Shown: positions 1-64,000 of the stretch, piece by piece | How the letters are laid out: each line of letters opens with the position of its first letter | Position numbering within the stretch: position 1 is the stretch's first letter | Source of the DNA: Candidatus Bathyarchaeota archaeon | Lineage (GTDB): Archaea > Thermoproteota > Bathyarchaeia > Bathyarchaeales > Bathycorpusculaceae | Assembly (NCBI GenBank): GCA_963826715.1 | Contig: CAWGYA010000008.1 | Span: 992,001-1,056,000, forward strand | Reading direction: 5' to 3' | DNA length: 64,000 nt | Notes under the pieces: model-generated | What the model was told of the DNA's origin: nothing | Seen by the model: only the letters and a program-made list of their open reading frames with translations | The model's database searches: none | Translations under genes and position numbers: made by a program

Positions 1-1071
1 GAAGAAAAAGTTAAGAAAATCATTGCAAACACATTCTTTAGTGAAACTGTAGTTAACAGAATGGTTTCAAAGGTAGCTGACTATGTAATTCTGGCAAGGT
101 TGAGGACTGAGCTCTATCGCCTTAACCGTTGCATTGTTGACTATTCAGAAAAGATGAAGGCTATCTTTGAGTTTCCACAAGTTTACTTTTCAGAAAACGG
201 GTCAGCAAGTCAAAAACCCAAAATCGAAGCAACTTATCAAGACATTAACCTCGCCGATAACATTTCCTCGATCACCCAATTTGCAGATGCACTCTCACAA
301 CTTAACGTAACTCTCTTTAGCAGCGAACCCGACATGCCTCTCTATGCACTCAAAAAAAGCCCTGTTCTGGAGAGGTTAAGACAAGTGGTGACCGTTGACA
401 ACATAAAATCGATGCAGGAAATAAAGAATAAGCTCTCTAATGGACCGCACGCGATAATTGCGTGGTACTCGGCGCTTCTCGGATACAAGACCATTGGACA
501 AGGCATGGGTGATTTACGAGTTTCAAATCTTGCTGAGGCTATAATAAAGAACGAAATCAAACCAGCGTTACTTAAGGAGAATCTTGCTTCAAAGCATTAT
601 ATAAATTCTATCACCTTAAATTTCCTCAAACGCTGCCGCGCCTCTTTCAACGATAAATGCGTCCGAGTTGGCAGAGACCCGCTGCGAAAGCTTCAGAACG
701 GTGAACGCATATTAGGCGCCATTCAACTTGCACAGAAACACAATTTATCAACTAAAGGTCTTGAATTTGGAGTCGCCTGCGCAATCTTGTACTCTGTATT
801 AGCCATTAACAAAAATGATTTGGAGGCTGAAAAAATCAAGTTACTATATGAAAAACGATGCTCGGTAGAAGATGTTCTTACCTATAGCGGCGAATACAAT
901 AAATCAAAATACAATGCTCTCGATGCAGAGAATGACCACGAATTGATTGTTAGAATCCAGAGAAGCTTTGATCATTTAAAAAAAGAGTTAACCTCTTTAA
1001 AGGAAGAATTCATTGACACGAGTTTTCCGGTAACGGTTGATGATTGTTTTCCGAAAGGAAGGTTTAAATAA
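1..1071 (+). CDS. Mannitol-1-phosphate 5-dehydrogenase-like long-chain dehydrogenase (5' end outside window)
   Basis: Frame is open from base 1 (EEKVKKIIANTFFSETVVNRMV). The motifs ETVVNRMV, KLSNGPHAIIAWY and RVGRDPLRKL..ERI match MtlD-family motifs. Confidence 0.65.
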   Translation, partial: EEKVKKIIANTFFSETVVNRMVSKVADYVILARLRTELYRLNRCIVDYSEKMKAIFEFPQVYFSENGSASQKPKIEATYQDINLADNISSITQFADALSQLNVTLFSSEPDMPLYALKKSPVLERLRQVVTVDNIKSMQEIKNKLSNGPHAIIAWYSALLGYKTIGQGMGDLRVSNLAEAIIKNEIKPALLKENLASKHYINSITLNFLKRCRASFNDKCVRVGRDPLRKLQNGERILGAIQLAQKHNLSTKGLEFGVACAILYSVLAINKNDLEAEKIKLLYEKRCSVEDVLTYSGEYNKSKYNALDAENDHELIVRIQRSFDHLKKELTSLKEEFIDTSFPVTVDDCFPKGRFK

Positions 1072-1124
1072 ACACTACCTCATTTCGTATATGCTTCAAG
1101 CTAAAAAACGGATGAAAATTCAGC

Positions 1125-1601
1125 ATGTCACAGGAATACCGCTATATTGTTCGTATTTTGGGTACAGACGTTCAAGGTACCCTTAAGACAGCTTATGCCG
1201 TCTCACAAATTAAAGGCGTCAGCGCAAGTCTCTCCAACGCTATTCTCAAGAAGGCAGGCGTAAACCCTGACCTCCGTGTTGGTTTGATCACTGAATCAGA
1301 CGTCTCAAAAATAGAAGATGTTGTACGGGATCCCGCTAAATACAACATCCCCAGTTGGATGTTTAACCGTCGCAAAGACAGCGACACCGGAAAAGACCAA
1401 CATCTTCTAAGTTCTGAACTCATATACAAAATAAAAACCGACATTGATGGTGCCAAGGAAATTAGGTCTTGGCGAGGATACCGTCACGCTTATAACCTCA
1501 AAGTTCGTGGGCAGAGAACTAAAACCACTGGCAGAGCAGGCAAAGCTTTAGGTGTTAAAAAGAAAACCATGGGCGCAAAGCCCGGAGAAGGAGGCAAATA
1601 A
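1125..1601 (+). CDS. rps13: 30S ribosomal protein uS13
   Basis: [17 protein letters not shown] and [20 protein letters not shown] motifs; first gene of the conserved archaeal operon. Confidence 0.97.
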
Positions 1602-1603
1602 GA

Positions 1604-2194
1604 ATGGGAGATCCAAGGAAACAACGTAAGAAATTTGATACGCCACGGTTCCGATGGCGCAAAGACATCCTCCAAGAAGAACTTAAGTTACTAGGGCAAT
1701 ACGGTTTACGTAACAAACATGAACTCTGGCGCCATAAAACCACTCTTTCAAAAGCCAGAGGCATCGCTCGCTCCTTAATCAGTAAAGACGCAGAAGAACG
1801 AGCAAAAATGGAAAATGAACTTTTGGCAACACTCAAAAAGAAAGGTATATTGCAAGATACCGCAGTCCTTGACAATGTGCTCGACTTAACTATTGAAGAC
1901 ATCTTGGAACGGAGATTGCAAACAATCGTTTTCCGCAAAGGCTTAGCCCGTACGATTTTCCAAGCACGCCAACTCACCACACATGGTCACATAACCATCG
2001 ACAACCGCCGAGTAACTATACCCGGCTACATAGTTCCTAAAGGGGAAGAACCAAAAATTGTTTATTCACCAGAAAGTGCAGTTGCAAAACAAGAGCACCC
2101 CTTGCGACTCGGATTAAGTGTTGTGGCTAAACCGCCAGAGGTTAGGCAACAACCACGAGGTCGTAGAGGTGGACGTGGAGGCGGCAGATTTTGA
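1604..2194 (+). CDS. rps4: 30S ribosomal protein uS4
   Basis: [10 protein letters not shown] start, [18 protein letters not shown] and QARQL..HGHI; RGG-rich C-terminal tail. Confidence 0.97.
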
Positions 2195-2595
2195 GCGCTA
2201 ACAGCAAAAGAAACGACAAATGGGGAATCGTCCACATCTTTAGTTCATACAATAACACTCTAATTCACATTACTGACATATCCGGCGCAGAAACAATAGC
2301 CCGAACCACAGGCGGAATGTTCGTCAAAGCTGACCGCATGGAATCCTCTCCATACGCAGCAATGCGTGCAGCAACAGGCGCAGCAGAAATCGCACGTGAC
2401 AAAGGCGTCACCGCAATTCATATCAAAGTTCGAGCTCCAGGTGGATCTGGACCAAGAACTCCTGGACCCGGTGCACAAGCAGCGATCAGGGCTTTTGCAC
2501 GATTCGGTTTTCGAATTGAACGCATCGAAGAAGTCACACCAATCCCCCACGACGGAACAAGACGACCTGGTGGCCGAAGAGGAAGAAGAGTCTAA
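2191..2595 (+). CDS. rps11: 30S ribosomal protein uS11
   Basis: [32 protein letters not shown] and [16 protein letters not shown]; TTG start overlaps the rps4 stop. Confidence 0.97.
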
Positions 2596-2699
2596 TCTCT
2601 CTTTATCCCACTATTTAAAGGGAAAAATACAAATAATGCACCGAAATATCCTATTGCCCGCAAACCCATTATGGGAATCTTATTGGAGGATTTGAGCAA

Positions 2700-3515
2700 G
2701 TGAAAATTGAAATATTGGAAAAAAATGACACTAACCTTCGCGTTATAGTTCGTGACGCGGATGTACCATTAATGAATGCTTTGCGTCGGTTAGCACTTGC
2801 TGAAGTTCCTTGTATGGCAATCGAAGAGGTTGTCATGATTGAGAACAGTTCAATTCTCCAAGACGAAATTATTGCACATCGTCTAGGACTTACACCACTG
2901 CGAACGGATTTGGACTCTTACAATTCGCCTGAGGACTGTGAATGCCAAAGCGAATTTGGTTGCTCACAGTGCCGTGTCACACTAACACTTGATGCAGAAG
3001 CTAAAGATGGTACAAGAACAGTTTACTCAGGCGAGATTGTCTCAGAAAACCCTGAAATTCTTCCTGTATCCGATACGATTCCAATTATCAAGCTGGCAAA
3101 AAACCAGAAACTAAAACTTGAAGCTTATGCAAGACTCGGTAGAGGTAAAACTCACGCCAAATGGCAACCGGTTTCTATGTGTGCGTACAAATATTATCCT
3201 CAAATCACGACTCCGACAGAGAAGTGTGAGGGTTGCTCAAAATGCGTTGATGTTTGTCCCAAGAAAGTTTTTGCTTTTAAGAATGAAAAAGTTTCTGTCC
3301 GTGACCTCTTAGCTTGCAACCTTTGCATGGATTGCGTTGAAGCTTGTCCTCAAAAGCCTTCGCCGTTAAAGGTGGAGTGGGAAAAGAACGCATTTGTCAT
3401 GAACATTGAGTCTACGGGTTCGCTTCCCCCAGAACGTGTGCTTAAAGAAGCAACGAAATTGTTAGGTAAACAACTAGATGAATTTGAAGAACTAATCAAG
3501 GCTGAACAACAATGA
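2700..3515 (+). CDS. rpoD: DNA-directed RNA polymerase subunit Rpo3 (RpoD) with ferredoxin-like insert
   Basis: NALRR...EVP, ENSS..DEIIAHRLGL, HAKWQP; two CxxCxxCxxxCP motifs; operon position. Confidence 0.96.
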   Translation: MKIEILEKNDTNLRVIVRDADVPLMNALRRLALAEVPCMAIEEVVMIENSSILQDEIIAHRLGLTPLRTDLDSYNSPEDCECQSEFGCSQCRVTLTLDAEAKDGTRTVYSGEIVSENPEILPVSDTIPIIKLAKNQKLKLEAYARLGRGKTHAKWQPVSMCAYKYYPQITTPTEKCEGCSKCVDVCPKKVFAFKNEKVSVRDLLACNLCMDCVEACPQKPSPLKVEWEKNAFVMNIESTGSLPPERVLKEATKLLGKQLDEFEELIKAEQQ

Positions 3516-3874
3516 GAGAAACCAAAACCACTAATCCTCAACTAATCGAACTTATCCGTTTTCTACGGAAAACAAGCCGAGAACAGGATGCCCCCATCTG
3601 GCTGGATGTTGCTGACTACCTGGCTAAAACTCGTAGACAACGTATCTCTGTTAATTTAGGTAACATCAATCGGCATACAGAAAACGCTGACGTTATTGTC
3701 GTTCCAGGAAAAATATTGGCTTCAGGTACACTGGATCATGGGTTGACAGTTGCTGCATTTGAAGCGTCTAATGCAGCAAAAGTCAAGCTTGAAGCTGCTA
3801 AAGCAAAATATGTTCCAATTAAAGAACTAGTCGGTAAGAACCCTAAGGGCTCAAACATTAAAATCATCCGGTGA
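3512..3874 (+). CDS. rpl18e: 50S ribosomal protein eL18
   Basis: TNP.L..LI, VNL..INR, VVPGKIL..G and NPKGSNIKII. Confidence 0.95.
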   Translation: MRETKTTNPQLIELIRFLRKTSREQDAPIWLDVADYLAKTRRQRISVNLGNINRHTENADVIVVPGKILASGTLDHGLTVAAFEASNAAKVKLEAAKAKYVPIKELVGKNPKGSNIKIIR

Positions 3875-3881
3875 AAACAAA

Positions 3882-4346
3882 ATGTCACAAACTATAACTA
3901 AACCCACAAAATCGCCAAAAGTTATCTTGGTGAATGCAGAGGGCTTAATCGTTGGTCGAATGGGCAGCAAAGTTGCTAAAATGCTGCTTAATGGCGAGGA
4001 AATCATAATACTTAATGCTGAAAAAGCTGTTTTCTCAGGAAAACGCAAAAGCAAAATTGCGGAAGCTCATCTTTTCCTTGAAGTCGGCGCTCCTGAGCGT
4101 GGACCTTTTCATTATCGCAGACCTGACCGTTTCCTACGCAAAACTGTCCGTGGCATGCTCCCCTACAAGCAACCGAGAGGCAAAAGTGCTTACAAACGCC
4201 TAAAGGCTTACATGGGTGTACCTATGGAATTCAAGGAGAAAGAAATGATAACATTCACTGAAGCTTCAGCTACCAACCTTAAGGGTCCCCGTATTACTCT
4301 TGGAGAATTGGCCTCTGAAATCGGCTGGAGAAACAGGATGGAATAA
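3882..4346 (+). CDS. rpl13: 50S ribosomal protein uL13
   Basis: IVGR..S.VAK.LL, NAEKAV.SG, GPFHYRRPD and VRGMLP. Confidence 0.96.
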   Translation: MSQTITKPTKSPKVILVNAEGLIVGRMGSKVAKMLLNGEEIIILNAEKAVFSGKRKSKIAEAHLFLEVGAPERGPFHYRRPDRFLRKTVRGMLPYKQPRGKSAYKRLKAYMGVPMEFKEKEMITFTEASATNLKGPRITLGELASEIGWRNRME

Positions 4347-4348
4347 TC

Positions 4349-4759
4349 ATGCCCGCAAAAAAAGTACTTGTAGTTAGTGGAAAACGAAAAACCGCCGTAG
4401 CCCGCGCCATAATTAAGCAAGGAATCGGTAAAGTCCGCATAAACCTTACACCAGTAGAAATTTACGAACCTGATATTGCCAAAGCAAAAATAATGGAACC
4501 CCTATTGCAAGCTGGTGGAGACGTCTGGCAACAAGTCGACATGGACGTTAAAACCAGAGGCGGCGGCTATATGGGGCAAGCAGAAGCAGCTCGTATGGCA
4601 ATTGCCAATGGACTTCTCAAATGGACCAAGAGCACTCATTTACGCACAGTTTTCAATGAATACGACCGCACCATGGTTGCAGGCGACAGCCGAGCTAAAG
4701 AAACCAAGAAAGTTGGCGGCGCAGGCGCACGTTCCAAGGAACAGAAAAGTTACAGATAA
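4349..4759 (+). CDS. rps9: 30S ribosomal protein uS9
   Basis: [26 protein letters not shown]-terminal QKSYR. Confidence 0.97.
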
Positions 4760-4772
4760 GGAGATAGAAAAA

Positions 4773-5003
4773 GTGATAATTCCCGTAAGATGTTTCACCT
4801 GCGGCAAGTTGGTTGGAGACAGATGGGACGAATTCACACGACGCATAAAAACCGGCGAAAACGCCAGCGACGTCCTCGACAGCTTAGGTCTCAAACGGTA
4901 CTGCTGCAGACGCATGCTACTCTCAAACGTAGAAATTATTGACGAAGTTCTGCGCTTCTACGAAGAAGCAGAGAAACGCAAAGAAGCCCGCAACCTATAC
5001 TAA
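4773..5003 (+). CDS. rpoN: DNA-directed RNA polymerase subunit Rpo10 (RpoN)
   Basis: GTG at 4773 after an SD-like AAGGAG gives [12 protein letters not shown]...[14 protein letters not shown]. The listed 4515 start is an overextension into rps9. Confidence 0.95.
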
Positions 5004-5227
5004 ACCTTTTTTCACCAACCACCATTTTCTCTAAATTGCTTTTTTATTTTAAAACAGAACTTATAACGTGTTAGCTGCAAAGTTCATCTGCCAACCAAGA
5101 ACTAAAGTCAAATTTCAACCTAAACAAACCCAACAACCACTCAAAGTAGCCTTAAAGTTTATATTTGCGTTTGATTTTTGGGTATTTCCGAATTAAAGAA
5201 GATTCTACTAAAGTAGGGATAACAAAT

Positions 5228-6871
5228 ATGGCGTATTTGACAACAACAGGTTCAGGACAACCAGTCCTCATCCTCAAAGAAGGAACAACCCGAAGCAGAG
5301 GCAAAGAAGCCCAAAGAAATAACATTATGGCAGCCAGAGTTATCGGCGAAGTTCTCAAAACCACCCTTGGACCACGCGGTATGGACAAAATGCTCATTGA
5401 CAGCTTAGGCGACATCACAATAACCAATGATGGCGCAGCAATCCTCAAAGAAATTGACGTTGAGCATCCTGCAGCAAAAATGATGGTTGAAATCGCCAAA
5501 ACCCAAGATGATATGGTCGGCGACGGAACCACTAGTGCCGTTGTAATAGCAAGCGAGCTTCTCCGCAAAGCCGAAGAACTTCTCGACCAAAATATTCATC
5601 CAACCATCCTTGTTAGCGGCTTCCGAAAAGCTTCTCAGAAAGCCATCGAGGTCATCAACAAAACTTCCGTGCCCCTTGACATCAACGACAAAAAACTGCT
5701 TTTAAAAGTTGCCTTGACTAGCATGAGCAGCAAAGCTGTTGGTTCAGCGAAAGAACACCTTGCCGAAATTAGCATCGAAGCCGTTAAGCAGATTGCTGAG
5801 CAGCGAGGCGAAAAAACGATTGCTGATATAGATAACATCCAACTTATCAAGAAAACAGGCAAAAGCCTCCTTGAAACCGAACTTATCAGAGGAATTATAA
5901 TCGACAAAGAAGTCGTCAACCCCGGCATGCCAAAGATGAAGGAAAACGCCAAAATCGCGCTTCTTGACTCAGCCCTAGAAATCGAGAAAACCGAAATCTC
6001 AGCCGAAATCCGAATCAAAGATCCATCACAAATGAAGGCTTTCTTAGATCAAGAAACTACCATGATGCAAGACATGGTCACTAAAGTCAAAGCTTCTGGC
6101 GCAAACGTGATTTTCTGCCAAAAAGGAATCGACGACATGGTTCAGCATTTCCTTTCAAAAGCAGGTATCATCGCAGCACGTAGAGTCAAGGAATCCGATA
6201 TGGAAAAACTCGCACGCGCAACAGGCGGCAGAATTGTCAGCGACCTAGACGACCTCAAAAAAGCAGACCTTGGTAGCGCGGGTCTAGTAGAAGAACGCAA
6301 AATCGGTGACGATAAATTGATCTTCGTCGAAAAATGCAAAGACCCTCATAGCGTAGCAATCCTCATCCGCGCAGGACTCGAACGCATGGTAGATGAAGCT
6401 GAACGCGCAATGATAGACTCTCTCTCAGTCGTATCAGACGTCATCGAAAACAACAAAATCGTTCCAGGTGGCGGCGCGATCGAAATCGAAATCTCAAAAG
6501 AACTCCGCAAATATGCAACCAAAGTTGGTGGCAGAGAACAACTAGCCGTTGAAGCATTTGCGAACGCAGTAGAAGTCATCCCACGCACCCTCGCCGAAAA
6601 CGCAGGCTTAGAGCCAATCGACATCCTAGTTGAACTGAGGAGCGCCCACGATAAAGAAAACGGCAAATTTATGGGAATCAACATATTCTCAGGCAAACTC
6701 CAAGATAGCATCGCAAACGGCGTAATCGAACCAATCATGGTTAAAGAACAAGCCATCAAATCTGCATCTGAATCAGCCGCAATGATACTGCGCATTGACG
6801 ACGTAATTACTGCTAAAGCGCCAAAAGGCGGTCCGGGCGGCGGAATGCCGGGTGGAATGGGCGAAGAATAA
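5228..6871 (+). CDS. ths: Thermosome (group II chaperonin) subunit, paralog 1
   Basis: [22 protein letters not shown] and a GGM tail; ATG at 5228 ([19 protein letters not shown]). Confidence 0.97.
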
Positions 6872-7292
6872 ACTTCCCCAAATTATTTTTCCTTTATTTT
6901 AAAAACAAGTGATACGTCAATTTTGATTTTTTATAAACTTAGCTCACATCTATTTTGTCAGAGCTTCAATTTAATTTAAATGTCGACGTTAAAACCAAAC
7001 AAGTTTTCAAATTACTCAAGGTGCCGCTCGAGATAACAGTTATGCCAGCAATACCCTCTTGGTGACTCATGGCATTACTGAAGTTCAGGGTTAATTGTTA
7101 GATTTGGAAGGTTATTGTTTTAAGTTCTTGCTCAATATCCACCTAATGATACCTTCATCAAGTAGTATCCTGTGGCTTATCAATCAAGCCTAATCCACAA
7201 ATTCCCCCCTCTTTTATCGATTAAGGGTGTATTTCCGCTAAAAATGGTTTTATACTCATATTCTGTTGCGATTTAGATTAGGTATTGCCTCT

Positions 7293-8266
7293 GTGTCACT
7301 GATCGAGTCAGTAGCTATAGTGCTTGGGTTATTAGTGTTCGAAGTAGTAAACAGCTTAGACAACGCCATTGTAAACGCCAGTGTTCTAAAAACCATGGGT
7401 ATACTTTGGCGCAATCGGTTCCTATTTATAGGCATCCTAACATCGGTTTTTCTCGTCAGATTTGTTTTGCCACTGATTATAGTTTGGATTTCGGTTCCCT
7501 CCATAAGCGGCGCAGACCTTTTCCTTGCGTTTCTAGGAAAAAGTGACGTAGCGGCAAACGCCATAGAAATGCAAAAGCCCATCATCCTCATGTTCGGAGG
7601 GGTGTTCTTATTGTTTCTCTATTTCCACTGGCTTTTTCTTGAGCGGAAGGAGCCTTTATTCATCGAACGCTATCTTAAACAAAAGCATGGTGTCTGGTTC
7701 TTCGCTTTCGCAGCAATAATCTTGGTTATCGTTATGTACTTGGCTCGAGCAAACTCAACGATGATGCTTTCCGCCGCCATAGGCAGCGCCACCTTCTTCA
7801 TACTCTTTGGGTTAAACAGACAGCAGAGGAAAACGAACGAAATCTCGTCGAAGGAACTAGCCGAATGGGAGACTTCTCAAAATTCGTTTACCTCGAAGTC
7901 TTGGACATGACGTTTAGCTTCGATGGGGTGATTGGCGCTTTCGCCTTCACAATAAATTTAATTTTGATTTTAATCGGAATCGGAATTGGCGCTATCGTGG
8001 TCCGGGAGTTAACTATCAAAGGCATCGACACCATTGCCAAATACAAGTATCTCAAAAATGGTGCCTTAACCTCAATCGGCTTTCTTGGGCTTTTTATGAT
8101 CGTAGAAGCATTTAACGTCGAATTGCCCTCTATTTTGCCGATAGTCATCACATTCGCTTTAATTGGACTTGCGTTCTATATGTCCCGCCGGGCATTAGCC
8201 AAAAACAGATCCTGCCAACTAAACAAACCACCCCCGCTATTTTCGCCGTCAAACTCGTCGAAATGA
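7293..8266 (+). pseudogene. TerC/DUF475-family membrane protein split by a single-base frameshift near 7811-7817
   Basis: ORF1 has S.DNAIVNA.VL..M and ORF2 has YLEVLD.TFSFDGVIGAFA and YLKNGA..SI. The halves join if one base is restored at TTA AAC. Confidence 0.8.
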
Positions 8267-8316
8267 GAGTAAGGTAAATTAATACAGGTGAAATGTTTAT
8301 GTACGCCAAACAGTGC

Positions 8317-8394
8317 GCTCCGGTAGTATAGTCCGGTCAAGTATAGCGGCCTCTCGAGTCGCGGACCCGGGTCCGAATCCCGGCCGGAGCACCA
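8317..8394 (+). tRNA. tRNA-Glu(CTC)
   Basis: GCTCCGG/CCGGAGC acceptor stem, GCGGC-CT CTC GA-GTCGC anticodon arm, encoded CCA; T-loop reads TCCGAAT. Confidence 0.95.
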
Positions 8395-8409
8395 ATTAAT
8401 TCTTAAAAC

Positions 8410-9513
8410 CTATTTGTAAGTCAGTGTTGAGCAGAGTTCCTCCACGGTACGGTTAAGTGTGAGTTCTGCCATGTTCCGACCATAATCCATAATTCTCCTT
8501 GAACTATCAAAAATCAAACGCAAAATGGATGTCAAATTCGGATCCATTTTCTTGCTAGAAATTAACATAATCAATGCGTTCTCAAGTGGCACGATTGCTT
8601 CTCGCTTCGAAATCAGTTTCTCCGCATCCTTGTAGTCTCTCTTGAAAACTGCTTTGATCGCATCTTCATATAGCTGCTGTGCTTGTGCACAGAACTCAGT
8701 GAGTTGCCCATAGACTTCTTCGTCGATCGGGTCCTTGATGAAGAGGGTTTCTTCGTTGATTAATTTCTGAAAGGCACTGATGTTATTTATTATGTTAAGT
8801 GCATTTTCGCCAATATTTTCAACGTCGTTAACTGCAATGCGATAAAGTAAAAACTCTTTTGGGGTGCGAAAACCGAGTTCGCGGTAGAGGTTGCGCTCGA
8901 TGCCGTATTTTAGTTGGCGAACTATATAGAGTCCCAAACGGTTCACATCGTTGCGGGCATGGATGACACTTTCATAAAGTGTGGTGTTATGGTCGTTCAA
9001 GTAGGCGATAGCGTCACGATTTGCAACGAGCGCCACAATGGCCATGCGTCTGATTGCTTTCTCTATTCCGAATTCTGAATGTCTGATCAAGATTTGTAAA
9101 GTTATTTCATCCGGCGTTTCGTCAATGATTTCTGCACCTAGAAACGTATCTCGAACAAAGTTTTTAGTTTCGATTTTGTATTTTGGGGCGTCTATGAGGT
9201 TTTTGAAGTGGATATGGATTATATCAGCGCCTATAGCGTATAGTGCTCTTATCATGCGGAGTGCCGACTCAGGGGCTCCTTTTGGGTCTACGTTTATGAA
9301 GTATTCTTTGGGCTTAGATGCCTCTTCTCTGCCCTCTTTCTCCATAATTTTTCTTGGCACCAAAGAGAGAGTTTTGTCCGGTTGGATGTTAAACGCGATT
9401 TCACTGCCACGTTTCAAACCTAAATCTTCTACCCACTCTTTGGGGAGGGATATGATGAAGGAGCCTCTGCCTGTACATTGGACTCGTCGGTATCCAAGGT
9501 CTTTTACCGCCAA
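8410..9513 (-). CDS. AbrB/MazE-domain plus PhoU-repeat regulator
   Basis: N-terminal RRVQ.TG.GSFIISLPKEWV...GL..G (archaeal AbrB-like) followed by PhoU-like helical repeats (ENIGENA, RRIMDYGRNMAE). Probable TTG start at 9513; the ORF is open to 9588. Confidence 0.85.
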   Translation of the reverse strand: MAVKDLGYRRVQCTGRGSFIISLPKEWVEDLGLKRGSEIAFNIQPDKTLSLVPRKIMEKEGREEASKPKEYFINVDPKGAPESALRMIRALYAIGADIIHIHFKNLIDAPKYKIETKNFVRDTFLGAEIIDETPDEITLQILIRHSEFGIEKAIRRMAIVALVANRDAIAYLNDHNTTLYESVIHARNDVNRLGLYIVRQLKYGIERNLYRELGFRTPKEFLLYRIAVNDVENIGENALNIINNISAFQKLINEETLFIKDPIDEEVYGQLTEFCAQAQQLYEDAIKAVFKRDYKDAEKLISKREAIVPLENALIMLISSKKMDPNLTSILRLIFDSSRRIMDYGRNMAELTLNRTVEELCSTLTYK

Positions 9514-9553
9514 TGAAATTCCACCAATGATAAATGATTCGTTTATATAACAT

Positions 9554-9565
9554 GGTTCATGAACC
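9554..9565. promoter_or_regulatory. Perfect palindrome GGTTCATGAACC between two TATA-like boxes in a divergent promoter region; candidate operator
   Basis: 12-bp perfect inverted repeat flanked by TTTATATA (9542) and ATATAAA (9569). Confidence 0.4.
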
Positions 9566-9797
9566 GTCATATAAATGATTTTCAACAAGGTTATATAGAA
9601 TATGTGCCATTGTGGAGGGCTGTCTCAAGAATGAAGAGTGCTATAAATGCCGTTAAACACCTGCAAGGTAATGCTAAAAAAAGGTGAAAAAGAGATTGCG
9701 AGCGAGGGCATTTTATGCACAAATGATCCAGACTTACATATTTTAATGCTCACTTGTTCGCGCTAAGCAATAAAAAATTAAAAAGGTTGAAAATATA

Positions 9798-10241
9798 TTG
9801 AAAAAAGTTATCGCTAAACAAGAAGCTTGTATCGGCTGTGGACTATGTGAAGTATACTGCACAGTAGCACACTCCAAATCAAAAGACTTAATCAAGGCCC
9901 ACAATGAGGAAAACCCAAAACCAATAAGTCGTATCCAGCGCGAAATCAGCAAGCCAATCTCGTTTGCTATACAATGTCACCACTGTAAAGATGCCCCATG
10001 CGTACTCGCATGCTTAACCGGTGCCATGACCAAAGACCCAAAAACAGGCAAAGTCATCCACAATAAAGACAAATGTATGGGTTGCTGGACTTGCATCATG
10101 GTTTGTCCCTATGGCGCCATAAAGATGGATAAAGAAAACAAAGTCGTCACTAAATGCGATCTATGCCAGGATCTCAAAGAACCCGCATGCGTTGCTAATT
10201 GCCCCAATCAAGCTCTAATATTCATTGAGGTGAAACGCTAA
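9798..10241 (+). CDS. 4Fe-4S dicluster electron-transfer protein of the glutamate synthase cluster
   Basis: Four Cys clusters: CIGCGLCEVYC, CHHC..APC..AC, CMGCWTCIMVCP and KCDLC...PAC..NCP. Confidence 0.9.
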   Translation: MKKVIAKQEACIGCGLCEVYCTVAHSKSKDLIKAHNEENPKPISRIQREISKPISFAIQCHHCKDAPCVLACLTGAMTKDPKTGKVIHNKDKCMGCWTCIMVCPYGAIKMDKENKVVTKCDLCQDLKEPACVANCPNQALIFIEVKR

Positions 10242-11519
10242 ATGCCCAAGTACGTAATAGTCGGCGCTTCCGCAGCAGGAATTGGCGCAGTGGAAGCAAT
10301 TCATCAAGCAGACCCGCAAGCAACAATTACTATAATCTCCGATGAAGCCTGTCCTCACTACAGTCGCCCCATGATAAGCGACTTTGTCAGCGGCAAAGCA
10401 GACTTCCCTAAGATGAAGTGCCGAGACGACACTTTCTGGATCCAACACAACGCCCAAGCCCTTACAGACAAAAAAGCTACTGCCCTCAATCTCGCAGACA
10501 AAATAGTGACGCTAGAAGGGGGCGAAAAAGTTAGTTACGAGAAGCTTTTGTTGGCGACAGGTGGCAAGCCATTCGTTCCAAAGATGGAGGGCCAAGAAAA
10601 AGACGGCATATTTACATTTACAACTATAAAAGATGCTGAGAGTTTAGTTGCCAAAATGGAGGCTATACAAGCCAAGTCCGCCGTTGTAATCGGCGCAGGC
10701 TTAATCGGTTTAAGCGTAACCGATGCGCTTACTAAACGCGGTTTGAAAGTCACCATGGTTGAGCTGCAGGAAAAAATCCTAAGCCTTCTGCTTGACCCTA
10801 AGGCCGCAGACATAATAGAGAGCGCTGTGAAAGCCGCAGGTGTTGACATCCTGACTGGGCAGTCAGTTCAGAAAATAATCGGTAGAACAGATAATGAAGG
10901 CTCAGTCGGCGGTGTCATCTTAACCAAAGGTGACACAGTGCCTTGTGATCTTGTAATCGTAGCCATCGGCGTTATTCCAAGAACCGAGCTAGTTGCAGGG
11001 ACCGAGGTGAAAACTAACCGCGGTATAGTGGTCGATAATACAATGCAGACCAACGTGCCCGATGTTTACGCTAGCGGCGATGTGGCAGAAGCGTATGATT
11101 TCATCTTGGGGCAAAACAGGTTATTGCCGCTATGGCCACTAGCGGTTGAAGAGGGTCGCGTAGCGGGTTACAATATGGCGGGTCAAAAAACCCTGTATAA
11201 TGGTGGAACTAACATGAGTAGCCTAAAATACTTCGGAATACCCATCGTTTCCATAGGTTTAGCTAACCCCAAAGACGACCCAACACTGGAAGTTCTCATA
11301 AAAGCTGATATTCCAAAAGTATACAAAAAAATTGTGCTAAAAAACAACGTTATTGTAGGCATGACTTTGGTGAATTGCATAGAACGCGCAGGAACGCTAT
11401 TCTATCTTATGAAACACGCAATAAACATTAAGAAATTCAAGTCTCAGTTGCTCTCCGACGACTTCAGTTTAGCTGTTCTGCCTAAGAGCCTCCAGAAACA
11501 AATGACTTTGGTGCAGTAA
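10242..11519 (+). CDS. NAD(P)/FAD-dependent oxidoreductase (pyridine nucleotide-disulfide family)
   Basis: IVGASAAG FAD motif, LLLATG, VVIGAGLIG NAD motif, T..PDVYASGD. Confidence 0.9.
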   Translation: MPKYVIVGASAAGIGAVEAIHQADPQATITIISDEACPHYSRPMISDFVSGKADFPKMKCRDDTFWIQHNAQALTDKKATALNLADKIVTLEGGEKVSYEKLLLATGGKPFVPKMEGQEKDGIFTFTTIKDAESLVAKMEAIQAKSAVVIGAGLIGLSVTDALTKRGLKVTMVELQEKILSLLLDPKAADIIESAVKAAGVDILTGQSVQKIIGRTDNEGSVGGVILTKGDTVPCDLVIVAIGVIPRTELVAGTEVKTNRGIVVDNTMQTNVPDVYASGDVAEAYDFILGQNRLLPLWPLAVEEGRVAGYNMAGQKTLYNGGTNMSSLKYFGIPIVSIGLANPKDDPTLEVLIKADIPKVYKKIVLKNNVIVGMTLVNCIERAGTLFYLMKHAINIKKFKSQLLSDDFSLAVLPKSLQKQMTLVQ

Positions 11520-11521
11520 GA

Positions 11522-12643
11522 ATGGACAAAAACGATAGAAAAATAATTAATCCATATGATGATGACAAGGATTTCTCAGCTTGCGGTATATTCGCCATGA
11601 TGAACACTAACGGTGATCGCTTTGGTTCCAAAGATCCTGTGCGCGCCATGGCAAACATGCATGATCGAGGTAACGGCCTCGGAGGCGGCTTCGCGGTTTA
11701 TGGTATATACCCAGACTTCAAGGACTATTATGCTTTCCACGTCATGTACCTGAGTAAAGAAGCTAAAGAAAGAACTGACCGAATCTTAGCCTCTAAATTT
11801 GATATAGTTTATGACGAAGAAATGCAAACCCGTTCATCTGCGGATGTGCAAAACCCACCGCTGGTTTGGCGTTACTTCGTCCACCCCAAAAAAGGGCAAC
11901 CCGCTGAAAACCAGTCTGAAGAAGATTATGTGATAGAAGCAGTAATGCGGATCAACACCGAAACAGGAAAAGCCTTCGTCTTCTCAAGCGGCAAAGATAT
12001 GGGTGTCTTTAAAGGTGTAGGCTTCCCCGAAGGCGTCGCGGACTTCTTTTGTCTCGAAGACTATCAAGGCTACCTTTGGACATGCCACAGTCGATTTCCA
12101 ACCAACACGCCAGGTTGGTGGGGGGGAGCACACCCTTTTAACATTCTTGACTGGACAGTCGTGCACAACGGGGAGCTCTCCAGTTACGGTATTAACCGTC
12201 GCTATCTGGAGATGTACCGTTACAAATGTACGATGCAAACCGACACCGAAGTTCTGGCGTATGCGGTTGATCTACTCATTCGCCGTCAACATCTTCCAGT
12301 GGAACTCGTCGCTCAAGTTTTTGCCTCGCCACTTTGGGAAGAAATTGACAAGATGGAATCAAAACAAGCTAACCTACTTCGAGCGCTTCGTCAAACATAT
12401 GGAAGCCTGCTCATGAACGGACCTTTCGGTATAGTCATCGCCCACCATGGCGAGATGATTGGATTGGGGGATCGCATTAAATTGCGACCTATGGTAGCCG
12501 GCATCAAAGGTGATTTCCAATTTATCTCATCAGAGGAAGCTGCTATGCGACTTGTCTCCCCTCAACTGGACAAGTTTTGGGCACCACGCGGCGGCGAACC
12601 TGTTGTTTGCAGACTAAAAAACATTAAAATGGGAGGCACCTAA
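11522..12643 (+). CDS. Glutamate synthase class-II glutamine amidotransferase subunit (GltB1-like)
   Basis: SACGIF (Ntn Cys after a short propeptide), HSRFPTNT, GAHPF, VVHNGE and TDTEV. Confidence 0.9.
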   Translation: MDKNDRKIINPYDDDKDFSACGIFAMMNTNGDRFGSKDPVRAMANMHDRGNGLGGGFAVYGIYPDFKDYYAFHVMYLSKEAKERTDRILASKFDIVYDEEMQTRSSADVQNPPLVWRYFVHPKKGQPAENQSEEDYVIEAVMRINTETGKAFVFSSGKDMGVFKGVGFPEGVADFFCLEDYQGYLWTCHSRFPTNTPGWWGGAHPFNILDWTVVHNGELSSYGINRRYLEMYRYKCTMQTDTEVLAYAVDLLIRRQHLPVELVAQVFASPLWEEIDKMESKQANLLRALRQTYGSLLMNGPFGIVIAHHGEMIGLGDRIKLRPMVAGIKGDFQFISSEEAAMRLVSPQLDKFWAPRGGEPVVCRLKNIKMGGT

Positions 12644-14155
12644 ATGAAAACTTACGTATTACCTGAATACTTAGTTGAACGCGACGAGAAGCGATGCATA
12701 CGCTGCAAAGTCTGCGTTAACCAATGCACTTACGACACCCACTCTTACGACGCAGAAACCGACACCATCTGCAGCAAAGACGAGAATTGCGTCAACTGCA
12801 TGCGATGCGTAACTTTCTGCCCAACACATGCCATAACAATAAAAAAGAATCCTAACGCAAGCCGAGAAAACGCGAACTGGACATATGACGCTATACGCGA
12901 CGCAAAACGACAAGCAGAGAGCGGTGCCGTTATAATAACAGGTATGGGCAATGACAAACCTGCATTCACTTACTGGGATCGCATCTTGCTAAACGCTAGC
13001 CAAGTCACCAACCCATCAATCGATCCTCTCCGGGAACCTATGGAAATCCGTACCTATTTAGGCACGAAGCCCGATCATATAGATATAGAGTATAATAACG
13101 GTGTGCCCGAACTAAAGACCCAACTAAATCCGCAGCTCTGTCTCGACACGCCCATAATGTTTTCTGCAATGTCATATGGTGCCATCAGTCTAAACGTACA
13201 TGCAGCCTTAGCACGGGCGGCTTCGGAATGTGGCACCTACTATAACACAGGCGAGGGTGGTCTAGACAAAAACCTCTACCAATATGGCGACCATACCATC
13301 GTACAGGTGGCGTCGGGAAGATTTGGTGTCCACCCCAACTATCTTGATGCAGGAGCGGCCATTGAAATTAAGATTGGCCAAGGTGCAAAACCTGGGATAG
13401 GTGGGCACTTGCCAGGCGAGAAAGTCACTGAACCCGTTGCGAAAACACGTATGATTCCCAAAGGCACTGACGCTCTCTCGCCATATCCACAACATGACAT
13501 CTACTCCATCGAGGACTTGCGCCAACTCATTTACGCACTCAAAGAAGCTACCAACTACACAAAACCCATCTCAGTCAAGATTGCAGCTGTACACAATGTC
13601 GCAGCCATAGCAAGCGGCATTGTCCGCGCGGGAGCGGATATAGTTGCGATGGATGGTGTTAGAGGAGCAACGGGAGCAGCACCAAAAGTAATCCGGGACA
13701 ACGTTGGCATCCCCATCGAGTTGGCGTTGGCACAGGTAGACCAGCGTCTTAGAGATGAGGGCATACGCAACCAAGCATCCGTTGTCATTGCTGGTGGCAT
13801 CCGAAGTGCCGCAGACGTTTTCAAAGCCATTGCATTGGGTGCAGATGCAGTTTACATCGGCACCGCCGCGCTAGTCGCTATCGGCTGTACGGTTTGCCAG
13901 CGTTGCTTTACTGGCAAGTGCCCTTGGGGGATAACCACCAGTGACCCCTGGATCGGAAAACGTGTCAACCCTGATATCGCATCACAACGATTGGTTAACC
14001 TGCTAAATAGCTGGAGTATCGAAATCAAAGATATGATGGGGGGCATGGGCATAAATGCCATCGAAAGCCTCCGTGGCAACCGTTTAGCGCTGCGTGGTGT
14101 AGGTTTATCAGAAAAGGAACAAAAAATCTTGGGCATAAAATTGGCAGGAGAATAA
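12644..14155 (+). CDS. gltB: Glutamate synthase FMN-binding subunit (GltB2-like) with N-terminal ferredoxin
   Basis: AMSYGA, NTGEGG, QVASGRFGV, EIKIGQGAKPGIGGHLPGEKV, HDIYSIEDL and CxxCxxC...CP. Confidence 0.95.
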   Translation: MKTYVLPEYLVERDEKRCIRCKVCVNQCTYDTHSYDAETDTICSKDENCVNCMRCVTFCPTHAITIKKNPNASRENANWTYDAIRDAKRQAESGAVIITGMGNDKPAFTYWDRILLNASQVTNPSIDPLREPMEIRTYLGTKPDHIDIEYNNGVPELKTQLNPQLCLDTPIMFSAMSYGAISLNVHAALARAASECGTYYNTGEGGLDKNLYQYGDHTIVQVASGRFGVHPNYLDAGAAIEIKIGQGAKPGIGGHLPGEKVTEPVAKTRMIPKGTDALSPYPQHDIYSIEDLRQLIYALKEATNYTKPISVKIAAVHNVAAIASGIVRAGADIVAMDGVRGATGAAPKVIRDNVGIPIELALAQVDQRLRDEGIRNQASVVIAGGIRSAADVFKAIALGADAVYIGTAALVAIGCTVCQRCFTGKCPWGITTSDPWIGKRVNPDIASQRLVNLLNSWSIEIKDMMGGMGINAIESLRGNRLALRGVGLSEKEQKILGIKLAGE

Positions 14156-14160
14156 ACACA

Positions 14161-14970
14161 ATGCAGGTACCTCAACGAGAAAACTCCAAAATTGTTGACC
14201 AAAAATACCTCCACCGCGTTACCCGCGAAGGTAACACCGTAAAAGTGGACGCATGTGACCTCTACTACAAAGACCTTAACTGTATCCTACGGGCAGTTAT
14301 CCAAACGCCAAATATTGAACGCCTAGAAATCCATAACGTTTGCGGACAACGCTACATAGGAACCGACCTAGACACTACTATTCCCATAGACATCTACGGC
14401 ACTCCAGGTAACGACCTTGGAGCTTTTATGAATGGACCCAAAATCACCGTTTACGGTAATGCTCAGGATGGCTGCGGTAACACTATGAACGACGGTGAAA
14501 TCGTAATCCACGGTCACGCGGGTGACGTAACAGGACACAGCATGCGAGGGGGCAAAATCTTCGTCAAAGACTATGTCGGCTATCGTGTGGGTATCCATAT
14601 GAAAGAGTATCAGAAGAAAGTATCCACCATCGTAGTAGGACACACAGCAGGTGACTTCCTAGCCGAGTATATGGCAGGCGGTATTATTCTTATCCTAGGA
14701 TTGAATTTGGAAGGCTGCGAAAAATGCAAGGCGCGATTCGTCGGTACTGGAATGCACGGCGGAGTCCTTTATGAACGCGGCGAAATCCTTAATCCAGTTG
14801 AGGGAAACAAAACCATTCCAGTCGGAAAACGGGACATGAAAACAATCAAAACATTGGTGCTGCAATACTGTAATTACTTCGGTGGCGATGCCAATGCTAT
14901 CCTTGCAGGCGAATTCAAAAAGATACTGCCCATATCTAATCGACCATATGCTAAACTCTTTAGTCACTAA
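14161..14970 (+). CDS. Glutamate synthase GXGXG beta-helix subunit (GltB3-like)
   Basis: GQRYIG, GTPGNDLGAFM, GNTMNDG and GDFLAEYMAGG repeats. Confidence 0.9.
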   Translation: MQVPQRENSKIVDQKYLHRVTREGNTVKVDACDLYYKDLNCILRAVIQTPNIERLEIHNVCGQRYIGTDLDTTIPIDIYGTPGNDLGAFMNGPKITVYGNAQDGCGNTMNDGEIVIHGHAGDVTGHSMRGGKIFVKDYVGYRVGIHMKEYQKKVSTIVVGHTAGDFLAEYMAGGIILILGLNLEGCEKCKARFVGTGMHGGVLYERGEILNPVEGNKTIPVGKRDMKTIKTLVLQYCNYFGGDANAILAGEFKKILPISNRPYAKLFSH

Positions 14971-15147
14971 ACTCTTTTTGAGTTAAGCCGACGAAATCCA
15001 GTTTTTTGCTCAGTTCAATTGGTACATGTTTCTTTATTAAGCTCCGATTGGTACACGAAAAAAACTGTACCGCATTTGAAACGACCTTGCTTATGAACTT
15101 GAATTAAATCTCTATTACTTTTAATTTTTTAGAAAGAAAAGAATGGC

Positions 15148-16299
15148 TTAGAAGAAACTCTGTATTGGAGAATCTTCTTTAGCACATTGTCCCTTGATTT
15201 CTTCGATCTTAGTTTTGGTTAAGGATTTGATGCTGTTGAAATTGGACATTTCGCCATAGCTTACTAAGGTGATTGCGGTGCCTTCTTCACCTTTGCGTGC
15301 CGTTCTGCCAATGCGGTGGAAATACACTGGTGGTTCATTGGGGACATCGTAGTTGATTATATGTGTAATGCCTTCAATGTCAAGACCTCTTGCTGCAACG
15401 TCAGTTGCGCATAAGAGATTACGTCTGCCATGACGGAACTCGTCGATTGAACGGTCCCGTTGCGCCTGGGTGAAGCCTGCGTGAAGAACTTGAGTTCTGA
15501 AACCTCGTTTGTAGAGTTGATCTGCTAATCTGCTTGTTTCGCGCCGTGTGCGACAGAAAATTATGGCTTTCTCTACACGGTCATCTTGGAGAATGTCACA
15601 AAGAGCGTTAAGTTTGCCGCTTTGATTTACTACTGCAAAGTATTGTTTCATTTGAGTTAATGCGATTTCATCTTTACTGACGAGGATTTTCTCAGGATTT
15701 TTCAAGTATTTGGACGATAAGCGCATAACTGATTCGTCCATGGTTGCGCTGAACAAGGCAGTTTGGTGCTCTTTGGGAATTTTAGAAAGTATGAATTCGA
15801 TGTCTTCAATGAATCCCATGTCAAGCATGCGGTCAGCTTCGTCCAAGACGACAAAACGCACAGAACCCAAGTTTAGTACACGTCTTTCCATTAGGTCAAT
15901 GAGTCTGCCGGGTGTGCCAACGACTATTTGAACTCCATTTGAAAGTGCATGAATCTGTTTGTTGATTGATTCTCCGCCATAGACGGGGAGAACTCTTACT
16001 TTTGCATATTTCCCAAATTTAGCGATGTTTTCCGCGTCTTGATTTGCTAATTCGCGGGTGGGTGCCAAAACGAGTCCTTGAACTCCTCTGACTTCACGGT
16101 TTAAATTATGTACCATAGGTACACCGAATGCGGCAGTTTTGCCTGTTCCGGTTTGTGCTTGCCCGATTACATCTTTGCCTTGGAGTAAGGGCATTATTGC
16201 TTGAGCTTGAATCGGAAAAAGAGTTTCAAACCCGAGTTCTTTTATGCTTCTGAGGACTTCACTATTTAGAGGTAAGTCCTTAAATTGTTGAATTTGCAT
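15148..16299 (-). CDS. DEAD-box RNA helicase
   Basis: Q motif, AQTGTGKT, PTRELA, TPGR, DEAD, SAT, ARGLD and HRIGRTAR. Confidence 0.97.
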   Translation of the reverse strand: MQIQQFKDLPLNSEVLRSIKELGFETLFPIQAQAIMPLLQGKDVIGQAQTGTGKTAAFGVPMVHNLNREVRGVQGLVLAPTRELANQDAENIAKFGKYAKVRVLPVYGGESINKQIHALSNGVQIVVGTPGRLIDLMERRVLNLGSVRFVVLDEADRMLDMGFIEDIEFILSKIPKEHQTALFSATMDESVMRLSSKYLKNPEKILVSKDEIALTQMKQYFAVVNQSGKLNALCDILQDDRVEKAIIFCRTRRETSRLADQLYKRGFRTQVLHAGFTQAQRDRSIDEFRHGRRNLLCATDVAARGLDIEGITHIINYDVPNEPPVYFHRIGRTARKGEEGTAITLVSYGEMSNFNSIKSLTKTKIEEIKGQCAKEDSPIQSFF

Positions 16300-17231
16300 T
16301 TCTGTTTTCTTCTGCCACTTTTTTTCATCATGGATTCTCTAAAAGCTTAGGCAGCTTCGGTTGATACATGAGTTAATGTGACAGGCACCAATGAGACTAG
16401 CGCGTATATAAAAGCTTTTAGCAAAATAGAGGCAAACCAAACATTTAAAATATAAAAACACAGAAACTCAACAAAAATTTCTTTGGGGTCAGCGATTATT
16501 GACGATTTCTCACAGCCATAGGCTCAAAGCCGTCGCCTCACATCATTCCGAGAGCAACATGTGTCTCAGAGAAATTTATCTATTTTGATGAACTTGCAAA
16601 GAGCGACAAAAGATAAGAATGAAATGCAATAACACTCCCTAATTTGGTCAACGGTTTAGGAAGTTAAATTCTCTTGATTAAAGTCTTTTTAGATTTTAGA
16701 GTAATCGTATTAGAGAATCACCTCGCTTTGTCGAGAAGTTAATTTTTTGAATTGCGCTTGATTTCAGCTGTCGAGCAACTTGATTGATCTATATAACCTT
16801 AGAAAACTTGTTTGAGTTATTCAATTTTGTTAAGTTATTTTTTTTCTCATCGTGTTTGAAGATAAGCTTCGACCTGACTTGGGGTGCCTCGCAAGGTGAC
16901 CTCGTCAAAGTAGACGAGGTAACTCATTTCGATTTACCGCTAGAAAGTTACAACGAGGAATAACTATTTTCTTCGAGGGTAACAACCCTAATTAATAAAG
17001 CAGATTGTTGACTAAATTATTTTTAGACTCATTCTGATGTATTTTTTCTATTTAATTTTTATTTATAAAGAATTACAGTACAAGTGAAAAAATCGTACAA
17101 AAATCTGATGGTAAATGCCTTTTGCTTCAAAAGCTTCATTTGTTTTAACGACAAATGACGAATCTAAATGCTTAAACATATCCAAGGGTAGCATAGAATA
17201 ATGCGGTTTATTTTGGAGGTGAAAAAGAGAA

Positions 17232-17300
17232 ATGATATTCGAAGAAGAAGATGAATGGGAAGAAGGCGAAGATGAAGAATGGGAAGAAGAAGAATGGTAG
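17232..17300 (+). CDS. Unannotated 22-aa acidic Trp-repeat micropeptide MIFEEEDEWEEGEDEEWEEEEW
   Basis: GGAGGTGA SD at 17215-17222, 9 nt before the ATG; TATA-like CTTAAA at 17171; T-rich tract after the stop. Confidence 0.7.
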   Translation: MIFEEEDEWEEGEDEEWEEEEW

Positions 17301-17516
17301 GTTATCTATCTTAACAATCTTTGATTATTTTTCTTTTAAATTTCTTATGTAAATCCGTTTTGAAGTACAAAATTTTCTATGTTGATCTCTGATTGCATAT
17401 TCAGTTGAGTAGAAATAGTATTATTTAGAAGTTAAACTATGGAGAACCCACTGGTTATCTGGCAAGCAATAACTATTTAGGATGTAATGTACCCATATTA
17501 CTTTGTGGTTGTTTAG

Positions 17517-17723
17517 ATGAGCGAAACAAAAATTGAAAAAAATCTTGAGAAAGCTACACATGGTATGGCTGAAATGATGCTGGAGGTTATGGATAGACTT
17601 GCCGGAAAAGAATCCGATCTTAAATTAAGCTTTGAGGACTTAACTCTCGATATGGGAATGTTTAAGGCTAAACTTAACGGTGCGATCGTTTTAGATATCG
17701 TATATGCTAAAGAAGCAACTTAG
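17517..17723 (+). CDS. Small hypothetical protein (68 aa)
   Basis: ATG ORF with protein-like composition and an upstream TATTTA; no recognisable motif. Confidence 0.7.
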   Translation: MSETKIEKNLEKATHGMAEMMLEVMDRLAGKESDLKLSFEDLTLDMGMFKAKLNGAIVLDIVYAKEAT

Positions 17724-18029
17724 ACTTAGCATGGGGCGGAGAGATTCCCCCAATCTATTTTATGTGCTTTGTTGAATTCGGGAAAAATCAATAATTAGCC
17801 AAATAGTTTTGTGTTTTTGCAGTCAGTTTAACTTCGGGAAAGGCAATGTGTGTTCACTAGTAAAAATAAAATTGTGAATCATGTCAACGGGAGTGTAGCA
17901 TCGATGGAAATTAATAGTTTCAGAAAACTCATGGAAATAAGTCTCTAAGTTGTTATTTTCTGACCAATTGATGATTCAATAGTTTAAATTTATAACTCAC
18001 AGTTTCAATTCACTATTGGTCATAACTCT

Positions 18030-19862
18030 ATGACGCGAATTGCCGTATTAGACTCTGACAAATGTAAAGTCAAAAAATGTAATCAGCTCTGTGTAAACTT
18101 TTGCCCCATGGTGCGGAGCCGAGTGGAAGCTATACGTGTTGAGGGTAACATAGCCTTAATCTCGGAGGCTCTCTGCAGTGGATGTGGAATTTGTGTCAAG
18201 AAATGCCCGTTTAAGGCGATTAGCATCGTCAATTTGCCTGATGAATTAGAGAAGGATTGTAGTCACCGTTTCAGTGCCAATAGTTTTAAACTCTTTCGTC
18301 TTCCTATGCCATCGCCGGGTACAGTTCTTGGGTTATTAGGGCAAAACGGTATAGGCAAAAGCACCACGCTTAAGGTTTTTTCAGGTGAAATCAAACCAAA
18401 TCTTGGCAAATTTGATAATCCTCCTGATTGGTCTGAAATTATTCAGTACTTTAGGGGTTCAAGTCTTCAAGATTACTTCTTGAAGCTTAGCCAAAAGCAG
18501 CTTAAAGTCAGCAGCAAACCTCAATATGTTGACAAAATTCCTAAAGCAGTCACTGGTAGGGCCGGTGACCTTTTGGAGAAGGTTGATGAGCGAAAACAGC
18601 TTGATGCCATAGCGGAGGAGCTTGAGCTTAAAAAAATTTGGGATCGACCGCTTGAAGTTCTCAGCGGCGGCGAACTTCAGAGGGTTGCTGTTGCGGCAGC
18701 ACTTAGCCGAGACGCAGATGTGTATCTATTCGACGAACCATCTAGCTATTTAGACGTTAAGCAGAGACTAGTGGTGGCGCGGGCGATTCGCAGCCTCAAA
18801 GAGCAGGAGAAAACTATAATCGTCGCTGAGCACGACTTAGCTATTATCGATTACCTGAGTGATCAAATATGCGTTTTCTATGGGGAACCAGGTGTTTATG
18901 GTGTTGTTAGCCATGTACATGGTACCCGTACAGGCATCAACATTTACCTACAAGGATACATCCCAGATGAGAACATTATGTTCCGCAAAGAAAGTATAGT
19001 TTTTCACGAGAAGCCACCGACTGCAGGAGAATTAATTGGTGCACCCCTGCTAAAATGGGGCACGATGGAGAAGACTTTCAAAGGCTTCAAACTAGCCATA
19101 GAGCCCGGAGAAATCCGTTCTGGCGAAATCATCGGCATCCTGGGTCCCAACGGTATAGGTAAAACAACCTTCGTCAAAATACTTGCGGGGATCGAAGAAA
19201 CCGACGACAAATATCAACTTGGTAAATTAACAGTCAGCTACAAACCACAATACATCGCCCCAGACTTCCAGGGTACAGTGCAGGAACTGTTGATGGATGT
19301 GGCGAAAGAAAACTTCACATCCAGCTGGTACAAAACTGAAATCGCTACGCCCCTGCGCTTACAGGTGTTACTGGACCGCGATGTTATGGAACTCAGCGGT
19401 GGTGAACTCCAGAAAGTCGCTATAGCTGCGTGCCTGAGCCGTAAAACCGACCTGTTCTTGCTCGACGAGCCCAGCGCATACCTTGACGTGGAAGAGCGTC
19501 TCAACATGGCAAAAACATTGCGACGCGTCGTTGAAGCCCATGGGATACCTGCTTTTGTGGTTGAACATGACGTGGTGACGCAGGACTTCATCGCTGATCG
19601 CCTTATGGTCTTCAACGGACAACCTGGAGAGTCAGGTTTGGCACATCCACCAACGACTCTAAGAGGCGGTATGAACACCTTCCTAAAAGAAATGAACATC
19701 ACCTTCCGTCGTGACTCAACTACCTTCCGCCCACGCGTCAACAAAGAAGGATCGCAGATGGATGAATTCCAGAAGAGCACAGGCGAATACTATTACACTA
19801 AAGTTACAAAAGAAAAAGAGGAAACAGAAGAAAAGAAGCCTGCTAAAAAAGGCAAGAAGTAG
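18030..19862 (+). CDS. abce1: Ribosome recycling ATPase ABCE1 (RLI)
   Basis: N-terminal Fe-S domain (CSGCGICVKKCP), two ABC domains (GQNGIGKS, GPNGIGKT, LSGGELQ), TFRRD..RPRVNK. Confidence 0.98.
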   Translation: MTRIAVLDSDKCKVKKCNQLCVNFCPMVRSRVEAIRVEGNIALISEALCSGCGICVKKCPFKAISIVNLPDELEKDCSHRFSANSFKLFRLPMPSPGTVLGLLGQNGIGKSTTLKVFSGEIKPNLGKFDNPPDWSEIIQYFRGSSLQDYFLKLSQKQLKVSSKPQYVDKIPKAVTGRAGDLLEKVDERKQLDAIAEELELKKIWDRPLEVLSGGELQRVAVAAALSRDADVYLFDEPSSYLDVKQRLVVARAIRSLKEQEKTIIVAEHDLAIIDYLSDQICVFYGEPGVYGVVSHVHGTRTGINIYLQGYIPDENIMFRKESIVFHEKPPTAGELIGAPLLKWGTMEKTFKGFKLAIEPGEIRSGEIIGILGPNGIGKTTFVKILAGIEETDDKYQLGKLTVSYKPQYIAPDFQGTVQELLMDVAKENFTSSWYKTEIATPLRLQVLLDRDVMELSGGELQKVAIAACLSRKTDLFLLDEPSAYLDVEERLNMAKTLRRVVEAHGIPAFVVEHDVVTQDFIADRLMVFNGQPGESGLAHPPTTLRGGMNTFLKEMNITFRRDSTTFRPRVNKEGSQMDEFQKSTGEYYYTKVTKEKEETEEKKPAKKGKK

Positions 19863-20081
19863 CTATAGGTTTTGTTAGCCGGACCTACCCATCAAATGCA
19901 ACCTTAGCTAACCGCATGCAATCTGCTTAAAGGGCTTCGGGTGACTTTACGATTTTTTGACCAAAGCACCAAATCCTGTTCGGATACGAAACCGTAACGT
20001 GTGTCCTTTGGGGGAAGAAAACAAAGTGGTTTTGGGGCACGTTGGAGTGTATATAAGCAAGTTTCTCCGTTAACCGTACCC

Positions 20082-20762
20082 ATGAAACTAGGTGTGTTGT
20101 TTTCAGGCGGCAAAGACTCAACTTTTGCTTTGCAACTGGCGGCTCAGAAAGAAACTGTAGAATGTCTCATTACAGTTGCTTCTAGAAACAAGGAGAGCTT
20201 CATGTTCCATACTCCCAACATTGACGTGACCCCTTTGCAAGCGGAGGCTTTGGGTTTGCCGCTTGTGCGTGTGGAGACGGAGGGTGTGAAGGAAGTGGAA
20301 CTAAAGGATTTGGAAGCAGCCATCGCGGAGGGTAAGGCGAGATTCGACATTGAGGGGATAGTGACAGGTGCTGTTGAGTCGGTTTATCAGACGTCGCGGG
20401 TGCAACTTATTTGTAACCGATTAGGTCTTTGGCAGTTCAATCCGCTGTGGAAGCACAACCAGAAAGTGCTCCTCGAAACCCTCGTTAAAGAAAACTTTCA
20501 AGTGATTATCTCAGGGGTTTTTGCTTATCCCCTCGATGAGACATGGCTCGGCAGACAAATCGATGCCGAAGTTATCGCACGGCTAGTGGAGCTTGAGGAT
20601 CGATACGGCATTAGTCCCTCAGGGGAAGGGGGCGAGATTGAAACAACTGTTCTTGATACCCCGATGTTTGGGCAGAAAATTGAGGTCACTGATTTTGCAG
20701 TTGAAGCGCGGGGTAACAGTGGGGTTTACGTAATCAAAAAGGCAAGGTTGGTTTCGAAATGA
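20082..20762 (+). CDS. dph6: Diphthine-ammonia ligase-family N-type ATP pyrophosphatase
   Basis: SGGKDS PP-loop, SFMFH.PN, GAV.S.YQ, PLW and GEGGEIET; ATG at 20082. Confidence 0.85.
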   Translation: MKLGVLFSGGKDSTFALQLAAQKETVECLITVASRNKESFMFHTPNIDVTPLQAEALGLPLVRVETEGVKEVELKDLEAAIAEGKARFDIEGIVTGAVESVYQTSRVQLICNRLGLWQFNPLWKHNQKVLLETLVKENFQVIISGVFAYPLDETWLGRQIDAEVIARLVELEDRYGISPSGEGGEIETTVLDTPMFGQKIEVTDFAVEARGNSGVYVIKKARLVSK

Positions 20763-21304
20763 TTCTGATCGTTGACATGAACTGGAAACGGGATTCGTTG
20801 GCGAAAAGCGAGTTCGTAGAGCCAATAGTTTCAGTAGTTCAGCCTATAGAGGAATGTGTGGTGAAGCATTTTTTGGATGTTGGCGTTTCAGAAATTGATA
20901 GTTCAAGTCGCGTCATTTTATCTGGAACTACATTGAAGGATTTTGAAGCGCAAAGTCATCTTGATCATTTCGATTGGATAAAAACTTATCACAAGCCGAT
21001 TCTGGGAATATGCGCAGGTATGCAGGTTATAAGCTTAATTTATGGCATTCCTTTGCGGCAATGCCTTGGAATTGGTATGGTTGAAATTGAAACTGTCCAG
21101 CCTAACCCACTTTTTTCGGGAAGCTTTCGGGTCTATACTCTCCACAGCCTAACAGTTGAACATAGTGAGACCTTTGGAGTGCTGGCCGAATCAAGTAAGT
21201 GCATCCAAGCCATAAAACACAGCAAAAAACCCCTCTACGGTGTTTTGTTTCACCCCGAAGTGCGAAACCACGAAATTCTTCAACGCTTCATAGCATTCCG
21301 CTAA
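20759..21304 (+). CDS. Class-I glutamine amidotransferase (stand-alone glutaminase subunit)
   Basis: PILGICAGMQ nucleophile elbow and YGVLFHPE His-Glu; ATGA overlap with the dph6 stop. Confidence 0.88.
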   Translation: MILIVDMNWKRDSLAKSEFVEPIVSVVQPIEECVVKHFLDVGVSEIDSSSRVILSGTTLKDFEAQSHLDHFDWIKTYHKPILGICAGMQVISLIYGIPLRQCLGIGMVEIETVQPNPLFSGSFRVYTLHSLTVEHSETFGVLAESSKCIQAIKHSKKPLYGVLFHPEVRNHEILQRFIAFR

Positions 21305-21397
21305 CTTCATTTTTATCTGAAGCATGTTTAAGGCTTGACAAAAAATTAAAAGTTTAAAAGATTATTCTCTTAAATCTATTTTTGGAGACCAAATGTT

Positions 21398-23800
21398 TTG
21401 ATAAACAAGCTACCCGTTGAGAAACTCAGAAACATCTGTAACGCAAATTTCATGCATTGTCAATCAACTAAAGATCTTGTGCCACTCACAGAAATCATTG
21501 GTCAAGAACGTGCGGTGCGTGCCCTCAAATTCGGCTTAGGTATTAAAAACCACGGCTTCAATATGTACGTAGCAGGATACCCCGGAACTGGGAGAAAAAC
21601 TGCGGTGAAAAGTTTTGTGGAAGCCCAAGCGAAAACGATGCCAGTTCCTTCTGATTGGTGCTATGTCAATAACTTCGGCAACCAGTATGAACCAAAAGCT
21701 ATTCAGTTGCCTCCGGGCAAAGGCAAGGAATTCCGTGAGGACATGAAAAATTATGTTGAAAATGTAAAAAATGCTTTGCCGAAAGCTTTTGAAAGCGAAG
21801 ATTACCTTGCACGGCGGGAAGGGACGCTGCGTGATTTGGAGAATAAACGAAAAACGTTAATTGACGAGATGAACGTGAAGGCGCAACAAGAAGGTTTTGT
21901 CATACAAACCACTCCTGTTGGCTTGCTGCTTATTCCGGTTTTAGATGGCAAACCTCTTACTGACGCGGAAATGGTGGCTTTGCCCCAAAAAACCAAGGAT
22001 AAACTTGATGAGAAACGTGAAAAGTTGGAGACAGAATTCCGCAACACAATGCGGCAACTTATAGATATGGAACGCCGGATTCGTGATGCACTAAAAGGAC
22101 TCAACAAGGAAGTTGCGCTTTATGCCATTGGTAGTCAAGTACAGAGTCTCATGGAGAAGTATCAGTCTAATAATAATGTTACCGACCACCTCAAAGCGGT
22201 AGAGACTGACATTTTGGATAATCTTCAGGCTTTTGCTCGGAGAGATGGCGAACTCCAGAAGCAATTGCCGTTTACGATGCCCTGGATGAAGGAGGAACCC
22301 TACAAAAAATATGAAGTAAACGTAATCATTGATAACTCTGAAACCAAAGGCGCCCCGGTCGTTGTGGAAACTAATCCCACCTATCATAACCTGTTGGGGC
22401 GCACTGAGAAGGAGGCTCAGTTTGGGGCGTTAACCACAGATTTTAGTATGATTCGAGGTGGAGCTATTCACAGAGCTAACGGCGGGTACCTTATTTTGCC
22501 AGTTGAAGATCTTCTGCGCAACCCCCTCTCCTACGACGGATTGAAGCGGGACCTGCGGGATGGCAATATGACAATTGAGGAGCCTGAGGAACGCTACGGT
22601 TTTTTGAGCGTAAAAACCCTTAAACCCAAACCAATCCCGCTTTCTGCTAAAGTAATTCTCATAGGTGATCCTAACATCTACCAGATGATGTTTAGCCTAG
22701 ACCCAGATTTCCGGGAGCTCTTCAAGGTAAAAGCCGAATTCGACACCACTATGGCACGAATAGATACTAACATCAAACAATACGCTGAGTTTGTCTGTGG
22801 TTTATGCGAGCGGGAAAGTCTTAAGCACCTCAACGGCGGAGGTTTAGCTAAGTTGATTGAGTACAGCTCCCGTATCATAGAGGACCAATACAAACTCTCT
22901 ACCCACTTCTCGCTCATTGCTGATATTATTCGCGAGAGTAATTACTATGCTACCCAAGACAACTCTGAAGTAATTGAAGCCGACCACGTCATGAAAGCCA
23001 TAGAAGAAAAAATATACCGTAGCAAACTAATGCAAGAAAAAATTCAGGAAATGATAAGTCGCGGCTTCTTTCTTATTGACACTAGCGATCGAAAAGTGGG
23101 GCAAGTCAATGGTTTGTCGGTCATGGAACTTGGTGACTTCGCTTTTGGTACGCCTTCACGTGTTACCGTAAGCATTGGATTGGGTCGAGAAGGTGTGATC
23201 GACATCGAGAGGGAAGCAAAAATGGGCGGGCCAATCCATACTAAAGGTGTCCTTATTATAAGCGGTTATATTAACGACAAATATGCTCGCGATAAACCTC
23301 TTAGCCTCTCAGCGCGGCTAGTTTTTGAGCAGAATTACTCAGGTGTTGAGGGCGATAGTGCATCGAGCACCGAACTCTATTGTATACTTTCTGCGCTCTC
23401 AGGGCTTCCAATAAGACAGAACATAGCTGTCACGGGGTCGGTTAACCAGAAGGGGGAAGTTCAAGCCATAGGTGGGGTAAACGAAAAAATCGAAGGGTTC
23501 TTTGAAATTTGCAAAATTCGAGGCTTAACAGGCGAACAGGGAGTGCTGATTCCAGAGAGTAACATACAGAATCTGATGCTCAAAGAAGAAATCCTTGAAG
23601 CAGTCAAGGCTGGTCACTTTAGCGTTTACTCGGTAAAAACTATCGATGAAGGCATCGAAGTACTAACGGGCACCAAGTCTGGGCAGCGCCGTTCAGATAA
23701 TACATACGAAGAAAACACGGTCAACTATCTGGTGGATAAGCAGTTGCGCGAAATGGCAAACAAACTCAAAGAATATCCAGCTGCTGAAATGAAACCTTAA
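21398..23800 (+). CDS. Lon-family (LonC-like) protease
   Basis: IIGQERA, degenerate Walker A GYPGTGRK, GAIHRANGG, Ser-Lys dyad EGDSAS / GGVNEKIEGF. Confidence 0.9.
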   Translation: MINKLPVEKLRNICNANFMHCQSTKDLVPLTEIIGQERAVRALKFGLGIKNHGFNMYVAGYPGTGRKTAVKSFVEAQAKTMPVPSDWCYVNNFGNQYEPKAIQLPPGKGKEFREDMKNYVENVKNALPKAFESEDYLARREGTLRDLENKRKTLIDEMNVKAQQEGFVIQTTPVGLLLIPVLDGKPLTDAEMVALPQKTKDKLDEKREKLETEFRNTMRQLIDMERRIRDALKGLNKEVALYAIGSQVQSLMEKYQSNNNVTDHLKAVETDILDNLQAFARRDGELQKQLPFTMPWMKEEPYKKYEVNVIIDNSETKGAPVVVETNPTYHNLLGRTEKEAQFGALTTDFSMIRGGAIHRANGGYLILPVEDLLRNPLSYDGLKRDLRDGNMTIEEPEERYGFLSVKTLKPKPIPLSAKVILIGDPNIYQMMFSLDPDFRELFKVKAEFDTTMARIDTNIKQYAEFVCGLCERESLKHLNGGGLAKLIEYSSRIIEDQYKLSTHFSLIADIIRESNYYATQDNSEVIEADHVMKAIEEKIYRSKLMQEKIQEMISRGFFLIDTSDRKVGQVNGLSVMELGDFAFGTPSRVTVSIGLGREGVIDIEREAKMGGPIHTKGVLIISGYINDKYARDKPLSLSARLVFEQNYSGVEGDSASSTELYCILSALSGLPIRQNIAVTGSVNQKGEVQAIGGVNEKIEGFFEICKIRGLTGEQGVLIPESNIQNLMLKEEILEAVKAGHFSVYSVKTIDEGIEVLTGTKSGQRRSDNTYEENTVNYLVDKQLREMANKLKEYPAAEMKP

Positions 23801-24059
23801 AAATCCATAATCTCCATTTTTCTTTTTGTTGCATGTGTGTCTAACGATTTTCGATCCTAATGCAAACTTTCAACTTTGTGCATTAAAGGCATGTTTAGAG
23901 ATTTATTTCAAATCAAAATAAACCCGAGAGCCCCCAAGAGAAATTTTAATCTAGCTTAAACATACCTGCAATCTGCAAGATTTTCAAATAAAACTTTGCC
24001 CTTATCAAACAGAGCAGAAAACCCGACTAAATAGGGGAGACATAGACAAATACTGTGGA

Positions 24060-25847
24060 CTACATCGTTCCTGCCCAGAAAGGAACCTTCTTCCTCATCA
24101 AATTCACGTATTCCTTTAGGACATCTTGCTCTTCAGCGGTTAAATCATCCATATGCTCTGTCAAGAACGCTTTCGCATCTTTCTCTGGAACCTTTACATA
24201 GAGTACATCACGCTCAAAGAGGTGTCTGCCCGCAATGGGTTTATCCATCGAAATTGCCACCTGCGCACCAACCTTTGCTTCACCGATGGCTTTACCCTTG
24301 TCTTGAATCTGGTCCACCTCACCTAAATCAGCACCGTCCTCCTTTCGCAAAAGCGACACTTTAGGTTTTATTCTTCCACCTTGAACCTCTACACCCGCCA
24401 CTAGAGGTTTGGCTCGGCGGAAAATGCAGTTGGGCAATACCATTAGTTTGCCCGGTTTTGTTAGGGCTTCGAATTCGGCTTCGCTCTTAGCTTCCCGTTT
24501 ACTGCGAACCCATTCAAGATAATTATCGATCAAGTTGTAGATTATGGGTTCCTTGAAGATTGTAACTCCGCTGGCTGCGGCTTCTGCTTCTGCATCAGGA
24601 AGGGTTTTTACGCCAAACGCCAAAACAGCACCAACTAATGGATCATGAGTCTTCACTACGGAAGCTTCGATTACATCACGTTTGCTGATGTCGCCGATGT
24701 CAGCAATACGGACTTGGACATTATTGGCTTTTAGAATCTCAGCTATGGCCTCCAGAGAACCTAAAGTGTCTGCCTTCACGATAACGCCGTCGATTTGCGT
24801 TGTTATACGGATTCTGCCGATTTCCTCAGTTATTAGATTACAGTATTTACCAATATCCTCGCCCTGAGGTACTGAAAGCAGTGGTGCTCCAGCTAATGCT
24901 CTCTCCAATCCAGGTGCAACTACTTTTACACCAGCTGATGCATAAACGGTTTCGACACTGGTGAATTTGTCTCTTGGATCCCTCATTTCATCTAGGGGTT
25001 TTGGAACCAGAATTGTACGGACCCTTGCAGAAATAGGGCCATCTTTGCCGCCGACTACTACTAGATCATCCTTATGTAACGTGCCATCGTAGACAATGGT
25101 GTTGAGTGTCAAACCTAAACCTGGTTCCTCTTTAACTTCGAGCACTGAGCCTTTAGCGGGTCCATCCGTAGTTTGTAGTCTTTTTTTGAGAAACTGCTGA
25201 GTTAATCCAACCAGTACCATGACGAGTTCAGCTAATCCTTCGCCTGTCTTTGCGCTTGTAGGGACCAAAGCAATGTTTAGGGTGAAATCGCGGATGTGGT
25301 CAAAGCGGTCTGTTTTGAAGGTTAACCTTGAGAATTCTCCCATGACCTGATATAGGCGGTTGTTGAAGTCTTCTTGCACAAAGCTGCTTTGATCTGCATA
25401 AGATTTTAGGAAGGGTGTGGATTGATGCGCTTTCCAGCCAGGGATGCGATCGATTTTGTTGACAGCAACGATGAAAGGGGTTTTACGGGCTTTTAGGATC
25501 TCTATGCACTCAAGTGTTTGTGCCTCAAAACCCTTAAGTATGTCCACAACTAAGATAGCGATATCTGCAACGCTTCCTCCTCTTCGCCTAAGATTCGTAA
25601 AGGCTTCGTGTCCGGGGGTATCCACTATAAGTAGTCCAGGGATTTCGATACCTGTTTTAAAGTTGCCCATGTAAGGTCCAATGAGTTGTTTTAGAGTTTC
25701 CACGGGGAAAAAACTGGCGCCAATGTGTTGGGTCATGCCGCCTGCTTCTCGAGCTTGAACGCTGGTTTTACGCAATTGATCTAGAAGCGAGGTTTTACCA
25801 GTGTCTACGTGACCTAGAACACATACTATGGGTTGGCGCGTCGGTAT
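24060..25847 (-). CDS. infB: Translation initiation factor aIF5B (IF2), probable non-canonical ATA start
   Basis: RQPIVCVLGHVDTGKT, EAGGMTQHIGA, DTPGHEAF, NKID and KADTLGSLEA. The G1 motif lies upstream of the listed 25775 start; the frame opens after TAA at 25868-25866. Confidence 0.93.
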   Translation of the reverse strand: MPTRQPIVCVLGHVDTGKTSLLDQLRKTSVQAREAGGMTQHIGASFFPVETLKQLIGPYMGNFKTGIEIPGLLIVDTPGHEAFTNLRRRGGSVADIAILVVDILKGFEAQTLECIEILKARKTPFIVAVNKIDRIPGWKAHQSTPFLKSYADQSSFVQEDFNNRLYQVMGEFSRLTFKTDRFDHIRDFTLNIALVPTSAKTGEGLAELVMVLVGLTQQFLKKRLQTTDGPAKGSVLEVKEEPGLGLTLNTIVYDGTLHKDDLVVVGGKDGPISARVRTILVPKPLDEMRDPRDKFTSVETVYASAGVKVVAPGLERALAGAPLLSVPQGEDIGKYCNLITEEIGRIRITTQIDGVIVKADTLGSLEAIAEILKANNVQVRIADIGDISKRDVIEASVVKTHDPLVGAVLAFGVKTLPDAEAEAAASGVTIFKEPIIYNLIDNYLEWVRSKREAKSEAEFEALTKPGKLMVLPNCIFRRAKPLVAGVEVQGGRIKPKVSLLRKEDGADLGEVDQIQDKGKAIGEAKVGAQVAISMDKPIAGRHLFERDVLYVKVPEKDAKAFLTEHMDDLTAEEQDVLKEYVNLMRKKVPFWAGTM

Positions 25848-25999
25848 CTGATTAGTCTCCTTAAATTATTATAGATTGAAATGAATTGGATGTTGCTTAA
25901 TAAATGCGCTGATTTTATTTGTTTTATGGCTCGTTTTTCATTTTTATTTGTTTGGCAACGTTTTTATTTTCTTTTAGCTTCGTAGGTGATGGTGTTGTT

Positions 26000-26317
26000 A
26001 TGCCTTACTGTTTTAAATGTGGTTCAGTGATAAAAATCGATGACCAATTTTGCGCTGTCTGTGGCGCGGCTGTACCTAAATTCACGAGTGAAGAATTCAA
26101 GGTTTCAGGCAAAGATTTGGTTGACCGAGTTGGTCAGTTGTTGCATGAAGGCAATGTAACTCGCTTAATTATTAAAGATGAAGAAGACAAAACTTTGTTG
26201 GAGATTCCTGCAACTATTGGGGTTCTGGGAGTGGTTCTTGTGCCGTGGCTAGCAGCTTTAGGTGTAATTGCTGCTTTGGTGACTAACTGCACTTTAGTGG
26301 TTGAGAGAAGAGAATAA
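26000..26317 (+). CDS. Zinc-ribbon plus DUF4342-like protein
   Basis: CFKCG...FCAVCG then EEFKVSG..LV..V..L.HEGNVTR.IIK...LLEIP; ATG at 26000. Confidence 0.75.
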   Translation: MPYCFKCGSVIKIDDQFCAVCGAAVPKFTSEEFKVSGKDLVDRVGQLLHEGNVTRLIIKDEEDKTLLEIPATIGVLGVVLVPWLAALGVIAALVTNCTLVVERRE

Positions 26318-26325
26318 AAGTTTGG

Positions 26326-26523
26326 CTATTCAGGTGGCTTCACAATCAGCAGAAAAATTCCGAGTATCAGGAGGAATACACAAAGTACACCGAAGAATGC
26401 ACCGAATCCACCTAGTGGGCTTGTAGCTGTGAAGTAGAGCATTACTCCACCGATAATAATTATGATTAACCCGAATATTCTTTCAGATAGCGAAACCCAA
26501 AATCTGTCGCCTTCTTGACTCAT
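26326..26523 (-). CDS. Small two-TM membrane protein
   Basis: Two hydrophobic stretches; ATG start with purine-rich upstream sequence. Confidence 0.7.
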   Translation of the reverse strand: MSQEGDRFWVSLSERIFGLIIIIIGGVMLYFTATSPLGGFGAFFGVLCVFLLILGIFLLIVKPPE

Positions 26524-27019
26524 GCTTGTTTTCTTCCCTTGCCTGTTTTCTTGTATGTTTCTTTGATATAAACAAGAGGGGTTATTTTAAATTATTCCAT
26601 TATCCATTAATTGCTAAAAGTGAGTAAAGCTTTAAGGGTCAGATGAGAAATCTCTAGCTATAGGCCTCTGTTCAAAGTTTACGCCTTTTCACTTACAGAC
26701 GTATTTTGAGGGTAAGGTATTTTCTTTATTGCTTTTTCATGGCTCGAAACTGATAAGTGGTTTTTAGTTTAATTTTGTGTTCAATGCGACCGCGTTGGCT
26801 TATCTGGTGTTTTTCGTTTATTTTACTAATTTTTTATCCAGTTGCCACAAAAGAAAGAGTGTTGTTGTTTTAAGCTCCATTCTTGGTTTGTGGAGTTATT
26901 CCGAATCCGTTATCTCCAATATTTCTCAACTATATATTGATTATTTTTGATTCAAACGTAGTAAAAAAAACGGATCAAGTATTATTGATGGCATCCAAAG
27001 TTGCAATTTACTCAGAAAA

Positions 27020-28234
27020 TCAAGCTTTGCCCGATTGCAGAAGAAGTGAAATTAAATAATCGTTTTTCACTACTCCATATTTGCCCTTTTTGGCTGAGAA
27101 TTCATCAAATTTTTTAACTCCATCAGCATCAAGTACAGGTGATGCAATTGAGAATGGCACTGGATCTCGTGAATGAGTTCTGGTTTTGATAGGTGTTGGG
27201 TGGTCGGGTAAAACTGCGATTGCGTATGGTTCTCTGATTCCTGCTAAGATCCTGCCAATACAGCGCTTATCTAAATCCTCTATTGTTTTCACTTTCAGTT
27301 TATAGTCGCCTATATGCCCAGCTTCATCTGGTGCCTCAACATGAACAAATACCAAGTCGTTGTTCTTTAGCGCCTTTAATGCAGCGTCGGCTTTTCCTTC
27401 ATAATTGGTATTGTAGAGTCCCGTGGCGCCTTCCACATTAATGATTTCCATGCCTGCATACAAGCCGATGCCCTTGACAAGATCAACCGCGGAAATTACT
27501 GCTGCCTTTATTCCGTATTTCTCTTTAAGCGTGGGCATGGTTGGTTTTTTGCCGCCGCCCCAGAACCAAATTAAATTACCAGGTGATTTTCCCGCTTTGA
27601 CCCGTGCAATATTGACGGGATGATTTTGGAGAATGCTCTTGGAGCCCAAAATCATGTCGTTGAGTATCTGTGCGTTAGATTCTGCTTGAGGTACGTTAGC
27701 TTTCGGCATCACTTTTGAAACTGCAATGCCTATGGCATCGTGAGGTGGTGTGCAGGTGATTTGTTCTGGATTTGGAAAATTGCGCAATATCAGAAAGTGC
27801 CTGTAATCAAGTCCAGAATAGAATTCTATCTTGTTTGGCTTATCAAATTTGTTTTTCACTGCTACTATTAACTGCTCAGCTTCGGAGGTAGTTATATGTC
27901 CTGCTGAGTAGTCTGTTATGGCGCCTTTTTCTTCCGTGATTAGGTTGCATCTAAATGCTGAGTCATTTGGACCTAACTTTATGCTGCGTGAGGGTGCTTC
28001 GAGAGGTCCTCTGCCTGTACAGTATTTACGCGGGTCATATCCTAGAACTGAGCATATAGCGACATCGGAGCCTGGAGTACACTCGTCGGGTACAGTTTTG
28101 ATTAGCCCACTTCTACCTCTTGAGGTTATTTCGTCAATGTTGGGTTTAACTGCTGCTTGGAGCGGAGTTTTGTAGCCTAATTCAGCGATGGGACAGTCCG
28201 CCATGCCGTCTCCAACAATGAGTATGTACTTCAT
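27020..28234 (-). CDS. apgM: Cofactor-independent phosphoglycerate mutase (ApgM family)
   Basis: GDGMAD, PGSDVA, GRGPLEA, FVHVEAPDEAGH, PDHPTP and H..DPVPF. Confidence 0.92.
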   Translation of the reverse strand: MKYILIVGDGMADCPIAELGYKTPLQAAVKPNIDEITSRGRSGLIKTVPDECTPGSDVAICSVLGYDPRKYCTGRGPLEAPSRSIKLGPNDSAFRCNLITEEKGAITDYSAGHITTSEAEQLIVAVKNKFDKPNKIEFYSGLDYRHFLILRNFPNPEQITCTPPHDAIGIAVSKVMPKANVPQAESNAQILNDMILGSKSILQNHPVNIARVKAGKSPGNLIWFWGGGKKPTMPTLKEKYGIKAAVISAVDLVKGIGLYAGMEIINVEGATGLYNTNYEGKADAALKALKNNDLVFVHVEAPDEAGHIGDYKLKVKTIEDLDKRCIGRILAGIREPYAIAVLPDHPTPIKTRTHSRDPVPFSIASPVLDADGVKKFDEFSAKKGKYGVVKNDYLISLLLQSGKA

Positions 28235-28534
28235 TTTTATCGACTTGTTGGTTTTTGTTCTAGGGTTATAGTGGGTGTTGTATTTATCTGCTTACTAGTA
28301 GAACTTTTTGGGTTGTTGTTTTGACTTGCTGAATCTGAATGTCCAGTTAGTAACTTTTTTTACTATTATGTTGTTTAATCCATGAATAGTTTTATGTCAA
28401 TATATGGGTAATACTGTGCAATAAAGTAGGCTGAGGAAATGAGCTATGGAGGAGCTTTATTCAACTCATAACCAAACTTTTTCGGTGGGATAAAAAAACT
28501 CATGGCGTCTCTAAATCGAATAAAAAATAGAATT

Positions 28535-29218
28535 TTAAGAACTGCTGGCAGAGGCTTTATGCCACACCTTGTTCTTTAGGAAAATAAATGATGTTAAGGC
28601 AGTTATAAAAACTGAAACGGCAAAGATCACGTTTGCAAGGGTCAGCCATTCAGGAACCTGTAGCACTGCAATAGCTACTGCCGCAAAAATGTAGACTGAA
28701 ACCGCGGCGCAGAGCAATTGAGCCGTAACTATTGCTTTTTTTGTCCTAAGAACATTAGCTTTTAACAAGTTTAGCCCTGCTTCAATTCGTTTATTGACAT
28801 CAGGCAAGTCATCGAGTAGCAAAGTTAATCCGCCCAAAAGGAAGAATCTACCAATGTTCACTTCGGTACTGGCGTTGTTAACTAAAAAGATGGTGGTTAA
28901 TGGTGCAGCTGTGAAGGCTTCTACATAGATAGCGGAGAAGACTATGACTAGAAAGCCATAGAAATAATGATGGAATAGAAACCTCCCCGTGTGAAGTTTT
29001 CTCCCTAACATTGCACTTGGAAAAACATTTATAGCGGCTGCAAAGATAGCGATCCAGAGTATATTTCCATCAAAGAGATAGGGCGAAAACGGCTTCCAGC
29101 CGGGGTAATACCAGTAAACTCCTGCGAGGATACCTGCGGCCCACACAATAGTTAGGAGAGAGTTGAATACTAGCGATAAGCTGAAAATTTTTTTGCACAG
29201 TATCCACACTCGATCCAT
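28535..29218 (-). CDS. Multi-pass membrane protein of unknown function
   Basis: About six hydrophobic segments with a FHHYFYGF and LLLDD motif. Confidence 0.75.
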   Translation of the reverse strand: MDRVWILCKKIFSLSLVFNSLLTIVWAAGILAGVYWYYPGWKPFSPYLFDGNILWIAIFAAAINVFPSAMLGRKLHTGRFLFHHYFYGFLVIVFSAIYVEAFTAAPLTTIFLVNNASTEVNIGRFFLLGGLTLLLDDLPDVNKRIEAGLNLLKANVLRTKKAIVTAQLLCAAVSVYIFAAVAIAVLQVPEWLTLANVIFAVSVFITALTSFIFLKNKVWHKASASSS

Positions 29219-29462
29219 ATGTATCACTATTGGTTAAAATGAAATTATAACATCTTGATAAGAATGTTACCTCGTAAAAACCCGTAGTGCAACGAGGAAA
29301 ATCTTTTGATTTGAATTTTCTTAAAAGATGTCAAGTTTAGCGATAAAACAATATTTGTTGTGTACTTTATTTAAACAACAAATACTTCAACACTATTTTC
29401 TCAACACTTAAACCTTCACAATAGGTCCAAATTTATTAACTATACTTTTTTTGACCACATTC

Positions 29463-29568
29463 ATGCGGTCTTACGTGCCTCTTTAGTAGGAAATCAAAAA
29501 GGACCTTGTTGTGTTGCCCTTTTTGGTGAGGGCAACGCAGTCAAGAACCGCATTGATTATTTTTTTTT
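29463..29568 (+). ncRNA. Candidate structured small RNA of unknown family
   Basis: TTTATTAA at 29432-29439, terminal stem ATGCGGT/ACCGCAT, long internal stem 29505-29545 with G-U pairs valid only on +, poly-T at 29560-29568. Confidence 0.45.
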
Positions 29569-29726
29569 GTGCATTGAGATAATGATCGGACATAAAGTGT
29601 TTCGGTCGTTTAAGCCGACACGAAAACTTTATTGTCCTCACGAAAGAGGGGCGCATATCAGCCCCGCATTGTGTTGGATTAAATTTTAATTTGCCCAGAC
29701 TTACTTAAATGGTTAATTCTTAATTT

Positions 29727-29942
29727 TTATGATGAAAAATGCCAAGTATGATAACGCTTTTTTTCTCTATCCCACAAAAAAGCAGAAGCAACTATAAGAC
29801 CAATACCCAACAATAAAAGAAAAACCGTTAACCAAGCATTCGCATTTTGACCAAAATAATACCCATATGCACCAGCACTAATGGCAATTGCACCGAAAAA
29901 ACCAAATGCAATTGGATAAGTTTTTGGATTTATCTCCGTCAA
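29727..29942 (-). CDS. Small two-TM membrane protein
   Basis: TTG start overlaps the TGA of the upstream gene (TTGA); two hydrophobic helices and a basic tail. Confidence 0.7.
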   Translation of the reverse strand: MTEINPKTYPIAFGFFGAIAISAGAYGYYFGQNANAWLTVFLLLLGIGLIVASAFLWDREKKRYHTWHFSS

Positions 29943-30260
29943 AGAACCCCACGTTCTATTTTGTAATTTTTTCTTTTCTTTTTCTGCAATTTTTTCTGTA
30001 AAGGTCTAACTGGCGCAGTCGAACTGCTTTTTGATTCAACAAACAAGCGTTCTTTTTTTCCCGAATAAGGATTTTGTCTTGTTGCTTCAAAATCGCATCC
30101 AGTTTTTTTTTCTGGTTACATTAAAACCTTGCATAGCATAACCGATTTCATGGAGTCGTTGTACGCCTAAACCAGTTGCTTGATTTTTTGCTAATTGGAC
30201 TCTTTTCTTTTGCTTCTTCGCTTTTTTGCAGCCAAATAGGTTGAAACCAAACCCTGACAA
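29939..30260 (-). pseudogene. Small PD-(D/E)XK nuclease-like protein interrupted by one extra base in an A9 run
   Basis: With A8 at 30103-30111 it reads 106 aa including TGCDFEATR...KERLFVESKS; the stop overlaps the next start. Confidence 0.6.
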
Positions 30261-30529
30261 ATCAATTCACTACATCGTTTATTGGATTGGGTTCGTTTAT
30301 AAGACTTACCTTTATTCTGTGAGGTCAAAAAATTCGGCGTTAACTGTTTTAACCGTAAATTTTGCGCCATGTTGAACAGAATGAGGTAGTTTCTTCCAAG
30401 TCAACTCCTGAAACCAAAAAACTTGCTTTTTGGTTGCTGTTCTACTTATTAGACAAAAACATCGAACAATTGGACTTAATCGATTGCTGTTACCAAAACG
30501 TTGAAATTGTCAGCGCACAAAGCTTTGAA

Positions 30530-30619
30530 TGGACTATGAAGATATCGAGGTACGGCGAAGCCCAACGGTGGGGAATTAAACGCCGTGGCTGATGAGAGCT
30601 TTTTCCGCTACTGAGTCCA
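30530..30619 (+). ncRNA. Box C/D methylation-guide sRNA
   Basis: Terminal stem TGGAC/GTCCA, C box ATGAAGA 30536, D' GCGA 30555, C' TGATGA 30590, D CTGA 30611. Confidence 0.7.
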
Positions 30620-30728
30620 CTTAAACTAATATCCTCACTATATTGTGAGTGTATCGAGGTACGGCGAAGCCCAACGGTGGGGAATTAAACGCCGTGGCTG
30701 ATGAGAGCTTTTTCCGCAATTGAGTCCA
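30543..30728 (+). repeat. 77-bp direct repeat (30543-30619 and 30652-30728; 2 mismatches)
   Basis: Direct comparison; the copies differ only in ccgcTAC versus ccgcAAT. Confidence 0.95.
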
Positions 30729-31197
30729 ACTTTCTGTGGAAGGAATGTTTTAAGCTAAAAAATCCGCTGGAATATGGAAAAACCGAGTAGATGGCTATAG
30801 TCTTTGTATTTTTTATGGATTTAAATTCTTAAAAATGAGCAGTGATAAAATAATGGAAGTAGGAAATTCTATTTTTTGTAGCAAATTGTCAAATGTTATT
30901 GGTTGTTTTACAATCAAAAGTCCATTTATGGAGGGAAAATAGTTTTTAGCATGCTGGAATACAGCATTCCACAAGATATACTCCTACACTTGGCGGATTT
31001 GCCGGTAAATTTGGACGGGGATCTTATAAATTCCTGAGGCTGATTTATCCTTTTGATTGAAGCTTTTGCTTTAAAAGGGGGATCGGTCAAGTCTACTTTG
31101 GTGACTACGTTTAGAATTATTTACCCATTTTATATCAAATTTATAAGGCTCTCGATGCAATGCTATGCGCGTGAATATATTGAGTTACAAGGAGCAC

Positions 31198-31539
31198 ATG
31201 CATCCGAAAGTCAGTAAAGGAGAACTTCAACTTTTTCAGGCCCTAAGCAGCGCCGGTCTAACAGGGGGTATGGTTACTCAAAAACCCATTATCCTTAAAT
31301 CAACTATTCCTGATTTCTGCTGGATAGAAAAGCGCAAAATTGTCTACCTTGACGGCAATCCAGTCCATAAAAGCGATAAACAACTCGAAAGAGACGAGGA
31401 AATAACCGAACTTCTAGAGCGCCAGGGGTGGGATGTACTTCGCGTATCATACGATCCTCCGTTAACCGATAAGGCTCTAGCGAAGATATTGGAAACCATT
31501 AAGCTTTTCCTAAATGTAGATGAAGAAGACATCACTTAA
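31198..31539 (+). CDS. DUF559/Vsr-like endonuclease-fold protein
   Basis: PDFCW...IVYLDG..VH...RD....L...GWDVLRV; ATG at 31198 after AAGGAG. Confidence 0.8.
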   Translation: MHPKVSKGELQLFQALSSAGLTGGMVTQKPIILKSTIPDFCWIEKRKIVYLDGNPVHKSDKQLERDEEITELLERQGWDVLRVSYDPPLTDKALAKILETIKLFLNVDEEDIT

Positions 31540-31794
31540 GTCTGAATTTAAAACCTTTGACTTCCGCCCACCTCCACTTAATTGGGTTTTTTAGACAACC
31601 TTGTGGGTCATAAATAAAAGAACGGTAGTATTTTTTTGGTTGTCTTGGACCTGCAGGATTAACGCAGCTATGTGAGCGTTCGAAAAGCACTCTGTAGCGA
31701 ATTAAAGAAAGTTTACATAGTAAATTTCAAAGTCGCCCTTAATATTGACAAAGAAAAAACTTTAGATGCAATGAGCTCAATTATGTATAACTAG

Positions 31795-32481
31795 GTGTTG
31801 ATTGCAATAGAGGATTTTCCGCCTGTAGCCTTCAAGCTTGGGAACGGTCAGACAAAAAGCGACCGTGAATGGCTAAAAAAGAAAAAAGAGTATTTCGAAA
31901 AAATTTGGAGCAAAAGTGGCACGAGAATACTTGGTAAAATTGAGGACACTTGTGGAGAGGCATTTACAAACACTGCCAAACAGAGCGGAATCATTGTTTT
32001 ACTCCATAAGAAGACACTTAAAAGTCGAAGTGGCACACTCAAAGAGGCTAATCCGCTTGAAATAAGCTTGTTCCTGACCAAAAATGACACTTCAAGTTCT
32101 CTTAAAGAGCTTCTTGTCCGCATGCTTGTACACTCTTTTATTCAACAGCAATATGAGTTCCATTTTAGAATAAGAGAGCAGACACTCTTTGAAGACATAC
32201 TTGCTGATGAATTCATAACTTTTATGGTTGGTTTAATGGTTTTGGGTAGAAAGCCAACACGTCTTAATTGTGCAGAAGCCCTAGATCAAGCAATTTCGGA
32301 GACGGTTTACAGACTATCACAGAAGGCACCTCGAAACAGACTGATAGATACAATGTACAAATCTTTCCAGGATTATCCAAATAAAATAAGAAAACGCAAC
32401 GCTGATATTTTAGTAAACCGCGAAGAGATTATCGAAGAATTGTTACGATTTTTGCCGAAAACAGAAGAAGATTTAACTTAA
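31795..32481 (+). CDS. Hypothetical protein (228 aa)
   Basis: Long ORF with normal composition; no motif recognised. Confidence 0.7.
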   Translation: MLIAIEDFPPVAFKLGNGQTKSDREWLKKKKEYFEKIWSKSGTRILGKIEDTCGEAFTNTAKQSGIIVLLHKKTLKSRSGTLKEANPLEISLFLTKNDTSSSLKELLVRMLVHSFIQQQYEFHFRIREQTLFEDILADEFITFMVGLMVLGRKPTRLNCAEALDQAISETVYRLSQKAPRNRLIDTMYKSFQDYPNKIRKRNADILVNREEIIEELLRFLPKTEEDLT

Positions 32482-32730
32482 AATGATGATTGTACCCTTC
32501 GGACTGATCAATTGAGTTTGGGGATCAGCTATTTCGTTGAGGTCCAGTTTTAAGGTTTTGGTTTTAAAGAATTTGGTTTCTTGCAAATTGTTTTGGCTTT
32601 AATGATAGATGAACTGTTGTCTCCTGAGAATGCAAGATTTCGGGTGAATCAAATCTTTATTTATTCTAATGGAATTCATCAATTGAGTATTCTAGTTAAA
32701 ATAAGGTTAAGAACAGTTTTGACCATTAAT

Positions 32731-32846
32731 TGGCGCCGGGAGGGGGATTTGAACCCCCGCGGCCCCGAAAGACCACAAGCTAACAGGTTACACCCCTGAA
32801 GAGTGAATCTCCAGGCTTGCTCCCTGCCTGGCTAGGAGACCCCGGC
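32731..32846 (-). tRNA. tRNA-Ser(GGA) with a 27-nt canonical 37/38 intron (32782-32808)
   Basis: GCCGGGG/TCCCGGC acceptor stem, CAAGC-CT GGA G^intron^A-GCTTG, long variable arm, TTCAAAT loop, CCA; relaxed bulge-helix-bulge. Confidence 0.93.
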
Positions 32847-33435
32847 ATCAAAGATTTGCAAGCTTTGTTTTGCACCACTTCTCTAACTTACGCGGAATTT
32901 AAAGTTTTATTTTGAAAGTCCTGACCAGTCTACTAAAATATTCAATTAACACAGATGAGTCGGAGTTTTTGTGAATTGGAAGTTGACCGTTGCCCTGGTG
33001 AACAGTATTTTCTGAGGACTTACTTTAGGATTTTTCTTTAAAGAATTAACCTTAGCACTTTTTTTATTAAAATCCATATTTTCCTGAATAACCAACTCTC
33101 AACTTGGTATGCGCGAGGATTGATTTTTGCGATTGCAATGCTTCAAAGATGTCCGTCAAATGTCGCTTTCCAAAATATAGTTGCAGACACATTAAATTTG
33201 TTTTAGCGTTTGATCAAACAGAAGTAACAAGGGGTCGTCCAAAAATTGCATGAGCTACATTACTCACAAATAGAAAAGTATATCGAGAAACTAATGAAGT
33301 AGGGCCATAGACTTGACATAGATGAAACTTGCATATGTTAACGGAAAATACTTTGAAAATCTGAGTTGGTAGGGCAAAGATAAACCTTTTTTTAAAGTAG
33401 CTCTACATTATTTTCATAATGACGAAGGTTATAGC

Positions 33436-34218
33436 ATGAAGCTAAGTTTATCTAATGGCATTTTTAGCAAGCTACCAATAAACGAAAACTTCGGCGCTGT
33501 TAAACAATTGGGTTTTCATGATATAGAATTCAACATGAAATCCATCAAAAAAGAGCATGATACAGATGTTTATCGCGAACAGAAGGCTCTTGTAGCTTCA
33601 GGCTTAACTTGCTTAACCCTTCATTCAGCTGTGTTACATGTCAAAGATCCCATAGAGGTACATCAGGCAGTGTACTACGGCAAAATATCTCTTGAATGTG
33701 CTCACGCCCTTAAATCGCCTCTGATGACAGTGCATTCGAACGTTTCAAAGAAGTTACCTCAAAAAGTTCGGGAGGCGTGTCTAGAGTCGGTTTTTGGGGA
33801 AATTAAGCCTTTTGCGAAAAAGTTGGGTGTAAAATTATCGTTAGAGAATCTCTCGTTCAATTCGACAGGGTTTGGCAAGAATGCTGAGCAGTTAGATGAG
33901 GTTCTAAAGGTCATTGATTCTAAGGGCGAAATGGGAATTACCTTTGATTTATGCCATGCCTTGGAAACCAAAGTGGTGGATGAGCTCTTGGAGGATTATG
34001 GTAGGCGTGTTTGTAATGTGCATATGGCAAATATGTTCCATCGACCTTTCATGAATGAGACGCCTGAGTTGGTTGATTTTCTCTCGCAGTTACAAGGTTA
34101 CAATTATGACGGACCCATTACGTTAGAGTTGGACCGTAGTACATCAATGGCGGAAATTGTTAAAACCAAAACTTTCTTTGAAGGCCTTTTAAAAAAATTC
34201 CAAGAAAATGATTTTTAG
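33436..34218 (+). CDS. Sugar-phosphate isomerase/epimerase-type TIM barrel protein
   Basis: GF..IE, TVH, LSLEN, ITFDLCH, NVH and ITLE metal-binding pattern. Confidence 0.85.
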   Translation: MKLSLSNGIFSKLPINENFGAVKQLGFHDIEFNMKSIKKEHDTDVYREQKALVASGLTCLTLHSAVLHVKDPIEVHQAVYYGKISLECAHALKSPLMTVHSNVSKKLPQKVREACLESVFGEIKPFAKKLGVKLSLENLSFNSTGFGKNAEQLDEVLKVIDSKGEMGITFDLCHALETKVVDELLEDYGRRVCNVHMANMFHRPFMNETPELVDFLSQLQGYNYDGPITLELDRSTSMAEIVKTKTFFEGLLKKFQENDF

Positions 34219-34292
34219 TTCGAGAGAAATTTTACAAAAAAGTCGGCATTTTTTTAAGGCGCTCCCTAAAATATCAATATACAATTTGCCGA

Positions 34293-36638
34293 GTGGAGTA
34301 TCGAGTGATGTTGCCTAACGATTATGTTATGGATCCTTCTGATTCCCAAATGGGCAGTGCAGATGCAGAAAAATCTGGCAGACAAAACGTAGTTGTTATT
34401 AGAAATGTTGTTTTGGTAATTGCTACCTTTGTTAGCTTGATAGGGCTGTATTATTTATCCAGATACAGTTTTCTGCTTTTCCACAATATAGTTGAAGTCT
34501 TCAGCATAGTTATAGCCTTGGCTATTTTTGTTATTGCGTGGAACACGAGAAAAATAAATGATAACAACTTTTTCCTTTTTATTGGAATAGCGTTTGTTTT
34601 CGTTGCTATCTTGGACCTTTTTCATACTCTCGCCTACAAAGGTATGGGTGTGTTTCCTGGCTATGTTGAATCCAATTTAGCGACCCAACTTTGGATTGCT
34701 ACGAGATATGTGCTAAGTTTCACGTTCCTGCTACCTCTTATCTTTATCAACCGCAAAATTAGGCCCACTTTAATCTTTGCAGGTTACGTTATGGCGACAG
34801 GACTGCTGCTCTTCTCAATTTTCTTCTGGCAGATTTTTCCCATATCTTATGATGTTAATGCTCAGAGCCTAACGACTTTTAAGGTCGCTAGCGAGTATGC
34901 TATTTCTTTCATAATTCTCGTAGCAATTGTTCGGTTGGTCACAAAACGGAACGACTTTAGTAGAAATATCTTCAAACTCTTGTTTGCTGCCATGGTTCTG
35001 GCAGTTGCAACAGAGATGTCCTTCACTCTTTACACTGACGTTTACGGCATCGTAAATATATTTGGACACATACTAAATGTGCTCTCATTTTATCTAATCT
35101 ACAGAGCGTTAGTTCAGACCAATCTCAACCAGCCATATGAAACATTGTTCCGCAACCTAAAGCGGAGCGAAATCAATTTATCAAAACAAGCTGAAGAATT
35201 AACGAAGGTTAACCAGAGACTCAAAGAAGAAGTCTCCCAACGCGAAGGCACTGAGGCGGTGCTACGGGAAAGTGAAAAGCGTCTGCAGCTAAAGCTTGAT
35301 TCGGTACTCTTGCCTGATGTGGAGTTGGCTGAGCAGGATCTCAAAAACATTATCGATACAACCTCTTTGCAGGCAATGATGGACAAGCTCTATCTGGTCA
35401 CCAAAAAGGGTTTTGCCCTAACAGACCTCAAAGGTAACGTTTTGGTGGCTACAGGTTGGCAGGACATCTGCACAAAATTCCATCGGGTAAATCCAGAAAC
35501 TTGCAGGAATTGCGTAGAAAGTGATTTGGAACTTTCAAACAGCCTCAGTCAGGGGGAAATACGCCTATACAAATGTAAAAATAACATGTGGGATATAGTA
35601 ACTCCTCTTTTCCTCGGCAAAAAACACGTTGGAAACGTTTTCTTTGGTCAATTTTTCTTCGATGATGAAGAACCCGATAGGGTATTGTTTGCAACTCAAG
35701 CAGAAAAATATGGTTTTGACAAAAAAGCATACCTTGAAGCGTTTGACCGCGTTCCAAGATGCAGCAGAAATGATATGAAAAGTTTGATGATATTCTATTC
35801 TCAGCTTTCTGAAATAATCTCGAAATTAAGTCATGGCAATCTCACACTCGCCAAATCTCTATGCGCCCAAAAAGAACTCCAGACTAAACTTGAAGAAAAA
35901 GCAGGTGAAATTGAAGAATACGCTTCTCGAATGGAAGAGTTAGCTGAAGACCGAGCTAAACAACTCAAAGACACCGAACGGTTATCCGCGATTGGCGCCA
36001 CAGCTGGGATGGTGGGACATGATATCCGGAATCCCCTTCAGGCAATAACCAGCGAATTGTATCTTGAAAGGCTGGAAATAGACGACTTGCCAGGGGGTGA
36101 AGCCAAAGATAGTCTGCTAGGAAGCATACGCAGCATAGAAGAGAACTTATTCTACATAAATAAGATAGTCGCGGACCTGCAAGATTTCGCTAAACCCTTA
36201 AACCCCAAAAAAGAAGAGGTGAATATAAAAAAGATTATTGAAGATGCCCTTGCAATGATACAACTTCCGTCAACCATAAAATTGAAAGTATCTACAAAAG
36301 AAGACCTGCCGCCTTTAATTGCTGACTCTACTATGATAAAACGTGTTTTAATCAATTTAGTACAGAACGCGGTTCAAGCAATGCCTAACGGGGGAGATTT
36401 AAAAATCAATGCTGCCAATATAGGGCATAAAATAGAAATCTCAGTAGAGGACACTGGTGAGGGCATTTCTAAAGAGGTTCAGGCGAAACTATTCACGCCT
36501 TTAATGACAACTAAAGCGAAGGGTCAAGGTTTCGGTTTAGCGGTTGTTAAACGTATGACGGAAGCGATGGATGGAAACATCGTGTTTGAAACTCAGATAG
36601 GCAAAGGAACAATATTCACATTATTCTTTTCAGAGTGA
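34293..36638 (+). CDS. Sensor histidine kinase with MASE3 and PocR-like input domains
   Basis: FH..VE.FSI and LFHTLAYKGMG (MASE3); GWQDICTKFHR..C..SD...YKC..GQFF (PocR); HDIRNPL, NLVQNA, DTGEG and G.GFGL boxes. Exact start uncertain. Confidence 0.92.
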   Translation: MEYRVMLPNDYVMDPSDSQMGSADAEKSGRQNVVVIRNVVLVIATFVSLIGLYYLSRYSFLLFHNIVEVFSIVIALAIFVIAWNTRKINDNNFFLFIGIAFVFVAILDLFHTLAYKGMGVFPGYVESNLATQLWIATRYVLSFTFLLPLIFINRKIRPTLIFAGYVMATGLLLFSIFFWQIFPISYDVNAQSLTTFKVASEYAISFIILVAIVRLVTKRNDFSRNIFKLLFAAMVLAVATEMSFTLYTDVYGIVNIFGHILNVLSFYLIYRALVQTNLNQPYETLFRNLKRSEINLSKQAEELTKVNQRLKEEVSQREGTEAVLRESEKRLQLKLDSVLLPDVELAEQDLKNIIDTTSLQAMMDKLYLVTKKGFALTDLKGNVLVATGWQDICTKFHRVNPETCRNCVESDLELSNSLSQGEIRLYKCKNNMWDIVTPLFLGKKHVGNVFFGQFFFDDEEPDRVLFATQAEKYGFDKKAYLEAFDRVPRCSRNDMKSLMIFYSQLSEIISKLSHGNLTLAKSLCAQKELQTKLEEKAGEIEEYASRMEELAEDRAKQLKDTERLSAIGATAGMVGHDIRNPLQAITSELYLERLEIDDLPGGEAKDSLLGSIRSIEENLFYINKIVADLQDFAKPLNPKKEEVNIKKIIEDALAMIQLPSTIKLKVSTKEDLPPLIADSTMIKRVLINLVQNAVQAMPNGGDLKINAANIGHKIEISVEDTGEGISKEVQAKLFTPLMTTKAKGQGFGLAVVKRMTEAMDGNIVFETQIGKGTIFTLFFSE

Positions 36639-36642
36639 TCTG

Positions 36643-37491
36643 CTATTTTTTGAAGCATACTGAAGCGTAGCCCACAACGTCAGGGTCACCGGTGACTTCG
36701 CCACTGTTGTGGTAGCTAAGCAGTTGAGCTTTGGCGTTTATGCCAACGGCATAGGTGATTAAGCTGGTTATGGGTGCATAGCCACAGGCTGAAATGTTCT
36801 GTTTCTCGATTGTTTCATAGAATCCCTTAGCGTCTAAGGAGGTCACGTGTTTGAGCGCGGCATGGTCTTTGATTGAAGCTGACTCTGCGGATTCGTAGTG
36901 AGTCATGTCGGAGGAGGCGATTACGACTGAATTGGTGGATTCCAGTACCTCCGTTAGCGCTCGACCGATTTCAACAGCTGATTTGTAGTCCTGCATTAAA
37001 TAGGCGATGGGTACTATTTTGAAGTTGTTACCGTAAAGGAACTGTAGAAAAGGTAGCTGTACTTCAAGGGAATGCTCAAAGCGATGCGATAGATCATCTA
37101 CATCTAAAACTGTGGTTTCAGCTAAAATTTCATCCGCAAGTGCTAAATCAATTTCCACGTTGCCCAAAGGAGTCTGCCAGGTGCCTTCTCTCATGACAGA
37201 GAGCGCACTGCCATATCCAGTGTGGTTGGGTCCTAATAGAATAAATGTGTCTGGTTTGCCATCTTGGGCTAATTCAAAATAACCAGATGCTGCCACGGGA
37301 CCTGAATAGGGATAGCCTGCGTGGGGAGAAATTAAACCCACAATTTTGCGTGGGTGATTATGCAAGTTTACAGTGGGGAGTTTTTGTGGTCCAAGTTTGT
37401 GGAGGAAGCATGAGGTAAGTTGTGCTTTGAGTGCTTCGGCGTTGCCCTCATAAAATTGAGAAGCGCCAATTGGACGCCGAAGGGTGGGCAA
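36643..37491 (-). CDS. Memo-like protein (AmmeMemoRadiSam protein B)
   Basis: PHAGY.YSG, LGPNHTG, W.TPLG, EHSLEVQLPFLQ, IASSD.THY and VVGYAS; probable TTG start at 37491. Confidence 0.92.
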   Translation of the reverse strand: MPTLRRPIGASQFYEGNAEALKAQLTSCFLHKLGPQKLPTVNLHNHPRKIVGLISPHAGYPYSGPVAASGYFELAQDGKPDTFILLGPNHTGYGSALSVMREGTWQTPLGNVEIDLALADEILAETTVLDVDDLSHRFEHSLEVQLPFLQFLYGNNFKIVPIAYLMQDYKSAVEIGRALTEVLESTNSVVIASSDMTHYESAESASIKDHAALKHVTSLDAKGFYETIEKQNISACGYAPITSLITYAVGINAKAQLLSYHNSGEVTGDPDVVGYASVCFKK

Positions 37492-37495
37492 ATTT

Positions 37496-38332
37496 TTAGG
37501 TGTCCTCCTCATCATCTCGCGTGACTTTCGCTTCGAAGTCTTCGATGCTTACTGGCGGATCACGATCGGGTGCAAGTTCGCCTCTTTCGCGTAGTACTTG
37601 TCTTGCGAGAAGCCAGAAGATTACAGCTAGTGCGCGTCTGCCTTTGTTATTGGTTGGAATAACTATGTCTACTCCTGAGAATTCGTTGTCAGTGCTACAG
37701 AGTGCGACGATAGGAATGCCTACGTTGCTAGCTTCTTTTACTGCTTGGGCATCTGCACGTGGGTCTGAGACAACAATTACTTCTGGGTCAACTCGGTTGC
37801 TGTATTGTGGGTTAGAGAGCTGACCAGGTATGAATCTGCCGATGAGAGGTGTTGCACCTGTGAGTTTGCAGAACATTCGGACTGGTTCATGAGCGTAGAG
37901 CCTTGTGGCTGCAACTGCGACTTTGCTGGGTTCATAGCGTGAGAGAAACTTTGCGGTTGTGCGGATGCGGTCATCTGTTTTTTTGACGTCAAGTACGAAC
38001 AAGCCGTCTGGGCGGACACGATAGATGAAGGGTTCCATGTCAAGTGTCTTCATCCTTGTGCCGATGTGGATGCCTGCAGATAGAAGGGTATCTCTTGGTA
38101 GAAGGAGAGTTTCTTCAGATGCTGAAGATTCTTGAACTTCAGCTTCTTCTTCATTTTCTTCTATTGATTGTTGCGGTGCAACTTCGATGACTTCAGCTTC
38201 AGTTTCATTGGTAATTGGAGTACAGATTTCTTCTTCCTGTGGGGTGGACCCTACAGTTTCTTCTACTTGTTCCTCTGTCTCTTCTTCTTGGTTCTCTTCT
38301 GGTTGATTTTCTTTTACTTGGTCTTCAGACAT
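37496..38332 (-). CDS. rps2: 30S ribosomal protein uS2 with long acidic N-terminal extension
   Basis: AGIHIGT, GRFIPG..SN, DPRAD.QAVKEA and IPTNNKGRRAL. Confidence 0.96.
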   Translation of the reverse strand: MSEDQVKENQPEENQEEETEEQVEETVGSTPQEEEICTPITNETEAEVIEVAPQQSIEENEEEAEVQESSASEETLLLPRDTLLSAGIHIGTRMKTLDMEPFIYRVRPDGLFVLDVKKTDDRIRTTAKFLSRYEPSKVAVAATRLYAHEPVRMFCKLTGATPLIGRFIPGQLSNPQYSNRVDPEVIVVSDPRADAQAVKEASNVGIPIVALCSTDNEFSGVDIVIPTNNKGRRALAVIFWLLARQVLRERGELAPDRDPPVSIEDFEAKVTRDDEEDT

Positions 38333-38347
38333 TCTTCATCTTCTCAT

Positions 38348-39601
38348 TTAGCGTATATTTAAGTCAGCCATTTTGGCTCTATCACCGAGGAAATGCTCAA
38401 TGCGAATGAGCTCATTTAACTTGGCTATACGTGCACCTTCCACCACGCCTGTTTTAATGATAGGACATTTATAGGCAACGGCTAGATGTGCTATATGCCA
38501 GTCGCATGTATCACCGCTCCGGTGGGAAACGATGGCGCTATAACCGTTACGCTGGGCTGTCTCGATTGTTTCAGATGCGTCGGTTAAGGTTCCTATCTGG
38601 TTGACTTTGATGATGATAGCGTTTCCAGCGTTAATCCTTATTCCATTATTTAACCTTTCAGTATTAGTTGTGAATAAATCGTCTCCACAGATCAAGGAAT
38701 TTTTAGATTTATTAGTAAGTTCTGCGAAACTGTCGAAGTCATCTTCATGAAATGGATCTTCTACGTATGAAAGGTGATACTTTTCGATAAGTTCACGCAT
38801 ATATTCAAGTTGCTCGGCAGTGTCCCGTTTTTTACCCTCGGTTTCATAGATATATTTTTCTTCTTTAGCTTTCCAAAAGCTTGAGGCTGCAACATCTATA
38901 CCAAAGCCGCATTCAAAGTCAAGTTCATTGCCCACTTCTTCACATGCACGAGAGATAACTTCAAAGGCGTCATCGGTTTCAATGTTAGCAATCCATGCAC
39001 CTTCGTCACTTTTGCCACCATTAAAAGTGGTGCTTTTCTTTTTCAATAAATCGCCAATTTTTTTATGGATTTGTGTGTTGGCGGTTTGGGCTTCCAGGAA
39101 ACTTTCAGCACCATGTGGAAGCGCAAGATATTCTTGAATGGCTGGGGCTTTACCGCGGGCGTGAGCACCGCCACTTATGCAGTTCCCCAATGGGTAGGGC
39201 ATAGTGGTTGCGGCGTTTCCACCAATGAATTGAAACAAAAGTAGCCCATGGCTGTTTGCGGCTGCCTCTGCATTTGCAAGGCTGATTGCGAATGCAGTGT
39301 TACCGCCGATGTTTTTGAAATCTGATGTACCATCTATCTCATGTAGCGTGTTATCGATTTCCTCTTGAAAGTCAGAGTTTAGTCCTGCGAGTTCTGGGGC
39401 AATAAGATCGTCAACTTTTTTGATAGCGGCTTCCACACCGCCTGAAGGGTAGTAGATGACTTCAGCCTTACCGCGGCTTTTGCCTGCTGGTGCACCTGAA
39501 CGCCCAAATCCGCCGGCTGTGATAACATCAACTTCTATGGTTTCTTCTCCACGATTATTGAAAATTTTTCTAGCGATGAGGTCCTCAATGATAGATGACA
39601 C
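38348..39601 (-). CDS. eno: Enolase
   Basis: NRG..TIEVDV, SDEG, GIDVAAS, EDPFHEDD, GDDLFTTN, KVNQIGTL and VSHRSG. Confidence 0.95.
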   Translation of the reverse strand: MSSIIEDLIARKIFNNRGEETIEVDVITAGGFGRSGAPAGKSRGKAEVIYYPSGGVEAAIKKVDDLIAPELAGLNSDFQEEIDNTLHEIDGTSDFKNIGGNTAFAISLANAEAAANSHGLLLFQFIGGNAATTMPYPLGNCISGGAHARGKAPAIQEYLALPHGAESFLEAQTANTQIHKKIGDLLKKKSTTFNGGKSDEGAWIANIETDDAFEVISRACEEVGNELDFECGFGIDVAASSFWKAKEEKYIYETEGKKRDTAEQLEYMRELIEKYHLSYVEDPFHEDDFDSFAELTNKSKNSLICGDDLFTTNTERLNNGIRINAGNAIIIKVNQIGTLTDASETIETAQRNGYSAIVSHRSGDTCDWHIAHLAVAYKCPIIKTGVVEGARIAKLNELIRIEHFLGDRAKMADLNIR

Positions 39602-39979
39602 GCAACATTAACCTCAAGAGGCTATAGTTTTGTTACCAGCTTATTTTATGTTTCGGAAGACTTTTTCAATGCATCTGACATCTGCTGCATAAAATCTTCT
39701 TTGCAAATTCTAAATGATTGTAAATGTTTGCAGCTACTTCTTCTATTTGTTCACTCATTGCATTCTAAAGTAATAATGTTATGATTCTTTTTTTGAAGAT
39801 GTTACTGAATTTTAAAATCAAAATACGTTACTTAAAATATCATATACTTTACTTGTGGACTTTCTCATTGTGTTGATACAAGTTTTACCTAGTTAGAATA
39901 ATCTTAAATGCCGGTTTTAAGTCTGAATTTGACAAGGTTTTTATGGATGCAACGGAAATACTGTTTGCACTAGTAATGT

Positions 39980-40057
39980 GGGGCCTTCGGCTAGCTTGGT
40001 CCAGGCTTGTAGACTTGGGCTCTATAGACTCCGGTTCAAATCCGGGAGGCCCCACCA
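39980..40057 (+). tRNA. tRNA-Pro(TGG)
   Basis: GGGGCCT/AGGCCCC acceptor stem, GTAGA-CT TGG GC-TCTAT, TTCAAAT loop, CCA. Confidence 0.93.
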
Positions 40058-40210
40058 TTCACAATATTGGTTAATTGCTTTTTTAGGTTTAGTGCCGAAA
40101 ACCGCCTATTCATTCAGCTCGTAAGTTGCTGCTTTTTTAGTTTTGGTACTTTTATTGTTGTTTATTTGAAGTGGCTAACCCTGCAGTGGCTTCAGCTCAT
40201 TACGTCTTAA

Positions 40211-40732
40211 TTAATGTCGTAACAATTCTCTTGTAAATAACCCAACTTTTTTGTCTGTAATTGGAAGCCCCGTTTTTGCTGCGACTATTTCCATTGTGTC
40301 TTTCACAATGTTTTGAGCAGCTTTTGCCACTTCTTCTGAGACCCCCATTTCGCCACTAAAAATGCCTTTGCAGTTTTTGACTGCGGCTGGATTTAACTCA
40401 ATAATAATCCTCTCTGCTTTATAATCAAAGTCCTTTATAATAAAGGGGTCCAAAATACAAATTGACGGTTTGATGTCCTGAATTTTACATGTGTTTAACT
40501 TGCTTAAAAAGAAACATCTCCCGTCTTTCTTTCTGCGAATACTTCTGTTATTAGAATCATTTGGCGATTCCAAAAAATTAACAAACCCCTTGGCTTCAAT
40601 CCTTAATTGTTCCTTCAAATTAATGTCCGAAGGCTGATCTCTACAACAAACCCCACATTTCTTGCAATGAAAACTAGTCGACTCTGGAAATGTGACATTT
40701 CCATATTCCATATTAACCATAATTTTACACAT
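40211..40732 (-). CDS. YkgJ-family cysteine-cluster protein
   Basis: FHCKKCGVCC, CFFL...CKI...KP.IC..DPF. Confidence 0.85.
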   Translation of the reverse strand: MCKIMVNMEYGNVTFPESTSFHCKKCGVCCRDQPSDINLKEQLRIEAKGFVNFLESPNDSNNRSIRRKKDGRCFFLSKLNTCKIQDIKPSICILDPFIIKDFDYKAERIIIELNPAAVKNCKGIFSGEMGVSEEVAKAAQNIVKDTMEIVAAKTGLPITDKKVGLFTRELLRH

Positions 40733-40882
40733 TTATAATAATAGAAAGTCAAAGTTTTTAGTCTATCCTAAAAAGATTTCCCATTTTTGCCAAATTGGCT
40801 TTCGATTATTTTGTTTTTGGAAAATCTCTTAATTTCACTAGTTTTTAATACCCGACTATTTGACTCTTATCTGAGGATCCAC

Positions 40883-41227
40883 TTGCTCTTTAAACACAAA
40901 AATAAATCTCAACCCCATCTTCAAGTAGACTTAGGCGATCTGCAAAATGAAAGGCAGCGACTGAGCGATTTTATCCAATTACACCTAAAAGTTTCCGTTT
41001 CCAAAGAGGGTGACAAATTGGTGGTAAATTCCGATAAGGTGAACCTTCAGGAATTGCAACATACTGTAAACAAGTTTGTTTACCATCGAGACCTAAACGG
41101 TACTTATTGGGTCTCAGCGGAAGGTTCAATTGTGAAAATTAATCGCTTCAAAGGCAAAGAAAAGAAAAAAGAGCATCATGAGACGGAGTTGCCGCATCAA
41201 ACCGCCATCCAAAGCTGGGGACTATAG
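40883..41227 (+). CDS. Ribosomal protein eL22-like protein
   Basis: Pattern VD.....L.DFI..HLKV.V..EG.KLVV.S....EL...VNKFVYHR.L..YWV....V.I.RF parallels eL22; TTG at 40883 after GAGGA. Confidence 0.6.
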   Translation: MLFKHKNKSQPHLQVDLGDLQNERQRLSDFIQLHLKVSVSKEGDKLVVNSDKVNLQELQHTVNKFVYHRDLNGTYWVSAEGSIVKINRFKGKEKKKEHHETELPHQTAIQSWGL

Positions 41228-41332
41228 AAAAATAGATATAACCATTAATTTGTTAGCGTGCTTCTAAACCTAATTTTATATGACCGCAAATCTTAAAACT
41301 AAATCTCCTTTACTTGTAATTGAGGAAACCTA

Positions 41333-41677
41333 ATGGTTTATTGTAGTAGATGCGGCACCCAAAATCCCGATACTCACACTCATTGCACTAACTGTGGCGC
41401 ACCCCTCTACACGGTAGGTCAACGCTACCCCGGAAGTGACAGAGAACATTACCGTCGAGTGGAAAATGAATGCTTCGGCTTGCCCAACGGAGGCATGATT
41501 GTGAGCATCGTTATTGGTTTAATAATCGTTCTTGTAGGGTTAGGTTTGTTCTTGCAAGCTACATATGGCATATCGGTGGATATATGGCCCTTCATAATAA
41601 TTATCTTCGGGGTGCTTATTGTGCTTGGTGGAATTTTTGGTCGGAGGCGACGTAATGAACGTCCTTCGAAGTCCTAA
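41333..41677 (+). CDS. Zinc-ribbon membrane protein
   Basis: YCSRCG.QN....HCTNCGAPL followed by two TM helices. Confidence 0.8.
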   Translation: MVYCSRCGTQNPDTHTHCTNCGAPLYTVGQRYPGSDREHYRRVENECFGLPNGGMIVSIVIGLIIVLVGLGLFLQATYGISVDIWPFIIIIFGVLIVLGGIFGRRRRNERPSKS

Positions 41678-42365
41678 AACAGCGTCCACACTCCAAACAC
41701 GTTTTTTTATTGTTCCATTCTGAGAGCAAAATCCTAAACCATAACATAAATACTATCAATCCGAGGACGTAGCTATCAATAAGCAAGCTTTGACCAACTA
41801 AGTCTGTCGTAATCATACTAATACAGGATCCAATCACGAATAATGTATTTGCCGCCATTTTGGCGTAATCCCTTAGTTTTATTTGAACTAAACCCGCGAG
41901 CATCATAATTTCTCCTGTTATCAAAATCCATAATTCTCCTGTTTGAAAATCAAAAAAATTTAAAGAAAACAAAGTTATCCCAGCCATGGCAATTGTGGCT
42001 CCGAAAAGTAAACCACTACAGGCGGCACAAAAAACCGAGCCTCTTATTGTGATTCGATTAGACGAAAACTTTTCACAGTTTGGATGGTGCCCTTTAAGCT
42101 GGTCTTCTAAATTTGTTGGGTTCTCAGAGTTTTGGTTGCTTCTTGGATTTTGGAAAATCATACGACACTTACCTGGATAAAAAACCGCAACTACGCCCAA
42201 GACACAAATAACACTATAAATAGTGCCTACGAGCGGTCGCCGAATATATGAGGGATCTATTTGCAGATTGGGCTGTAGCAAAAGAATAGGGACAAGCACT
42301 AATCCAAAAAGTGAAGCCCCAAATAAAAACGGCAAGAAAAACTTGGAGGATATAGATTGAGTCAT
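41616..42365 (-). CDS. Cys/His-motif membrane protein
   Basis: Multiple TM helices, GHHPNC..F, FCAACSG and C-terminal CLEC; ATG at 42365 just after the radical SAM gene. Confidence 0.75.
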   Translation of the reverse strand: MTQSISSKFFLPFLFGASLFGLVLVPILLLQPNLQIDPSYIRRPLVGTIYSVICVLGVVAVFYPGKCRMIFQNPRSNQNSENPTNLEDQLKGHHPNCEKFSSNRITIRGSVFCAACSGLLFGATIAMAGITLFSLNFFDFQTGELWILITGEIMMLAGLVQIKLRDYAKMAANTLFVIGSCISMITTDLVGQSLLIDSYVLGLIVFMLWFRILLSEWNNKKTCLECGRCFRTSKDVHYVASDQKFHQAQ

Positions 42366-42373
42366 GGTTTTTC

Positions 42374-43798
42374 CTAGAACATCGATTTGATTTTGCCCAG
42401 CACACCCCATGTGGCCATATGCCTGAATGTGCGCCGTTTCATTGGATTGTTAGAGAACATCCCTCCAAATCGTCTGCTCCAAGAACCGTAAAAATTGCGG
42501 TAGCAACCATAAAGTTCCTCTTGTATTTGGTAGGTAGATAATGTTTCGGTTGGCATGATGGCATGAATCATGTCGTAGTGGCTCCAATTATGGTCTTCGA
42601 TCCAACCGTTGCGTTCAGCCTCGGCATATATTTCTGTGCCAGGAAAGGGTGTTAGGATGCCGAACATTATGAAGTCTGGATCCAAATCGTTGGCGAACTC
42701 TCTTAGTTGCTGAATGGATTGGTGAGTTTCTTTGCGGTTGCCAATTATAACCATGGCGTGGGCAAAGATACCGTTGTCCTGTAATAGCCGTACCGCCGTT
42801 TTTGCATCATTTGGTGTGATGCCTTTTTTGAAGTAATCCAGTGTGGCAGGATTTGAATTTTCTACTCCAAGCAGCACCCAGCTTAATCCAGACTTAGATA
42901 GGCGGGGCAAAAGGTCTTTATTGCGGATTATGTCATCGCAGCGAGCCTGCACAAACCACGTCACATCTTTAGGTAACTGTTTAGCGATGATTTCCTCAGC
43001 AATTTCTTGAGGACGCTGTCCTGTGCCAAAGTTGTCGTCGGTTAACCAGATCATTTCGCTACCGAATTCTCTACTGCAATATTCCATTTCGTCAGCAATG
43101 CGCCTCGCCGGTTTGAGGCGCCAGCAGCTTTGCCAATGACTCCACTGGGTGCAAAAGGTACATTGATGGTTGCATCCACGTGCGCCTTCTATAAGCGCAT
43201 ATGGTGCTCTTTTGCCTGCCATGACTGAGAAGTGGTATTTGGGCATGTTGTCTTTAACGAGATGGTAGCCTGGAAACGGTAAATCCTCCAAGTTTGCAAT
43301 TAATGGCCTTGAAGGGTTATGTGAGACAGTTACGCCGTTCCTATATGAGATGCCTTCAATATTGTGTAAACCTGTATCTTGCTGTTTTGCCTTCACCAAT
43401 TCAGATAGTGTCTGTTCTCCCTCACTACGTACGATTACATCGATGTCTTGGTAAAGCTTGAGGCTGTCTTGGGCTGTTGAGGTAAAATGTTGTCCACCTG
43501 TTATTGTAAGCGCATTTGGTGCCATTCGTTTAGCAATTTCCAGAGTTTTAACGACCGCATAAGTGTTACATGTAGCCAGAGAGGCACAAGCTACCACATC
43601 TGGGTTTGAACTGGCAATGCGCTCCTCTAACTGTTTCCAATCAACTTTCTCTGCGTTGCAATCTAGAATCTCTATTTCGATGTTTTTGTTTTCTCTTTCA
43701 AGATAGGCGGCGAGTTGGATTATGCCATAAGGTGGGGGCAGATATTCACCCATGACAAACCATATGTCTTTAGGTGGCTCGATGAATAGGACTTTCAA
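42374..43798 (-). CDS. Cobalamin-binding radical SAM enzyme
   Basis: N-terminal B12-binding domain (PPYGIIQLAAYL, GG.H, EGEQT), ARGCNHQCTFC, DDNF, GVE and TPFPGT. Confidence 0.92.
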   Translation of the reverse strand: MKVLFIEPPKDIWFVMGEYLPPPYGIIQLAAYLERENKNIEIEILDCNAEKVDWKQLEERIASSNPDVVACASLATCNTYAVVKTLEIAKRMAPNALTITGGQHFTSTAQDSLKLYQDIDVIVRSEGEQTLSELVKAKQQDTGLHNIEGISYRNGVTVSHNPSRPLIANLEDLPFPGYHLVKDNMPKYHFSVMAGKRAPYALIEGARGCNHQCTFCTQWSHWQSCWRLKPARRIADEMEYCSREFGSEMIWLTDDNFGTGQRPQEIAEEIIAKQLPKDVTWFVQARCDDIIRNKDLLPRLSKSGLSWVLLGVENSNPATLDYFKKGITPNDAKTAVRLLQDNGIFAHAMVIIGNRKETHQSIQQLREFANDLDPDFIMFGILTPFPGTEIYAEAERNGWIEDHNWSHYDMIHAIMPTETLSTYQIQEELYGCYRNFYGSWSRRFGGMFSNNPMKRRTFRHMATWGVLGKIKSMF

Positions 43799-43981
43799 AT
43801 GCGCGGTCTCCTAGTCCTGATTAGTTAATTATGCTTATTAGACTGCCGTTAATTTTCTAAGACTAAATTTTGAATTAAGGTTCAAATGGTTATTTAGTCT
43901 TGAGACGTGGTCTTATTTTGCATCTTAACCTGAATAACTGCCCGATGAGTCGAAATATATGTAATACAAAAAATTTCGCTT

Positions 43982-44056
43982 AAAAAGGCGGGTTAAGAGT
44001 TGTGCGGAGATGCAAAGCGTGATGGCGAGCCATCAGATGCATTCCCTCTTAACCCA
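43982..44056 (-). ncRNA. Candidate nested-hairpin small RNA
   Basis: 10-bp terminal stem GGGTTAAGAG/CTCTTAACCC, inner ATGCA/TGCAT and TGATGG/CCATCA stems, followed by TTTTT on the minus strand. Confidence 0.4.
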
Positions 44057-44325
44057 TTAAATAAATTGGTTAGTTAAGCTGAAAAGTTTTATGAAAGCAG
44101 AATTCATATTTTAGCACATATTTTGCTGTTTAACCATTATGAGAACTGAACCTGCAGATGCCAGAAACGAGAGGATGGGATAACGTAACTGTGAGTGTTT
44201 TTTATTCTATGGGTTGGGATTGGCAAAAAATAAAATTGATGTAACTCAATTGGATATAAGAGATTGATTGGGCACTGAAGTTTTTGTTTAAAAAAATGTG
44301 TGAAAAAATAAAATCGTTGCTGATC

Positions 44326-44559
44326 TTACTGTACAGATTGAACTTCCTTTATTTCTGGAACTTGCGTTTTAAGGTGCGCTTCGATGCCGTTTTTTAGCGT
44401 CATCTGCGACATAGGGCAGCCTGCGCAATGTCCAACCAAGCGGACCTTCACTATTGAACCTTCGACAGCAACAAGTTCTACATCTCCGCCATCCATTTGA
44501 ATTTGGGGTCTTATGTCGTCAAGAGCAGCTTGGACTCTTTTCTCGATTGATTCAACCAT
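44326..44559 (-). CDS. NifU C-terminal/NfuA-type Fe-S carrier
   Basis: IRPQIQMDGGDVELV, GHCAGCPMS.MTLK.GIE. Confidence 0.93.
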   Translation of the reverse strand: MVESIEKRVQAALDDIRPQIQMDGGDVELVAVEGSIVKVRLVGHCAGCPMSQMTLKNGIEAHLKTQVPEIKEVQSVQ

Positions 44560-44791
44560 ATAGCTTCACGTTAGCTATTTTGAATTGGTTGGATTATAAA
44601 AAAGATTCCTGTCGGCTACCATCTTTCATCCATTTCAGGGAACGAGCTGACCTCGTAGCTAAATCAATTAATGTCCTTAGAAAGAAAACGTGTTTATTTG
44701 TCTTTAAAAAACAGGTAAAAACGCAGGTGGCGGCAAAAAGGTAGATTTTAGGGGTAATTATATTAGTAAGGCAGTAGAGTTTGACCATGAA

Positions 44792-45676
44792 ATGTCGCAC
44801 AAAGACCCTGCATCTTTCATGGCTCATCAGACAGGGAAAACAAAATACTACGGTATAATCTTCATAGTAATCTTAGCTATTCCCATAGGCATACTTCTCT
44901 ACCTAATCGCTCAGGGACCGTTGGCTTTTGCAGCTGCAATGTTTGTAACCCTCATTGGGGTGCTTGCCTTTTTAACATACTTCACTCTCAAAAGTGGTAG
45001 TCTCAAATACGAAGTAACCCCCCGAGAAGTCCGAGTCGCGTTTGGATTACTCACTAAAAGGGTGCCCTACAAGCAAATCGTCAAAGTGGAAAAAGCCGAG
45101 ATGAGCCTCTCTCTGCGTCTCTTCGGCGCTAGCCTACCGGGTTTCCATTGGGGTTTATTTACAACAAGCATTGGTAGAGTCCACGTTTACGCTACCAAAA
45201 TCAAAGGTGAATTTGTAATTGCCACCTTGAAAGATGGCGAAAAAATCGCACTCTCCCCCGAAGACCCCGATCAACTCATTGCAGCCTTAAACGAAAATAC
45301 TGCAGTATTTAGCAGCCAAACCAAGCAAGAAATCACTATCCAAATGCAAGCTCAAAAAAAACTTGCCTATTTCCAAGTCGCCGCGGTCACCATTGCCTAT
45401 CTGGTTTTTCTAGGTTACTTCTTTTGGGTTTACGCATCTCTTCCGCAGACTGTTCCAGTTCATTTCGGCTTTGATGGGATAGCTAACCGCTGGGCGGACA
45501 AATCGGAATTGTTATGGGTTGCTGGAATTGCAGCTGTTTTTCCAGCTATTAACGCCGTTTTAACTTTAAAATTCGGTAAATATGAGAGATGGATGGTGAT
45601 TTTGTTAGGTGCCATATTCGTAGTAACAATAGCCGTGTTCGTCTACGCTATCAATACCATAGTTACAGTAGCATAA
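44792..45676 (+). CDS. Membrane protein with bacterial PH-like and DUF1648 domains
   Basis: RLFG...PG..WG.F and LSPEDP (PH-like); LPQTVPVHFGFDG.ANRW (DUF1648). Confidence 0.8.
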   Translation: MSHKDPASFMAHQTGKTKYYGIIFIVILAIPIGILLYLIAQGPLAFAAAMFVTLIGVLAFLTYFTLKSGSLKYEVTPREVRVAFGLLTKRVPYKQIVKVEKAEMSLSLRLFGASLPGFHWGLFTTSIGRVHVYATKIKGEFVIATLKDGEKIALSPEDPDQLIAALNENTAVFSSQTKQEITIQMQAQKKLAYFQVAAVTIAYLVFLGYFFWVYASLPQTVPVHFGFDGIANRWADKSELLWVAGIAAVFPAINAVLTLKFGKYERWMVILLGAIFVVTIAVFVYAINTIVTVA

Positions 45677-45695
45677 AACACAAATGAGCGTGTAC

Positions 45696-46166
45696 TTACT
45701 TTGGGCTTACGTTTTCTTTTAATTGGCATGCGAATTTTTTTGCTTTCTTTATTTCTTTACTGTTGGGATGCCCCTTGTTGACACCGCCGAATAGTTTGAA
45801 AATTCGATAATAGTCTGTGAAGCCTCGACAAGAGTACTCACCAATAATTGTGTAACCTTTAGCTGTGAGTTTATCTTTGAGATTGCGGTGATAGCGGCTT
45901 TCAAAGAGACTGTTTCTGCCTCGTGTAGAGAAAATAAAGACTTTTTTGTCTTGACGTGGTAATGAATCAACGAAGGCCAGCAAATTTTCATCGTGGCTGC
46001 CGTAGAATATGCCTGAGCCAAACCCGACTAGATCAGCCTCAGTGGCATCGCTGGTTTGTGCATACGTAGGTTGTACGACTTTAGCATCCAGAACTGATGC
46101 CATGGCTACCGCAAGCTTTTGGGTATTGCCTTTGTATTTTTGGGAACACACAATCGTTGTTTTCAA
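45696..46166 (-). CDS. Flavodoxin-family protein
   Basis: S..GNT.KLA, GFGSGIFYG, FIFSTRG and GHP; probable TTG start at 46166. Confidence 0.85.
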   Translation of the reverse strand: MKTTIVCSQKYKGNTQKLAVAMASVLDAKVVQPTYAQTSDATEADLVGFGSGIFYGSHDENLLAFVDSLPRQDKKVFIFSTRGRNSLFESRYHRNLKDKLTAKGYTIIGEYSCRGFTDYYRIFKLFGGVNKGHPNSKEIKKAKKFACQLKENVSPK

Positions 46167-46358
46167 GTTTATATCAAAGCCTTTAGAGGAAGTCGATGAC
46201 TTAAATTTTTCATTTCGCAAAACCTTGACTTAGTGAGATAAGTCTATTTATCTGCCGTTCGTTGTTCAATATTTCGGGTTAGCTTTCAAAAATTTTTGCA
46301 TGCACTGCCGGATTCCGGTTGTGGCTCCAACTGTGGCGTTGCCGAAACAAAGCAGTAT

Positions 46359-46598
46359 TCACTCAGGCGGATGTTTAATCCATACCTTATTCTTTTCCTG
46401 CATCTTAACCCGCCCCTCTGTCTGCATTAGCTGGACCTGAAAATCAACAAATCGGTCGTCGCCGGAGGAGACTTCTTTGCGGATAGCGTCTTGCAGCTTG
46501 GGCAAGTTAATATGTTCTGTCGAGCCTACGATGCCCCAGAAGTGGCGTTGGATGTTCTCCCGCATTTTCTGCGTATTTAAATCCGCGATTTTAGTCAT
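46359..46598 (-). CDS. Small hypothetical protein (79 aa)
   Basis: ATG ORF 6 nt downstream of the Cys-rich ORF; helix-rich with a C-terminal beta-hairpin-like segment. Confidence 0.65.
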   Translation of the reverse strand: MTKIADLNTQKMRENIQRHFWGIVGSTEHINLPKLQDAIRKEVSSGDDRFVDFQVQLMQTEGRVKMQEKNKVWIKHPPE

Positions 46599-46604
46599 CT
46601 GTTG

Positions 46605-46724
46605 TTACCTTGCGCAGTAAGGCCATTCATCTTTGGTTTTATGGTAAGCTGCACATTCTTGGCAATTGCTATGGCGAGGGCAACTTTTTTTTGGGCATGG
46701 ACAATGAGGGGCTAAATCCGACAT
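46605..46724 (-). CDS. Unannotated 39-aa Cys/His-rich microprotein MSDLAPHCPCPKKSCPRHSNCQECAAYHKTKDEWPYCAR
   Basis: CxC...CxRH..CxxC...H.....PxC pattern; closely coupled to the next gene. Confidence 0.7.
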   Translation of the reverse strand: MSDLAPHCPCPKKSCPRHSNCQECAAYHKTKDEWPYCAR

Positions 46725-46817
46725 AATTCATATTGCATAGTTCGTTGAATATAACAGTTCTTTAATTTTGGAATTGCAATAGAAAATGTTCTTTAAAGCA
46801 AGAGCGGATAAAACTAT

Positions 46818-47612
46818 ATGGCTGATATATTGGATTCACTAAAAAAGCTGGCGGCCTTCTTAATTGTCATATTGTTTTTGGCAGTTGTCACAATTGTCAT
46901 TTTTCATTTCTTTATAGCTGAACCCACAAATTTATCTATATTTTTGAAGCAAGTGGGTAACATATCCATAATTCTTGTTTTTTCGCTAATTGTCCTTTAT
47001 TATCTATCCCATGTAAAAAATCTCTTGTCACCACATATCGGCCTGCAGGCAGCTACCATTATTCAGTTTCTCTTTATTGGACTTGCCCTTCTCATAATGA
47101 CATTTTCTATCTTAGCAAACTTTAACGTTAGCCTCACCACCCTGCTCACAGGCGCAGGCATAATCTCCATCACAGTCGGTTTAATCATATCCACATTCGT
47201 CGGAGGCATCCTCTCAGGAGCATTGGTTTTTACAACCTACCAGTTCAAAATAGGCGAAGATGTTATGGTTAACAACGTTCCTGGAAAAATCGTTGATATG
47301 ACCGCTCTTGTTATGCGTATAAGAACTGATGTTGGACAAATTACCATCCCCAACAGCGCCGTATCTTCAGGAGGTGTAATTATAACTTCAGTACGCAAAC
47401 CTGAACCAGCCCAGGAAACCAGGCTCAACTATAAGGTGGGCGACCGTGTGATTACTTCCTTTAAACTCGAGGAAGGTAAGGTAAAAGAAATCACCGCTTT
47501 CCATACGACTGTTCTTTTGGATTCAGGTCGACAGATTACTTTCCTAAACAACAGTGTATTAATGGGTGCGGTTGCGATTGCTAAAGTGACTTCTAATCCG
47601 CCGCCAACCTGA
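46818..47612 (+). CDS. MscS-family mechanosensitive channel
   Basis: TM helices ending in GAG...VGL, then FKIGE.V...G.I...IPNS and a second Sm-like repeat (YKVGDRV...G.V.EI..FHT). Confidence 0.85.
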   Translation: MADILDSLKKLAAFLIVILFLAVVTIVIFHFFIAEPTNLSIFLKQVGNISIILVFSLIVLYYLSHVKNLLSPHIGLQAATIIQFLFIGLALLIMTFSILANFNVSLTTLLTGAGIISITVGLIISTFVGGILSGALVFTTYQFKIGEDVMVNNVPGKIVDMTALVMRIRTDVGQITIPNSAVSSGGVIITSVRKPEPAQETRLNYKVGDRVITSFKLEEGKVKEITAFHTTVLLDSGRQITFLNNSVLMGAVAIAKVTSNPPPT

Positions 47613-47728
47613 TTTTGTTATCTCATTTTATTATAAACCACTAACCCAAGGCTTCAGCGCCAATAGCAAACAGTTTTTGTCAGTTTAGTTTTTTGGTGCC
47701 TTTTTTTTTTTATCTTTTCTAAAAAGTT

Positions 47729-49690
47729 TTAAAGGAATAGCGAGAGCAGCCTATAGGCTAAACCTCCCACTAGTAATGCCGCGCCTATATTTGCGGCGGT
47801 TATCGCTGCGGTAGCTTTCCAGCCGAATTCTTTGCCCAAAATTGCTACTGTCGATATACAGGGAATGTAGAGCATCGCTACCACGGCAATTACCACTAAC
47901 TGCACGGGTGTGAAGCCCACAAGAAGGTTGGTGGTCCCGAGAATCGATACTGCGCCGAGGAGCACAAATTCTTTGCGAATTGTTCCTAAGATGAGTAGAA
48001 TACCTGCTATGGTTGGTAATCCGAGCCACCAAACAGTCAATGGCGCCATTGCATCGCTGATAGGTGTTAACACATTTAAAGCGTAGGCGGCTTGGATGAG
48101 TGCGCTGCCTATGATGTAAATGGGAAACACTACGTAGATGATGGATTTAGTGCGTGTCCAAGTCTGCTTCAGTACTATTTTGAGGTTGGGCCGCTTGAAG
48201 CTACTCATCTCCATGATTAATCCTGTTGATTTGCCCGGAACTGCTTTCATTGCAACTCTACCTAACGCGAAAATCACCACCACATCAACCACATAAAGCA
48301 GTAGAGCCCACTGGATACCGACGAATAAGCCCACCATGCCGAAGAGAATGATTGTTCGGGCAGAACAGGGTGCGAAAGTTATAGCGAAGGCAGCGAGTAG
48401 TCTTTCCCGTCGTGTTTCCATGATTTTACATGCTTGGATTGCTGGAACGTTGCATCCAAATCCCAAAATGATTGGGATTAGCGCTTTACCATGTAGCCCC
48501 ATCTTGTGCATGGCGCTATCCATCATGAAGGCGACGCGGGTTAACAAGCCTGAATCCTCAATGGCTGCCAAAAGCAAGTAGAAAGGAATCACGAATGGGA
48601 TAATCAGTGTTAAACCTGCGGCTATGCCGCCCCAAACGCCGTTTAAGAGAATAGCGAGAATCGGTTGAGAAGACATTAAAACAGGGTCTACAGGTTGAAT
48701 CAAGTTTAACCCGTCTGCAATTACAGTTGATATAGCATTGCCGATAAAGAATGTCCAAAGTAGCAACCCCGCTATGACGCCAACGGAGGTGAAGTACCCT
48801 AAGACGCGGTGAGTAGTTAACCATTCCAGCTTATCGGAGAATGTATTCCATATCTCGCTTTGCTGTAACGTTGAAGCCGCAATTGAGCTTGCTAGTGCAT
48901 ATCTTTCTGAAGCGATAACAGAGAAACAGGGTTCCTCACAGTTTACCTGAAGTTCGTTCCCAATTACCTTAGCATATTCAAAGACTTTTTTGAATTTTTC
49001 AGCGAATTTTTTGTTTATTTCACTGTCGCCTTCAAGAAGCTTAATTGCTAGCCAACGGGCAGGATATTGGACTTCAAGATTTTCTTTTTCTACTATCTGT
49101 TGCAGTTGTTCGATTTTCTCTTCTATGTCTCGGCGGTATTTGAGGTGTTTGGTTTTTGGTTTCTCTAAGGCAACTCTCACCACTTCACCCATGAGTTCAT
49201 AAATGCCTTCGCCGCGTGTTGCCACCGTAAAGACAACGGGAACGCCTAGTTCCTCTTGGAGTTTTTCTTTATCAATGATTATGCCTTTCTTTTTTGCTTC
49301 ATCTACCTGGTTTAAACAAACAATTAGTGGAACACCCATCTCCATAAGTTGAATGGTGAAAAAGAGGTTGCGCTCCAATATCGATGCGTCAAGTATGTTA
49401 ACAACTACGTCGGGTTTCTCTAATGCGATGTAGTCGCGGGAAACCATTTCCTCCATTGAAAATGTGGAGAAGGAGTAGATTCCTGGCAAATCAATGACTG
49501 TTATGTCATAGCCTTCAAAACGTAGAGTGCCTTCGGCGCGGTCTACGGTTTTGCCTGGCCAGTTGCCGATAACCTGGTCCGAACCTGTGAGATCGTTGAA
49601 GATAACGCTTTTGCCCACGTTTGCGTTACCAGCTAATGCTATGGTTAAATGCTTATCATTTGCTACTTTTTTTTTCTGGTTGGGCCTCAT
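47729..49690 (-). CDS. feoB: Ferrous iron transporter FeoB
   Basis: [41 protein letters not shown] and LYIPC. Confidence 0.97.
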
Positions 49691-49709
49691 CTGGTGGTCA
49701 TCTCAGGCT

Positions 49710-50426
49710 TTATCTTGGGGTTGGCTCTACGAAAACTTTAGATGCGATACCTCTGCCTATGGCGAGTTTGGAGCGGCGCACAGAAACCTCGATTGGTCCC
49801 TCGAAGGGTGCAGCTTTGATGAGCGTAATTTTTGTGCCAGGTGTCAATCCCATGTCAAGAAGGCGCTGAAGTACAGTGTGACCACCTCGAATGAACTGGA
49901 TTTTGCCCGATTGCCCAGCTTTTAGCTCACTGAGTGCTAGTAGGTTTTCTTTGCGTTTGCCCACTTCCTCGAGACCTTGGCTATGAAGTTTTATGCATTC
50001 CTCGCAGGTGGAAAATGGAAGGTCGCAAGCGGGGATGGTTTTGCCGTCGTCGCTGCAGGTGTCAGGATGTTTTAGGAAACGACACAGGGATTCTTCAGCT
50101 TCGTCGGACAGGGAATGTTCCATGCGGCAGGCTTCCACATGGACTTTGTCTTTGCCGATATGGAGTACGTCGCTGAGGAAAGTTTCAAGTAAACGGTGTT
50201 TGCGAGTGACTTTTTTTGCTTCTTGTAGTCCTTTGTCGGTGAGGGTGCTGCCCTGGTATGGGTGGTATTTGACGTAGCCTTCTTCGGATAGTTTTTTGAG
50301 CATTTCGGTGACGCTGGCGGGAGAGACGTTTAGTTTTTGGCTGATGTGGGTGGTGCTGACTAGGTCACCGTTTCGGTTTAGGTTGTAGATGGCTTTTAGG
50401 TAGTCTTGAGTTGATTTTTGCTCCAT
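49710..50426 (-). CDS. DtxR/IdeR-family metal-dependent repressor fused to a C-terminal FeoA domain
   Basis: DYLKAIY, VSPASVTEMLKKL, RKHRLLE.FL and EACRMEH; C-terminal RLLDMGLTPG. Confidence 0.95.
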   Translation of the reverse strand: MEQKSTQDYLKAIYNLNRNGDLVSTTHISQKLNVSPASVTEMLKKLSEEGYVKYHPYQGSTLTDKGLQEAKKVTRKHRLLETFLSDVLHIGKDKVHVEACRMEHSLSDEAEESLCRFLKHPDTCSDDGKTIPACDLPFSTCEECIKLHSQGLEEVGKRKENLLALSELKAGQSGKIQFIRGGHTVLQRLLDMGLTPGTKITLIKAAPFEGPIEVSVRRSKLAIGRGIASKVFVEPTPR

Positions 50427-50443
50427 TTGTCTCGTCCCTGTTT

Positions 50444-50499
50444 TTTAGGTGTGCCTAAATTAGGTTTTTTAACCATATAAAGGTTTAGGCATGCCTAAA
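50444..50499. promoter_or_regulatory. Two DtxR-type operators TTTAGG-N4-CCTAAA flanking the TATA box of the dtxR-feoB operon
   Basis: 50444-50459 tttaggtgtgcctaaa and 50484-50499 tttaggcatgcctaaa (perfect palindrome); minus-strand CTTTATAT lies between them. Confidence 0.8.
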
Positions 50500-50545
50500 T
50501 ATTTCTTACGACTGAATTCTAACGTGGCATCAAGAACAAGCCATA

Positions 50546-51325
50546 CTACTCAAAAAACGATTCAAGTTTAGCTGTTTCTGCTTTCTTAAGTACCAAAGCG
50601 CATTCTTTCGGATCCAACGCCTTAAACTCTAAGTCCATAGAAATCAATAATCGCTGAACATCTTTAGCGAGACTCGGTGCAACTAATACTGCTCGGACAG
50701 GGCGATTAACTTTGGCCTTAATGGGTTCAATGTATTTTGCCAACTGTAACGCGGCTTCTTTGGAGGCTACTCTGCGTTTAACTTCAATAATGACAAGTTT
50801 GCCCTCTTTGTCTTCTCCGAAAATATCTACAAATCCGGGTTCAACCTTTTTTTCCCAACTTATGGGCTTGAAGCCTTCTTCGAAAAGCTGAGGTTTAAGC
50901 AGTATGGCTCGGTGCATGTCATCTTCGCTAGCATGCAACAGAAAGTCTCCGAAATCCACAAGTGCCAATGAGGAAACCATTAGAATTGACGAAAAAGTTA
51001 CTTTCACTTTTTCTCGGGGTTTCCCTCGCACGCCATGGATTTCTAGTTTGTTATCTTTGACTTCAACGTGGAAAATGCTGCCTGCAGGTTGCCAATTTAC
51101 GGGTTCATAACCGACTGGGCGATGCACCAAAAGTGCTCCATCGGATTTCACCAAAAGCAAGCGCTCGCCGTTTTCCAGCTTTGAGTTGGCTCTGCCTGTG
51201 TAGTTGACTTGGCAGTTACCTGCAACGATTAGAGTTCTGCGTTGTGCAAAGTTTTTTTCAATGAGGACTGCGGCTTCCTCTAAAGTGGGTTCTTTGAGTA
51301 CTTCAAGTTTGTTTGGTGGCTGCAT
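50546..51325 (-). CDS. nucs: Endonuclease NucS (EndoMS)
   Basis: C.V.Y.GRA.S.L..GERLL..K.DG..LVH, EPVNWQP, G.VDI...D and IIEVKR...A..QL.KY. Confidence 0.95.
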   Translation of the reverse strand: MQPPNKLEVLKEPTLEEAAVLIEKNFAQRRTLIVAGNCQVNYTGRANSKLENGERLLLVKSDGALLVHRPVGYEPVNWQPAGSIFHVEVKDNKLEIHGVRGKPREKVKVTFSSILMVSSLALVDFGDFLLHASEDDMHRAILLKPQLFEEGFKPISWEKKVEPGFVDIFGEDKEGKLVIIEVKRRVASKEAALQLAKYIEPIKAKVNRPVRAVLVAPSLAKDVQRLLISMDLEFKALDPKECALVLKKAETAKLESFFE

Positions 51326-51391
51326 ATTTTTTTCAGCTAATGTATTTTAGGTGGTGCAATGGTACATAAGATTTCTTGAGGCAAAAAAGTA

Positions 51392-51943
51392 TTGGCTTGG
51401 AAACAGAAGCGGCAGGTAATGCAGCGCTATGATGTTACAGCTCAGATGTATGATGAACGCTATTGTGCGGAACAGAGTCGAAAATACAAGAAAGCCCTCA
51501 AAAGTGTCGATGTGACTGATTTAACGGTTCTGGATGTGGGTTGTGGTTCAGGTAATTTTTTTGGAGAGATTGCTGAGAAAGCCAAGTTTGTGGTTGGTAT
51601 GGATGTGTCTCGGGGGTTGCTGAAGTTAGCTAAGGTGCAGGCGAAGATGTTTGATAACGTTTTTGTGGTGCAGGCAGATGCTGACCATTTGCCGTTTTGT
51701 AGTAGCGACTTGTTTGGGGCTGTTTTTCTGTTTACCGTGCTGCAAAATATGCCCACGCCCATTAGAACCCTCAAAGAGCTTAAGGGTGCTATTGTGATTG
51801 GTGGTTGGGTAGTTGTCAGTGGTCTCAAAAAGGCTTATGGGTTGGAGAAGTTCATGGATATTTTGGAATCAACAGGATGGCCGATAGTGGCGTTTGTGGA
51901 TGAAGAGGCTGTGAATTGCTATATCGCTGTGTTAGTCGCATAG
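51392..51943 (+). CDS. Class I SAM-dependent methyltransferase
   Basis: VLDVGCGSG, VGMDVS and ADADHLPF. Confidence 0.88.
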   Translation: MAWKQKRQVMQRYDVTAQMYDERYCAEQSRKYKKALKSVDVTDLTVLDVGCGSGNFFGEIAEKAKFVVGMDVSRGLLKLAKVQAKMFDNVFVVQADADHLPFCSSDLFGAVFLFTVLQNMPTPIRTLKELKGAIVIGGWVVVSGLKKAYGLEKFMDILESTGWPIVAFVDEEAVNCYIAVLVA

Positions 51944-52106
51944 CATCAGTCTATTCGCGATTATCGCGGAATTGATGGCGATTTTAGAGCAGCTAAAAAT
52001 GAGGCTACAGTAAATTTACAAATATGAGTCGCTTCAGTGTGCAGTTGATGCACTTTACAGTAATCCTTTACTGCCCTGGGACAATACCCTTCTTAGATGA
52101 AAAACT

Positions 52107-52610
52107 ATGTTGATTGGTGCCGTCTCGGATTCTCATGATAATTTGCCGTTAATAGAAAAAACAGTTCAAATTCTAAACAATCACAAAGTTGATTTGGTGC
52201 TTCATGCAGGTGACTTTGTAGCACCTTTTACAATAGTCAGATTCAATAAGCTTAACTGCCCCTTAATTGGAGTGTTTGGTAACAATGATGGTGACCATGA
52301 ACTTTTAAAATTGCGTTTCAGCGAAACCAAGAACTGCACTGTTCATGATCGTTTTGCCGAGATCACTGTGGAGGGCTACCGCGTAGCGTTGCTCCATGGA
52401 CACGAATCTGATTTACTTGCTGCTATAATTAACTCAGGGTACTTCGATTGCGTCGTGCATGGGCACTCCCACAATGCGGATATAGAACGCAAAGGCAAGA
52501 CCCTTGTGGTGAATCCCGGTGAGCTTTGCGGCTACCTCACAAATAAACCTAGTATAGCACTTATCGATACCGAGAAAAAAGAGGCAATTCACTTAATGTT
52601 AAATCTTTAA
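52107..52610 (+). CDS. YfcE/MJ0936-type metallophosphoesterase
   Basis: SDSHDN, HAGD, GNND, HG, GHSH and NPGE. Confidence 0.93.
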   Translation: MLIGAVSDSHDNLPLIEKTVQILNNHKVDLVLHAGDFVAPFTIVRFNKLNCPLIGVFGNNDGDHELLKLRFSETKNCTVHDRFAEITVEGYRVALLHGHESDLLAAIINSGYFDCVVHGHSHNADIERKGKTLVVNPGELCGYLTNKPSIALIDTEKKEAIHLMLNL

Positions 52611-52669
52611 CAGACTGTGCATTTTGCCGCTAAGTGACTTTTCCTGAAAACATTTAGTCGTGTGGCGTG

Positions 52670-53059
52670 TTATGAGTAAATTTCTACTATATCATTTTCA
52701 ATAGTGACTCGGTTGCCTGTTTTGATCTTGGATATATCGATTTTGTCGACGAATGGGATTTCACTGATGATGGCGCCAACTGCGACGATGGTTTCGGTTT
52801 CTTTGTTTATTAATGCTGCTGGGGCTGCGTTGTTCTTTTTGAGCCGGTAGAGTGTGTAGCTTCCAACGGTTGAGCCTTTACCCTGCGGGAACACTAGTAC
52901 TTTTCCTTTGACACTTATTCCACTGAGTTCGTGTCCTTTTTCGATCACGATACCTGTGTTGGGGTCAACGCCTCCATAGAACGAGATAGGCATGGAGGTT
53001 ACTAGTGCTTCGCCTTCTGTTTTCCCTTTGAAGATTATTCGTCCCTTTAGTTGTTCCAT
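52670..53059 (-). CDS. Aconitase X swivel subunit (phosphomevalonate dehydratase small subunit)
   Basis: ISFYGGVDP.TG, GKVLVFP.GKGSTVGSY. Confidence 0.92.
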   Translation of the reverse strand: MEQLKGRIIFKGKTEGEALVTSMPISFYGGVDPNTGIVIEKGHELSGISVKGKVLVFPQGKGSTVGSYTLYRLKKNNAAPAALINKETETIVAVGAIISEIPFVDKIDISKIKTGNRVTIENDIVEIYS

Positions 53060-54246
53060 TTTCCAGTCACCGCTGCATTAACACATTCTTCCATGCTGCC
53101 CATCTTGGTTTTCATTAGGTTCTGCCGTGAATAGAAGCAGCCTTTCGCTGACGTGGTCGCCAATGACTTAAACCTGCCCTTTAGTGGAGCTACAGCCATG
53201 CAGGTGTCACACGCGAATTTACCGCCTGCGGCTTCTATTATCGCAGTATAACCGCGTTTATCAGCAAGTTGTTTTGCTGTTCGAGAGGTCGCCACCCAAA
53301 GCTCTGTACCCTGCGCCACTTTTTTGTCTTCAAGTAAGGTTGCGATTTCGGAGATTTCTTTTACTGAACAGTGGGGGCAGCCAAGGCAGACAAGTTCTAT
53401 ATCGTTTATATCATCGTTTATGGCGTCGTAGGCTATTTTGAGGTCGCCCTGGTCAACGGTGAAGGTAGTACTGGGTTGTTTTTGGAGTTCTGAGCCTGGA
53501 GTTATACCTTTGATATAGAAAAGGGGTTTCGCACCATATGTTACTACGGATGCACAGAAGCTTTTAAGTTCATCAAGTTGTGCGGTTTTAATTCCTGTGA
53601 TGTAAGGAATTTTATTCTCCGCTTTCTTGCCAATCATATAGCCCAGTGCCCCCCAATCCGATAGTTTGCTCAATTCAGCGTTTACCTGGATGTGAACATC
53701 GGGTACCCGATTCTCATCAAGGTGCAAACCGTAATTGGGAGTTTTTCCCACAAATGCTGCTGCCAACGCAGATGGTCCACCTTCACGGTTCGTTTTTGCA
53801 CCCAATACAGAGTTAGCGAATGTGACTGCGCTGCTCTCTGACCATGCAATATGCTCACCGTAAAGAGGCAAATTTCCGATAAGGTAGGGCGTGCAGGTGC
53901 AGCTGATAAGTATGCCCATGCGTTGAAAAGCGTCAATAACGAGGTTCTGTTTTTCGGCGAATTCAGGGCTTATACCGAGTTGTTGCCAATTTTCGAGGTC
54001 CATACCTGCGGGGTTGAGGGTAGTCTGGACTTTGACTCTGCCGTCGGCCGCGAGAGAATTAAGAAACTCTAGTCCCGCGTCGCCAAGGTTGTGATATGAG
54101 ACGCCTGCAACTTGGACGCTGCCTACCTCAATTAGGTTTTTTGCACCGAAAATCTCTCCTAGCGCAACTAAAATTTCCATACTCTTGCGCACTGCATAGC
54201 CTTCGGCGCCGTCCAGCATGATTTGTTCCTGTTTTGTCAGTTCCAT
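53047..54246 (-). CDS. Aconitase X catalytic subunit (phosphomevalonate dehydratase large subunit)
   Basis: GVSY, TTLNP, CTCTPY, WSESSA...NSV.GA.TNREGG, GCPH, DTC and SAK. Confidence 0.93.
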   Translation of the reverse strand: MELTKQEQIMLDGAEGYAVRKSMEILVALGEIFGAKNLIEVGSVQVAGVSYHNLGDAGLEFLNSLAADGRVKVQTTLNPAGMDLENWQQLGISPEFAEKQNLVIDAFQRMGILISCTCTPYLIGNLPLYGEHIAWSESSAVTFANSVLGAKTNREGGPSALAAAFVGKTPNYGLHLDENRVPDVHIQVNAELSKLSDWGALGYMIGKKAENKIPYITGIKTAQLDELKSFCASVVTYGAKPLFYIKGITPGSELQKQPSTTFTVDQGDLKIAYDAINDDINDIELVCLGCPHCSVKEISEIATLLEDKKVAQGTELWVATSRTAKQLADKRGYTAIIEAAGGKFACDTCMAVAPLKGRFKSLATTSAKGCFYSRQNLMKTKMGSMEECVNAAVTGKWNN

Positions 54247-54255
54247 ATCTATCAC

Positions 54256-55566
54256 TTAGACGTACTTTCTTAAGTCAACTTTGATGTAATCAACTTTACT
54301 AAAGCCTTTGCCAGTTGAAACCAGAGGTGCCGTCGCATCTAAGCCTGCTTTTGCAGTAGTCGCTTTTTTGCCCTCTGAGAGATCCCCTGATGGGTCCAGT
54401 GATGAGCCGGGCTGGTTGCTGAGAATGATAGAGTTTTTATCAGCTTGGAAACGGGTGGCAATTGCCCATTCTACATCGTGTGGGTCATAGATGTTAATGT
54501 CTTCATCTACAATGACGCAGTGTTTCAGTGAGCCGTGACCTTTGAAGGTGGCCGCTATTGCTTTTTTGCCATCTTCTGCATCTTGTTTTTTGATTTGGAC
54601 TACGGCGTGGAGCCAACTGCATCCTCCGGGTGTGATGTAAACGTCTTTGCATTGGCACACTTTGTTAACTTCTTTAAAGATAGTGGGTTCTTTAGGCATG
54701 CCCATGAGGAATTTGTGTTCATTTCGGCCAGCCAAAATCGTTTGGTAAATTGGGTTTTTTCGGTGGGTTATGCATTTGATTTCGACAATGGGTTGCTGGC
54801 GGGTTCGGTCTACGATGCCTGTTAAGTCAAGGAAGGGCCCCTCTGTGGCTTTCTCTTTGGTTATTTTGCCTTCGAGGACGAATTCGCAATCGGCGGGGAC
54901 TTCAGTCTCAATAGTTTTGCATTTTACAATATCTGTTTTTTCCAGCGCGTTTGCCATACCTAGTTCATCAATTCCCATAGGCATGGTAGTGGCTGCTGAA
55001 AGCAATGTTGATGTGGCGTTGCCGATGCAGATCGCAATGTCCAATTCGCCTCCTGCTTTTTTGAGTATAGTATCGGTGCCGCGGTTTTCTACTATACGGG
55101 CTACGAATTGGTTTTTGTCTTTAAGCATCAATCGATGGAAGCACATGTTTCGGTTGCCTGTTTCGGGGTCTTTAACTATTGATACTGCTGAGGCTATGTA
55201 TTTGCCGCCGTCTTGGTTAGTGTATTGCATGATGGGTAGTTTAGTTAAGTCTACTTCGTTTTCAACTACTTCTTGGCAGGTTGCATTGGAGATTTTCTGA
55301 GGTGATTGGGGATTTTCTATTGCGCTTAATAGTTTTGGCAAAAGTTGCTCTTTGGTTATCCCCATGGAGCGGCAGATGAGTTCTTTTGAAGAAACCAGAC
55401 CAGCTATCACAGGGTATTTAGATTCCATTACATTCTCGAAATAAACTGGTTTTTCCCCGAGTGCTGCGATTATACCTGCCATCTCATATTCGGCTGTTAC
55501 GGGTTTAGTAATTTTTGTTAATTCACCATTTTTTTGGAGTTGGTGGATGAATTCTCTTAAGCCCAT
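54256..55566 (-). CDS. UbiD-family decarboxylase (anhydromevalonate-phosphate decarboxylase by context)
   Basis: DGG.YI, HR, EGPF.D.TG, GGC.WLH, VDEDI, VEWAIATRFQ and SSLDPS; operon with AcnX. Confidence 0.9.
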   Translation of the reverse strand: MGLREFIHQLQKNGELTKITKPVTAEYEMAGIIAALGEKPVYFENVMESKYPVIAGLVSSKELICRSMGITKEQLLPKLLSAIENPQSPQKISNATCQEVVENEVDLTKLPIMQYTNQDGGKYIASAVSIVKDPETGNRNMCFHRLMLKDKNQFVARIVENRGTDTILKKAGGELDIAICIGNATSTLLSAATTMPMGIDELGMANALEKTDIVKCKTIETEVPADCEFVLEGKITKEKATEGPFLDLTGIVDRTRQQPIVEIKCITHRKNPIYQTILAGRNEHKFLMGMPKEPTIFKEVNKVCQCKDVYITPGGCSWLHAVVQIKKQDAEDGKKAIAATFKGHGSLKHCVIVDEDINIYDPHDVEWAIATRFQADKNSIILSNQPGSSLDPSGDLSEGKKATTAKAGLDATAPLVSTGKGFSKVDYIKVDLRKYV

Positions 55567-55849
55567 CGTGGTTCGCCTTTTGGTCCAACTTTATACTTGA
55601 TTGTTTCTTAAAAAACAATCGCATAGTTAAAAATTGGGCTATTTCTCTAAGTGAGTTTAAATCCTTGAATGAGAGTTATACGTTGTAAGTCAGTGGTTTT
55701 GGAACGGTAAAATGCTAAGTCTTCAATCTTACAATCAAATTCATATCAGATTTGTCTCTAAGATAAAAAGCAATTTCCCGTATTTCCATAAAAAACTAAC
55801 TCTGACTTCAGTATAAAACGGTTAATTAAAGATATTGAGGAAAAATAAA

Positions 55850-57490
55850 ATGGCATATTTAACGCAAACCCAGAGTGGTCAACCAGTTCTCATCTTGAAA
55901 GAAGGAACATCTCGAAGCAGAGGCAAAGAAGCCCAAAGAAACAACATTATGGCCGCTCGAGTAGTCGGTGAAGTACTAAAAACCACTCTGGGTCCAAGAG
56001 GCATGGATAAAATGTTAATCGATAGCCTAGGCGACATAACAATAACCAATGATGGTGCCACAATTTTAAAGGAAATAGATGTGGAGCATCCCGCTGCAAA
56101 AATGATGATTGAAATCGCAAAAACTCAAGACGACATGGTGGGCGATGGAACTACAAGTGCTGTCGTACTTGCAAGTGAGTTACTCAAAAAAGCCGAGGAA
56201 CTACTTGACCAAAACATACACCCAATCATACTCGTAGCAGGATATCGTAAAGCAGCACAAAAAGCAATGGAAATAATTGAGAAAAATGCTGTGGGTATCG
56301 ATGTTGAGGATCAAAAAATGATGATGAAAGTTGCTTTGACGTCAATGGGAAGCAAAGCAGTGGGTGGTGCTAAAGAGCACTTTGCAAAAATAGCAATTGA
56401 AGCTGTCAAGCAAGTGTCTGAAAAGCATGCTGATAAGGTAATAGCAGACATAGATAACGTACAACTGGTAAAGAAGACGGGTAAAAGCCTAATCGAGACA
56501 CAACTCGTTAGAGGTATAATCATCGACAAAGAAATCGTACATTCAGGGATGCCCAAAAAGAAAGAAAACGCTAAAATCGCGCTTATAGATATGGCCTTAG
56601 AGATTGAAAAAACTGAAATGACTGCGGAAATACGCATACATGAGCCAAATCAGATGAAAGCTTTTCTAGATCAAGAGGATAGCACACTCAAAGAGATGGT
56701 GACCAAGATTAAAACTTCAGGCGCAGATATTGTATTCTCTCAGAAAGGCATTGACGACATTGTTCAGCACTTCCTTGCGAAAGAAGGCATTATTGCTGCA
56801 CGTAGAGTCAAAGAGTCAGACATGGAAAAACTCGCAAGAGCAACAGGTGGACGAGTAAGTTCTAACTTGAATGATTTAAAGCCAGGAGACTTGGGTTTTG
56901 CGGGGTTAGTGGAGGAACGTAAAATTGGCGACGACAAAATGATTTTTGTGGAAAAATGCAAAGATCCTCATTCTGTAGCCATATTGATACGGGCAGGACT
57001 TGAAAGAATGGTGGATGAAGCTGAAAGAGTAATTATCGATGCGTTATCAGTAATTTCAGACGTTACAGAAAACAATAAAATCGTGGCTGGCGGCGGAGCA
57101 ATCGAAATGGAAATCGCAAAAGAACTAAGAAACTACTCAATCAAAGTCGGCGGAAGACAACAAATGGCAGTAGAAGCTTTTGCGGATGCAGTCGAAGTAA
57201 TCCCACGGACACTTGCAGAGAATGGAGGCTTAGAAGCAATGGATATACTCATAGAATTACGTCAAGTTCACGATAAAGGAGACGGCAAATTCATGGGCAT
57301 TAACATCTTTACTGGCAAACTGCAAAATAGCGTTGAAAACGGAATTATCGAACCAATAGTGGTTAAAGAGCAAGCTATAAAATCAGCAGCCGAATCAGCA
57401 GCTATGATACTACGTGTAGACGATATTATCACAGCCAAATCGCCCAAAGGTGGTCCAGGAGGTATGCCTGGCGGTATGGGTGGAGAATAA
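55850..57490 (+). CDS. ths: Thermosome (group II chaperonin) subunit, paralog 2
   Basis: Same motifs as paralog 1; ATG at 55850. Confidence 0.97.
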   Translation: MAYLTQTQSGQPVLILKEGTSRSRGKEAQRNNIMAARVVGEVLKTTLGPRGMDKMLIDSLGDITITNDGATILKEIDVEHPAAKMMIEIAKTQDDMVGDGTTSAVVLASELLKKAEELLDQNIHPIILVAGYRKAAQKAMEIIEKNAVGIDVEDQKMMMKVALTSMGSKAVGGAKEHFAKIAIEAVKQVSEKHADKVIADIDNVQLVKKTGKSLIETQLVRGIIIDKEIVHSGMPKKKENAKIALIDMALEIEKTEMTAEIRIHEPNQMKAFLDQEDSTLKEMVTKIKTSGADIVFSQKGIDDIVQHFLAKEGIIAARRVKESDMEKLARATGGRVSSNLNDLKPGDLGFAGLVEERKIGDDKMIFVEKCKDPHSVAILIRAGLERMVDEAERVIIDALSVISDVTENNKIVAGGGAIEMEIAKELRNYSIKVGGRQQMAVEAFADAVEVIPRTLAENGGLEAMDILIELRQVHDKGDGKFMGINIFTGKLQNSVENGIIEPIVVKEQAIKSAAESAAMILRVDDIITAKSPKGGPGGMPGGMGGE

Positions 57491-57764
57491 TTTTTCTCCC
57501 CTTATTTTTGACTAAGAAACGCTTTTTGTTGTACCGTAAAAAAATTGCCTTGTTGGTCATGAAAAATAAGGCTGTTTTTCACAGTGAACTCTCAATTTGC
57601 TTATTGTCAACTCTCTGTTTTGTCTACATTAAAAACCCTCTCAAATACTATTCCATTATTATTGTTTTGGCTCAAGAGGGCGTTAGGTTTAAAGGAAAGT
57701 AAGAGTATCTTCAATAAAAAGCTGGTAACTTTTAAAAGGTTTCAAAACTTTAGCTGGTTTAAGG

Positions 57765-58793
57765 ATGAAGCAAGTATCCAATAATTCTGTTCTTGAAAAT
57801 AATTCTCACCATTTCTCGGAAAAATTTCGGATGGGCTTCAGAGTTTATAGCGGTTTGATCTCAAATTTGTGCGGTGTGAGGGCTCCAATCTTTTGCGGGC
57901 ACAAGTTGACCTACAATTGTAATTTACAATGCAAAATGTGTCCTTTCTGGAAAAGAAGCAGCCCCAACTCAAGTTTGAACCAGGAAAAATTAATTATAAA
58001 AGAGATTTACAATTCTGGTGCCTGCGGAGTTGCCTTTGAAGGCGGGGAACCGCTTCTTAGAAATGATTTGGCTGAAATTCTGGCTTTCTCCAGGTCTTTA
58101 CCTTTGCATACCAGCCTTATAACTAACGGGACTTTGCTCGCAGCCAGAATAGATGAGATAGCTCCACATATTAACGGTGTTGTTTATGTTTCCTTAGATG
58201 GTCAAGAAAAAACTCATGATGCTATCCGAGGAGTAAGTGGTAGCTTTCGAAAAGCAATACAAGGAATAGAATCGGCGAAAGAAAAAGTTGCTGTAACCAT
58301 AAACACCACTGTCATGGATGATAATATAAATGAAATAGAAGGAATGGTAGAGTTAGCTAAGGAGTTGGGTATTAAAATATCTTTAGCTGTAGCCCACGAA
58401 TACTGCACCGCCAACGTATCCTCACCTGCAACTGACAAAATACCAAAAATAGCCCATACTCTTATACAAATGAAGCAGGAAGGTTATCCAATAGTCAATT
58501 CAATCGGTTACTTCAAGGTGATAGCTAAAGAGAAAAAATGGCAATGCCGCCCCTGGGCGATGGTAAACGTTGATCCCCATGGAAACCTGGTTTTGCCCTG
58601 CTATGTCCACAAAGATTACGCGAGCGGCACCTCTATCTTTGAAAAAGGTATCAAAAGAGCATTATCTGATTTTGATTGGAAAAAAATAGAAAACTGCCAA
58701 AGATGCAATCTTCATTGTTATGTTGAGCCTTCGTTAGTGCTTTCACGAGAAATCAGTGCGTATATGCATTGGGCATTTCGTGTAAACTTGTAA
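57765..58793 (+). CDS. Radical SAM protein with C-terminal SPASM/twitch-like Cys motifs
   Basis: CNLQCKMC, GGEPLLR, TNG, VSLDG...HD.IRG; C..PW...D..G...PC and CQRC..HC. Start may be the ATG at 57831. Confidence 0.9.
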   Translation: MKQVSNNSVLENNSHHFSEKFRMGFRVYSGLISNLCGVRAPIFCGHKLTYNCNLQCKMCPFWKRSSPNSSLNQEKLIIKEIYNSGACGVAFEGGEPLLRNDLAEILAFSRSLPLHTSLITNGTLLAARIDEIAPHINGVVYVSLDGQEKTHDAIRGVSGSFRKAIQGIESAKEKVAVTINTTVMDDNINEIEGMVELAKELGIKISLAVAHEYCTANVSSPATDKIPKIAHTLIQMKQEGYPIVNSIGYFKVIAKEKKWQCRPWAMVNVDPHGNLVLPCYVHKDYASGTSIFEKGIKRALSDFDWKKIENCQRCNLHCYVEPSLVLSREISAYMHWAFRVNL

Positions 58794-59294
58794 CTCAAAG
58801 GTTTAGCGATCACAACACTGACGTTGATTTTATTGATTATAATTCTGCAATTTATGACTAATATTCATTTTAGTGGTGGCCTGGTAGTTCCCTGTTTGCT
58901 CGGAAACGAACAAGAAGTCCACCGCTATTTAGGGATTAAGAAAAAAAGCTGTTTAGCAGGTGCAATCCGAAAAAATACTTCTTGGTAAACTTGCTTTCAA
59001 TGATATATTCTTTGAAGCGAAAATACGCTTATTAAAGGCATTACATCAAATACGCATGGGCAAAGCATTTGAGCGAGAAAGAATTCACACAGATGTTAGT
59101 CGAAGCTGGATATTCTGAACGGTTAGCTACTATTATAGAGAAGTGGTATAGTTCGCATTAAAGTCTTCCCAAAAATTGGGTCTAACTTGTGGAACGAAGC
59201 CAATAGTTTAAAAACGCGAGGATAAGAAAAGATAGTATTATAGTCATCAAAAACTGATTGACTTTTGATGAAATTGAACAAAATTCTATATTGG

Positions 59295-60029
59295 TTATAC
59301 AATATGGCCAACTACACTTAGGTAGATTGTGCTTTCTTTCTCTCCATTAACACCTACAACTGAATTAACTGCATCATCAAAAAACGCACCTATTTGGCAT
59401 GATCCGCAGGATATGCTCGTCGCAGCCAAAGCCAAGTTTTCTGCTATATGCCCGGCATCCAAATATATGTAGCGATAAGCCCTTTGGGCGTATTTCCACT
59501 TTGACCTCTCAAAAATAGCAGTCCAAACAAAAACCACCGCCGCAGTAGCACAAATTGATTGCCCTAAAGCAGCTTGCGATAAGTCCGAACCAAACTTTCC
59601 AGATTTCAATAACTCCAACGAGTGGTCTTTTATGTTATAGTGATAGACCCCTTTTTCAAGATTCTCAACCGTGTTAACAACTAAGTATGTTTCGATAGGA
59701 TAGAGCGCTCCGGCTGAGGGTGCGGTTCTGAACTCGTAGTTCTTATCTATTCTCTGGATACCTGTCGACGCCCAAAGTAAAAATGCCAATTCGGATTTTT
59801 TTAAAGGTTCGCTTGAAAAAGTCCGAATACTTTTTCGATTACTAAGGATTGTAGCAAAATAATTTTTGCCATCAGAGGTTGGAATTGGTAAAGGTTCAGT
59901 TTTTATTTGAGAATATGTTTTGTAGGTTTCTGGTTTGGTTGTCCAATTCAAACTTGGTGGGAACCTCGTGTCCCGAGTGTATTTGGTAGCTTTTTGAAAA
60001 TCGTCTCCTACAGTTGACATATTTTCCAT
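59295..60029 (-). CDS. SagB/ThcOx-type nitroreductase-fold flavoprotein
   Basis: RKSIR.F, RTAPSAGALYP.E.Y, KY..RAYRY..LDAGH..EN and IGAF.D. Confidence 0.92.
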   Translation of the reverse strand: MENMSTVGDDFQKATKYTRDTRFPPSLNWTTKPETYKTYSQIKTEPLPIPTSDGKNYFATILSNRKSIRTFSSEPLKKSELAFLLWASTGIQRIDKNYEFRTAPSAGALYPIETYLVVNTVENLEKGVYHYNIKDHSLELLKSGKFGSDLSQAALGQSICATAAVVFVWTAIFERSKWKYAQRAYRYIYLDAGHIAENLALAATSISCGSCQIGAFFDDAVNSVVGVNGEKESTIYLSVVGHIV

Positions 60030-60030
60030 A

Positions 60031-61605
60031 TCACCTATCTGTGCATGAGAAGCAAGGGTCTAAGCTGACAAAGTTGCTGGGAACATCAGCTATGCTTTCG
60101 CCTATTGCAGTCTTTAGGAATGATGGTATGTTAGCGAATGTTGGTGTCCGGATTTTTACGCGGTCCGGCATGTCTGTGCCGTTACTCTTTACGTAGTAAA
60201 AGAGTTCACCTCTGGGAGCTTCCAAACTGCAAACTGCTTCGCCAACTGGAACAGAACGCGAAGCGTCCACCCTGATTGGACCAGCCGGTAAATGATCGAG
60301 CGCAAATTCAATTATTTTTATGCTTTCTTCAACTTCATCCAAACGAACGTTCATTCTTGACCAAACATCACCATCGCTATAAACTATTTCTTTGAACGGA
60401 ATCTCTCTATATGCTTCGTAGGGTAGGTCTTTTCGGACGTCCATATCCACCCCTGAGCCTCTAGCAACCGGTCCCACAACGGAGAGTTTCAATGCATCTT
60501 CTCGGCTTAATATGCCAATGTCTTTCATGCGGAGGCGTAATGTGGGTTCATCAAGGTAGATTTTTCGGTAAAAAGGAAGTTTTTCCATAAGATCTGCAAG
60601 GGCTGACTTGATTTTTGGGAATTGCTCGGCGTTAATGTCTCTTCGGACGCCACCGATGGTAATTAGTGAACCGTAGACGCGGTTGCCGCTTGTTAATTCG
60701 ATTAAATCCATAATTGGTTCACGATCTCTCCAGAAGTATTGGAATACCGTTTCATAACCGATTTCTAAGGCTGCATGACCTAAGGTTAAGAGGTGACTAT
60801 GTAACCTATTTAATTCCATGGCGATTACCCTTAGGTATTTGGCGCGTTCTGGAATCGCGGTTTTTAAAATTTTTTCCACTGCGCCGACGAATCCATATGC
60901 ATGAGCTGGGTTGCAGATTCCACAAACCCTTTCCACCAAATAAATGTCCTGCAAATAGGTTCTTGACTCAGTAGTTTTTTCTATGCCCCGGTGAACGTAT
61001 CCGATGCGTGGTTCGACTTGGGTAACAGTTTCTCCGTCAACGGTAACTGAGAATTTTTCAGGCTCCAAAAGCGCAGGGTGTTGTGGACCTATGATTATTT
61101 TTACTTGTCTGCCTTCCGCCGCTTTGTTAGCTTCCCTTTCTGGAGTTGGAACCAGTTTTATCTCTGAAGCTTTGACGTCTTTACGCAGGGGATAGACGCC
61201 ATCTGGCCAATTTTCTGAAAGTACAAAGTGCCCGTTGAATTCGTTTCCTATGAACACAACACCCATAAGATCAGTTACTTCGAGTTCATGGAAGTTTGCG
61301 CCCGGATGAATATCAACAACGGTTTTTATTTTAGGGTTTGCCTTCGGAACTTCAGCTTTAATTGTGAAAAAGGATTTCGATGTATGAACATGGTAATATA
61401 CACCCAAGTTTAAGCCTAAATCCAAACCTGAAATGGCGGTTATGCCAGTTTTTTCATCGGCCTCTATTATGGCTTTTAGGACATCGTGGTGTAAGCCGTT
61501 GTTTGCCAAAAACGAGGCTTCGCCATTTACATTTTTTTGAATTGGGACTTTATTACCGAACTTTGATTCAATTAAATTTATGATATTTACATAACCGTTT
61601 GACAC
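60031..61605 (-). CDS. Group-4 [NiFe]-hydrogenase large subunit with fused N-terminal NuoC-like domain
   Basis: E.EV.DL.GV.F.G and W....YPLRKD (NuoC); GPQHP, GYVHRGIEK, ERVCGIC, EAPRGE and DPCFSCTDR. Probable GTG start at 61605; ORF open to 61749. Confidence 0.88.
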   Translation of the reverse strand: MSNGYVNIINLIESKFGNKVPIQKNVNGEASFLANNGLHHDVLKAIIEADEKTGITAISGLDLGLNLGVYYHVHTSKSFFTIKAEVPKANPKIKTVVDIHPGANFHELEVTDLMGVVFIGNEFNGHFVLSENWPDGVYPLRKDVKASEIKLVPTPEREANKAAEGRQVKIIIGPQHPALLEPEKFSVTVDGETVTQVEPRIGYVHRGIEKTTESRTYLQDIYLVERVCGICNPAHAYGFVGAVEKILKTAIPERAKYLRVIAMELNRLHSHLLTLGHAALEIGYETVFQYFWRDREPIMDLIELTSGNRVYGSLITIGGVRRDINAEQFPKIKSALADLMEKLPFYRKIYLDEPTLRLRMKDIGILSREDALKLSVVGPVARGSGVDMDVRKDLPYEAYREIPFKEIVYSDGDVWSRMNVRLDEVEESIKIIEFALDHLPAGPIRVDASRSVPVGEAVCSLEAPRGELFYYVKSNGTDMPDRVKIRTPTFANIPSFLKTAIGESIADVPSNFVSLDPCFSCTDR

Positions 61606-61914
61606 TTGGTTTGCCCCTTCAAGTAGGATATACTCTTGTTGCTCAGACTTAGAACCTCCAACACCGAAAATAACATTATTTTTTGATTGAATCCTATTTT
61701 CGGTTAAATTATTACTCTTGAAGAAATTCATTTCATTTCTTTTAACCAAGAGTGTAATTCCAAAGAGTCCGATTGTAAGATATAAGTTGTTTTGTTTTTG
61801 GTTACTCTGCTTTCTGGAAGCTCAAAGAGCAGCTTTAACTAAAAGATCTTTTGCAAAACTTGTTCTCAGTCTTCATTAAAAAAAGGAATTGGTGAAAGTG
61901 TCGAGATCGGATTG

Positions 61915-62334
61915 CTAAATGAACATGGAAACGTCTGCGCCAGAAGCAATGTCAAGGAAGGTTGCAGCACCGACCATGTTATCTACTTCTGGAATAAGGT
62001 CTTCTCTTTTGATTCCAAACATTTCCATAGTTGGAGTACATGCGTATATTGTACATAGACCAGATTTTTTAAGGCGCTTAAGCATATCGTAAGGCGTGGG
62101 GTATTTCATGCGTTCTAAATTCTTTCGCATTGTCTCTTCCAGATGTTTGTAGTCTCCGGGTAAAACTGCTTTTTCCATGGCTCCTTTTGCTAGACTTTGT
62201 AGCCCCCAAAATGTGAAGTAAAGGTGAGCTTCCCAACCCATAGCTACAGATGTGGAGGCTAAAATAAATGCACAATATAGTTTATCGATCGTTCCACTTT
62301 GAACAACTAGAGCTAATTTCTTTGTTTGACTCAT
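61915..62334 (-). CDS. DsrE/DsrF-like (DsrE2-type) sulfur-carrier protein
   Basis: AFILAS...AMG.E..LYFTFWGL, IYAC..TM..FG and VGAATFL; ATG at 62334. Confidence 0.9.
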   Translation of the reverse strand: MSQTKKLALVVQSGTIDKLYCAFILASTSVAMGWEAHLYFTFWGLQSLAKGAMEKAVLPGDYKHLEETMRKNLERMKYPTPYDMLKRLKKSGLCTIYACTPTMEMFGIKREDLIPEVDNMVGAATFLDIASGADVSMFI

Positions 62335-62483
62335 TTTTTTATCTCCTTTTTTTCTTGAGGTGCACAATTTTGACAGCAAAAACTTACTGTTTTCCCATTT
62401 ATTTCGGTTGAGTAAGTTGCAAGTTCACAAGCTTCTCCTGGGCTTTCTGTATCGCAGCAATTACACTTGTTCTCTTTTTTCAT
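62331..62483 (-). CDS. Unannotated 50-aa TRASH/YHS-like metal-binding protein
   Basis: MKKENKCNCCDTESPGEACELATYSTEINGKTVSFCCQNCAPQEKKEIKK; start overlaps the iscU stop and stop overlaps the dsrE-like start. Confidence 0.8.
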   Translation of the reverse strand: MKKENKCNCCDTESPGEACELATYSTEINGKTVSFCCQNCAPQEKKEIKK

Positions 62484-62869
62484 TATTCCACCTCTTTTTT
62501 ACCTGTTTTCTTTTTTTCATAGTCCTCTATAGCCGCATGAAGTGCATCAGCCGCTAAGTTTGAGCAATGCATCTTTACTGGTGGAAGACCCCCGAGAGAG
62601 TCGGCAACACTTGCGCGCGTTATTTTCATTGCCTCATCCAAGGTTTTTCCCTTTGCAAGTTCAGTTGTCATACTGCTTGTAGCAATAGCGGCTCCGCAAC
62701 CGTATGTTTTGAATTTAACGTCTTCTATGCGATTCTCTTTAACTTTAATGTACATTGTCATCATGTCTCCGCAGGTTGGGTTTCCTACTGAACCCACACC
62801 ATCGGCATCGGGAATTTCTCCCATGTTTTGAGGTTTTTTAAAATGTTCCATTACTTTTTCAGAATACAT
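62483..62869 (-). CDS. iscU: Fe-S scaffold IscU/NifU-N
   Basis: YSEKV.EHF..P.N.G, GNPTCGD, KF.TYGCG.AIA and LP..K.HCS.LA. Confidence 0.96.
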   Translation of the reverse strand: MYSEKVMEHFKKPQNMGEIPDADGVGSVGNPTCGDMMTMYIKVKENRIEDVKFKTYGCGAAIATSSMTTELAKGKTLDEAMKITRASVADSLGGLPPVKMHCSNLAADALHAAIEDYEKKKTGKKEVE

Positions 62870-62871
62870 AA

Positions 62872-63999
62872 CTATTTCAACTCCTTAGGCGTAAGAGGAG
62901 ACATATCTCTTAGTCTCTTTACAATACCTGGCATGATACTTTTTAATTTATCCACGTCTTCTTGTGTATTTTCTCTTCCCAAAGTTAACATCAGAGAACC
63001 ATGTGCATCTTCTGGTTCTAAACCCAATGCGCGCAAAACATGAGAGGGCTGCAAAGTTTTAGCGGCGCATGCCGAGCCCGATGAAGCTAAAATACCCTCA
63101 AGATCTAAACTTAAGAGTATTGATTCACCTTCTATGAAGCTGTACCTTACCGAAACGTTATCGGGTAATCTTTTGGATGGATGGCCGTTTAAGAATGTGT
63201 TTGGAACAGGTTCGATAAGACCTTTAATTAAATCATCTCGAAGCGAAATCAATCTCTTGCCTTCGGTGAACATTTCGGTTTTTGCAATATCTGCAGCTTT
63301 AGCAAAACCCACTAAACCAGGTATATTTTCCGTTCCCGATCTCAATCCGCGTTCTTGTCCACCACCTTGAATTATTGGCTCGATAGTTGTGCCTGGTTTA
63401 ATATATAGTGCTCCAACTCCTTTTGGTCCATACATGTCGTTACTTGAAAGTGTTAAGAGATCTATGTTTTCATTTTGTACATCAATTGGGACTTGACCTG
63501 AAGCTGCTGTGGCGTCAACATGTAGGAAAGCCTTTTTTTCATGCACTATTTTACTAATCTCTTTGATTGGCTCAATAGTACCTATCTCAGGGTTTGCGTA
63601 GACAATTGAAACAAGTATCGTTTGATCGTTCAATTCAGCTTCAATTTTTTCTAAATCTAAAACCCCAAAGCTGTCAACAGGCAAGAAAACTACCTCGAAT
63701 CCGTTTCGTATCAAAACTTTACACGGGTTAACAATTGACATATGCTCGATGCTAGAGGTTAAGATTTTATTGCCCCGGGTTTTGTTTCTACCGGCTATAC
63801 CTCTGATAGCCAAGTTGTTGCTTTCTGTGGCTCCTGAAGTGAAAATTATAGCTTCATTTTTTTCAGAGTTGATTAATTTAGCGATACTTTCTCTACTTTG
63901 TTCTAAAGTTTGTTTTGCATGCTGTCCTAAGGAATGTACTGATGAAGGATTCCCAAAATACATTTTAAAAAATGGTAACATAGCATCAGTTACGCGTGA
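62872..63999 (-). CDS. iscS: Cysteine desulfurase IscS/NifS (5' end outside window)
   Basis: FGNPSS.H, FTSGATESNN, HVDA, GGGQERGLRSGTEN and SSGSAC; frame stays open to the window end. Confidence 0.93.
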   Translation of the reverse strand, partial: SRVTDAMLPFFKMYFGNPSSVHSLGQHAKQTLEQSRESIAKLINSEKNEAIIFTSGATESNNLAIRGIAGRNKTRGNKILTSSIEHMSIVNPCKVLIRNGFEVVFLPVDSFGVLDLEKIEAELNDQTILVSIVYANPEIGTIEPIKEISKIVHEKKAFLHVDATAASGQVPIDVQNENIDLLTLSSNDMYGPKGVGALYIKPGTTIEPIIQGGGQERGLRSGTENIPGLVGFAKAADIAKTEMFTEGKRLISLRDDLIKGLIEPVPNTFLNGHPSKRLPDNVSVRYSFIEGESILLSLDLEGILASSGSACAAKTLQPSHVLRALGLEPEDAHGSLMLTLGRENTQEDVDKLKSIMPGIVKRLRDMSPLTPKELK

Positions 64000-64000
64000 T

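Follow-up and report, generated by a model that had tools for sequence, protein, structure and literature searches.

The aIF5B gene of this Candidatus Bathyarchaeota genome, from an uncultured soil archaeon, carries ATA at the position that aligns with the start codon of its relatives, and among the genomes examined an ATA start of aIF5B is unique to this one. The codon probably arose by a lineage-specific change from a canonical start, most simply ATG to ATA, and is probably read as a weak start with the help of a Shine-Dalgarno site. Rather than a feedback switch, it seems to be a tolerated, one-off change, in a lineage with weak starts on several genes. The window, that is, the whole 64,000-nucleotide stretch of DNA that was analysed, contains the following features at this locus.

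24060..25847, minus strand: coding frame of aIF5B (archaeal IF-2), 595 codons counted from ATA, with the stop codon at 24060-24062; assigned by profile matches
25773..25775, minus strand: TTG, the first in-frame canonical start, 24 codons 3′ of ATA and beyond the P-loop
25791..25814, minus strand: G1/P-loop motif GHVDTGKT, absent from products begun at the first canonical codon
25839..25841, minus strand: ACG, alternative near-cognate start two codons after ATA; GGAG is at -19 from it, where the spacing is less favoured
25845..25847, minus strand: ATA, proposed near-cognate initiation codon; in alignment it falls on the start position of every relative
25856..25862, minus strand: Shine-Dalgarno site AAGGAGA, in which AGGAG is complementary to the 16S 3′ end CCUCCU
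25866..25868, minus strand: in-frame TAA, which closes the frame six codons 5′ of ATA, as read from the sequence
25897..25904, minus strand: TTTATTAA, a TATA-box-like element 50-57 nt 5′ of ATA with the conserved TTTATWA; putative promoter element

The aIF5B frame and its leader

The 595-codon frame matched the NF003078 profile at 808 bits (cut-off 468), with residues 3-592 corresponding to profile positions 9-597, and TIGR00491 over the full length at 759 bits (cut-off 554.75). It was the only full-length match in the 2.64-Mb genome, which is 96% complete; three other matches in the genome covered residues 8-151 only and scored 26-32 bits. In comparisons with eight relatives, pN was 0.07-0.11 and pS was 0.72-0.81, the synonymous sites being saturated against every available relative, so that the age of the ATA change is not datable by dN/dS. 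The intact frame, the strong purifying selection and the status as sole copy argue that the gene is not decaying. aIF5B was present in 38/40 genomes of relatives searched, and the other two (56% and 58% complete) matched other GTPases only. The neighbouring gene, which encodes a small zinc-ribbon protein and starts near 26000 on the plus strand, is divergent, and aIF5B is therefore monocistronic with a promoter region of its own.

Gene callers placed the start of aIF5B at TTG 25775 (P0001, a 571-aa product) or at a later ATG (P0002, 558 aa). The P-loop GHVDTGKT is in frame with ATA and lies 5′ of the first canonical start. Because initiation at the downstream TTG or ATG would drop the P-loop, no working factor could arise from those starts, and on the public calls of 571 and 558 aa the factor would be misjudged as defective.

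Between TAA and G1 the minus strand reads TTT AAG GAG ACT AAT CAG, then ATA, then CCG ACG CGC CAA CCC ATA GTA TGT GTT CTA. The initial annotation, made from the letters of the window, had described this arrangement, and its coordinates for TAA, the Shine-Dalgarno site, ATA and G1 proved exact to the base, as did those of the TTTATTAA box (25904-25897). It had also stated that no ATG, GTG or TTG lies between the in-frame stop and G1, which is correct; the first canonical codon is TTG 25775. Alignment bore out its placement of ATA at the Met position of the relatives, 8 nt after AAGGAGA. ATG, GTG and TTG are absent from all frames between 25930 and 25848, and an upstream short frame or a frameshift feeding aIF5B was therefore rejected.

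The GGAG of the leader lies at -13 from ATA, with 8-9 nt separating AGGAG from the codon, and the modal GGAG window genome-wide is -15 to -12 from starts. The 3′ end of the organism's own 16S rRNA (...GGAUCACCUCCU, with the 16S gene located by Rfam RF01959) is complementary to the aIF5B Shine-Dalgarno site. Among 22 aligned genus sequences, the TTTATWA of the TATA-like element was invariant or nearly so. A second AT-rich element, TATAATAA at 25873-25866, may give rise to a leaderless transcript; the conserved Shine-Dalgarno site argues instead for a leadered mRNA.

In 116 of 2385 frames of the genome, at least 30 codons separate a stop from the first canonical start, so a gap of this kind is not rare in itself. 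What goes beyond chance is that the gap holds conserved essential sequence, that ATA falls on the start of the relatives in a codon-by-codon alignment, and that GGAG is spaced as described. An unusual initiator tRNA was considered as an explanation and rejected: among the 37 tRNAs that aragorn found in a search for intron-free genes, an initiator-like tRNA carried the normal anticodon CAT and none carried TAT or CGT.

Start codons of aIF5B in relatives

The start codon of aIF5B was ATG, GTG or TTG in 29/29 genomes of relatives, in 78/78 loci from species genomes and in 56 of the 72 metagenome loci; the remaining 16 are distant homologues with different N-termini. When the species-genome collection, which excludes the window's own genome, was scanned for ATA, ATT or ATC followed by the conserved downstream pattern, there were 0 matches. 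Conserved ATA, ATT or CTG starts in related genomes, which the initial annotation had suggested looking for, were absent from these loci. Within the genus, the third base of the start codon was G in 21 of 22 aligned sequences and A only in the window's genome. The start codons of aIF5B in the genus, 15 ATG, 4 GTG and 2 TTG, drift freely among these three. Because ATA is not conserved, evolution gives no evidence that the site functions.

The closest protein relative, P0016 (92% identity, 572 aa, on a 2953-base metagenome contig), begins MLRKTT..., at the same point as the truncated aIF5B call. It might be a second non-canonical aIF5B start; its contig is absent among the 80 metagenome loci listed, the best of which has 90% identity.

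Near-cognate starts on other genes of the genus

Near-cognate codons were found at the starts of several other genes. Of 16 other genus genomes, 15 had ACG at the start position of dnaG, as did 3/10 genomes from other families of the order; the remainder had ATG or TTG at the start position or at the next codon. Behind GGAGGG, a Snf7-like gene in 10/29 genus genomes had ATA (2), ATT (1) or ATC (7), and the next 29 or more codons included no canonical start. The start of cofE was ACG in a subclade, in 5/29 genus genomes, and an EndoIII-like gene had ATA behind a Shine-Dalgarno site in two genomes, G014 and G041.

We also compared this genome with 400 kb of a complete relative, G014, which gave 184 ortholog pairs. 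A canonical start was missing in two genes of this genome (ATA in aIF5B, CTG in Sua5) versus three in G014 (CTG in Lon, ATA in EndoIII and ACG in one further gene). The screen was restricted to longest frames and high-identity stretches, and five of the eight flagged pairs were accepted; the other three were dropped for an identity of 12-29% in the stretch with a Met nearby. At 2-3 per 184 genes, near-cognate starts seem far more frequent in the genus than in E. coli, for which excerpts of a preprint give infC and pcnB as the two confirmed non-canonical cases (bioRxiv 10.1101/063800).

In this genome, ACG was the near-cognate codon most enriched behind Shine-Dalgarno sites, with 8 occurrences at frame starts 12-15 nt behind GGAG versus 0.86 expected. 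As read from the assembly sequence alone, an ABC ATPase starts with ACG here and with ATG in 13/13 orthologs, and Sua5 starts with CTG here, its relatives being canonical in 28/29 and unclear in one. An SMC-like ATPase (G000:C7:119107) has ATA behind GGAGG, again in the assembly sequence alone, and had no match in 30 relatives.

The occurrence of near-cognate starts on unrelated genes (dnaG, cofE, Snf7-like, EndoIII-like, Lon, Sua5 and ABC ATPase) indicates that they are not a property of initiation-factor genes, and at conserved starts in the genus such codons usually appear behind a strong Shine-Dalgarno site. We lean, with some reserve, towards a relaxed start repertoire in the genus and part of the order, in which ACG, AUA/AUC/AUU and CUG would be the sole starts of ~1% of genes, some of them long-held, as in dnaG, and some fast-changing, as in aIF5B. 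Such a share of genes with no canonical start is probably unusual. If the repertoire is relaxed in this way, the ACG of dnaG would have persisted throughout the genus as well as in three further families.

Support for the base at 25845

The A at 25845 was unchanged, with 0 differences, in contigs from three runs of one study. The contig pieces over this base span 25400-26300 in run X1, 25812-26077 in X2 and 25634-26065 in X3, with word depths of 6.8, 4.4 and 3.7, respectively; the piece from run X4 begins at 25850, so this base lies outside it. Because the three runs agree, a random error is unlikely; a G-to-A sequencing error was one alternative named by the initial annotation. The base is supported by contigs only, in which minority variants drop out, and the assembly itself may derive from one of these runs. 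Because this support is of low depth and comes from one study, a systematic error tied to the platform, or an ATG allele in the minority, could still be present. Among the runs listed as holding this stretch there was no RNA run, a result without bearing on whether the gene is expressed. Wholesale motif-linked G-to-A miscalling was ruled out by the abundance of GATGC-type words in the assembly (GATGC 5275 vs GATAC 3620).

These data bear on whether ATG is the true codon of the organism, with the A at 25845 introduced into the consensus by an assembly or sequencing error. The uniqueness of ATA among all relatives examined would fit such an artefact, as would at least two further singleton start-codon changes in the genome that lack read support, and the platform was possibly common to the three runs. 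However, the same base was found in all three, the assembly is rich in words of the form that such an artefact would have replaced, and the proteins P0001 and P0002, called on contigs of 1,293,929 and 1,314,818 bases, are truncated as ATA predicts. Moreover, near-cognate starts recur in many genus assemblies that are independent of one another, and an error is not needed to account for such codons. We consider an artefact unlikely.

Possible initiation at ACG or loss of function

Initiation could instead occur at ACG 25841-25839, two codons 3′ of ATA, in which case the protein would lack the first two residues. The enrichment of ACG behind Shine-Dalgarno sites and its use as the conserved start of dnaG and, in a subclade, of cofE would be in keeping with this, and the first two residues lie outside the P-loop. 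However, GGAG is at -19 from this ACG, a spacing with 7 cases in the genome as against 47-79 at each position of the peak (-15 to -12), and the position homologous to the start of the relatives is ATA. In addition, the same ACG Thr codon is present in relatives with a normal ATG (L011, L016 and L017) and is therefore no special feature. An ACG start is improbable on these grounds.

Alternatively, aIF5B may be silenced or nearly so, either as a very young pseudogene or in a cell that copes without it. Loss of the start codon is a classic inactivating mutation, and excerpts of a study on Haloferax volcanii report that depletion of the aIF5B transcript gave no growth phenotype, yet the gene could not be deleted (PMC3828320). 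In the present genome, the 595-codon frame is intact and under strong purifying selection, aIF5B is the sole copy of a gene found in nearly all relatives' genomes searched, the Shine-Dalgarno site and the TATA-like box are kept, and the same allele occurred in three samples. Loss of function is very unlikely in view of these observations.

Discussion

We propose that aIF5B, a single-copy and monocistronic gene, acquired ATA in place of a canonical start codon in the lineage of this genome, most simply through one G-to-A transition, and that the gene is still expressed. AGGAG in the leader would pair with the 16S 3′ end and set AUA in the P site, where initiator Met-tRNA (anticodon CAU) would pair with AUA with a mismatch at the third position. 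The product would be full-length aIF5B with an N-terminal Met, made at a reduced rate, and a low amount of the factor may suffice for the cell; a low dosage is plausible by analogy with the depletion in H. volcanii. In E. coli, according to excerpts of the preprint, in which all 64 codons were measured, AUA, AUC, AUU and CUG start at 1-2% of the AUG level and give an N-terminal Met, which is a bacterial figure (bioRxiv 10.1101/063800). The ATA of aIF5B would be one case of a wider near-cognate start habit in the genus.

Several known systems invite comparison. The gene for IF3, infC, starts with AUU, a codon that IF3 rejects, and is subject to IF3-dependent autoregulation; the AUU is conserved in many bacteria. 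Like infC, aIF5B is an initiation-factor gene with an AUH near-cognate start and a Shine-Dalgarno site 5′ of it, which callers limited to ATG, GTG and TTG truncate. In contrast to the widely conserved AUU of infC, whose loop is closed by IF3 itself, ATA is present in one genome and the archaeal rejecting factor is aIF1. The eukaryotic eIF1 and eIF5 genes have poor start contexts that are conserved and act by scanning and context, and their products set the stringency of initiation. They share with aIF5B the weak initiation signal on an initiation-factor gene, whereas conservation, action through scanning and context, and a role as stringency factor were not found for aIF5B here. Bacterial infB, which belongs to the same protein family and also has more than one conceivable in-frame start, gives IF2 isoforms from internal in-frame starts, all with the GTPase domain; initiation at the downstream TTG or ATG of aIF5B would lose the P-loop.

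Translation table 11 lists ATA, ATT, ATC and CTG as possible initiators. Sporadic non-canonical starts in bacteria resemble the proposed use of ATA in being Shine-Dalgarno-led AUA initiation with a mismatched initiator tRNA, an N-terminal Met and a low rate; here the organism is archaeal, with aIF1, aIF1A and aIF2 of eukaryote type, and the codons also include ACG. In ribosome profiling of H. volcanii, ~30% of putative alternative initiation sites were near-cognate, which hints that archaeal ribosomes can use such codons. In the parts of that report consulted, these are alternative or extra sites that the authors set aside (PMC7261190), whereas here a near-cognate codon is the sole possible start of an essential gene.

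The initial annotation held that the gene appears to start at ATA in place of a canonical codon, which is supported, and that the level of aIF5B may be tuned by start-codon stringency, which is not. Such feedback would require a deliberately poor start, as with the AUU of infC or the context of eIF1, and the AUH-type start behind a good Shine-Dalgarno site on an initiation-factor gene gives a formal likeness to infC. More IF2/eIF5B would favour initiation, so that the loop would probably be positive rather than homeostatic. The same codon types occur on unrelated genes, and no relative conserves ATA, while the canonical start codons drift freely. The relatives are all canonical, the outcome that the initial annotation had itself named as counting against its proposal, and infC-like autoregulation is therefore not supported. 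According to excerpts of PMC6237735, rejection of non-AUG complexes in archaea falls to aIF1 and not to aIF5B; the aIF1 gene of this genome has a plain ATG start. Although the authors of the H. volcanii study speculate, in the passages seen, that fast down-regulation of aIF5B is sometimes needed (PMC3828320), we regard feedback as highly improbable.

For aIF5B itself, the practical point is annotation, since both public gene calls are truncated. Comparison with relatives turned one odd codon into a pattern: at the conserved start of several housekeeping genes, many independent assemblies of the genus have only ACG or AUH. The genus, probably Ca. Bathycorpusculum to judge by the names of the matches, is uncultured and dwells in soil and gut. 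A literature search on archaeal ACG starts and on start codons of Bathyarchaeia, mostly among sources outside subscription journals, found no such report. If the relaxed repertoire is real, natural and conserved near-cognate initiation would be described here for the first time in archaea, and in these genomes the affected genes would be systematically cut short by standard gene callers. Near-cognate codons would then be tolerated, much as in eukaryotes, by an archaeon whose start-selection factors are of eukaryote type. If these codons are used, archaea would select starts less stringently than the ATG/GTG/TTG rule of gene finders assumes, and sister species with matched AUG and non-AUG alleles would offer natural tests of Shine-Dalgarno pairing versus aIF1 proofreading.

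An ATA codon stands at the aIF5B start position behind a Shine-Dalgarno site

On the minus strand, the aIF5B frame has the layout described in the initial annotation: an in-frame TAA (25868-25866) is followed by six sense codons, the ATA (25847-25845) and then PTRQPIVCVLGHVDTGKT. As also claimed there, no in-frame canonical start codon (ATG, GTG or TTG) lies between this TAA and the G1 motif, and the stretch from 25930 down to the ATA lacks all three in every frame. Reading on in frame, one first meets a canonical codon at TTG 25775, 24 codons past the ATA and beyond the P-loop (25814-25791). The ATA-started frame of 595 residues is a full-length match to archaeal IF-2/aIF5B (NF003078, 808 bits with a cut-off of 468; TIGR00491, 759). 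It is the single copy in this genome (G000; 2.64 Mb, 8 contigs, 96% complete) and a stand-alone gene with neighbours on the opposite strand at both ends. The names of close protein matches place the organism in Bathyarchaeia, genus Candidatus Bathycorpusculum.

Neighbours of aIF5B
21398-23800, plus strand: Lon-type gene with a TTG start, convergent with the aIF5B 3′ end
25919-26317, plus strand: zinc-ribbon gene (MPYCFKCG...CAVCG..., hydrophobic tail), divergent from aIF5B

The longest frame of the zinc-ribbon gene opens at TTG 25919, and its start is likely the ATG near 26000. The 150-nt spacer between the two genes must contain both promoters.

The initiation signals reported upstream of the ATA were also present. 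AAGGAGA lies at 25862-25856, leaving a spacer of 8 nt, and since the 16S rRNA of the same genome ends in ...GGAUCACCUCCU, the AGGAG is able to pair with it. When the first canonical start was used as a proxy for the true start in 2385 long frames of the whole genome, GGAG peaked at -15 to -12 (47, 55, 66 and 79 cases); the GGAG upstream of the aIF5B ATA is at -13. The box TTTATTAA at 25904-25897 (minus strand) sits within a TTTATWA block that varies little or not at all among 22 aligned genus sequences, and we infer that it is a TATA box. The ACG at 25841, two codons past the ATA, is a possible alternative start codon, but its Shine-Dalgarno spacing is poor.

Comparison with eight relatives gave pN of 0.07-0.11 and pS of 0.72-0.81 for aIF5B, values that point to strong selection on the protein. 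Because synonymous sites are saturated, the start-codon change cannot be dated, and we term it lineage-specific rather than recent.

The A at 25845 recurs in separate contigs

Contig pieces from three public sequencing runs (X1, 25400-26300; X2, 25812-26077; X3, 25634-26065) covered position 25845 with no differences; their word depths were 6.8, 4.4 and 3.7, respectively. This agreement is between assembled contigs, in which minority variants get dropped. All of the runs come from a single study, and X1 is a possible source of the assembly. A contig piece from a fourth run, X4, ends at 25850, short of the site. The runs carrying the DNA of the window are soil metagenomes. Two public gene calls identical to the aIF5B frame are shortened to 571 and 558 residues (contigs of 1,293,929 and 1,314,818 bases), as would be expected if several assemblies carried this ATA. 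In addition, GATGC, the form of the site with G, is abundant among the words of the assembly (5275 versus 3620 for GATAC), making a systematic miscall of this motif unlikely. With these observations against it, an error has only a small chance of being the explanation. We conclude that the start-codon anomaly is very probably real and that the ATA is most likely a functional start.

Relatives use canonical aIF5B starts

The aligned codon was canonical in all 21 other genus genomes (15 ATG, 4 GTG and 2 TTG) and in all 8 from other families of the order (4 ATG, 3 TTG and 1 GTG), although these are kin and their counts are not independent samples. Inside the genus, the aIF5B start drifts among ATG, GTG and TTG. 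The nearest protein relative was used to obtain 80 metagenome loci, 56 of which had a canonical start (49 ATG, 5 TTG and 2 GTG). Sixteen others were distant homologues (48-53% identity) with N-termini of different length, which must start elsewhere than at the extrapolated codon; six lacked the N-terminus and two were cut at the 5′ end.

A collection with a single genome for each of 185,579 species (the window's own genome excluded) contained no match to ATA, ATT or ATC followed by the conserved downstream pattern. The pattern without its first codon occurred in at least 118 stretches, and the 80 turned into loci comprised 78 aIF5B starts (60 ATG, 11 TTG and 7 GTG) and two chance matches in bacterial genomes. 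Query coverage was 99-100% in 117 of the best 118 non-self protein matches. The remaining one, the nearest protein relative (P0016; 92% identity, 572 aa, 2953-base metagenome contig), starts where the truncated aIF5B call starts, just after the P-loop; it may represent a second genome lacking a canonical aIF5B start, or a contig artefact.

The initial annotation had proposed infC-like autoregulation of aIF5B through start-codon stringency. Neither ATA, ATT nor ATC is conserved as the start in the relatives (29 genomes, with the 56 metagenome and 78 species loci canonical), and no relative examined shares the codon. Because the codon is unshared, because the same codon types stand on unrelated genes and because the judging of start codons is ascribed to aIF1 rather than aIF5B (PMC6237735), the autoregulation proposal fails the refutation test set in the initial annotation, and we regard it as very unlikely.

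Putative near-cognate starts elsewhere in the genome and genus

We screened G000 for further frames in which a Shine-Dalgarno site precedes a non-canonical opening. The screen covered 8910 in-frame codons, each preceding the first canonical start by 10 codons or more, and 100 of them had GGAG at -15 to -12. ACG was enriched (8 observed versus 0.86 expected), and ATA was seen 4 times versus 2.8 expected. In several of these frames (ABC ATPase, SMC-like ATPase, Snf7-like and DnaG), a Pfam domain begins ahead of the first canonical start.

Near-cognate codons at start positions in G000
C1:63245-64429, minus strand: archaeal dnaG (L114/L122; relatives L123-L150), ACG with GGAG at about -13
C8:735313-736068, plus strand: cofE, F420-0:gamma-glutamyl ligase (L117/L267; relatives L268-L296), ACG behind tAGGAGAg
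C2:380019-380924, minus strand: Snf7/ESCRT-III-like gene (L121/L297; relatives L298-L326), ACG
C7:117083-119107, minus strand: SMC/AAA_23-like ATPase, 675 aa (L116), ATA behind GGAGG
C5:79702-80070, plus strand: HK97-gp10-like (tail-component) paralogue 1 (L119/L120), frame opening with ACG after GGAG
C7:131170-131535, minus strand: HK97-gp10-like (tail-component) paralogue 2 (L119/L120), frame opening with ACG after GGAG

By sequence comparison, the relatives split near-cognate starts into two classes, conserved and singleton. The dnaG frame of G000 has 127 codons without a canonical start. Of 16 other genus genomes, 15 likewise have ACG at the start position and one has ATG; in other families of the order, ACG was found in 3 of 10, the rest having ATG or TTG at the same or next codon. 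The cofE start in 29 genus genomes was ATG in 12, GTG in 10, ACG in 5, TTG in 1 and ACA in 1 (G041). The five ACG genomes look like one subclade, and one of them also has an in-frame ATG upstream. For the Snf7-like gene, 10 of 29 genus genomes have ATH behind GGAGGG (7 ATC, 2 ATA and 1 ATT), directly following an in-frame stop and followed by 29-50 codons without a canonical start; the others have ATG, GTG or TTG at the same or a neighbouring codon.

Putative singleton changes included an ABC-transporter ATPase (C6:33223, plus strand) with ACG in G000 versus ATG in 13 of 13 orthologs. Its leader differs too and carries a GAGGAG site; the Pfam domain begins at residue 21, ahead of a first canonical start at residue 108. 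Sua5/TsaC (C8:954516, plus strand) has CTG here, and its relatives have ATG at the same codon (12) or one codon upstream (15), TTG (1) or an unclear start (1). Two of 29 relatives, G014 and G041, carry ATA after a Shine-Dalgarno site on an EndoIII-like gene, and in a third, G005, this gene lacks a canonical start. The Pfam domain of the SMC/AAA_23-like ATPase begins at residue 4-5, the ATA standing where the first conserved strand begins and the first ATG 22 codons on; a search of 30 relatives gave no homologue, so an accessory or defence role is possible. The HK97-gp10-like pair suggests that virus- or prophage-derived regions have the same ACG habit.

When G000 was compared with 400 kb of G014, a complete relative, 184 ortholog pairs were obtained. 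In 79 of them the first canonical start was at the same aligned position, and in 20 of these 79 the two genomes differed among ATG, GTG and TTG, indicating that start-codon identity turns over fast in the genus. In eight of the 184 pairs one member seemed to have no canonical start, and five were convincing: aIF5B (ATA) and Sua5 (CTG) in G000, and three in G014.

Near-cognate codons at start positions in G014
L190: Lon-type protease, CTG, corresponding to the TTG-started Lon ortholog at 21398-23800 (plus strand) of the window
L200: ortholog of the G000 gene beginning MTHHDTDKK, ACG
L194/L232: EndoIII-like gene, ATA

Many of these near-cognate codons were found again in independent assemblies, whose quality ranged from 1 to 320 contigs, and those that recur are therefore not errors. 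Evidently, in a small share of its genes this lineage has ACG, AUH (AUA, AUC or AUU) or CUG as the putative sole start.

Possible mechanism and meaning

In the published model of leadered archaeal initiation, Shine-Dalgarno pairing pre-positions the 30S, the initiator tRNA within the aIF2 ternary complex samples P-site triplets, and complexes formed on codons other than AUG are destabilised by aIF1 (PMC6237735). On this model, an AUA 8 nt past AGGAG would be sampled and now and then accepted, yielding Met-Pro-Thr-Arg... at a lowered rate. No dedicated decoding device for ATA was seen in the initiator-like tRNA or aIF1 of G000: the former has the normal anticodon CAT, and the gene of the latter has a normal ATG start. 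In E. coli, AUA, AUC, AUU and CUG initiate at 1-2% of AUG with an N-terminal Met, a bacterial rather than archaeal figure (bioRxiv 10.1101/063800). In H. volcanii, near-cognate codons made up ~30% of putative alternative initiation sites and were put aside in that study (PMC7261190). Deletion of H. volcanii aIF5B was not achieved, and depletion of its transcript did not change growth (PMC3828320); by analogy, reduced aIF5B output may be tolerable.

As a putative near-cognate start, the aIF5B ATA is of an already known kind, since table 11 includes this type of codon among its initiators. We found no description of the genus-wide pattern in the literature searched, which had most subscription journals outside its coverage. 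The main value of the aIF5B ATA is that it pointed to this genus-wide pattern of putative near-cognate starts.
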